Below, one piece after another: positions 1 through 27,287 of a DNA stretch of 27,287 nt. The stretch spans positions 1-27,287 of IMG/VR virus record IMGVR_UViG_3300010366_000056; one strand, 5' to 3'. Made by a program: the position numbers and the translations under genes. The first letter of the stretch is position 1. Each line of letters opens with the position of its first letter. Source of the stretch: a virus (Duplodnaviria; Caudoviricetes). The notes beneath the pieces were generated by a model. It did no database searches and had not been told where the DNA came from. It was given only the letters and a program-made list of their open reading frames with translations.

Positions 1-275
1 ACCATGCCATTGCTCTGAGCCTCAGCAATTAGCAGAAACGTCGCCAAGCTCTTCCCTGCCGAGAATGGCCCGTAGAACTCCGTTGTTCTACCCAACGCAA
101 CTCCGCCGCCTAGAAGTCTATCTAAAGCGGGGATCCTCGTCGAGATTCGCCTTATCCGATAGCGGGGGTCGGAGGCTTTGAATAATACGGGCTTCTTGTA
201 CTCGCGCTCCAGTGTCCTCGCGAGGTCTTCGACCGAGGACTCTTCGAGATCTAGTTTCGCAGTCCGGACAGACAT
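1..275 (-). CDS. recA: RecA/UvsX-like recombinase, N-terminal part (runs off the window edge; not in the ORF track)
   Basis: Hand translation from ATG at 275: MSVRTAKLDLEESSVEDLARTLEREYKKPVLFKASDPRYRIRRISTRIPALDRLLGGGVALGRTTEFYGPFSAGKSLATFLLIAEAQSNGM. It shows the RecA ISTxxxxLDxxLGGG..GR..E.YG signature and Walker A GPFSAGKS. Confidence 0.9.
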   Translation of the reverse strand, partial: MSVRTAKLDLEESSVEDLARTLEREYKKPVLFKASDPRYRIRRISTRIPALDRLLGGGVALGRTTEFYGPFSAGKSLATFLLIAEAQSNGM

Positions 276-292
276 AGATTACTACGACTTTC

Positions 293-3200
293 CTAAGCGG
301 CGACCGACTGCTCGGTCGGTAGCTCAAGTCGTTCAAGGATAATGCTTCCCTTGTCATGTTGGTACTTTCCGTATACAAGTACGACCCTCCCTCTGATGAG
401 TGAGTGTAGGTACTGTCGCCATTCGTTGGGGAAAACCACGATATCGTACTTACCCACCCCGTCATAGGTAACTTCCACGAACGCCATCTTTTCTCCTCTG
501 CGGGTGGAGATTTCCCGAACACCTGTAACCAAGCCACCTATCCAGTAGCTCGAATCAAAAGGTCGGTTCATACTGCTGACATTCGTAGCCGATCTCATCT
601 TCCTATCAAGCTTCACTCGATAGTTGTCCAGAGGATGCACTGAAACGTAAGCACCTAATAGCTCCAACTCCACCTTTGCTCGGTCGGACTCTCCAGGTAT
701 TCCAATACTCTCCAGAGCACCTATCCGTATGAGTTGATCGACGACACGCTTGTTACATCGCCTCCTGTCTACTCCAGTCCAGATTTGCTCCAGACTACTG
801 AACGGTCTTCTTACCATTATCTCCTCGCAGGCTTTGGGGCCTACACCAAGTATAGCAGTCAGACCGTAACGAATCGTCCTGCGGCCTGTTGGTGTGAAAC
901 CTACGTTACTGCGATTGATGTCTGGCGACTTGAACCTGATCTTGAAATAGCGCTTGGCCTCTTCAATCACCACGGGCCGCTCTTTGTTCTCTCGATGGCT
1001 TAGAAGAGCACAGTAAAATATCTGGGGGTAGTAAGTTTTGAGCCAAGCTGTCTGGTAAGCGATCACCGCATAAGCTGTCGAATGCGCTCGGTTGAAGCCA
1101 TAGCCACGATAGTTGAAGATCATTTCCCAGATCTTGTTGGCTACTTCCTGTGTACATCCGTTATTCAGCGCGCCTATACAATGACCACCCTTGTAATCTC
1201 CCCCATCAAAGAATATAGGCTTGAGATCATCCCACACGTCGCCCTTCTTATACTTGATAGCCTCCTTCAGTTCGTCGACGACATGGTGATCCATACCAGC
1301 GATCTGTAGTCCGATCTCCATGACCTGCTCTTGATAGAGCACAACCCCCTTTGGGAGAATGCTGCGTAGTCTTGGATCAGGCAAAGTCCGAACAAGGTGG
1401 GCACTACCCTTGTCCCGACCTTCTTTATAAGGACGAACGAACTGATTCGCGCCGCCTCTTCCAAGAGCCATGACGGCAATAAGATCTTCAAACGATTTGA
1501 GCTGAAGGTCACGTACCACCTGACGCGAGGCTGCCCCTTCGACTTGAAATACACCAGCACAAGCCCCAGAGTTGATGACACGCCAAACCTCAGGATCTTC
1601 ATACTCGGACATCCCTTCAAAGGGATCCTCACCAATGTAGTCGATGCACTCTTGGATGATGTCAAGGGTATCAAGACTGAGGATGTCAAATTTCACCACC
1701 CCTAACTTCTTCAGCGCGTTCATGTCATACTGCGTGACTACAGCTATATTCCCCCTGCCTGCGCCACGCCCTACGGTCATGGTAGGTACGAGCCTTCCAA
1801 GATCGAATGTGTTGTCGCTGATAACAACACCCGCCGCATGCTTGCCTTCGCCGTTTACAAGCTCCTGTATGGTCGTACACCAGTCGTAGAAACCTGCATA
1901 TTGCTCCATAGCCTCAACCACGGTATGCGGTAGGCCAGGTTGCTTGAGTAGTTCTCCTAGCTCGCCACTGGCCTTGAGGTTGACGATGGCCGCGCTATCG
2001 GGGAAACTCTTGCTCGCTCCCATGCACTCCTGTGCCGAGTAGCCCAGGACGCGTAGGATTCTCTGTATCGTACCCCTTGGCCCAAGCCGAGCGAACGTCC
2101 CAACTTGCCTGGCTTGATATGGCGCCTGATTATATCGTTCGATGATGTATTGGACGACCTCGTCACGTCTACTGCGAGCAAAGTCGACATCAAAGTCAGG
2201 TAGCGACGGGCGCGCAGGATTGAGAGCACGCTCAAACATGAGATCGTACCTGATAGGGTCAACATCGACAATGCCCATAAGGTAGGCTGCGAGTACCCCT
2301 GCCATAGAGCCACGACCAGGGCCAACCCGTATGCCGTGATTCCTAGCCCAACGGATATAATCACGGACAATAAGAAATTCCTCTTCAAACTTCGCGCCAA
2401 AGATAATCTTGAGCTCGTACTGTAGCCGATCCCAGTATACCTGTACATCCTGTGCAAGTGTGCCATTCTCATCAAGCTTCCTGAGCCTACGCTCACAAAG
2501 ACTACGCATGTAGTCGGCCGCAGTTACGCTAGTATTCTTGCGGGGAGCTACTGGGATATGCCACACTCTGTTCTCGAACTCGGGTATGCTGATGTCTACC
2601 TTGCCTACCAGATCACTGATAGCAGTCTGGCTGTAGCGCCACGTTGTAGTGTCCCACAACGCCTTGACTTCTTGCCACGTCTTCAGGTGATACCCATAGC
2701 CACTGAAGTGGAAGCGGTCTGTGTCCCGCCACTTTGCCCCTGTCTGCATCGCCAGCCAGATATCGTGTATATCATGCTGCTCTGCGTCCACATAGTGACT
2801 ATCGTTCGTTATGACATGCGGTATGCCGTACTTCTCGGACCAGCGTATGAGCCTTGAATTCACTTGATCCAAGGTCTGCCCATACTCGATATCGCCAGGG
2901 TTGTTCCGCCGCAGGTCATGTCGCTGTAGCTCGAGATACAGATTTGGGAATAGCTCCCTCAGATATAGCAGTTGCTCTCGGGCCTGCCCATACTTCTTGG
3001 CTAGTATCAGGCTCGGTACATGCCCGTTGAGACATGTGGTTGTGATAGCAATGCTAGCTCTGTCCCGCCTGCTCAGTTTCTCTAGTACGTCATAGTCTAC
3101 CCTCGGCCTGTAGTAGAAATACTCGGGGCTGTTTGCGATACTACTGAGCTCGCACAGCACTTCGTATCCACGCTTGTTCAGGGCTAACATCAACAGATGG

Positions 3201-3481
3201 TAAGTGCGCGGCCCTTCTTTCTTGCCAGTTTCGACATTGAGTGTGCGGGTTCTGTCTGCATGATCCTCACACAGATAGAACTCCTGACCAATGATTGGTT
3301 TGACATCCTCCTTACGGCATGCCGCGTAGAACTCAGGTGCGCCGCTCAGTCTACCATGATCAGTTAGAGCTAGAGCTGCCTGCCTGTTCTGCGCTGCCTT
3401 ATGCACTAGATCCTCGATGGGCGCAAGCCCATCCAGAATGCTGTATTCGCTATGCACGTGGAGATGCGCAAATCTGTTCAT
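293..3481 (-). CDS. dnaE: DNA polymerase III alpha subunit (DnaE-type family C polymerase)
   Basis: PHP motifs HLHVHSEYSILDG, TDHG, GQEFY, TNDSHY; GPGRGS; catalytic PDFDVDF and KFDIL; YQEQVM; YGFNRAHS; C-terminal OB fold (GEKMAFVEV). Confidence 0.97.
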   Translation of the reverse strand: MNRFAHLHVHSEYSILDGLAPIEDLVHKAAQNRQAALALTDHGRLSGAPEFYAACRKEDVKPIIGQEFYLCEDHADRTRTLNVETGKKEGPRTYHLLMLALNKRGYEVLCELSSIANSPEYFYYRPRVDYDVLEKLSRRDRASIAITTTCLNGHVPSLILAKKYGQAREQLLYLRELFPNLYLELQRHDLRRNNPGDIEYGQTLDQVNSRLIRWSEKYGIPHVITNDSHYVDAEQHDIHDIWLAMQTGAKWRDTDRFHFSGYGYHLKTWQEVKALWDTTTWRYSQTAISDLVGKVDISIPEFENRVWHIPVAPRKNTSVTAADYMRSLCERRLRKLDENGTLAQDVQVYWDRLQYELKIIFGAKFEEEFLIVRDYIRWARNHGIRVGPGRGSMAGVLAAYLMGIVDVDPIRYDLMFERALNPARPSLPDFDVDFARSRRDEVVQYIIERYNQAPYQARQVGTFARLGPRGTIQRILRVLGYSAQECMGASKSFPDSAAIVNLKASGELGELLKQPGLPHTVVEAMEQYAGFYDWCTTIQELVNGEGKHAAGVVISDNTFDLGRLVPTMTVGRGAGRGNIAVVTQYDMNALKKLGVVKFDILSLDTLDIIQECIDYIGEDPFEGMSEYEDPEVWRVINSGACAGVFQVEGAASRQVVRDLQLKSFEDLIAVMALGRGGANQFVRPYKEGRDKGSAHLVRTLPDPRLRSILPKGVVLYQEQVMEIGLQIAGMDHHVVDELKEAIKYKKGDVWDDLKPIFFDGGDYKGGHCIGALNNGCTQEVANKIWEMIFNYRGYGFNRAHSTAYAVIAYQTAWLKTYYPQIFYCALLSHRENKERPVVIEEAKRYFKIRFKSPDINRSNVGFTPTGRRTIRYGLTAILGVGPKACEEIMVRRPFSSLEQIWTGVDRRRCNKRVVDQLIRIGALESIGIPGESDRAKVELELLGAYVSVHPLDNYRVKLDRKMRSATNVSSMNRPFDSSYWIGGLVTGVREISTRRGEKMAFVEVTYDGVGKYDIVVFPNEWRQYLHSLIRGRVVLVYGKYQHDKGSIILERLELPTEQSVAA

Positions 3482-3504
3482 CGCAGTTCAAATGAGATTG
3501 TCAT
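3478..3504 (-). CDS. Possible 8-aa leader peptide (MTISFELR*) coupled to the dnaE start by an ATGA overlap
   Basis: ATG ACA ATC TCA TTT GAA CTG CGA TGA; its TGA overlaps the dnaE ATG; dnaE has no clear Shine-Dalgarno of its own. Confidence 0.3.
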   Translation of the reverse strand: MTISFELR

Positions 3505-3515
3505 GGCACCCTTAC
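3480..3515. repeat. Inverted-repeat arm A1 (pairs with 4055-4082)
   Basis: TGTCATGGCACCCTTAC (3499-3515) is the reverse complement of GTAAGGGTGCCCTGACA (4055-4071) at 16/17 positions; CAAATGA/TCATTTG and ATCG/CGAT extend the pairing across small bulges. Confidence 0.85.
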
Positions 3516-3521
3516 ATTGTA
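3516..3521 (-). promoter_or_regulatory. Putative -10 element (TACAAT) upstream of dnaE
   Basis: TACAATGT in the short intergenic gap, the same core as the SSB promoter at 11796-11801; no good -35 seen. Confidence 0.4.
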
Positions 3522-3537
3522 CACGTTTAGACGGGGT

Positions 3538-4038
3538 TTAGCATCCGCCTACGGACCATTCACTCCTGGAGCCAGGATATTTGAGTAGCATGAATCCCAT
3601 CACCCGCCGCACATCTGCCAGCGAATGGAGACTCAAGGGTCCCGTGTAGCCCGTTGCCGCGCGATACAATGCGACGTGTCTCGCCCAGGTTCCTTGAAAG
3701 TATTGGCCTGGACCATTTGCTCCACTGCCTCTACGGTTAGGGATATCCAACCCACCGCTCTCTTTTGAGATAATACAGTCAACCCGCGCCATCGGCCCCA
3801 CGATTGAGGGAATTGGTGGCGGAGGCGGAGCTAGCACACCAGTCACAATCAGGTATTGTCGCGGCGACAACCCTGTTGTAAATGATGCACCCTGCAAATC
3901 AATGGGATCAACCTCCACTTCTTGTGCTAGTTGGATCACTTCGTCACTGACAGCAGGCGCATCCGTGTCGTCCGCAGCATACGCGACACTCTGGGTAAGT
4001 GCCGAAGCTATCAGTGCGAAACTGGCGAATAGTCTCAA
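3538..4038 (-). CDS. Secreted lysozyme-like/Rpf-type lytic transglycosylase
   Basis: Signal peptide MRLFASFALIASALTQSVAYA; proline-rich linker; CIISKESGG (catalytic Glu) then SGANGPGQYFQGTW and terminal W..GC; RBS AAGGAGG before the TTG start. Confidence 0.75.
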   Translation of the reverse strand: MRLFASFALIASALTQSVAYAADDTDAPAVSDEVIQLAQEVEVDPIDLQGASFTTGLSPRQYLIVTGVLAPPPPPIPSIVGPMARVDCIISKESGGLDIPNRRGSGANGPGQYFQGTWARHVALYRAATGYTGPLSLHSLADVRRVMGFMLLKYPGSRSEWSVGGC

Positions 4039-4054
4039 TAGTACCTCCTTGGTA

Positions 4055-4082
4055 GTAAGGGTGCCCTGACATCATTTGCGAT
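4055..4082. repeat. Inverted-repeat arm A2 (pairs with 3480-3515)
   Basis: GTAAGGGTGCCCTGACATCATTTGCGAT; includes the stop codon of the 4072-4326 ORF. Confidence 0.85.
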
Positions 4083-4326
4083 CTACGATCACCCTGTTTG
4101 CGTACCGAAGAATCTTGCGTAACTGGTCCTCGGACACAAGGTAATCGCCGAAGTAGGTTAGCTGGATAACGGTAAACTCGGGCATGCCGTCCGAATACGC
4201 GAGATCGCACCACGCTTCACTATTCTCGACCCTGGTCTTCATGTAGATATTGCCAGGGTTGATAATATCAAATAAGCGCTGGTTGGATTCTGCTGAAGGC
4301 GTTGAAGTTTCTGGTTCTTCCGCCAC
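4072..4326 (-). CDS. Hypothetical protein (start uncertain; alternative ATG at 4242)
   Basis: Fills the gap between flanking co-oriented genes; no recognisable motif. Confidence 0.55.
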   Translation of the reverse strand: MAEEPETSTPSAESNQRLFDIINPGNIYMKTRVENSEAWCDLAYSDGMPEFTVIQLTYFGDYLVSEDQLRKILRYANRVIVDRK

Positions 4327-5209
4327 CTCTTACAACACTCCCATCTGGTCTTTGTCCTGTACGCATCCGCATATATTTGCTGAACTCGCACAGGCAATTC
4401 TCAATATCACTTGCCACAATAGTCTTATTCTGCCAGTATGGGAATGCCAAATCATACTGCTGGAAGTAGCTCTGCTGACTATCTGCAAGGCTGTGTATGG
4501 CTAGATGATACGATTTGACACCACGGATACCTGGGTACAGCCATTTTAGCCCATTGATACAGCCAGGACCAGCTTCAGCAAAGCTGTTGCGGTCTAGCCG
4601 TGGGTCATAATATGCCCAATCCACGGCTACCTGGAAGCCTAGAAAGCGTCCAAACCCATCTACGCCTAGGAATACGTGATAGGCTCGCTCAAAGTCTGGA
4701 GCGTTGTTCAGACGCACAACAATCTCGGGCACCTTCTTCTGGAGCAGCTCCATCAAGAAGCACACGTTGCTCACCTTATCGGTGTAGTTGCCAAACTTGA
4801 CGCCCGTTACCGTGAATGCACCCGTGAACGGTTGATTGCCTGTTTCGTTCACCCAATACTTGATATAACCTGCCTGATCTCGATGGTCCCAGGGGGTGCG
4901 CCACTCGAGATATGGCTTACCATCACGCAGAAAGTCAAACGTGGGTATGGCGTTGAAGTAGCGGTAGACCAGTATGTTCCACAGCGCATCCTCGGGTGTA
5001 CCGAAGGTAGCCGCAGCCTCCAGCACCCCGATGATGTATTGTGTTCCACGGTCTAGCTCCCGATACACGTTGCAGAAGTGGTGGTTTGCCAGCCACTGAT
5101 CCTGCGTCCAAGGCGGGAGATCTTGCCTCTCGAAGCGCCTGTGGTAGACCATCTGGCGCTCGTACACGAACTGCCAGAATAGCCTCATGTTGTCAGGGTT
5201 TTCTGTCAT
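4268..5209 (-). CDS. 5-hydroxymethyluridine DNA kinase-like protein (aGPT-PPlase clade 1 / HMUDK helical domain family)
   Basis: Family signature ER...PPWTQD.WL..HHFCNVYRELDRGT, YRYFN, FTGAF, GFGRFLGFQVAVD, GPGC.NGL, DIENCLCEFSKY.R. Confidence 0.85.
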   Translation of the reverse strand: MTENPDNMRLFWQFVYERQMVYHRRFERQDLPPWTQDQWLANHHFCNVYRELDRGTQYIIGVLEAAATFGTPEDALWNILVYRYFNAIPTFDFLRDGKPYLEWRTPWDHRDQAGYIKYWVNETGNQPFTGAFTVTGVKFGNYTDKVSNVCFLMELLQKKVPEIVVRLNNAPDFERAYHVFLGVDGFGRFLGFQVAVDWAYYDPRLDRNSFAEAGPGCINGLKWLYPGIRGVKSYHLAIHSLADSQQSYFQQYDLAFPYWQNKTIVASDIENCLCEFSKYMRMRTGQRPDGSVVRGGGRTRNFNAFSRIQPALI

Positions 5210-5454
5210 GCGTTGCCAGCCCTCAAATCTTCTCCGTATTTACCAATCTCCCTATGCAACGAACTAATGTATTCCATGTCTGCTTCAGTTGGCTCACGGT
5301 TGTCATCAAGCTCTGTAACCAGAGCCGCTAAGATACTTGCTGCACCACCATAGAATGCCCGACGCATCTCTTGCCTTTGGATGCTCGAAACATTATAGAG
5401 GCCTACCCGCAGTGAAAAATCATCCCACTGTTCGGATATAGACTTACGTTTCAT
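5206..5454 (-). CDS. Small hypothetical phage protein
   Basis: ATGA overlaps on both sides; QRQEMRRAFYGGA helical motif of a type seen in phage hypotheticals. Confidence 0.75.
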   Translation of the reverse strand: MKRKSISEQWDDFSLRVGLYNVSSIQRQEMRRAFYGGAASILAALVTELDDNREPTEADMEYISSLHREIGKYGEDLRAGNA

Positions 5455-6449
5455 ATGAATGCCATGTCACTTGGTTTAGATAGCTCTTCGTTCAGCACGT
5501 CATTGTACACGGAGAACCTGCAATCATAGTAGTTACACTCGTGGGTCTGCACCCTGTTCATTGCCTCAAGATGCTCTTGCCCATACCACAATTCAATGAA
5601 CTTCTTCTCTGTCAAGCTTCCAATACTTATGTCCTCCTCTCGGTCCTGATAGTAGCAGCAAATCCACACGGTACCTAATGCGTCTACCACGGTATGCAGC
5701 GGGTTGAGCCAGCATACACCGTTCTGGTGAGTCTTCTGGGTGCTCCCAAACACTTTACGTGGGTACTTGGCACTTAGCGCGGCCAAATGCTCTGTGAGGC
5801 ATTCCTGTGCGTCTTGCGGCAGCAGGGCAGGGTCGTCCGCATTATGACGCTTTGGCTTGATACTTACGAAGTCTACACCAGTGTCCAGAATCTCAGCTAC
5901 GAGATAGTCAAGCATTGGAATATCGCTGATACCAAGAAGAATCTTGCCACCGACGCTTGCGTTCGATCGCGTGTTATTGCGAGATCGTACGATATCTCTA
6001 AGTGATCCGAGCTGATTGACAGTATATACGCTAACGCGGATGTACCGTACTCCGTTGTAACAGAGAAGACGGCCAATAGTCTCAGGGTTGGTTCCATTGG
6101 TGATCATGCCAAACTGTAGGCCCTGTTCGCGTATTGCGTCCATGAGATCGTCGAACTTGGGATGCAGCGTTGGTTCGCCGCCACCCGAGAACTCGATGCT
6201 CTCTCCGCCCATAACAGCAAACTCTGTTACGAAGCGTTTGAATATCTCCGCATCCAGGCTAACAGGAGTCTTGGCATTCTCCGCATTCGCAACACATCCG
6301 AAACACCTCATATTGCAGAAGTATGTCGGATAGACTATTGCCATCGTAGGCGCTACCATCTTACCCTGGTGTAGCCTGATGGCATCCTTCCTGAAGGCCA
6401 ATGCCTTGTCTCGCAAGCTAACAGGAGCGTAGCTTATATCAGTAGTCAC
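5451..6449 (-). CDS. Radical SAM enzyme with C-terminal SPASM/twitch domain
   Basis: CNMRCFGC (CX3CX2C), SGGGEPTLHP, ITNGT, IRVS, C-terminal CWLNP...G.V.ICC...IGSL...ELW...C....C; start re-called to GTG 6449 (GAGG RBS, overlaps the GT stop). Confidence 0.93.
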   Translation of the reverse strand: MTTDISYAPVSLRDKALAFRKDAIRLHQGKMVAPTMAIVYPTYFCNMRCFGCVANAENAKTPVSLDAEIFKRFVTEFAVMGGESIEFSGGGEPTLHPKFDDLMDAIREQGLQFGMITNGTNPETIGRLLCYNGVRYIRVSVYTVNQLGSLRDIVRSRNNTRSNASVGGKILLGISDIPMLDYLVAEILDTGVDFVSIKPKRHNADDPALLPQDAQECLTEHLAALSAKYPRKVFGSTQKTHQNGVCWLNPLHTVVDALGTVWICCYYQDREEDISIGSLTEKKFIELWYGQEHLEAMNRVQTHECNYYDCRFSVYNDVLNEELSKPSDMAFI

Positions 6450-7920
6450 CAAATGCCTCAACCCAAGCTCTTGCCACACCTGTCATGAATCTGATCCATC
6501 TGACCCCGTCGGCGGGTCCCGTGGGTAGAGCCACTTGTCCGTTAGATACAGCAAGATGCCGAACAATATCACCGACGTCGGAACCAATGGAATCTGTTGT
6601 AGCCAACTCAGCAACGAGTTCCTCTTGTTCTGGGGCCTCTTCTTCAATAGTAGCGGGTTTAGGAGCATACTTGCTCACGTATGGCTTGAGCTCGTACTGT
6701 GTGTACTCATAAATCGGGACTTCGTCTGTGCAGATATTATCATAGAACGTGGCAGGATGCTCTGGATCTTTGATAAGGTCTGCGTCCAGAAACTCAAGCA
6801 CCATGTAGGCCAGTGCTCTTGCGTCGCTATACTCGGACACAAAATCAAGTGCCCGTTGTGCGATACGCGCCCTGGTCTTAGGCTTGCGCATGATCTCGTT
6901 TACGCGCTCCGCAATCCCCTGGGGATCAGACGGTACAGTCCAGGTTATGTCTTGTCCTGCCAGTGGCGACCACGGATGACTGTCAACCTTCTCATGCACA
7001 ATTGATAGGCAGCCGTACACCATTGCCTCAAACATGATACAGCTTGTCTGACCATCGAAACGGTCGCCAATACTGCCAGCAAGATCAATACTAGCCGCGT
7101 GGGTTTGATAAATTCCAGGAATAACATCTGGCAGTTGGCTCCCCCAATACTGGTGCTCTGGGTTGCCGTTACCCTTGGTCTTGTTGACGTGGTTCAGCCC
7201 AATCGCCCTCTTCCACAACCCAGAAGGATCTTGCCGCGCGTTGTGATATTCGATACCACTGTTGTATAAGTCCACGGGTACCTGGATGTCTGGCAGCGCT
7301 GCCAAGAATGAGTAGATCCCCTTCCACTTCTTCCATTGCGGCATCCAGCAGAGCGTGGAGGTCTTGTCGTCCTGGTACAGTCCCGCCTTCCGTACGTCTA
7401 ATGGCGTAGGCAAGAAGACGTAGTTTCCTGGTAGTCTGCTCAGGCTGTCGTACTTCGACTGATAGCACGTAAACAGGTGGAACTTCACTAGGTCGCTCAC
7501 TTGTCGATACCATTGGTAGTACCTATCCCAAAGGTTGTCGTGGATAATAACAACAATCGGCTTGCCTAGTTCAGCGGCGACCTCGTACAGCATCATCCAA
7601 CTCATGTCTCCACCCTTGCCTTTGATGTCATGGGGACACGCTTGAATCATGAGCAGTACGTCGTATTGCCTGAGCAATCTTGAGAAGTTATGAGCGCTAT
7701 CTTTTCGCTTGTAGCTTAGCTGGCGTGCTGGCAGGCGGTAGTAACGGTCGTTGACCATCGTAGGAGTCTCAGGACTTAGGCTGCGTAGCTTGCCGCTAGT
7801 GCTGGCCCAATAATAGTCAAAGGTGCAGCCTGCGGTTCGCAGACCGTATCCAAGACCTTCAACTATCCTGTTGATACCGCCACGCTCGATGACATCAAAA
7901 TCAACGGCTAGGAACTTCAA
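6439..7920 (-). CDS. GT-B glycosyltransferase resembling T4 DNA alpha-glucosyltransferase
   Basis: ERGGINR, YDVLLMIQACP, VVIIHDN, PTPLDV, WMPQWKKWKGIYSF, SGIE and FEAMVYG occur in the same order as T4 Agt motifs recalled from memory (EGCGVTK, CDILIINSVP, VVYQHDH, QPPMDI, WIGRTTTWKGFYQM, EGLE, LELGACG); GGAGG RBS before the TTG start. Confidence 0.85.
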   Translation of the reverse strand: MKFLAVDFDVIERGGINRIVEGLGYGLRTAGCTFDYYWASTSGKLRSLSPETPTMVNDRYYRLPARQLSYKRKDSAHNFSRLLRQYDVLLMIQACPHDIKGKGGDMSWMMLYEVAAELGKPIVVIIHDNLWDRYYQWYRQVSDLVKFHLFTCYQSKYDSLSRLPGNYVFLPTPLDVRKAGLYQDDKTSTLCWMPQWKKWKGIYSFLAALPDIQVPVDLYNSGIEYHNARQDPSGLWKRAIGLNHVNKTKGNGNPEHQYWGSQLPDVIPGIYQTHAASIDLAGSIGDRFDGQTSCIMFEAMVYGCLSIVHEKVDSHPWSPLAGQDITWTVPSDPQGIAERVNEIMRKPKTRARIAQRALDFVSEYSDARALAYMVLEFLDADLIKDPEHPATFYDNICTDEVPIYEYTQYELKPYVSKYAPKPATIEEEAPEQEELVAELATTDSIGSDVGDIVRHLAVSNGQVALPTGPADGVRWIRFMTGVARAWVEAFGDY

Positions 7921-8458
7921 CGCGATCCTCCACCTTCAAAACCTCTGGTACATTATACGGCACGTGAAGTTCATCGGTTATCAAGAAGAGAAGAAAGTTG
8001 GCACACTGTTCCATGTCTACGAATATGCTGGTGCAGAGCGCACGCCACCCATCATAGCCCTGGTCTAGCGGTGCTTGATCGACACCAATAATTCGGCGGC
8101 CTCGTGCATACGCATATCCAACTTCCGTAGCTCCGAAGAGACTGTTGTTTCCGATAAGCGAAACCACCAGATCACAGCGATCAATAAGAAGCAGATCGCG
8201 AGGTACGTAGAATCGTGGGTCTCCGTGGTGCCCGTTGCCATTCCAGTCACTCCTGTCGGGGGCAGGTCGCGGGTGTAGATAAGTGATATGGCTACGCAGA
8301 TCCTCCATCTGCTGCCTGGGTCTACTCCAATCGTCTGGTGTGTTGGGCCAGTTTATCATAATCTGCTGTTTTATCACACGATCAACAGCACCGACAAACT
8401 CAGCACGCCAGGGTACCCGCATACTCCCACAGGTGTAGACTGAAATGGCATGTGGCAT
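7901..8458 (-). CDS. Nucleoside 2-deoxyribosyltransferase-fold protein, DNPH1/Rcl-like nucleotide N-glycosidase
   Basis: SVYTCGSMR, RDLLLIDRCDLVV and SLFGATEVGYAYARGRRII (catalytic Tyr/Asp/Glu); start ATG 8458 in a TGATG overlap. Confidence 0.85.
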   Translation of the reverse strand: MPHAISVYTCGSMRVPWRAEFVGAVDRVIKQQIMINWPNTPDDWSRPRQQMEDLRSHITYLHPRPAPDRSDWNGNGHHGDPRFYVPRDLLLIDRCDLVVSLIGNNSLFGATEVGYAYARGRRIIGVDQAPLDQGYDGWRALCTSIFVDMEQCANFLLFLITDELHVPYNVPEVLKVEDRVEVPSR

Positions 8459-8769
8459 CAGAGGTCTTCCCACTCGAGCCTGTAGCCGACAAGCTCCGTT
8501 TCAACGTTGGTGGAATGTATGAGACTGAGGTGACATCCCGTCGCCACGTACTCATTGGTATCCGCTGTGTTGTGCTCTTTACAGATAGTTATGCGGTTAC
8601 CTGGGTCTGGAGTGCTCTCATACATCAGAGTCTTGCCGCGCTTGGTCCTGACAGACAACCCCAATGATACCAGTACCAGATCTGCACGCCCTTGACAGAT
8701 AGCGCAGCTGAACCCAGGCTCTTCATACACAAGCTCTGGGCCAAACATCTCATCCAGGTTTGGCATCAT
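8458..8769 (-). CDS. Hypothetical protein with CxxC...CxxH possible zinc site
   Basis: CAIC and CKEH; overlaps both neighbours in operon fashion; start 8769 or 8766. Confidence 0.65.
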   Translation of the reverse strand: MMPNLDEMFGPELVYEEPGFSCAICQGRADLVLVSLGLSVRTKRGKTLMYESTPDPGNRITICKEHNTADTNEYVATGCHLSLIHSTNVETELVGYRLEWEDL

Positions 8770-9253
8770 GCCACCGATCAATGGTGTACGGCGCTGGACT
8801 TTCTGTTACCTCATTTACCACCAGCCCGTTAGGCGGACGATCATCATCATCGTCCTGAAAGTTGAGTCCCTCCCATGCTAGGATCATGAAAGCGCGTACG
8901 ATTAGATCAAACAATACGCCTCGGCGTTTGTCTGGATCCCAATTCAACGCCGCCCCGTTGCGCCATGCACCTGATAAGCGTGCCAGCTTATCGATCATGT
9001 CCGCAGTTGGGATAATCTCACCTAGTGTCTGCCAACTACTATCGTACTGGTAGTTCTTCTGGGCCACCAGTGCATCGAAACGCCTCAACGCTGCCGCGAA
9101 CTCTGGGTTTATCTCACGCATCAGCGTTTCGTAATCGCCAGGGGTGAGAGACTGCCCTGGGCCGTAGCCCAGGACATGCTCTGCAAATTGGTTGATCAAC
9201 CAGCCCTGCTGGATCTCAACCCGCCTAGTTTCGACGGTCTCGCTCGGCTCCAC
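8750..9253 (-). CDS. Nucleotide modification-associated domain 1 (Nmad1/DUF1599; all-alpha NTP-pyrophosphatase-like) protein
   Basis: KNYQYDSSW..LG......DKLARL and L.DL...A.M pattern. Confidence 0.7.
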   Translation of the reverse strand: MEPSETVETRRVEIQQGWLINQFAEHVLGYGPGQSLTPGDYETLMREINPEFAAALRRFDALVAQKNYQYDSSWQTLGEIIPTADMIDKLARLSGAWRNGAALNWDPDKRRGVLFDLIVRAFMILAWEGLNFQDDDDDRPPNGLVVNEVTESPAPYTIDRWHDAKPG

Positions 9254-10328
9254 TCTCTACGGCCTCCACAATCTCCTGGTTGATACGGTGGTGGCGCGGC
9301 ATCAAGCGGTGGCACTCACGACAGATGAGGTGGTGCTCCACAATATGTCCCGCCGCCGCTTGCAACCGACGTGCCAGGAACGGGTCTTCGACCACCCTTG
9401 CGAAATTGCTGGCAACGTAAGTCACGTGCGCCCACAGACCATACATATTCGGGGCTGGTTGATTGATAAGCCTGCGGGCAATCATCCCGCGCACGCGCAC
9501 GGGGATACCGTACTGGCTGAAGGTACTCTCGAGCGTTTCAGCCGTATGGTCGCTCAGTTGAATGTCTTGCAGGCTTCGGATACGGTCGAACTCGAAAGCA
9601 CCCGCACCGTAGACCTGCCCCACCTTCTCACGAATCCACTCGTCACGGTCGCCCTTGGCTTCCTTGCGGGTGAAGTTCATGACGTTCTGGGTACTGACAG
9701 CACCGTTGGTGCAGACCAGCTGATGCGTGAACCCACCAATCTCCAGCGGTACAGCCGTGCTTGGCAGGTCAATACCAAGTGGCGTGAACGTTGCTGTCAC
9801 ACCATAGTTGATCACATCGCCAACCTTGCGGCCAGCTTTGTTCTCAACCTTGCCCATCTCCTGGTTCTGCCCACCCACGAGAGTGATGTACTGCCTGTCC
9901 CAGCCTCCGCCAACCTGATAGCCAAGGGCTTCCTTGCGGCCACCAAGCCCACGCTCCATAAGATTGAGCATGTGGACAGGGTCCATCACCTGCGCGGCGG
10001 CAGGCGTGAATGCGATAAGCTCACCTTCGCGAACCACTGCCTTGAGCTCCTGCTCGTGGCGGCGCAGGGCTTCATCCAGGATTGGTGCGACCAGGACTTT
10101 GGGGTACTTATCCAGCCCCGCGCCCTTGAGGCCACCAATCTTGTAGATGTAGTCCCACGCATCATTGCTCATTGGCAGTACGTCGCCACGCTTGCCGAAC
10201 TGGTAGCTGGCATCACCATTATCACCCAGGCGAATGCCGTAGCTAGAAGTAGGTGCGAAGACGCGCTCCTCAAGGCCACGGTATGGGCGCAGCGTTGCGA
10301 GCGCTTGATCTCTAGTCTGTAGCTGCAT
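9225..10328 (-). CDS. DUF932-like phage protein
   Basis: QLVCTNGA motif and C-terminal NMYGLWAHVTY..S helix; AGGAG RBS. Confidence 0.7.
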   Translation of the reverse strand: MQLQTRDQALATLRPYRGLEERVFAPTSSYGIRLGDNGDASYQFGKRGDVLPMSNDAWDYIYKIGGLKGAGLDKYPKVLVAPILDEALRRHEQELKAVVREGELIAFTPAAAQVMDPVHMLNLMERGLGGRKEALGYQVGGGWDRQYITLVGGQNQEMGKVENKAGRKVGDVINYGVTATFTPLGIDLPSTAVPLEIGGFTHQLVCTNGAVSTQNVMNFTRKEAKGDRDEWIREKVGQVYGAGAFEFDRIRSLQDIQLSDHTAETLESTFSQYGIPVRVRGMIARRLINQPAPNMYGLWAHVTYVASNFARVVEDPFLARRLQAAAGHIVEHHLICRECHRLMPRHHRINQEIVEAVESGAERDRRN

Positions 10329-10515
10329 TTCTTCTCCTCAGCGCTACGATCTTGTACACCGTGTTGCCACACCAGGGACAGGGACCGCGGAGACTTCCGC
10401 GTGGTCCACTATTCCCAGCCCCGTTGCCGCTACGCGGTGTCTCTACGTAGCGGCCCTTCTGGACCTTGACCTTCTCACGGCAGCTGAAACACCTGCCTTC
10501 GAAGGGTTCGGGCAC
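10312..10515 (-). CDS. DUF5679-like small zinc-ribbon protein (possible DNA binding)
   Basis: CFSCR.K...G.CP.CG..VYKI pattern; basic. Confidence 0.7.
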   Translation of the reverse strand: MPEPFEGRCFSCREKVKVQKGRYVETPRSGNGAGNSGPRGSLRGPCPWCGNTVYKIVALRRRNAATD

Positions 10516-10697
10516 TAGAGCTCCTTCACCTCGCTTATACCTTCACGCAACTCTTGCGGGGTGACCACTCTATCCATTGCGATGGCTGCATTGCAGGCAG
10601 TACAGCGGAGCACAAGCTGACCCTTCCAAGCCACAATATTCGTGGCATGGCAGATAGGGCACACCAGCCTGGCTCCATCCATCAATTGACCACTCAT
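10515..10697 (-). CDS. Small zinc-ribbon protein
   Basis: CPIC...CTAC; ATGA and TAGTG coupling to neighbours. Confidence 0.65.
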   Translation of the reverse strand: MSGQLMDGARLVCPICHATNIVAWKGQLVLRCTACNAAIAMDRVVTPQELREGISEVKEL

Positions 10698-11686
10698 CGT
10701 CGTGTACGTGCTACAGGCTTGGCGACTGTTGCTCGGGACCTGGCTGTGGGGAGAGGCTTGCGCTGGACACGACGAGCGGGACGGACTGGCTCCTCGTCAT
10801 CTTCCTCTTCATCCTCTTCATCTTCTTCTTCGTCGTCGGCTTCTTCGTCATCCTCAACTTCCTCGTCCTCGTCGTCATCACGAGCTACGGGCTTACGAGC
10901 ACCACGCTTGGGAGCAGGAGCCTCCTCCTCTTCCTCTTCGTCCTCCTCATCTTCATCTTCTTCGTCTTCGTCGTCCAGGTCTTCGACCTCCTCGTCCTCA
11001 TCCTCATCATCTTCGAGGCGGGAAGTCTTGGGCTTGGCCCGAACGTTGGCACCGTAGTAGTTCTCGACCTCGCTGGCGAGCTCTTCATCTGCACTCAGCT
11101 TGACGAACTTACTGAGGGCACGAATGCGGCCATCGATCTCCAGCTTGCCAATCTCCTCACCATCGATCTCGTACTTGGTATCCACGTCGCTGCCAATGCG
11201 CACGATGGTCCAGTTGCGATTCATGAGGGTTGGCTCGCGGTCACCAGCCTTGCCACGGCTGCGCTCGTACTTGATGATGAAGCTGTCGACCATGCCCTTG
11301 GTCATGTACAGCAGGCGGACCTCGCCAGTGCCTACGTCCACCACATTCGCGAGCCATCGTGTCGCAGCACGGGCTGCGGGATTGCCATCCAACTGGCACC
11401 CTTTGTGACACGGTACTCTGCTCCAGAAACCGCCGCTGCGTTGAATACCGTGCTCGTAGAACTTGGTCCAGGCTTGACCAGGCTCACCAAACGGCTCATC
11501 CAGAAAGCGCACCGTAACGCTCTCTTTGTCACGCAAGCGGATAACCTTGCTGGGAGTGCGCGCAGCATCACGCTTCAACTGGTCGAGCGTGCCAGCCGTG
11601 CTGCTGTTGACCTGGATCTTCTCTGGGCGCGTCCCGTTAGTACCGTTGCGCGATACACTCTTAGGCTTGAGCCTACCTTCTGCCAT
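10694..11686 (-). CDS. Single-stranded DNA-binding protein (T4 gp32-like) with a long acidic/basic disordered tail
   Basis: VRFL, YEH..., C...C, W.ANVVD, I.R.G...DTKY pattern; located next to primase and helicase; start re-called to ATG 11686 (GAGGAGG RBS). Confidence 0.8.
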   Translation of the reverse strand: MAEGRLKPKSVSRNGTNGTRPEKIQVNSSTAGTLDQLKRDAARTPSKVIRLRDKESVTVRFLDEPFGEPGQAWTKFYEHGIQRSGGFWSRVPCHKGCQLDGNPAARAATRWLANVVDVGTGEVRLLYMTKGMVDSFIIKYERSRGKAGDREPTLMNRNWTIVRIGSDVDTKYEIDGEEIGKLEIDGRIRALSKFVKLSADEELASEVENYYGANVRAKPKTSRLEDDEDEDEEVEDLDDEDEEDEDEEDEEEEEEAPAPKRGARKPVARDDDEDEEVEDDEEADDEEEDEEDEEEDDEEPVRPARRVQRKPLPTARSRATVAKPVARTRR

Positions 11687-11795
11687 ACGTGCCCTCCTCA
11701 TGGCACCAAATGTGTGTGAAACAGGTTGGTCGTCGGATGCGCTGTTGTAAGCCGTCTTTTAGCCCTCCTGCCTGGATTGGTTTTGGCATGCCAAC

Positions 11796-11825
11796 ATTGT
11801 ACGGCTCGGCCATTCGGGCTGACAA
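11796..11825 (-). promoter_or_regulatory. Sigma70-type promoter for the SSB/modification operon
   Basis: TTGTCA-N18-TACAAT in the primase-SSB intergenic region. Confidence 0.6.
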
Positions 11826-11850
11826 GCCGCAGTGAACTAGGGCCAGCCTT

Positions 11851-12792
11851 TCAGGACAAAAGTGCAGTCCAGTGCCGTTTACCGTCTAGGATCTGCCACC
11901 ATTCAGTGTAATCCAGTTCATCTGGATCCTTGCGCACGATCTCATCAAATGGTGCGACCAACAATCTACTTACCGCAGTGTTTAGACGTTCGGCATTCCG
12001 CAGTGTGGCAATCGCACCAGCTGGATCATTGTCCATCAGCAACACTACTGAATCAAACCGATTTGCTATAAGCTTCAACTGTCCATCTGTTACGGCTGTA
12101 CCCATGAGACCCATCACATTATCAAAGCCCCACTGGTGGCCCCGCATAACATCAGTTGGTCCCTCTACCAGGACACACTCGTTGGCATCATCGGGTACTT
12201 CGTCCCACCCGAATAACACACGGTCTTTCGGGAACTCCTTGTTGTAGAGATACTTGCGCAACTGATTATCGTTGGTAGCACGTCGGCAAATCCCCACCCA
12301 CTTGCCCTTGAAGCGTATGGGGATAATCGCTCTACGGGTGACGTTATCATAGCCCAGGTTGAATTCTCGTATTACTTGATCGTTGTACCCGCGAACGTAC
12401 TTCCACCAGCTACGGCCATGACTGAACTTGGATACGTCTACCTCTTCGAAGTCTGCACTCTCTGGCGGCGTGAGAATACTCTGTAATTCTCTAAGATTGC
12501 GGTCGCGTATTTCAGCTATGCTTAGTACCCCACCGTGCTCTTCGAGTAGCCCGATAGCCTCCTTGTACGTCAGAGAACGTAGCTGCATCACTAGCTGCAC
12601 CAAGTTGCCCTTCTGGGTGCAGACCCAACAATGCCACAGGCCCGTTTCGGAGTTTATCTCCAGGTTAGGGCTATCACGCTCCGAATGGAACGGACAATAC
12701 GCCACAAGCTCTCGGCCAATGAGATGGCTATCAAGCTCTAGCGCTTCGATGATACGCGGGATATCTACCTTGAGATCGTCGAAACGCTTCAT
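11851..12792 (-). CDS. DNA primase (CHC2 zinc finger plus TOPRIM)
   Basis: CPFHSE..PN...WHCWVC...G; KYLY; LVEGPTD; MGT; LLMDNDPAG; KDPD. Confidence 0.95.
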   Translation of the reverse strand: MKRFDDLKVDIPRIIEALELDSHLIGRELVAYCPFHSERDSPNLEINSETGLWHCWVCTQKGNLVQLVMQLRSLTYKEAIGLLEEHGGVLSIAEIRDRNLRELQSILTPPESADFEEVDVSKFSHGRSWWKYVRGYNDQVIREFNLGYDNVTRRAIIPIRFKGKWVGICRRATNDNQLRKYLYNKEFPKDRVLFGWDEVPDDANECVLVEGPTDVMRGHQWGFDNVMGLMGTAVTDGQLKLIANRFDSVVLLMDNDPAGAIATLRNAERLNTAVSRLLVAPFDEIVRKDPDELDYTEWWQILDGKRHWTALLS

Positions 12793-14072
12793 TCTTCTTC
12801 GGCTTCTGGGACCTCTTCATCACGGTAGTTGCTCGGACGCCTGCCCCGCACGATCTCATCAATCACACCCTTGTCGATATCCAGGTCGAACCGAATACGC
12901 TGGTTTTCTGGACCAAAGCGATTCTTCCTGACATACAACGTCAGCTCGCCACGGCTAAGGCGCAGCGCAAACACTCGGTCACTATCACGACCCAGGCTAT
13001 CTGTCATAGCGATCTGGCTTAGCTGTGGACCCTCTTTGCTCTCAGCAGCGGCACGGTTAGCTTGAGCGTTCAACACAATCGGGATGTTGTACTGGATGCA
13101 GATCTGCTTGAACCCGCGGCTCATGTTGGCCGCTTCGACCCAGTTCTCAACACGAGCATTGTCGCCCATACTCAAGCCGAAGTAGTCATAGAACGCAACA
13201 TCGGGTCCATGCTCTTCCACTTTGGCCTTGAACTGAGCTACCTTGGCGCTGTCGTTAGGTTCTGGGATTACGATACCCTTCTGTACGTACTTTCGGCTGC
13301 GGCGTGCAAAGCGAGCATACTCTCGTATGTCTACGCTGCCCATCATCAGGCCAGTGTTGCTGAACGCTTCCTTGAAGTACTCGCTGTGGTCTTTCGCCAG
13401 CATGCGGCTCAGCAACGTATCAATCCTGAAGCTAAGCTGCTCGTGGCTCATCTCCAGCGAGACATACATCACCTTGCCGCCATGCAGCGCTGCTTGAACT
13501 GCGAAGAACAAGCTCATCCACGTCTTGAACTCACCTTGTCGCGCTACCACAGTTATCAAGTCTGGCGCTTGTATGCCCCCAAGCTCTGTGTCCAGACTTG
13601 GTATCCCAAACGGGTAGCCCAGGAGTTCATCATTACGTCTGGCTGCCTTGCGCTGTCGAACCCAATTGACTCTGTCCCGCCAGCTTTCCACGATATTGAT
13701 ATCATTGCCACGGCTGTACGACTGTATCAAGGCACCAAGCTCGGTCTGCATCTTGTTCACGAGATCTACACTCTCGGTGGTACCGTACTGCCGCTGGTAC
13801 TTCTGAAACACTTGTCCCAGCTTGTAGTCAAGCATGAACTGGCGCGTGCCCTGCACCAGATCCTCAAGCTCGTCTGGGTTGCTGGCATACACCTTGAAGT
13901 CTGGGAACTTTGCCCTGAATGCCAGCTTGGTTGTATCTGGGTGCCCTTCCAGGTACATCCACTCTGCGCGCCTTGTCAAGAACAGGTCTCGGTCCACCCC
14001 GAGCTTGATAGCCGCCCGTACCCCTGCGCCACGGAGTACAGCGCTAATCAACAGGTCCTCATGCTTGGGCAT
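12789..14072 (-). CDS. DnaB-like replicative helicase
   Basis: GIPSLD..LGG, Walker A ARQGEFKT, SLEMS, Walker B FYDY, AQANR, DSD, KNRFG. Confidence 0.93.
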   Translation of the reverse strand: MPKHEDLLISAVLRGAGVRAAIKLGVDRDLFLTRRAEWMYLEGHPDTTKLAFRAKFPDFKVYASNPDELEDLVQGTRQFMLDYKLGQVFQKYQRQYGTTESVDLVNKMQTELGALIQSYSRGNDINIVESWRDRVNWVRQRKAARRNDELLGYPFGIPSLDTELGGIQAPDLITVVARQGEFKTWMSLFFAVQAALHGGKVMYVSLEMSHEQLSFRIDTLLSRMLAKDHSEYFKEAFSNTGLMMGSVDIREYARFARRSRKYVQKGIVIPEPNDSAKVAQFKAKVEEHGPDVAFYDYFGLSMGDNARVENWVEAANMSRGFKQICIQYNIPIVLNAQANRAAAESKEGPQLSQIAMTDSLGRDSDRVFALRLSRGELTLYVRKNRFGPENQRIRFDLDIDKGVIDEIVRGRRPSNYRDEEVPEAEEE

Positions 14073-14103
14073 TCGTCATCCTTGTAGTCTTTGCCACCCC
14101 AAC

Positions 14104-14112
14104 AGTATAGCA
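14104..14112 (-). promoter_or_regulatory. Extended -10 promoter (TGcTATACT) upstream of the helicase, followed by a GGGGTGGC box
   Basis: ATGCTATACTG also occurs at 23215-23225; GGGGTGGC at 14093-14100. Confidence 0.55.
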
Positions 14113-14121
14113 TTCGACCAC

Positions 14122-15090
14122 TCAGCGGCTAAATACGTCCTCATCGGGATACTCACCGTCTACATCTCTCTCCCAACACCGCATGATACGTTCGTAGACC
14201 TTGGGCCGCAAGAGCACAGATATCTCGAAGGTGCTGAAATTTTGACTGAATGAATACATTGCTGCCTTCAAGAAGTGTCTTACTTCACGGCCACGACCAT
14301 CGAATCGTTCAAGAAGCCTCTTAGCATGTGGGCTTTGCCCTCGCCAGTCTACAACTGGCATAGCCCCATATTCAAACCTGAACAGGCAAGCCCAGAAACA
14401 TATCACATCATTTGCGTTCCACTTACTCGGGGCATATCGCTTAGCCCAGAAACGCATAAACGGTCCTGAAGATGTCTTGGTCCAACTAATATTGAAGTTG
14501 TCCCTGCCCAACTTACTCATGAAAGTTAGGCGTCCATTCGGTTCTTGGACAAAAAGGTTCGGCGTGGCAGCCTGCCGCGAAGAAACAAGACGACTAGGCT
14601 TTATCTCCTCAGTCGTAGCGTACACGCCTGTGCCCGCAGTACGTGTCACATATCTTTCTTCTATATCATTCGTCAATTCATACTTCAATCTTCTTTCTTC
14701 AGCTATCTTACGTTTACTTTTTATAAGATGTAATGCAGCGATCGTAGTAGCCACCCCCTTTAGACCAGGTCCACGATAAACGTAAGCCGTCTTAGTTTCA
14801 GGGGCAGGAGATTGCCGTTTTTGCTTCTTTATGACAATCATAGTAGCCATGTCGATCTTCTGGATGTAGTATTTATTAGGTCTTCGGCCTACACCAGAAA
14901 GAACTAGAGTAATGGCGTCCTTTTCCTGTAGTGTTCTGAGGACCTTCTCAACATAGACATCATTCCAGCCAAATTCTCTTGCCAGTGTGTACTTTGACAC
15001 TTTGACGAATCGGGCACCATCGGAATGAAAAATCAAGTACATAAGCACTTGATGCTGATTTCTTGTTAGACGAAGTCCTTTGACAATCAA
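14122..15090 (-). CDS. Phage replication initiator-like protein with N-terminal winged HTH
   Basis: LT..Q..VL.YL....S..TLA..FG....V...L..L.EK..I...N.Y pattern; immediately upstream of helicase and primase; start re-called to TTG 15090 (AAGGAG 6 nt upstream) because the ATG at 15135 sits inside a -10-like TATGCT. Confidence 0.75.
   Translation of the reverse strand: MIVKGLRLTRNQHQVLMYLIFHSDGARFVKVSKYTLAREFGWNDVYVEKVLRTLQEKDAITLVLSGVGRRPNKYYIQKIDMATMIVIKKQKRQSPAPETKTAYVYRGPGLKGVATTIAALHLIKSKRKIAEERRLKYELTNDIEERYVTRTAGTGVYATTEEIKPSRLVSSRQAATPNLFVQEPNGRLTFMSKLGRDNFNISWTKTSSGPFMRFWAKRYAPSKWNANDVICFWACLFRFEYGAMPVVDWRGQSPHAKRLLERFDGRGREVRHFLKAAMYSFSQNFSTFEISVLLRPKVYERIMRCWERDVDGEYPDEDVFSR
14742..14757. 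repeat. 16-bp direct repeat TCGTAGTAGCCACCCC, copy inside the initiator gene (candidate iteron)
   Basis: Exact copy at 15113-15128; partial copy TCATAGTAGCCA at 14838-14849; adjoins an AT-rich tract at about 14650-14735. Confidence 0.75.
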
Positions 15091-15112
15091 CAGATTCTCC
15101 TTGAAGATGAAT

Positions 15113-15128
15113 TCGTAGTAGCCACCCC
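15113..15128. repeat. 16-bp direct repeat TCGTAGTAGCCACCCC, copy in the initiator leader (candidate operator)
   Basis: Identical to 14742-14757; lies 2 nt downstream of the TGgTATGCT element. Confidence 0.75.
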
Positions 15129-15130
15129 AA

Positions 15131-15139
15131 AGCATACCA
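15131..15139 (-). promoter_or_regulatory. Extended -10 promoter (TGgTATGCT) for the initiator gene
   Basis: Same layout as the helicase promoter: extended -10, 2-3 nt, GGGGTGGC, ACTAC. Confidence 0.5.
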
Positions 15140-15186
15140 CCCCAGACGGTCTTCGAGTTTACAAGTTGAACTTAGAGACACAGGGT

Positions 15187-15216
15187 TTGCTAGACTGACA
15201 CCAGGACTGCTACCAT
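15187..15216 (+). promoter_or_regulatory. Candidate divergent promoter(s) for the SF2 helicase
   Basis: TGcTAGACT at 15188-15196 and TTGCTA-N18-TACCAT (with TG extension) at 15187-15216. Confidence 0.4.
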
Positions 15217-15234
15217 ATAGGCAACGGGCCAAGG

Positions 15235-16692
15235 ATGTCTAAAGATAACATTATCAAGGCAAAGATAAGCAGCAACCTCATTATCCCGAAGCGTGAGCTT
15301 CCTGAGAGGTTGTATAACGATTTGATTGACCAATTGAGCTGGGAGAACCCTGAGTATCGTGCGGCCAGGGTAAAGGGAATGAGCACGTACAACATCCCGC
15401 AATGGATATTCGGGATGCGTGAGATTCGCGACACTCTCTATATCGCTCGAGAGTACTACGGCGAGGTAGAAGCTCTCGCGAAGAGATACGGGTATGTGCT
15501 GGATATCAAGGATGAGCGCGTGTTTGATGAAAATGCACAACCCATCCCGCACAAGATCACCCTGTGGAACAGCCAGCGGCCAGCGGTAGAACGATTACTT
15601 AGCGATGTCTACGGACACCAGGGAGTGTTAGTAGCCCCGTGTGGTGCTGGCAAAACGAACGTACTACTGTATGTTATCTGTGAGCTCGGTCAGAAGGCGC
15701 TTGTACTCTGCCATACTAACGACCTAATGCACCAGTGGGTGGAGCGCATTCGCGAGTTTGTGGGCATTGAGCCAGGTATCATCCAGGGTGAAAAGTACGA
15801 CGTAAGACAAATCACGGTAGCCAGTGTTATGACCCTTGCCCGTAGGGAGCTTGACCGTGAGTTCCTACGCACTTTCGGGCTGGTAGCCTTGGACGAGGCT
15901 CATCACTGTCCAGCAGATAGCTTCAAAGAAGTAATGGATCAGTTCCATGCCTATTTCCGCTTCGGAGCTACAGCTACACCAGATAGAGTAGATGAGCTTG
16001 AAGGATTACTGTTCGCTATCTGTGGCCCGATTATTGCTGAGATTAGGAGAAAGGACCTGCTAAATGAAGGCAAGATCATACCTACAGCAGTACAACCTGT
16101 AGAGACAGGCTTCGACTTCGCGTACAGAGGTATGCGCAGTTGGCACCCGATGATACGAGCTCTAATATCTAGCCGCCAGCGCAATGAGCAAATAGTGAGC
16201 AACATCGTGAGGCAACATAGGAGCGGCGACCATGTGCAGCTTGTATTATCCAAGCAGATTGACCACCTGCTCAACCTACGTGAGCTCCTTACCTCCAGGG
16301 CACCAGATATACCCTCATCGCTGCTTATCGCTGGAGGCAATAAGAAGGACAGATCAGGTCGTGTCGTTCGTAATGTGGCGATGTCGAAGAAAGAACGGCA
16401 GGAGGCCATCGAACGCGCTCGAAGGGGCACTGTGCGAGTACTATTTGGGACTTCACTGGCCGACGAGGGATTGGACTTCCCAAGACTTGATCGACTGCAC
16501 CTTACTTTTCCCACGAGAGCAGAAGGCAAAGTTACGCAGCAAGTTGGTAGAATACAGCGTGCCGCGCGAGGAAAGACGGATGCTCTTGTCTTCGATTACG
16601 TGGACGAAATCTCCTTACTTCGGGACCAATGGGGGGACCGACGACGTGCATACCATGAAATTGGACTCACAGTAAACAGGGTGAGACAGTGA
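15235..16692 (+). CDS. Superfamily 2 DEAH helicase (UvsW/Rad25/ResIII-like)
   Basis: Q motif, APCGAGKT, DEAHH, GATATPDR.D, LADEGLDFPRL, QQVGRIQR, VFDYVD. Confidence 0.95.
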   Translation: MSKDNIIKAKISSNLIIPKRELPERLYNDLIDQLSWENPEYRAARVKGMSTYNIPQWIFGMREIRDTLYIAREYYGEVEALAKRYGYVLDIKDERVFDENAQPIPHKITLWNSQRPAVERLLSDVYGHQGVLVAPCGAGKTNVLLYVICELGQKALVLCHTNDLMHQWVERIREFVGIEPGIIQGEKYDVRQITVASVMTLARRELDREFLRTFGLVALDEAHHCPADSFKEVMDQFHAYFRFGATATPDRVDELEGLLFAICGPIIAEIRRKDLLNEGKIIPTAVQPVETGFDFAYRGMRSWHPMIRALISSRQRNEQIVSNIVRQHRSGDHVQLVLSKQIDHLLNLRELLTSRAPDIPSSLLIAGGNKKDRSGRVVRNVAMSKKERQEAIERARRGTVRVLFGTSLADEGLDFPRLDRLHLTFPTRAEGKVTQQVGRIQRAARGKTDALVFDYVDEISLLRDQWGDRRRAYHEIGLTVNRVRQ

Positions 16693-17228
16693 TACACGCT
16701 ATCAAGAGCAGAGAAGATCTCGAGACTGTTATATCGTACATCCAGCGGTACAAACTCCTGATGGATAAGTACAAGGCACTCATGGATCTACACCGTGAGA
16801 TGGCTGTACGCTACCTGGAAGTAAAGAACCTGAAGAGCGTGGTAGCTGAAGATGGCGCTCGTTGGCAGAAGCGCCAGAACACAAGTGTCCAGTATCAGAT
16901 GGACAAGCTGCGCAGGCTTATGCGCCACCACCGCGTGGATCCGTCTACAGTAATCAAGACTCGCACTGTCGAAGAGGTGGATGAAGAAGCGCTCACCAAA
17001 CTGTTGAAAGCAGGGGTTATCACCGTTGAAGAGTTCGAAGACATTGCCATCCGTCACACTGGCAAACCGTTCATAGTCAGGCTACCCAATGCCAAGAGGA
17101 AGTCGAAAGCGCCAATCTCTATTAGATCCAGGCGACAAGATTACGATCAGCATCGGAATGACGGTGCAAGTCGGGGAACGAAATTTCGTAAAATTGGACT
17201 GCGCCGCGGAAACAAAGATTCGGCCTGA
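16689..17228 (+). CDS. Hypothetical phage protein (coiled N-terminus; weak Gam/Gp157-like pattern)
   Basis: GTGA overlap with the helicase; VIKTRTVEEVDEEAL..LL..G.I segment. Confidence 0.7.
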   Translation: MIHAIKSREDLETVISYIQRYKLLMDKYKALMDLHREMAVRYLEVKNLKSVVAEDGARWQKRQNTSVQYQMDKLRRLMRHHRVDPSTVIKTRTVEEVDEEALTKLLKAGVITVEEFEDIAIRHTGKPFIVRLPNAKRKSKAPISIRSRRQDYDQHRNDGASRGTKFRKIGLRRGNKDSA

Positions 17229-17325
17229 TGAGGGCGTAGATCAGGCTCAGGACAGATTGTTTGAAGCATTGGAGGTGACGCTGAACGATAAGATCGACGA
17301 GTACGTCGCGGCCATGAACAGGTAA
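17089..17325 (+). CDS. Small conserved phage hypothetical protein
   Basis: KITISIGMTVQVGERNFVKLD...DEGVDQAQDRL...L..KI pattern resembling a common small phage family. Confidence 0.7.
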   Translation: MPRGSRKRQSLLDPGDKITISIGMTVQVGERNFVKLDCAAETKIRPDEGVDQAQDRLFEALEVTLNDKIDEYVAAMNR

Positions 17326-17349
17326 CAAACCCGTAACATTACGTTCAAC

Positions 17350-17378
17350 TTGCAAGGACGATCGGGGGGAGCTATACT
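17350..17378 (+). promoter_or_regulatory. Sigma70-type promoter
   Basis: TTGCAA-N17-TATACT. Confidence 0.75.
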
Positions 17379-17386
17379 ACTGATGT

Positions 17387-17399
17387 CGTGCCAGGACAG
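17387..17399. repeat. Inverted-repeat arm B1 at the predicted transcript 5' end (pairs with 17905-17917)
   Basis: CGTGCCAGGACAG is the exact reverse complement of CTGTCCTGGCACG; extends by GGC/GCC across a 1-nt bulge. Confidence 0.85.
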
Positions 17400-17462
17400 G
17401 GCAATTTCAGGGTCGTCACCCTGACTCTATCGCAACTCATTCAAATGATTCAAGGAGAAGGT

Positions 17463-17897
17463 ATGCCAACCAGCACCAAACGAAAAGCCGCTCCTCCAGT
17501 AGTGGAGGATGACGAGGAAGAACTAGACGAGGAAGAGGAAGTACGCCCTGCACGGCGTCCCAAGACCTCTGCCGCCGCCAGCACCAAGACCTCCACCAAT
17601 GGCACTGCTCGGAAGCCCCGCCCCAGTGAGCAGGCCGAAACAAAGCCTCGCACCAAGAAAGTCGTCGCTGCGCCAACGGGCACCAGTGCTCGGGACTACG
17701 CACTCGCTATCCTGCTCGAGGGTGCTCCGCGGGACGAGGTCAAGAAACGAGCCATTGCTCTCGCCAAGAGTGAGGGAGCGGATGTCTCGTGGAAGACCTT
17801 CGACGTCTCGTACTACATCAAGTACCTTGGGGAGAAGAAGAACTACCGTATCATCGAGAAAAATGGTACGGTGCGAGTTATTGCCCCCAAGGGCTAA
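17463..17897 (+). CDS. Putative nucleoid-associated/DNA-binding protein (acidic block, Lys/Arg/Pro/Thr-rich linker, small C-terminal helical domain)
   Basis: AAGGAG RBS before ATG 17463; own promoter and terminator; C-terminus resembles a winged helix. Confidence 0.7.
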   Translation: MPTSTKRKAAPPVVEDDEEELDEEEEVRPARRPKTSAAASTKTSTNGTARKPRPSEQAETKPRTKKVVAAPTGTSARDYALAILLEGAPRDEVKKRAIALAKSEGADVSWKTFDVSYYIKYLGEKKNYRIIEKNGTVRVIAPKG

Positions 17898-17904
17898 CCC
17901 GCCT

Positions 17905-17917
17905 CTGTCCTGGCACG
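17905..17917. repeat. Inverted-repeat arm B2, just after the stop codon
   Basis: CTGTCCTGGCACG. Confidence 0.85.
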
Positions 17918-17922
17918 GGAAA

Positions 17923-17985
17923 GGAGGGTACCCGCAAATACCCTCCACCCCTTGTCGCATGCCTGGAGGGGACGGATGCGACAAG
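17923..17985. terminator. Two tandem hairpins between convergent modules (likely terminators)
   Basis: GGAGGGTA/TACCCTCC (17923-17946) and CTTGTCGCAT/ATGCGACAAG (17951-17985); no long U-tract. Confidence 0.65.
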
Positions 17986-17992
17986 TCTGGCA

Positions 17993-18241
17993 TTATCCCC
18001 CACCAATGTTGATGCCGAACCCTGCAAGAATCTTGGGTATCAGGAAGATGAGAACCAGTAGGGTCACAATACTGCCCACTAGTAGCAGACCTACTGTATC
18101 CATTCTGGCTTCCCAACGATCCCCCTGAGTATCGGGTCTCCGCCGCTCGTAGCCAATGCTGAGAGTAAAATCTATCCGCATGCCAGAGTTACGAGTGTCC
18201 CTAATAGGTGGTTCCCCATCAGGTAGTGGCGGTCCAGCCAT
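17993..18241 (-). CDS. Small membrane protein with one C-terminal TM helix (start uncertain: 18241 or 18103)
   Basis: VGLLLVGSIVTLLVLIFLIPKILAGFGI hydrophobic segment; last gene of the structural operon. Confidence 0.6.
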   Translation of the reverse strand: MAGPPLPDGEPPIRDTRNSGMRIDFTLSIGYERRRPDTQGDRWEARMDTVGLLLVGSIVTLLVLIFLIPKILAGFGINIGGG

Positions 18242-18252
18242 CCATGCACCTA

Positions 18253-18399
18253 TCAGGTATCTTTTGGAGGTTTCCTGTTCCTCCAACGGTTGTGTACTTC
18301 ACCACCTATCAGGCCACCGATAAACCCTGCCAATGCAGGAAAGCTGTGATCCGCAAACCAGCCAGCAATAACCCACAGTGCCTGCTCTAGGAGATTCAT
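18253..18399 (-). CDS. 48-aa membrane peptide, holin-like (below the ORF-track cutoff)
   Basis: MNLLEQALWVIAGWFADHSFPALAGFIGGLIGGEVHNRWRNRKPPKDT*: hydrophobic GxxxG helix with a basic C-tail. Confidence 0.55.
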   Translation of the reverse strand: MNLLEQALWVIAGWFADHSFPALAGFIGGLIGGEVHNRWRNRKPPKDT

Positions 18400-18429
18400 G
18401 GGCCATCGTGGAGTCTCTCGTTGGTGGGG

Positions 18430-18867
18430 TTAGGCCGCTTTACCGTTGGTTACGGCATGGATGTCCTGGAGAGCCTCTACGCGTGCCTGTAACGCGGCAT
18501 CGTCGTGCTGCCAGCGTCCTGGGCCATCCATAGCTTCTACAAGCTCTTTCACATGATCGACAGCATTGGTATCGGCAGCAGCCCTGGAAGCACGAGCAGG
18601 TACTTCTCCGCAAGCACAACCCTGGATATCAATCTTGTGGACGAACATCTCCTGCACTTCGTACGGCGCGGCTCCTCCGCCTACAGGATGTGTTGAGCTT
18701 GCCCCACAACCATCTGGGCAATTGAGCACGATGAAATTGTGGTTCTCTGTATCATCAATATTCTTGGTGAAGTTGATATCCGCCAGCATGATTGTACCTT
18801 CATGCCCCGTTTCATCAAAGATCACCTTCATGCCGCCTGGGATGAATTCTGTTGGCCGAATACTCAT
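18430..18867 (-). CDS. Hypothetical protein (CPDGC..H and CAC, possible metal site)
   Basis: ATGA overlap with the upstream gene; GAGG RBS. Confidence 0.75.
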   Translation of the reverse strand: MSIRPTEFIPGGMKVIFDETGHEGTIMLADINFTKNIDDTENHNFIVLNCPDGCGASSTHPVGGGAAPYEVQEMFVHKIDIQGCACGEVPARASRAAADTNAVDHVKELVEAMDGPGRWQHDDAALQARVEALQDIHAVTNGKAA

Positions 18868-19235
18868 GGCATCTTTACCTCGATCTGGAATCTATCTGCT
18901 GGGAAACGTGGCTCATCGGTAGCTTCCATCACATCATCGTAGAACTGAGCAAACCTGCGGTCGACCACAACCCACGTCATCTTCTCAACCTTGCGCTTGA
19001 GATACTCCCAATCTGCATCCTCCAGTTCGAGAATACTGCCTTCTTCCTTATCAAGAGCATCCAGCACCCGCACGCCCCTGCGGATCTCCACAATATCAGC
19101 TCCCGCAGCCTTGTCCAACGGAGTACGGACCACCTGCTTTACAAGAGAACTGAAGTCAATGATATTGTCTTTATAATTAGGATCATCGGGCGACAAATTA
19201 GGATCGGGGATCACAGCGAGGAAGATTCGTTTCAT
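18864..19235 (-). CDS. Hypothetical protein, possibly tail fibre assembly-associated
   Basis: Coupled gene downstream of the tail fibres; LELEDADWEYLK..V...W pattern. Confidence 0.75.
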   Translation of the reverse strand: MKRIFLAVIPDPNLSPDDPNYKDNIIDFSSLVKQVVRTPLDKAAGADIVEIRRGVRVLDALDKEEGSILELEDADWEYLKRKVEKMTWVVVDRRFAQFYDDVMEATDEPRFPADRFQIEVKMP

Positions 19236-19495
19236 GCTGGCTTGTGCCTTTCTACAATTGGTCTTGCCGCCTCAGGTAGCTCGATACGATTCCCAGGCAC
19301 ATTATTATCATATGTGAACAAAAGCGTGGGCCACTCTGGAGGATCATCAAGACTCGGGCCTTCTGTGCCAAGCCCGTTGATGTCAATACCCTCAGCTTCA
19401 ATCTCTGCTTCCAAGTTATGTAGATCATGAGTAGGCTCACTCAAGAAATCATAACCCGTGACATCCCAGCCAACCGTGTAAGGTGCTTCGGCCAT
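19232..19495 (-). CDS. Small acidic hypothetical protein (possible tail fibre chaperone)
   Basis: Directly follows the 411-aa fibre; ends in ...ERHKP. Confidence 0.7.
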   Translation of the reverse strand: MAEAPYTVGWDVTGYDFLSEPTHDLHNLEAEIEAEGIDINGLGTEGPSLDDPPEWPTLLFTYDNNVPGNRIELPEAARPIVERHKPA

Positions 19496-19499
19496 ACAA

Positions 19500-20735
19500 T
19501 CATTTTATATGTTCAATAATCGTAACGTTGCTGTAGATGCCTGTGTTGGTAGAAATTGAGCCTGCCCCTTGTAGCGACCATGCAAATGCAATGGAGAAGC
19601 CTGAGTAGATACCTGGTCCATACGAGTATATAAACGGAACTGTCTGCGCGCCATTTGCAGCAGAGCAACTATTGATCTGCACTCGGTTATTAGCATCCGC
19701 TCCATTGATGTAGACACTTATGGTCATACCAGAACCGACATTACTTTGGATCAGAGCAAGATTGGCAATGATAATAACCTTGCCGCCTTGATACCCAGAG
19801 CAAGCCATACCAGAACCGAGTTGTCCAGGCATATAGACTGCAGAGCCGCTACTAGTACTCCCCGCTGGAGCAAGAGTAAACGTCCACATATGGGAGATAT
19901 AGCCGTCAGGGATCTGGGCGTTGAAGTTACCCTGCCTCAGTAAAACTTGCCCTGAAGCATAATCTGTGGGGCCAGCGGCAGGAAACATAAGACCAGCAGC
20001 GGTGTTATCGTTATATATGCCGTTGCCACTACCACTGATACGGAAGTAATCACCCGTCAATCTAATGGTACCGCTTGAGGAGATACTTGTCACTGTAGCA
20101 GCATTCATACTCGTAGTCGCTGCCTGGAGTACGAGCGTGCTTCCATTGAGTTGGATGTATGATCCGCTAGGCCAGGTAAGTAGGTTTGTATTCTGTCCAA
20201 ATGTAATGTTGCCGACAACAGTTAGGCCAGCGCCGAGTGAAGTAGCTCCATCAACGACTAGAGAGTAGTTGTTCGTCGCTCCTGATGGTGCCCCAATGCG
20301 AACCACGTAGTTGTTGACAAAACCTGTAGGAGCTACCATCCCAACAAACTGCGCCCCAACACCTGTCAAGCCAGTCTTACCATTGGCTATCAGGCCTGGT
20401 GCATTGTAGATCCCATAACAGAAATCATTGTTGTTCGCAGCAGCGGCAGAGGCTTGATTATTCAGACCACAGACAGCAGCTCCAGCTCCTCCAGCTCCAT
20501 TCGTATATACCCCTGTCGTGGCAATAGCCGTATTGGAGCCACTAGGATGCGGAGCAATACTGAGAGCTGAAGATGGGCTTGGAGTATAATTGACTCCAAG
20601 ACCGTTATTGACTTGGAGTCCAGTTATAGTCTGGTTTGCGGCAATCTTGGCTCCAGTAACGGCACCATTAGCCAGATCAGCTGTCTGGATAGTGGCATCT
20701 TGGATCTGGTTGCCTTTTACCATTACCTCTGCCAT
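19500..20735 (-). CDS. Tail fibre / receptor-binding protein
   Basis: N-terminal IQDATIQTADLANGAVTGAKIA shaft repeats; Gly/Ser/Asn-rich beta regions; C-terminal beta-sandwich head ending VTIIE. Confidence 0.8.
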   Translation of the reverse strand: MAEVMVKGNQIQDATIQTADLANGAVTGAKIAANQTITGLQVNNGLGVNYTPSPSSALSIAPHPSGSNTAIATTGVYTNGAGGAGAAVCGLNNQASAAAANNNDFCYGIYNAPGLIANGKTGLTGVGAQFVGMVAPTGFVNNYVVRIGAPSGATNNYSLVVDGATSLGAGLTVVGNITFGQNTNLLTWPSGSYIQLNGSTLVLQAATTSMNAATVTSISSSGTIRLTGDYFRISGSGNGIYNDNTAAGLMFPAAGPTDYASGQVLLRQGNFNAQIPDGYISHMWTFTLAPAGSTSSGSAVYMPGQLGSGMACSGYQGGKVIIIANLALIQSNVGSGMTISVYINGADANNRVQINSCSAANGAQTVPFIYSYGPGIYSGFSIAFAWSLQGAGSISTNTGIYSNVTIIEHIK

Positions 20736-20744
20736 GAGATTCTC

Positions 20745-22274
20745 CTATGGATTAGCCTCTATCGTGATATACTGCTGAGCTGCGGTGCCAACTAATCTAC
20801 TCGAGTTACCCGCTACTAGACCACCGCCACATGATAGAAGAAACACACTGCTATTAGGAGAAGTATAGTTGGCACTACCACCTGTAACAGCTACAACGGC
20901 TCCACCAGAGTTAGTAATCTGTGGTGAGCCAACAATCGTGACTGTTGGCACAATCGGCTTCGGTATGTAGTGAATCTGGAAAGCAGCAGTCGTAGTCGAA
21001 TACACAGCTCCCAACGCCAACTCTGTCTGCACCTGTGACGGATAACCAATAATCTCATAATACCGCCAACATCTTGCCAAGTCGTCCGCGGGATGCAGAG
21101 GAACAAAATCCGACGCTACCGTGCCTATAGTCAGCATGGCGCTATCGATATAAGCAACCCCAGAGTTTGTATCGAAGTAAGCGCTCGCTGCTACATAGCT
21201 ACAGGCTCCCAAAGATACTGTCACGCTAAGTGTCTGCCAGGTTCCATCTCCAGAGTGATACAGGCTTCTTGGAGAAGGAGTATTATATATCCCACCACCA
21301 CCAGCATCCGTATCAAGACCTACACGGACCATATTGGCGACAGAACACAATACACGCATCGATAGAGTTACAGTACGTCCTGCCAACTGAAAAGCATCAG
21401 CTTGTTTGAGATACTGAAGTACGGCACTGCTGTTTCCCGATCCTTTGGTATATGTCACGCCAGCAGAGTAATTAGAGCCAGTTACGCCATAATCGGCGTT
21501 ATTACCCGTAGCCCGACTAACACTCAACGTATCGGAACCATTGACACCAAGTAACCATCTATCAGCACAGTAATTACCTGTAAATGGACCAGTTCCTCGT
21601 TGCCAGATCTCAAAACCGCCATTGGTCAAATAGTTGGGTCTCAAGAGATCTGAGGCAATACGCTCATTCGGCAGTGCGTCTGGATAAGATGTAGCTGGAA
21701 AGAAGTTCTCTGCCACTTGCCCTATGACTAAACTAGCACTATCTACGTATGTTGTTCCAGCGGTTGATCCTTGGCACTGCAAGCCAACGCTTATATTATT
21801 CGTATTCAAAGGGATGGAAAAGGTCATCCAGAGTGTATGATAAGCTCCATCTGCAGGAGCTATCATCGTTGGACTAAAAGTACCACCAGTTCCATCAGTC
21901 CAAGCAAATATCACGACGTTTGCTTGAGTTGTTTTGACTCGAAGACTAAGGGTGACCGTTTTTCCTCTTAGTGGTGCCGCAGGAGGAGTCTGCTGTATCC
22001 CACCATATCCGCCGCCTCCTGCAATGGAGTTCACCATCGCTACACAGTACAATCCTGTATCCTGGTTGACAGAATCTCTAGAAACTGTAAGCGTGGAGCC
22101 AGAGCCAGTGCAGATCGTTTGCCATTGATCTGCGATTGCAAAGGTTGGATTACCCGTCGTTGCCGCAAACGGTCCAGGACCACGATGCCATTGCTCAAAG
22201 CCGCCATTCTGTAACAGGTTCGGCCTGGCAACGTCGGGGGCCAGCATCAAGTTGGGAACAAGAGTCTTACTCAT
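20745..22274 (-). CDS. Receptor-binding protein with two tandem carbohydrate-binding-like (CBM4_9/galactose-binding-like) domains
   Basis: Two NxLxNGGFExWxRGxGPF...ADxW...YxDSAxL modules, HPADDLARCWRYYE, C-terminus IEANP. Confidence 0.8.
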   Translation of the reverse strand: MSKTLVPNLMLAPDVARPNLLQNGGFEQWHRGPGPFAATTGNPTFAIADQWQTICTGSGSTLTVSRDSVNQDTGLYCVAMVNSIAGGGGYGGIQQTPPAAPLRGKTVTLSLRVKTTQANVVIFAWTDGTGGTFSPTMIAPADGAYHTLWMTFSIPLNTNNISVGLQCQGSTAGTTYVDSASLVIGQVAENFFPATSYPDALPNERIASDLLRPNYLTNGGFEIWQRGTGPFTGNYCADRWLLGVNGSDTLSVSRATGNNADYGVTGSNYSAGVTYTKGSGNSSAVLQYLKQADAFQLAGRTVTLSMRVLCSVANMVRVGLDTDAGGGGIYNTPSPRSLYHSGDGTWQTLSVTVSLGACSYVAASAYFDTNSGVAYIDSAMLTIGTVASDFVPLHPADDLARCWRYYEIIGYPSQVQTELALGAVYSTTTAAFQIHYIPKPIVPTVTIVGSPQITNSGGAVVAVTGGSANYTSPNSSVFLLSCGGGLVAGNSSRLVGTAAQQYITIEANP

Positions 22275-23203
22275 GGATTGGCCTCTATTGTGATATTCGC
22301 CCCTCCGCCAGAGGCATAGTAATAACTATCGCCCGCATTAGTCGCCGTATAGTAGACCCAGAACACGTTCACGCCTGCTACTGGAAGAGTGAAGCTACTA
22401 GCTGTCACATTTGCCGCAACCCACGTTCCAATCGCAGTCAATGTAGGAGTAGCTGCTTTCTTAGCTTTGAGCCATACAAGATTTCGAATTGTAGCTCCTG
22501 CCGCCTGTGCCTGGCCTGAGAAAATCAGCTCGCTGTTGCCGTCACTACTAAGCGCTCGCTCGTAGTACCGAAGACATCTTGCCACATCATCAGCGAGATT
22601 CATTGGGATATATGTCATCGGCACTTGGCCTACTACGAGCGTACAGTTGTCGACCCAGAACGTAGTATTGATACTTGCCCCTTGTACAAACACTTCAACT
22701 CGGAAGAATGTTGCATTTGCCCCTACAACAGAAGTTATACTAAGTGTTTGATAAGTATTGTCGCCAGTATGAAAATTGTAGGTCGTAGGAGTAACGGTAT
22801 TATTGCCGCCGCTATTCCAGTAAACTCGTACTGCACAGATCCCAGCGACACTACATCTTACTCTTGCTGCGAATGTAACCGTCCGCCCGCGCAACTGGTA
22901 GACTTCTTCGATATCCTGGTTGATGCCAACAAGAGATCCCGTCGCATTAGTCGTTGCTGTTACCGCCGCACAGTAGCGTGAACCAGCGCCATCATAGTTA
23001 GAGGCATCGGGAATGACACTAATAGTAGGAGCACCTGTTCCTTCAGCGTAGGTCTTCCATCTATCTGCCGACATAACAGTGGGAGAGAGTGAAGTGTATG
23101 GTCCGTTTCCGCGCTGCCATACCTCTAGCCCAGGATTGACAAGCAGATTCTGTCGTGCCGTATCAGAGGCCAGATCCTGATTACGCACCAATTGTTTAGG
23201 CAT
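22271..23203 (-). CDS. Receptor-binding protein with one CBM-like domain (paralog)
   Basis: NLLVNPGLEVWQRGNGPY, ADRW, ADDVARCLRYYE, C-terminus IEANP. Confidence 0.8.
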   Translation of the reverse strand: MPKQLVRNQDLASDTARQNLLVNPGLEVWQRGNGPYTSLSPTVMSADRWKTYAEGTGAPTISVIPDASNYDGAGSRYCAAVTATTNATGSLVGINQDIEEVYQLRGRTVTFAARVRCSVAGICAVRVYWNSGGNNTVTPTTYNFHTGDNTYQTLSITSVVGANATFFRVEVFVQGASINTTFWVDNCTLVVGQVPMTYIPMNLADDVARCLRYYERALSSDGNSELIFSGQAQAAGATIRNLVWLKAKKAATPTLTAIGTWVAANVTASSFTLPVAGVNVFWVYYTATNAGDSYYYASGGGANITIEANP

Positions 23204-23215
23204 CAGTAGCCCTCC

Positions 23216-23224
23216 AGTATAGCA
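23216..23224 (-). promoter_or_regulatory. Candidate internal extended -10 promoter (TGcTATACT)
   Basis: The 11-mer ATGCTATACTG is identical to the helicase promoter and lies in a 24-nt intergenic gap. Confidence 0.45.
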
Positions 23225-23227
23225 TAA

Positions 23228-25948
23228 TCATGGATTAGCCTCGAACGCGATGGAGCCTGCGGTAGAGTTATTGGCAAACAGTGTCGCTACGTTGCCCGCA
23301 ACCAATCCATTGGATACGCCAATGACTGTCCTACAAACCTGGGTAGTAGTAAAATCGGTGGTTATACTAGTCAATGCCAACGGACTAAAAGTAGCATTCA
23401 TTACCTGATATACTCCAACTGCACCATAAGTCACTGTCGGAGTAAGCGCAGGTGGGACTTGATAATGAGTTTGAAAGAAGCATTGAGTTGCTGCGGAACA
23501 TTGTCCTAGCGCCAATTGCGAGCTACCGTTTTCCCCGCCAACTTTCTGATAATACCGCAGACACCTTGCCAACTCATCTGCAGGATGCGTGGGGATGTAG
23601 TCAGCAGGAGTTGCAGCTTGAACAAGCATAGCGTTATCAACATATGCTGTACAAGAGCTAGTGAAATATACTCCTACCCAGACACTTATACACGAGGGTA
23701 CAATCGTTGCCGTAACCGTCAACGTCTGGTATTGCCCATTCCCGATATGATACGGCGAGAGATTTATAGTTGCATTCGTAGCATCAAAGATTGTAGCTCT
23801 AATTGCATTAGCGCTTGAAGTCTTTACACGAATGGAGAATGAGATAGTCCTGCCTGCGAAAAAATAGCCATCCCCTGTCTTGAGTACCTGAACATAGTAT
23901 GAGCCTCCCACATTTGCAGTATACGTACACGCTGCGCAAGAACCCAAGCTTCCATCAGAGTTAGCATTATCTCGACTGATAGAAAGTACGTCAGGAGTAC
24001 CAGATCCGTTATAGTAATTATTCCATCGATCTCCCGCAAACGTACCATATGCCGTAAACGGACCATTACCTCGTTGCCAGTTATCAATACTACCATTCGT
24101 CAAGAGATTGGGAGATGTACTCGGGATCACAGATCCTGGTAGCTTGCCTGTAGTCGGGTTCGTAGCAACTATAGTTCCAGGAGTAGCTACAGTATCACTA
24201 CTCGCATTGAATCCTTTGACTGTGTTAGCGTCTCCCAGCACTACACCGTAAAGATAGTTGATAACAACTCTGGTCAGACCATCAAAAGCATCCGCAAACG
24301 TAATAACATTACCAGAGATAGTGTAATGTCCATCTTGCGCTGACTGAAGTACACCATCTCGGAATACAGATGCTAGAGTCTGTGGCGTCTGACTCAGGGT
24401 AACCGTGGTAGCCGCGTTAGCAGGAACAAACTCCTCATGGAAGACTGTACTGGTTGGCATGATCGCCAACGGCAAGTGTGCAGTTCCATCTACGGCTACG
24501 AGAGCATTGGCTTGAGGAGTGCTGGCAGGCACAGCGGGGATATTGTTGACTGTGCTGGCATTCCCAGAGCCAAAGTTCTGGCTCCAGGTAACGATAACAT
24601 GCTCTCCCGCAACAAAGGCATCAGAGAACGTTACTGTCGTAGTGCCAGAGTTCCAGGTCCAGTCACCAAGAGAAGTTGATTGGGTAACACCGTTCCGCAC
24701 TACACCCAGGATCATACCTGGCACTGACATCAGAGTAACTGTCGTAGCCGCTGCTGGAGGATCGAACTCCTGATAGTAGGGTGCCGCGCCAGGAACAAAC
24801 GAGTTGACTTGATAGTAGACTACCGAGATATCATCACTAACCAGGGCTGTTGTGAAAGTGACGATCGTCCCAGCTACGGTGTAGTCTGTGCCAGAGCGTT
24901 CCTCCAGGCCGTTCTTGCTTACGGACATAATGGTATCGGCGGGCATACTCAGGGTGACTGTTGTTCCAGATACGCCTAGGAACTGGTCTCGTCGTACAAT
25001 ACCAGAGCCAAATGTGATAGCTACTGATCCGCTACCCTGGTCCGTGAGAGACCCATTGGGGAACGTCAACACTTTGGCCCCAACTACGTCAGGAGCACCG
25101 TCAACTTCTTTGACTTCCAGTGTTGGCGGGAATACAATCTCAGCTACTCCACTGCCTCTATCAATCAGAGCGCCATTGGGAACCTGGATTGTATTTACAC
25201 CATTGACGGTAGGGGCTAAGTCTACCTCGCGTACCGTAAACGGGAACGTTACTCCTACAACCTGCCCGCCAAGATCAGTTAGGCTACCATTGGGAAACTG
25301 TAGCGCTCGGGTGCCTACAACGTCTGGAGTGCCGTCGACCTCCTTGACCTCCAGACCGCCTCCGCCAATACCGCCAGTACGTATGCTGGCTGTGACTGTA
25401 TTAGAGGCATCTGGCGCAGTCAAAGAGTAGGCAAACGACCCAGGTACCACTATTGCGCTACCGCTGGCGTAATATTGTCCTGCGACGGTCTGTAGATACT
25501 GTCCCCGCAAGGTACCGCCAGCAACCTTGACGATAGCTGTCCCAGAGAGTGTGACCCTGCCAATAGCTCCCGTGGCAATGTTCTCGGCGACCACCATTAC
25601 ACGAGAGCCATCTATCCCACTGACGTTAGGCTGAATAAAGGCCATGTCCGCGCTAGGATCTGTGATCACCACATCACCAGCTACTCTTGCCGAGCCAGTG
25701 TTGTTCTTGAACAGTGCCACAGAGCCCTTATCAGCTACAATGCCGTTCTGGAACTCCCATCTACCAGTGATAATCTCATCCTGGTTGTACTCGGTCATGT
25801 TGTCCGCGATCGTGCCTTGAGCGTTATCTGTATCGCGAACAATACCCGTGATGTTGAATGTCCGCCCTGGAGGTCCAACAGGATACGTGACGTTGTAGAC
25901 GTCTGTCGGATCTGGCAGCGGGAAGCCTTTACGTGTGGTAGTCCTCAT
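23228..25948 (-). CDS. Multi-domain baseplate-attached tail fibre (hub) protein
   Basis: N-terminal anchor MRTTTRKGFPLPDPTD; three repeats of about 39 aa (V.EVD..P.V.G....FPNG.L.D.G); three beta-sandwich repeats of about 60 aa (F....TTVTL.....V.+NG......DY/WT...TF); C-terminal CBM-like module, ELARCLRYY, FEANP. Confidence 0.85.
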   Translation of the reverse strand: MRTTTRKGFPLPDPTDVYNVTYPVGPPGRTFNITGIVRDTDNAQGTIADNMTEYNQDEIITGRWEFQNGIVADKGSVALFKNNTGSARVAGDVVITDPSADMAFIQPNVSGIDGSRVMVVAENIATGAIGRVTLSGTAIVKVAGGTLRGQYLQTVAGQYYASGSAIVVPGSFAYSLTAPDASNTVTASIRTGGIGGGGLEVKEVDGTPDVVGTRALQFPNGSLTDLGGQVVGVTFPFTVREVDLAPTVNGVNTIQVPNGALIDRGSGVAEIVFPPTLEVKEVDGAPDVVGAKVLTFPNGSLTDQGSGSVAITFGSGIVRRDQFLGVSGTTVTLSMPADTIMSVSKNGLEERSGTDYTVAGTIVTFTTALVSDDISVVYYQVNSFVPGAAPYYQEFDPPAAATTVTLMSVPGMILGVVRNGVTQSTSLGDWTWNSGTTTVTFSDAFVAGEHVIVTWSQNFGSGNASTVNNIPAVPASTPQANALVAVDGTAHLPLAIMPTSTVFHEEFVPANAATTVTLSQTPQTLASVFRDGVLQSAQDGHYTISGNVITFADAFDGLTRVVINYLYGVVLGDANTVKGFNASSDTVATPGTIVATNPTTGKLPGSVIPSTSPNLLTNGSIDNWQRGNGPFTAYGTFAGDRWNNYYNGSGTPDVLSISRDNANSDGSLGSCAACTYTANVGGSYYVQVLKTGDGYFFAGRTISFSIRVKTSSANAIRATIFDATNATINLSPYHIGNGQYQTLTVTATIVPSCISVWVGVYFTSSCTAYVDNAMLVQAATPADYIPTHPADELARCLRYYQKVGGENGSSQLALGQCSAATQCFFQTHYQVPPALTPTVTYGAVGVYQVMNATFSPLALTSITTDFTTTQVCRTVIGVSNGLVAGNVATLFANNSTAGSIAFEANP

Positions 25949-26580
25949 GCTACATTACTCCAATCGGCATTACCAAGATTCTGCCAGTCCTTATCATGTG
26001 TAAGATCGGTGGCTAGTGTCTTCCAGTCTGCTTCTGTTTGGATAAGCTGCCACCCCAGATGTGCAGGTTTCGCGGCCTCGATAGCCGCCTGGAGATTAGC
26101 CAGTACCTGAGGAGGGGTCACGCCAGCCGCAGGTCGGATAATCCTTACATCAAAGGTGTATGTCGAGATGTGTGGTACGACCGCAGCCTGGATGACAAAG
26201 TACTCAGCGACACTCTTGATATACTGTGGCGTCGGACTAAGTCCTCGCTGCTGCATCCGTTGGACAAGATAGTCTCGCCTATAGCTATCAGGGATGGTGG
26301 TGTCGTTGGGTATGCCAAGCATATCCTCCCACCAGCCCAGATATGGCTCAAAGGTCTCTCTAGCCAACCATGCCGCGAGTACACCCTCATGGCTATACAG
26401 CCAGTCACCATGCAGAACATTGGTAAGGTCTTCAGCCGACTCATAGTGCAGCCAGCGATCGAACTGATCAAGCTCTCCCTGCCAACTATACAGCATCTGC
26501 TGGATATAGTCATCACTACGATACCACGGCTGGATATTGTCGAAGTACCGTATAGTGCTGATGGGAACAGGGATAGCCAT
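25945..26580 (-). CDS. Baseplate wedge protein, DUF2313/YmfQ (Mu gp48-like)
   Basis: L.WWE..LGIP.......RR and IEAAKPAHL motifs; follows baseplate J; start ATG 26580 in a TGATG overlap. Confidence 0.88.
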   Translation of the reverse strand: MAIPVPISTIRYFDNIQPWYRSDDYIQQMLYSWQGELDQFDRWLHYESAEDLTNVLHGDWLYSHEGVLAAWLARETFEPYLGWWEDMLGIPNDTTIPDSYRRDYLVQRMQQRGLSPTPQYIKSVAEYFVIQAAVVPHISTYTFDVRIIRPAAGVTPPQVLANLQAAIEAAKPAHLGWQLIQTEADWKTLATDLTHDKDWQNLGNADWSNVA

Positions 26581-27287
26581 CAGGGTGTCACCGTAATCGT
26601 ACCTGGGGTAACCTTGGCTGTTCCAGGAATGACAATATTGGCTTGTGTCCAAGTCCCACTGGTGGTGAGTTTGATACCATGACCAGCGCTCAGGATATCG
26701 TAGTCACTCACACTGGCTCGGTAGTAGGCTGGCTCGGCTGGATCGTACAGTATCACATGCTGTACCTGGGTGAACAACACATCATCGCCAACATTGAGAT
26801 CGAACAGGTAGTTGCTGATGGCTGCCTGTACTTCATTCACGGTTGCCGCCGTGTTGAAGCCTGGAGTTACGTAGATCTTCACGCTGACGTCAACCTGTGT
26901 GACCGTCGCGGCTACGACAGTTACCTGGGCACCGATAGGAGCTACGCCTCCGCCTTGACCAGCCGCATTAGGATCGATGTATTGCTGGACTGCGGCAATA
27001 GTGGCAGCACCAGGGACAGTACCATCGGCGTTCATGATAACTACCTTGACAGTGCCGTTTCCGTTCCAAAGAGGAACAACAGATACGTCACCAATACTGG
27101 TACCAGGAGTTTCTTTGGCCCATCGCTGGTAATCCACGACGTTACCGCCGCTTGACGGACTGCGAACGGTGAGGAGAAAACGACTGAGTAGTTGCGCATC
27201 AGTCTCTCGATCTAAGCCACTGGTAAAGGCAATAGGATTTGTAACTCCCTGGACAAACTGCGTCGCACTAGCCATGATGTTGATAGC
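26580..27287 (-). CDS. Baseplate J-like protein (C-terminal part; 5' end outside the window)
   Basis: G.DRETD..L..R, GGN..DY..WA, V.PLWNGNGTVKV, APIGA.VTV; frame open to the window edge. Confidence 0.95.
   Translation of the reverse strand, partial: AINIMASATQFVQGVTNPIAFTSGLDRETDAQLLSRFLLTVRSPSSGGNVVDYQRWAKETPGTSIGDVSVVPLWNGNGTVKVVIMNADGTVPGAATIAAVQQYIDPNAAGQGGGVAPIGAQVTVVAATVTQVDVSVKIYVTPGFNTAATVNEVQAAISNYLFDLNVGDDVLFTQVQHVILYDPAEPAYYRASVSDYDILSAGHGIKLTTSGTWTQANIVIPGTAKVTPGTITVTP

Follow-up and report, generated by a model that had tools for sequence, protein, structure and literature searches.

In the cited literature, all phage thymidine hypermodification pathways that have been worked out from a 5hmdU starting point combine a kinase with amino acid transfer (PMC8989533, PMC5889632, PMC13458397). 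The systems of M6, ViI, PaMx11, PhiW-14, SP10 and SH-Ab 15599 described there have a dUMP hydroxymethylase precursor and an aGPT-Pplase1 gene in common with the phage gene cassette that we analyze here. In the M6/ViI group, and by prediction in the cassette, the C5-methylene is substituted post-replicatively, and the genes cluster with a polymerase. Unlike that group, the cassette is without a P-loop 5-HMUDK, an AADT (Pplase2) and a PLP enzyme, and has instead a GT-B glycosyltransferase (GT) and a Twitch radical SAM (rSAM) enzyme unrelated to M6 gp53.

GT-B enzymes that act on a 5-hydroxymethylpyrimidine in DNA, as predicted for the cassette, are known from T-even glucosyl-5hmC (T4 gp42, Agt, Bgt) and from TET-linked phage GTs (bioRxiv 10.1101/2023.12.21.572611). 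The known sugar-tailoring partners in these systems are epimerases, whereas the cassette has a radical SAM enzyme; the preprint on TET-linked GTs contains no mention of 'radical' or 'rSAM'. The cassette also differs from T4 in its predicted acceptor, 5hmU, and its GT resembles neither T4 Agt nor T4 Bgt in sequence. Kinetoplastid base J (beta-glucosyl-5hmU; PMC13229309) belongs to the O-glycosyl-hydroxymethyluracil class predicted for the cassette, but the cassette would use a nucleotide-level hydroxymethylase rather than JBP, a GT-B rather than the GT-A JGT, and a sugar that is likely altered. HTVC023P-type pelagiphage loci, described computationally, place a TS hydroxymethylase, an aG/PT-PPlase1 and a GT by the polymerase; their GT is a GT-A (TAGT-type), and the available part of that report mentions no rSAM and determines no chemistry (PMC9599517).

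The sugar enzymes DesII, BlsE, BtrN and NeoN/HygY, which include the best PDB matches of the cassette rSAM, have a Twitch-type single auxiliary-cluster Cys set in common with it, and the extra Cys of the cassette enzyme is a candidate H donor. Identity to them is ~20-30%, below all curated cut-offs, and they operate in antibiotic biosynthesis, whereas the cassette enzyme sits in a phage DNA context and its reaction is predicted. The cassette is likely a variant of phage pyrimidine hypermodification that differs from kinase/AADT pathways. It points to a second route – direct 5hmU glycosylation, for which base J of trypanosomes has been the known case, combined with radical sugar tailoring.

A conserved gene chain beside a phage polymerase

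The window is a 27,287-nt one-strand viral sequence (IMGVR_UViG_3300010366_000056:1-27287), a 27 kb fragment whose end falls inside recA. Its relevant features are as follows.

8750..9253, minus strand: orf167, DUF1599 (Nmad1)-like helical protein (Atlas feature score 0.92; syntenic)
8458..8781, minus strand: orf107, filler ORF (no Pfam, PHROG or NCBIfam match)
7901..8458, minus strand: nucleoside deoxyribosyltransferase / DNPH1-type N-glycosidase, 'NDT-like' (PF15891 E 7e-7, at cut-off)
6439..7920, minus strand: GT-B glycosyltransferase, 493 aa, TTG start (predicted DNA 5hmU glycosyltransferase)
5451..6449, minus strand: radical SAM enzyme, 332 aa, GTG start at 6449 (PF04055 E 6e-15, PF13186 E 1e-6)
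5206..5454, minus strand: orf82, filler ORF (no Pfam, PHROG or NCBIfam match)
4268..5209, minus strand: aGPT-Pplase1 (Pfam PF18723, HMUDK_hel; E 4e-57, profile positions 4-276 of 281)
293..3481, minus strand: DnaE-type phage polymerase, downstream neighbour (PF07733 E 1e-62, PF02811, PF17657)

The initial annotation described five genes in one chain of overlapping frames between SSB and DnaE. The window ORF calls bear out the chain, all on the minus strand in the order orf167, orf107, NDT-like, GT, rSAM, orf82, PF18723 gene. The five genes are broken up by orf107 and orf82, which have no counterpart at those places in seven IMG/VR loci (L001-L007). Junctions are tight throughout: TGATG at orf107/NDT-like (the likely NDT-like start, ATG 8458, overlaps the orf107 stop), 20 overlapping bases at NDT-like/GT, 11 at GT/rSAM, and ATGA at both rSAM/orf82 and orf82/PF18723. 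Full block order is kept in five of the seven loci at 33-62% identity; in the other two, L005 and L006, a contig end truncates the block. L003, L004 and L006 are near copies of one another. DnaE does lie downstream, 63% identical and syntenic in 6/7 loci, but the 'SSB' ORF (10694-11701) has no Pfam or PHROG match, and three further ORFs separate it from the block. The gene chain is real, and phages conserve it as a cassette. Two near-complete 90 kb relatives of the window phage (G001 and G002) extended the comparison; in G001, a homolog of orf82 lies elsewhere (43% match at 36135-36428).

At the upstream end, orf167 is 43-53% identical and syntenic in six of the seven loci, with K66, N67, Y70, D85, D88, K89, R92 and D116 invariant. 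Its earlier label, Nmad1, which we take to be DUF1599, serves as a lead only: the Atlas feature score speaks for it, yet DUF1599 occurs in 20% of the members of that feature cluster, all structure rows have TM <0.35, and neither orf167 nor any of four relatives has a Pfam match at E 0.1 (PF07659 sought). The protein is predicted to act in dNTP-pool clean-up as a dTTP/dUTP pyrophosphatase-like protein. For the neighbouring gene, annotated as a DNPH1-like glycosidase, the NDT-like part of the label holds. PF05014 falls under the cut-off (E 0.002), and profile matches are weak (YtoQ E 0.007, an NDT E 0.007, Rcl/DNPH1 E 0.04). Y13, S111 and E117, invariant in 5/5 sequences, align in these matches and would correspond to the catalytic Tyr and Glu and the phosphate-binding Ser of Rcl/DNPH1, a weak match that other NDT-fold proteins equal in score. 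The protein is a predicted dNMP (likely dTMP) hydrolase.

An aGPT-Pplase1 gene and, in relatives, a predicted hydroxymethylase, without kinase or AADT

The gene at 4268-5209, previously read as a 5hmU-DNA kinase, does not encode one. The 5hmU-DNA kinases that have been characterised belong to the P-loop proteins (PMC8989533 Table 1). aG/PT-PPlase1 has an HhH fold and is distinct from the kinase; in SP10 gp186 the two are joined in one polypeptide (PMC5889632 Table 3). The ORF matches M6 gp55 (E 3.5e-9); its match to SP10 gp186 is confined to the C-half (residues 302-602, E 1e-17). It matches neither M6 gp54 nor SP10 gp186 1-290, and has no Walker A. Its predicted model (pLDDT 85) is all-helical, with QNG1 as top structural match (Z 10.7), PaMx11 gp46 close behind (Z 10.6, rmsd 4.6 over 221) and HhH glycosylases next. 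We rejected a 5-HMUDK identity because the P-loop kinase domain (PF18748; M6 gp54, SP10 gp186 N-half) is missing. The protein is an HhH-fold paralog of amino acid:DNA transferases, and the Pfam name HMUDK_hel misleads annotators into calling a non-kinase a kinase. An accessory role on 5hmU DNA is predicted; in keeping with it, 11 of 27 Pplase1 clusters have no GT and no kinase within view. The cassette is a clean setting for learning aGPT-Pplase1 function.

As the initial annotation anticipated, the hydroxymethylase lies outside the window: a PF00303 thymidylate synthase homolog is present in both near-complete relatives, 11-12 kb from the block and on the same strand. Its top phage matches are the SP10 gp188 and SPO1 gp29 dUMP hydroxymethylases and their kin, and at the positions of N177 and L143 it carries Asn and Asp, respectively, residues tied to dUMP use and a hydroxymethyl product (PMC13326640). 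Judged by these diagnostic residues, G001 and G002 probably encode a dUMP hydroxymethylase, which narrows the base to 5hmU. The gene is seen in relatives of 55-63% identity and presumed for the window's phage; it does not occur within the window's own 27 kb, and three closer contigs (L078-L080) stop short of its position.

No amino acid:DNA transferase had been visible in the window, and neither near-complete relative has one: PF18724 (AADT, Pplase2) has no match in the window, G001 or G002 (M6 control positive, E 2e-48). G001 and G002 also have no PF18748 kinase (M6 control positive) and no small P-loop gene in common, nor did either show a recognisable gene for NDP-sugar synthesis, dCMP deaminase or dUTPase. 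An M6/ViI-type thymidine hypermodification route was rejected, its dUMP hydroxymethylase being found (in the relatives) and its kinase and AADT not.

The glycosyltransferase and the radical SAM enzyme

The GT consists of a ~385-residue core and a low-confidence acidic tail, and its AlphaFold model (pLDDT 78) has two Rossmann-like domains. An Atlas structure search matched it to GT-B clusters at TM 0.72-0.83, including an AGT cluster at 0.78 over 363 residues (predicted models on both sides), and a feature search matched it to T4 BGT and AGT clusters; generic GT4 clusters match nearly as well as AGT (TM 0.72-0.76). The description 'Agt-like' therefore stands at the level of fold but not of sequence, where T4 Agt gives no phmmer match and PF11440 matches neither the ORF nor any of 60 scanned family members. 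GT1/GT4-type Pfam matches occur in 20 of these 60. The family comprises 238 relatives at the 50% level, with G14, G15, D128, K200 and E298 kept in 112-116 of 118 sequences.

Gene context supports the prediction of a DNA 5hmU glycosyltransferase. Among 72 Pplase1 loci, some GT is present in 30, a kinase in 10 and both in only one; where GT-bearing loci have a synthase in view, it is of the Asn type (28/28). In six of these 72 unrelated loci, a member of the window's own GT family (E 6e-13 to 4e-19) is flanked by Pplase1 on one side and an Asn-type hydroxymethylase on the other. The cassette is compact – about four genes plus the hydroxymethylase – and recurs in unrelated viruses. In L085, the GT family accompanies Pplase1, an Asn-type synthase, and PIG-L deacetylase-like and methyltransferase genes. 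Kinase and GT routes are not mutually exclusive, since a GT and a P-loop kinase occur together in L085 and L105.

The radical SAM/SPASM label is sustained by the PF04055 and PF13186 matches, with a C-terminal domain of the Twitch type. The CxxxCxxC cysteines (C45, C49, C52) are invariant, and C246, C264, C305 and C310 occur together in 65/65 sequences; an extra cysteine, C265, is found in 59/65, at a position where BtrN has Phe. Four or five C-terminal cysteines fit one auxiliary cluster (Twitch), as against two in full SPASM. The enzyme reaches no NCBIfam cut-off (DesII TIGR04426: 30.2 bits vs a 450-bit cut-off). Profile comparison with the PDB gave DesII (E 1e-18), BlsE (E 2e-15) and MoaA (E 3e-12), and the C-terminal profile alone gave BtrN as best match (E 0.001), then anSME (E 0.003). 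The margins, DesII over MoaA and BtrN over anSME, are thin. We predict a sugar epimerase or dehydrogenase. NeoN C249 and HygY C183 presumably sit at the C265 position, beside the second auxiliary-cluster Cys. By analogy with NeoN Cys249 (PMC10991966), C265 is a possible H donor.

Wider relatives of the rSAM also keep company with sugar genes: a GT is nearby in 18 of 22 annotated distant viral loci, and a cytidylyltransferase fusion occurs in 6 of 91 homologs. A synthase or Pplase1 appears in only one of 25 scanned distant loci, L046, which joins both, and a TAGT, to the window's rSAM family; as its synthase has Asp (dCMP type), uracil is not a fixed partner of the rSAM family. Convergence is seen in a second Twitch family, BtrN-like (E 2e-29), which six of the 72 Pplase1 loci carry, each with a GT; a single sequence, P0211, fuses the window's GT family (1-346) to this second family. 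In both rSAM families, a Cys-Cys pair takes the place of the Cys-Phe of the dehydrogenase BtrN.

A proposed pathway and its alternatives

We favour, with moderate confidence, direct glycosylation of 5hmU in DNA, as in base J, with a radical-tailored and probably epimerised sugar. The initial annotation's proposal of a sugar-modified, radical-tailored hydroxymethylpyrimidine gains support from a GT family found beside Pplase1 and hydroxymethylase and from an rSAM nearest DesII/BlsE. The thymidylate synthase homolog, a gene present in G001/G002, would convert dUMP to hmdUMP; host kinases would yield hmdUTP for incorporation by the phage DnaE, while the NDT-like and DUF1599-like proteins might drain dTMP/dTTP. 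By analogy with T4 Agt/Bgt and base J chemistry, the GT would then move a hexose from a host NDP-sugar onto the 5-hydroxymethyl oxygen; base phosphorylation would be unneeded because the NDP-sugar donor is already activated. The rSAM may abstract a sugar C-H, with Cys265 giving H back on the other face; our preferred guess is an epimerase of the NeoN/HygY type, whose substrate could be the NDP-sugar or the DNA-bound sugar. Pplase1 would be a general companion of hydroxymethylpyrimidine DNA that probably binds and flips the base. The modification likely protects against host nucleases. Points against this pathway are that the fragment itself shows no hydroxymethylase, that most distant rSAM kin belong to glycan clusters, often among virion genes, that the rSAM profile margins are thin, that L085 and L105 combine kinase and GT, that the L046 synthase is dCMP-type, that G001 and G002 show no recognised NDP-sugar synthesis, dCMP deaminase or dUTPase gene, and that P0211 stands alone.

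A more speculative extension, which we consider less likely than not, is that Twitch rSAM enzymes epimerise the sugar once it is on the DNA in this kinase-free, base J-like route to glycosyl-hydroxymethyluracil, phages having taken such enzymes over from antibiotic-type sugar chemistry on two or more occasions and fused one of them to the GT. The result would be a stereochemically disguised glycan missed by host glucosyl-base-targeting nucleases and glycosylases. If so, the enzyme would be the first sugar epimerase of the radical SAM kind to act on DNA.

Alternatively, the GT glycosylates 5hmU and the rSAM targets the base, linkage or cofactor, or Pplase1 joins a sugar-derived nucleophile to C5 via an exocyclic methylene, AADT-style. 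We consider this unlikely. The Pplase1 motif E270-x-x-L-C274, invariant in 11/11 sequences, aligns in sequence with M6 gp51 E243-T-V-L-C247, where the active-site Glu and Cys (E-x-x-x-C) of an AADT are expected, the fold is common to PaMx11 gp46, and M6 gp53 is a radical SAM enzyme that rearranges a base substituent in DNA (PMC8989533). However, AADT chemistry requires a phosphate leaving group (PMC8989533), whereas here the kinase is absent and the rSAM has no sequence match to M6 gp53; M6 gp55 was reportedly dispensable for the M6 glycine-transfer product, and the Pplase1 clusters that show no GT or kinase suit an accessory role.

It is less probable still that the GT and rSAM make a virion or host-surface protein glycan and owe their place in the replication module to chance, with only plain 5hmU in the DNA. 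Most distant rSAM kin do lie in glycan clusters, where their neighbours encode GT2/GT8/GT9 enzymes, methyltransferases and sulfotransferases; 8 of the 22 annotated distant loci adjoin capsid, portal or tail-tube genes, and GT4 clusters resemble the GT nearly as closely as AGT does. This association with capsid glycosylation, which would have counted against the initial annotation, is true of distant rSAM kin but not of the window's clade or the GT family. Against such a glycan, GT and rSAM are overlap-coupled between nucleotide-pool genes and Pplase1-DnaE, >10 kb from tail genes; the GT family recurs by hydroxymethylase and Pplase1 in unrelated viruses; and the GT is single, with no other glycan genes recognised in G001/G002.

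The earlier idea of base phosphorylation by a 5hmU-DNA kinase together with a phospho-sugar adduct formed by the GT is very improbable. In its favour, L085, a 72% complete record in which no AADT appears, has both the GT family and a PF18748 kinase (27.3 bits, cut-off 27), and phosphate-bearing sugar thymidines occur in SP-15, YerA41 and Carin-5 (PMC12686479). But the idea loses its support with the kinase identity of the PF18723 gene, and G001 and G002 offer no substitute. We likewise give little weight to 5hmC as acceptor, as in T4, despite the AGT/BGT look-alikes in the Atlas and the Asp-type synthase of L046, as the sole synthase homolog in each of G001 and G002 has Asn and 82 scanned G001 ORFs include no TET/JBP match.

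A further point against the favoured pathway is that 5hmU in duplex DNA is a substrate of T4 Bgt only when mispaired with G (PMC4111573). The cassette GT could yield a 5hmU:A-specific glycosyltransferase for 5hmU mapping.

A conserved gene block in the replication arm

Baseplate and tail genes sit towards one end of this single contig of 27,287 bases; the opposite end holds helicase, DnaB, primase and DnaE genes as well as the beginning of recA. The gene block belongs to the replication arm and is encoded on the minus strand, within a chain of overlapping frames that runs from orf367 to the PF18723 gene. Its principal genes, with their likely starts, are:

8458 (ATG start), minus strand: NDT-like protein
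7920 (TTG start), minus strand: GT-B glycosyltransferase (GT)
6449 (GTG start), minus strand: radical SAM enzyme (rSAM), 332 aa from this start, the same as the called gene P0030
4268–5209, minus strand: PF18723 protein (aGPT-Pplase1, hereafter Pplase1)

The order orf167, NDT-like, GT, rSAM, PF18723 and DnaE is complete in five of seven IMG/VR loci (the seven include three near copies), and the other two are cut by contig ends. L078, a metagenome contig with 71–84% identity, retains GT, rSAM, PF18723 and DnaE. At their places in the chain, orf107 and orf82 are not conserved. The block of nucleotide- and DNA-chemistry genes described in the initial annotation is thus real, and its conservation exceeds chance.

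We set aside orf367 (9225–10328, minus strand) as a block member: it is conserved (42% against relatives, and 90% when G001 and G002, two near-complete ~90 kb relatives, are compared), yet no family match links it to nucleotide chemistry. Its C-terminal LVCTNG motif is reminiscent of DUF932, with no Pfam match. An ORF of 335 aa between primase and orf367 (10694–11701, minus strand) contains a very long run of Asp/Glu; it gave no family match and is SSB-like only by position and composition. The slot between Pplase1 and DnaE (3538–4038, minus strand) is variable, holding in every relative a different ORF of 120–180 aa with a signal-peptide-like start. G001, which also encodes the Fe-S radical SAM enzyme, carries a low-affinity iron permease gene (L015:13223–13627; PF04120, E 2e-43), with no G002 counterpart among the matches listed.

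Pplase1 and the precursor base

The PF18723 ORF had been read as a 5hmU-DNA kinase. It matches PF18723 at E 4e-57, a family that Pfam names ‘5-hmdU DNA kinase, helical domain’. The enzymes shown to phosphorylate 5hmdU in Table 1 of PMC8989533 are P-loop proteins, and Table 3 of PMC5889632 lists aG/PT-PPlase1 in a class of its own, with a kinase fusion in SP10 gp186. (The latter table has M6 gp51 and gp55 swapped relative to a later paper; PF18724 matches M6 gp51.) In a comparison of 25 reference queries with 2,836 six-frame segments from the window, G001 and G002, matches to the ORF came from M6 gp55 and residues 302–602 of SP10 gp186, but not from M6 gp54 or residues 1–290 of gp186. It lacks a Walker A motif, and its model (pLDDT 85) is all-helical, resembling QNG1 (Z 10.7), the amino acid:DNA transferase (AADT) PaMx11 gp46 (Z 10.6 over 221 aligned residues, rmsd 4.6) and HhH glycosylases; Z values of this size are moderate for helical proteins. 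On this evidence, and because the kinase family PF18748 is absent from G001 and G002, we reject the kinase reading and assign the protein to Pplase1.

A Pplase1 alignment profile matched no PDB sequence. An E270-x-x-L-C274 motif is invariant in 11 of 11 Pplase1 sequences and, matched by motif, corresponds to E243/C247 of M6 gp51; PMC11472151 gives equally numbered residues in PaMx11 gp46. M6 gp55 is dispensable for the M6 transfer product, and Pplase1 is predicted to have an accessory role here.

The initial annotation had seen no AADT, and this observation extends to the near-complete relatives: neither PF18748 nor the AADT family PF18724 was found in G001 (98% complete) or G002 (100%, with terminal repeats), while M6 was positive for both (M6 and the viral locus L085 were controls for PF18748). 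Walker A motifs common to the two genomes belong only to RecA and two helicases. The hydroxymethylase, placed outside the window by the same annotation, was found in both relatives as a single thymidylate synthase homolog 11–12 kb downstream of the block. Its top phage matches are SP10 gp188, SPO1 gp29 and their kin (phmmer E 7e-38 for SPO1 gp29 versus 4e-4 for T4 gp42). Asn occupies its N177 position and Asp its L143 position, and D169 is retained; PMC13326640 associates these residues with a dUMP substrate and a hydroxymethyl product. Three other fragments searched for the homolog end before its position. Because these residues indicate dUMP use and hydroxymethylation, the modified base in G001/G002-type phages is likely 5hmU. 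By extension from these relatives, 5hmU would also be the base in the window's own phage, whose contig stops in recA, 5.6–7 kb before the corresponding position; the closer contigs searched (L078–L080) also end before it, and no closer genome reaching it was found.

Glycosyltransferases at Pplase1 loci

A single-sequence scan for Pplase1 relatives returned 0 loci and an alignment scan 205, of which the best 80 were retained (8 from the window's clade, 72 others). These loci span at most 8 kb per side and are redundant, forming 27 clusters at 70% Pplase1 identity. Outside the clade, some GT occurs in 30 of 72 loci (local profiles found 28 and Pfam, applied to just 16 loci, the other 2), a kinase in 10 and both in 1; by cluster, the counts are 10, 8 and 2 of 27. 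Wherever a GT locus has a synthase in view (28 loci), that synthase is Asn-type, and the window's own GT family sits between Pplase1 and such a synthase in 6 of 72. By these counts, a kinase-free combination of hydroxymethylase, Pplase1 and GT is common. The same combination was reported earlier, with no chemistry given, in pelagiphages (PMC9599517).

The window's GT has no Pfam match of its own, and several of its 27 close homologs carry glycosyltransferase names. Among 60 scanned of 238 relatives at the 50% level, 20 gave GT1/GT4-type matches and none matched AGT. Its GT-B fold is assigned from Atlas matches (TM 0.72–0.83; AGT 0.78) and the secondary structure of the model. The earlier label ‘Agt-like’ therefore holds for the fold and fails for family membership. 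Against PDB sequences, the single sequence matched nothing and a profile gave one weak GT1 match (E 0.003). As neither 50,697 cultured phage records (E 0.1) nor GTDB genomes (pattern scan) yielded a match, the family lacks both a cultured model and a host assignment. Its genomic context ties it to DNA, the probable acceptor.

L085 encodes a GT of 30% identity in the order GT, methyltransferase, PIG-L-like, LMWPc phosphatase-like, PF18748 kinase, Pplase1, Asn-type synthase, PolA (L085:9626–16571, no AADT in this 72% complete record). It is a candidate for a phospho-sugar, or a deacetylated and methylated sugar, on 5hmU. LMWPc is paired with two kinases in another locus, L111.

The radical SAM enzyme and the predicted product

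A 65-sequence rSAM profile matched DesII (E 1e-18), BlsE (2e-15) and then MoaA (3e-12) in the PDB; no NCBIfam cut-off was reached, and M6 gp53 was not matched. In the C-terminal domain, C246, C264, C305 and C310 are present in 65/65 sequences and C265 in 59/65. The best match of this domain is BtrN, weakly (E 0.001), in which the residue following the second Cys is Phe. C265 may be equivalent in position to the corresponding Cys of NeoN and HygY; going by the title of the HygY paper, one Cys reportedly separates epimerase from dehydrogenase. PMC10991966 identifies Cys249 as the H donor in NeoN epimerisation. The rSAM would act on a sugar, perhaps by epimerisation.

Six of the 72 Pplase1 loci, each with a GT, contain a second rSAM family that is clearly BtrN-like (E 2e-29) and likewise Cys-Cys. 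By cluster it is present in 5 of 27, all within the 10 GT clusters (hypergeometric 252/80730 = 0.003, by hand; indicative only, the profile having been built from five of these loci). GT thus recurs with Twitch rSAM enzymes, and in P0211 (709 aa; a single, natural-looking sequence) the window's GT family (1–346) is fused to the BtrN-like family (E 5e-91). In L105:2923–8837 and L109:5088–8861, Pplase1, GT and a BtrN-like rSAM lie immediately upstream of a portal gene; L105 also has a kinase-like gene and a weak AADT (PF18724) match, and might combine amino acid and sugar steps in a hybrid pathway.

A rival reading is that GT and rSAM build virion glycans. Among 55 viral loci of the window's rSAM family, 22 distant ones were annotated: a GT is nearby in 18, supporting a sugar substrate, and a capsid, portal or tail-tube gene is present in 8, as virion glycosylation would predict. 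This rSAM family is frequent in viral glycan clusters (L030–L062; GT2, GT8, GT9, methyltransferases, sulfotransferase) amid capsid, portal and tail-tube genes, possibly making radical-tailored virion glycans. One run in L031:3910–9892 comprises radical SAM, phosphoribosyltransferase, nicotinamide phosphoribosyltransferase, window-type rSAM and GT-B genes, so that NAD-salvage genes adjoin the sugar-radical pair. L046:1228–6893 encodes an Asp-type synthase (a dCMP hydroxymethylase), Pplase1, TAGT, a window-type rSAM and two unknown ORFs (both 315 aa), with ribonucleotide reductase next in the run; Pplase1 therefore accompanies 5hmC systems as well.

We favour direct glycosylation of 5hmU in DNA with a radical-tailored sugar, and judge it reasonably probable that this real, conserved and partly mislabelled block performs phage pyrimidine hypermodification with the chemistry predicted here. 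Such a modification may serve an anti-restriction function. The route would resemble T-even glycosylation but start from the 5hmU precursor that the M6/SP10 group uses, and the predicted product is similar to base J; the system belongs neither to the kinase/AADT pathways nor, through its GT, to the Agt family. In literature searches, largely outside subscription journals, we found no characterised example of glycosyl-5hmU, or of a sugar radical SAM enzyme, in phage DNA. The aGPT-Pplase, Nmad1 and TAGT families were reportedly defined by Iyer et al. 2013 (NAR 41:7635). The gene combination may already be shown there or in its supplements, or in supplementary contig figures of PMC8989533 or bioRxiv 10.1101/2023.12.21.572611.

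The NDT-like protein aligns weakly with Rcl/DNPH1, including Tyr, Ser and Glu. DNPH1 acts on hmdUMP; because hydrolysis of hmdUMP would harm a 5hmU phage, our guess is that the NDT-like protein removes dTMP. The sole link of orf167 to DUF1599 is an Atlas lead; a MazG-like pyrophosphatase role is predicted. Genes for dCMP deaminase, HD nucleotidase and dUTPase were not recognised in G001 or G002, and the NDT-like protein and orf167 might replace these enzymes.

Follow-up and report, generated by a model that had tools for sequence, protein, structure and literature searches.

Gene content of the locus

The stretch of DNA analysed here (the window) is a linear virus record; it comprises 27,287 bases and is estimated to be 30% complete. 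Its minus strand carries a replication block with genes for DnaB, primase, an acidic protein, a DUF932-like protein, a possible DUF1599 protein, a protein of the nucleoside deoxyribosyltransferase (NDT) fold, a glycosyltransferase (GT), a radical SAM (rSAM)/SPASM enzyme, a PF18723 protein and DnaE (Table 1). The GT open reading frame, described in an earlier note as a relative of T4 alpha-glucosyltransferase (AGT) in a 5-hmU context, is present on the minus strand at positions 6439–7920; it starts with TTG and encodes 493 aa. The DUF1599 label is weak, since one of five scanned homologues matches PF07659, with an E-value of 0.14 that fails the cut-off.

Table 1. Coordinates of the GT features and of neighbouring genes in the window.
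Feature	Position	Strand	Remarks
GT-B catalytic core, T4 AGT-like	6772..7920	minus	residues 1-383
H127-D128 (= AGT H114-D115)	7537..7542	minus	D in 107/111, H in 63/111 family members
W192-Y203 motif including K200 (= AGT K209, predicted diphosphate binding)	7312..7347	minus	K200 in 109/111
E298 (= AGT E311, predicted UDP-ribose binding)	7027..7029	minus	109/111
Moderately conserved tail-proximal segment, residues 390-417	6670..6753	minus	46% mean pairwise identity, 21 sequences; pLDDT 85 -> 67 -> 43
Variable acidic linker, predicted disordered, residues 418-471	6508..6669	minus	13% identity; pLDDT <50
Conserved amphipathic C-terminal helix, residues 472-490	6451..6507	minus	57% identity; hydrophobic moment 0.61
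Radical SAM/SPASM enzyme, 332 aa, DesII/BlsE-like, predicted sugar tailoring	5451..6449	minus	
PF18723 helical (aGPT-Pplase1-type) protein, non-kinase	4268..5209	minus	
Nucleoside deoxyribosyltransferase / 5'-dNMP N-glycosidase-fold protein	7901..8455	minus	PF15891 E 7e-7; PDB matches weak
Possible DUF1599 (Nmad1) nucleotide pyrophosphatase, weak label	8750..9253	minus	conserved in cassette
DnaE-type DNA polymerase III alpha, downstream of cassette (context)	293..3481	minus	

Relationship of the glycosyltransferase to T4 AGT

A protein search with the GT returned 27 matches, namely 21 full-length sequences with the C-terminal tail (the query included), four fragments and two tail-less distant relatives; the 20 full-length relatives are 53–79% identical to the query. 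The motif parallels with AGT drawn in the earlier note were confirmed: IIHDN (residues 125–129) aligns with YQHDH of AGT at the H-D pair, and WMPQWKKWKGIY (192–203) has the same W-x6-WKG-x-Y spacing as WIGRTTTWKGFY of AGT. The exact pattern occurs in nine of 111 family members and W-x6-[WI]K in 57, and the donor-site Lys and Glu of AGT are kept in the query. The link to AGT surfaces at the profile and structure level only. Pairwise BLAST between the two proteins was not significant (best E 0.004), and the PF11440 profile, which gives T4 AGT itself 862 bits, matched neither the query nor any of 23 or of 111 family members. The nearest solved structure of the GT-B fold is nevertheless AGT, ranked first by profile, VIA and TM-score. 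In the Foldseek E-value order, seven GT4 rows come before AGT (1.7e-12 vs 1.4e-11); the margin of AGT over GT4 is thin, with Tll1590 at 1.7e-11, and Pfam GT4/GT1 profiles match up to 26 of the 111 family members weakly. The top-ranking profile, VIA and TM-score match supports an AGT-like DNA glycosyltransferase, and sequence profiles and structural models make it likely that the query belongs to a phage sister family of T4 AGT.

T4 AGT (PF11440; PDB 1xv5, 1y6f, 1y8z) and gp306/gp313 of phage G have in common with the query the full-core GT-B fold, the H-D pair, W-x6-WKG-x-Y, the Lys and Glu, and a phage replication context. The query differs from T4 AGT in being 10–14% identical to it, without a PF11440 match, and in carrying Gln195 and Asn129 in place of AGT Arg204 and His116, two residues with functional roles in AGT. 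Moreover, the hydroxymethylases that accompany its family are of the dUMP rather than the dCMP type, and a 110-aa tail and an rSAM partner gene have been added. No match to the query GT was found by tblastn in the cultured-phage collection, five queries gave no cultured-phage relative, and a pattern-limited search of 185,579 GTDB genomes with clade patterns found no GT relative.

In the cultured jumbo Bacillus phage G (L080:9731-21038), the AGT homologues gp306 and gp313 have C-terminal extensions of ~60 aa and lie beside gp319, an Asp-type hydroxymethylase of the long, SPO1-like form. This arrangement predicts glucosyl-hmC in phage G DNA, for which we found no measurement in the literature.

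The C-terminal tail and the radical SAM enzyme

The ~110-aa C-terminal extension and its acidic linker ATIEEEAPEQEE (423–434) exist as previously described, but the "small helical domain" was not confirmed: model pLDDT is below 50 over residues 413–469, linker identity is 13%, and the sole helix spans residues 472–490. Over 21 sequences, identity falls from 75% in the core to 46% at 390–417 and 13% at 418–470, and rises to 57% at 471–491. The linker is 27–56 aa long and contains 7–16 D/E against 0–4 K/R in these sequences. Among 111 family members, 94 have fewer than 30 extra residues and nine have at least 60, seven of the latter being the tail clade; in a quick tree the tail-bearing sequences group together as a single clade (support 100) nested in tail-less relatives.

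The reported overlap between the end of the GT gene and the rSAM start is real (11 nt, from GTG 6449); it is, however, ordinary coupling and is missing in two loci (L002 and L055), both of which keep the C-terminal helix. Across 33 rows, the rSAM gene comes next in all 18 tail-bearing rows with downstream DNA (~15 distinct contigs) and in none of ten tail-less rows, two of which end within 100 nt of the GT; the other five rows are cut off. A tail-less GT is paired with a different rSAM/SPASM enzyme in L036 and L039, and the tail is therefore not generally needed for pairing. Since tail and rSAM amount to a single joint evolutionary gain, their association only suggests a tether. We tentatively regard the tail as an acidic, flexible tether whose single helix would bind a partner, most plausibly the rSAM enzyme, with odds somewhat against this assignment; the helix may instead bind another protein, associate with itself or bind membranes. 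For recruitment to the replisome there is a precedent, as T4 AGT is reported to bind the gp45 clamp (PMC13216743); nothing in the tail data points to the replisome.

Close relatives of the rSAM enzyme (56–79% identity) mirror the tail clade, beyond which identity falls to ~35%. Searched against PDB, the rSAM family profile ranked DesII and BlsE first, with BlsE as the second-best solved relative; the substrates of both are nucleotide- or base-linked sugars. At 22 distant viral rSAM loci the neighbours are often glycosyltransferases, methyltransferases or a sulfotransferase (68 of 113 neighbours, 21 loci scanned), and some of these distant relatives are found within glycan clusters, next to tail-tube genes.

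In a sibling GT clade (L019–L030; e.g. L022:10001-11719, L029:9995-14262) the GT is followed by a gene for a PIG-L-like de-N-acetylase at all 12 loci. All nine of these genes that were scanned match PF02585, two of them above the cut-off. The constant presence of the deacetylase suggests transfer of GlcNAc and its subsequent conversion to glucosamine, and predicts glucosaminyl-hmU in the DNA of these phages. Nine loci of this clade also contain an Asn-type hydroxymethylase and PF18723, and three carry a TAGT-like second GT. A further locus (L110:1228-4999) combines an Asp-type hydroxymethylase, PF18723, a TAGT (GT-A) and a relative of the window rSAM; here the same tailoring enzyme has been taken up by an hmC cassette whose GT is of a different fold.

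The acceptor base

The hmU context proposed earlier is not provable inside the window, a 30% fragment without a hydroxymethylase gene, and rests on complete relatives. Two genomes with GTs 55–57% identical to the query, G001 (98% complete) and G002 (100%, with terminal repeats), each have one thymidylate synthase (TS)-like gene, ~13–15 kb from the GT; the G002 copy lies at L009:1087-2253. The gene product can be aligned over its length with the dUMP hydroxymethylase of SP10, and carries Asn at the N177 position and Asp at both the L143 and the D169 positions. According to the residue rules given in PMC13326640, this pattern denotes a dUMP substrate and a non-methyl product and is not that of a 5-hydroxy synthase, which indicates the same for the gene in G001 and G002. 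TS-like genes were found in 16 of 58 GT-family loci, 15 being of the hydroxymethylase type with Asn; the remaining one, in L052, encodes an ordinary thymidylate synthase and lies next to a TET gene. Whole-genome searches of five more genomes yielded TS-like genes in two, with Asn in both. The Asn is thus present in 19/19 hydroxymethylase-type genes found with the GT family, which come from related genomes and are not independent cases; in the AGT carriers T4 and phage G the hydroxymethylase has Asp. The dUMP-type enzyme in both complete relatives and across the family supports 5-hmU as the likely acceptor, and by extension hmU would be supplied in the window's own phage. No dNMP kinase was recognised in G002.

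TET/JBP genes are absent from the three relatives G001, G002 and G004, and are present with distant family members (L051–L053 and G008). Counting against the hmU reading, a complete 170-kb genome of the sibling clade (G007, locus L020) gave no match to TS-like or TET genes; it carries the GT, the PIG-L-like gene and a second GT4-like gene. In L051–L053 the family GT directly follows a TET/JBP gene, with an NAD-dependent sugar epimerase in two loci and an amidoligase/GATase in L053, an arrangement possibly representing a post-replicative, base-J-like route. In the clade L042–L050 the GT is preceded by a ParB gene and a gene for a radical SAM protein of the PA0069 type (six of nine loci), and no hydroxymethylase or TET was seen in these fragments.

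The PF18723 neighbour and the kinase question

The neighbour taken for a kinase in the earlier note (4268–5209) proved to match PF18723 only, and corresponds to residues 303–604 of SP10 gp186, the kinase domain of which occupies residues 35–193. The P-loop 5-hmdU DNA kinase family PF18748 has no match in G001, G002 or G004, two of which are complete, and a P-loop scan of G002 returned only helicase/RecA-region and spurious matches. Across 58 loci, PF18723-type genes occur in 32 and a kinase in one, the latter searched with a two-sequence profile of low sensitivity; several GT-family loci have no PF18723. Pfam searches of 31 window proteins and 69 G002 proteins gave no match to a clade-2 amino acid:DNA transferase. 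The presence of PF18723 beside an Asp-type gene in L110 shows that it is no marker of hmU. With no 5-HMUDK kinase domain recognisable in the window or its complete relatives, and a helical PF18723 protein as the neighbour, glycosylation of phospho-hmU, one of the options raised earlier, is unlikely here.

Hypermodification systems of the 5-HMUDK/AADT type (M6, ViI, PaMx11, PhiW-14, SP10, SH-Ab 15599), as described in PMC8989533 and PMC13458397, likewise possess a dUMP hydroxymethylase (present here in G001 and G002, not in the window fragment), PF18723 and an rSAM tailoring gene. They differ in that no P-loop kinase and, by Pfam in the window and G002, no clade-2 transferase was found here, and a glycosyltransferase would stand in their place.

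Proposed pathway and alternative interpretations

Established are the fold, the motifs, the conserved cassette and, in the complete relatives, the dUMP-type hydroxymethylase and the absence of a recognisable kinase or TET. From sequence, structural models and analogy, we consider it fairly probable that the GT uses an NDP-sugar to attach a hexose to the hydroxymethyl of 5-hmU residues in freshly synthesised phage DNA, giving an alpha-linked analogue of base J that is then reworked by the rSAM enzyme. In such a pathway hmdUMP would be made and incorporated instead of dTMP, while the NDT-fold and DUF1599-like proteins would likely clear thymine nucleotides. The GT would flip out hmU and attach the alpha-linked sugar, base flipping and retention being assumed by analogy with AGT and GT4 enzymes and the donor being a presumed hexose nucleotide. 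The rSAM enzyme would then oxidise, dehydrate or epimerise the sugar, either DNA-bound or on the donor, the PF18723 protein may have a DNA-binding or transfer role, and the glycosylated product would presumably shield phage DNA from host nucleases. A bolder proposal, which we rate as doubtful, is that a widespread AGT-relative family of uncultured phages makes alpha-glycosyl-hmU without a kinase and with plug-in tailoring by de-N-acetylase or rSAM according to clade, and that here an acidic, DNA-mimicking tether with its terminal helix holds the rSAM enzyme on the GT, so that one complex installs and remodels the sugar on DNA.

The GT might act second on the DNA, glycosylating an adduct, or its phosphate, that the PF18723 protein or an unrecognised kinase had first placed on hmU. 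The frequency of PF18723-type genes (32 of 58 loci), the activity of their clade-2 relatives as group transferases on phospho-hmU (PMC8989533) and the glycosylated thymidines with linker and phosphate described for SP-15, YerA41 and Carin-5 (PMC12686479) are consistent with such an order; we nevertheless consider it improbable, given the negative PF18748 and P-loop searches, the single kinase among 58 loci, the family loci devoid of PF18723, and the report that SP10 gp186 is active as a kinase without its PF18723 half (PMC8989533). An acceptor of hmC or another modified cytosine would agree with the natural acceptor of AGT and with locus L110, where PF18723 and a member of this rSAM family accompany an Asp-type gene. 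It would also suit a small conserved gene near the hydroxymethylase (L012:13324-13893 in G002, 189 aa; L016:10930-11583 in G001), the start of which we take to resemble a motif of phage C5-cytosine methylases; this gene has no Pfam or NCBIfam match. The sole TS-like gene of G001 and G002 is of the Asn type and TET/JBP is absent from G001, G002 and G004, making this acceptor very unlikely.

The start of the mildiomycin/blasticidin pathways comprises a hydroxymethylase, the NDT-family hydrolase MilB, a base glycosyltransferase (MilC/BlsD) and the rSAM enzyme BlsE. By the same logic, the NDT protein would free hmU, the GT glycosylate it and the rSAM enzyme reshape the sugar, giving a small molecule or a pre-replicative nucleotide. 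The likeness observed is in the gene set and the BlsE-like rSAM: NDT, GT and rSAM genes are adjacent and conserved in the clade, and BlsE ranks second among solved relatives. However, the best structural match of the GT is a DNA enzyme, and the larger part of the wider family keeps the hydroxymethylase and DNA-replication neighbours without having NDT or the window-type rSAM, leaving this reading little probability. About equally slight is the chance that the protein is a generic GT4-type enzyme that works on lipid, virion or cell-surface glycans and is anchored to the membrane by its amphipathic helix. The weak Pfam GT4/GT1 matches, the Foldseek order, automatic names such as 'cell wall biosynthesis' among the protein-search matches and the rSAM relatives in glycan clusters speak for it; the first rank of AGT by profile, VIA and TM-score, the position inside a replication block, the family-wide hydroxymethylase link and the negative GTDB pattern search speak against it.

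Comparison with known modifications

The predicted product of the favoured pathway is, like kinetoplastid base J (beta-glucosyl-hmU), an O-glycosyl-hmU in DNA. It would differ in the source of hmU, a nucleotide-level hydroxymethylase rather than JBP/TET, in its predicted alpha linkage and in likely extra sugar tailoring. The enzymes also differ in fold, the J-glucosyltransferase being GT-A and the query GT-B. The oligosaccharide-thymidines of SP-15, YerA41 and Carin-5 are likewise sugar-bearing phage thymidines, with GT and deacetylase genes near the polymerase, but their sugars are described as sitting on a pentyl linker and phosphate (PMC12686479). The metavirome GT-B/ThyS and TET clusters of Pyle et al. 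(10.1101/2023.12.21.572611) similarly place phage GT-B genes near thymidylate synthase homologues; the products demonstrated there are on 5hmC, and, as far as the accessible text goes, hmU acceptors for ThyS-linked GT-B enzymes and rSAM or deacetylase tailoring are not treated.

Phage DNA glycosylation and hmU hypermodification are already known; the present analysis adds the tested link to AGT, the division between Asn and Asp across the family and the anatomy of the tail. In the literature consulted, hypermodification of phage hmU depends on a kinase together with an amine transferase, and pyrimidine hydroxyls are shown to be O-glycosylated directly in the case of cytosine derivatives. In the portions consulted of PMC8989533, Pyle et al., PMC13229309, PMC12686479, PMC13458397, PMC13216743, PMC7824862, PMC13326640 and PMC4111573 we found no report of a phage GT that glycosylates hmU directly in vivo, although Iyer et al. 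2013 may predict it. T4 beta-GT is reported to glucosylate hmU in duplex DNA only at hmU:G mispairs (PMC4111573). A GT acting on hmU in normal duplex DNA would, if the proposal is true, constitute a third route and a tool for labelling and mapping hmU and for making base J analogues, and would suggest that radical chemistry takes place on a sugar attached to DNA.

Other proteins encoded in the window

The acidic protein of the replication block (335 aa, minus strand, 10694–11701) is very acidic in its C-terminal third and kept in relatives; it has no family match, and its identity as an SSB is only a guess. Between the PF18723 and DnaE genes lies a gene for a small protein with a signal-like start (minus strand, 3538–4038); the counterpart at this site in L072 has a weak SLT match, and in other relatives a small gene of unrelated sequence occupies the site. 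Further along the minus strand (19500–25948), four tail-region proteins are encoded, three of which share a repeated carbohydrate-binding-like module (NGG.E.WQRG.GP) that belongs to no Pfam family.
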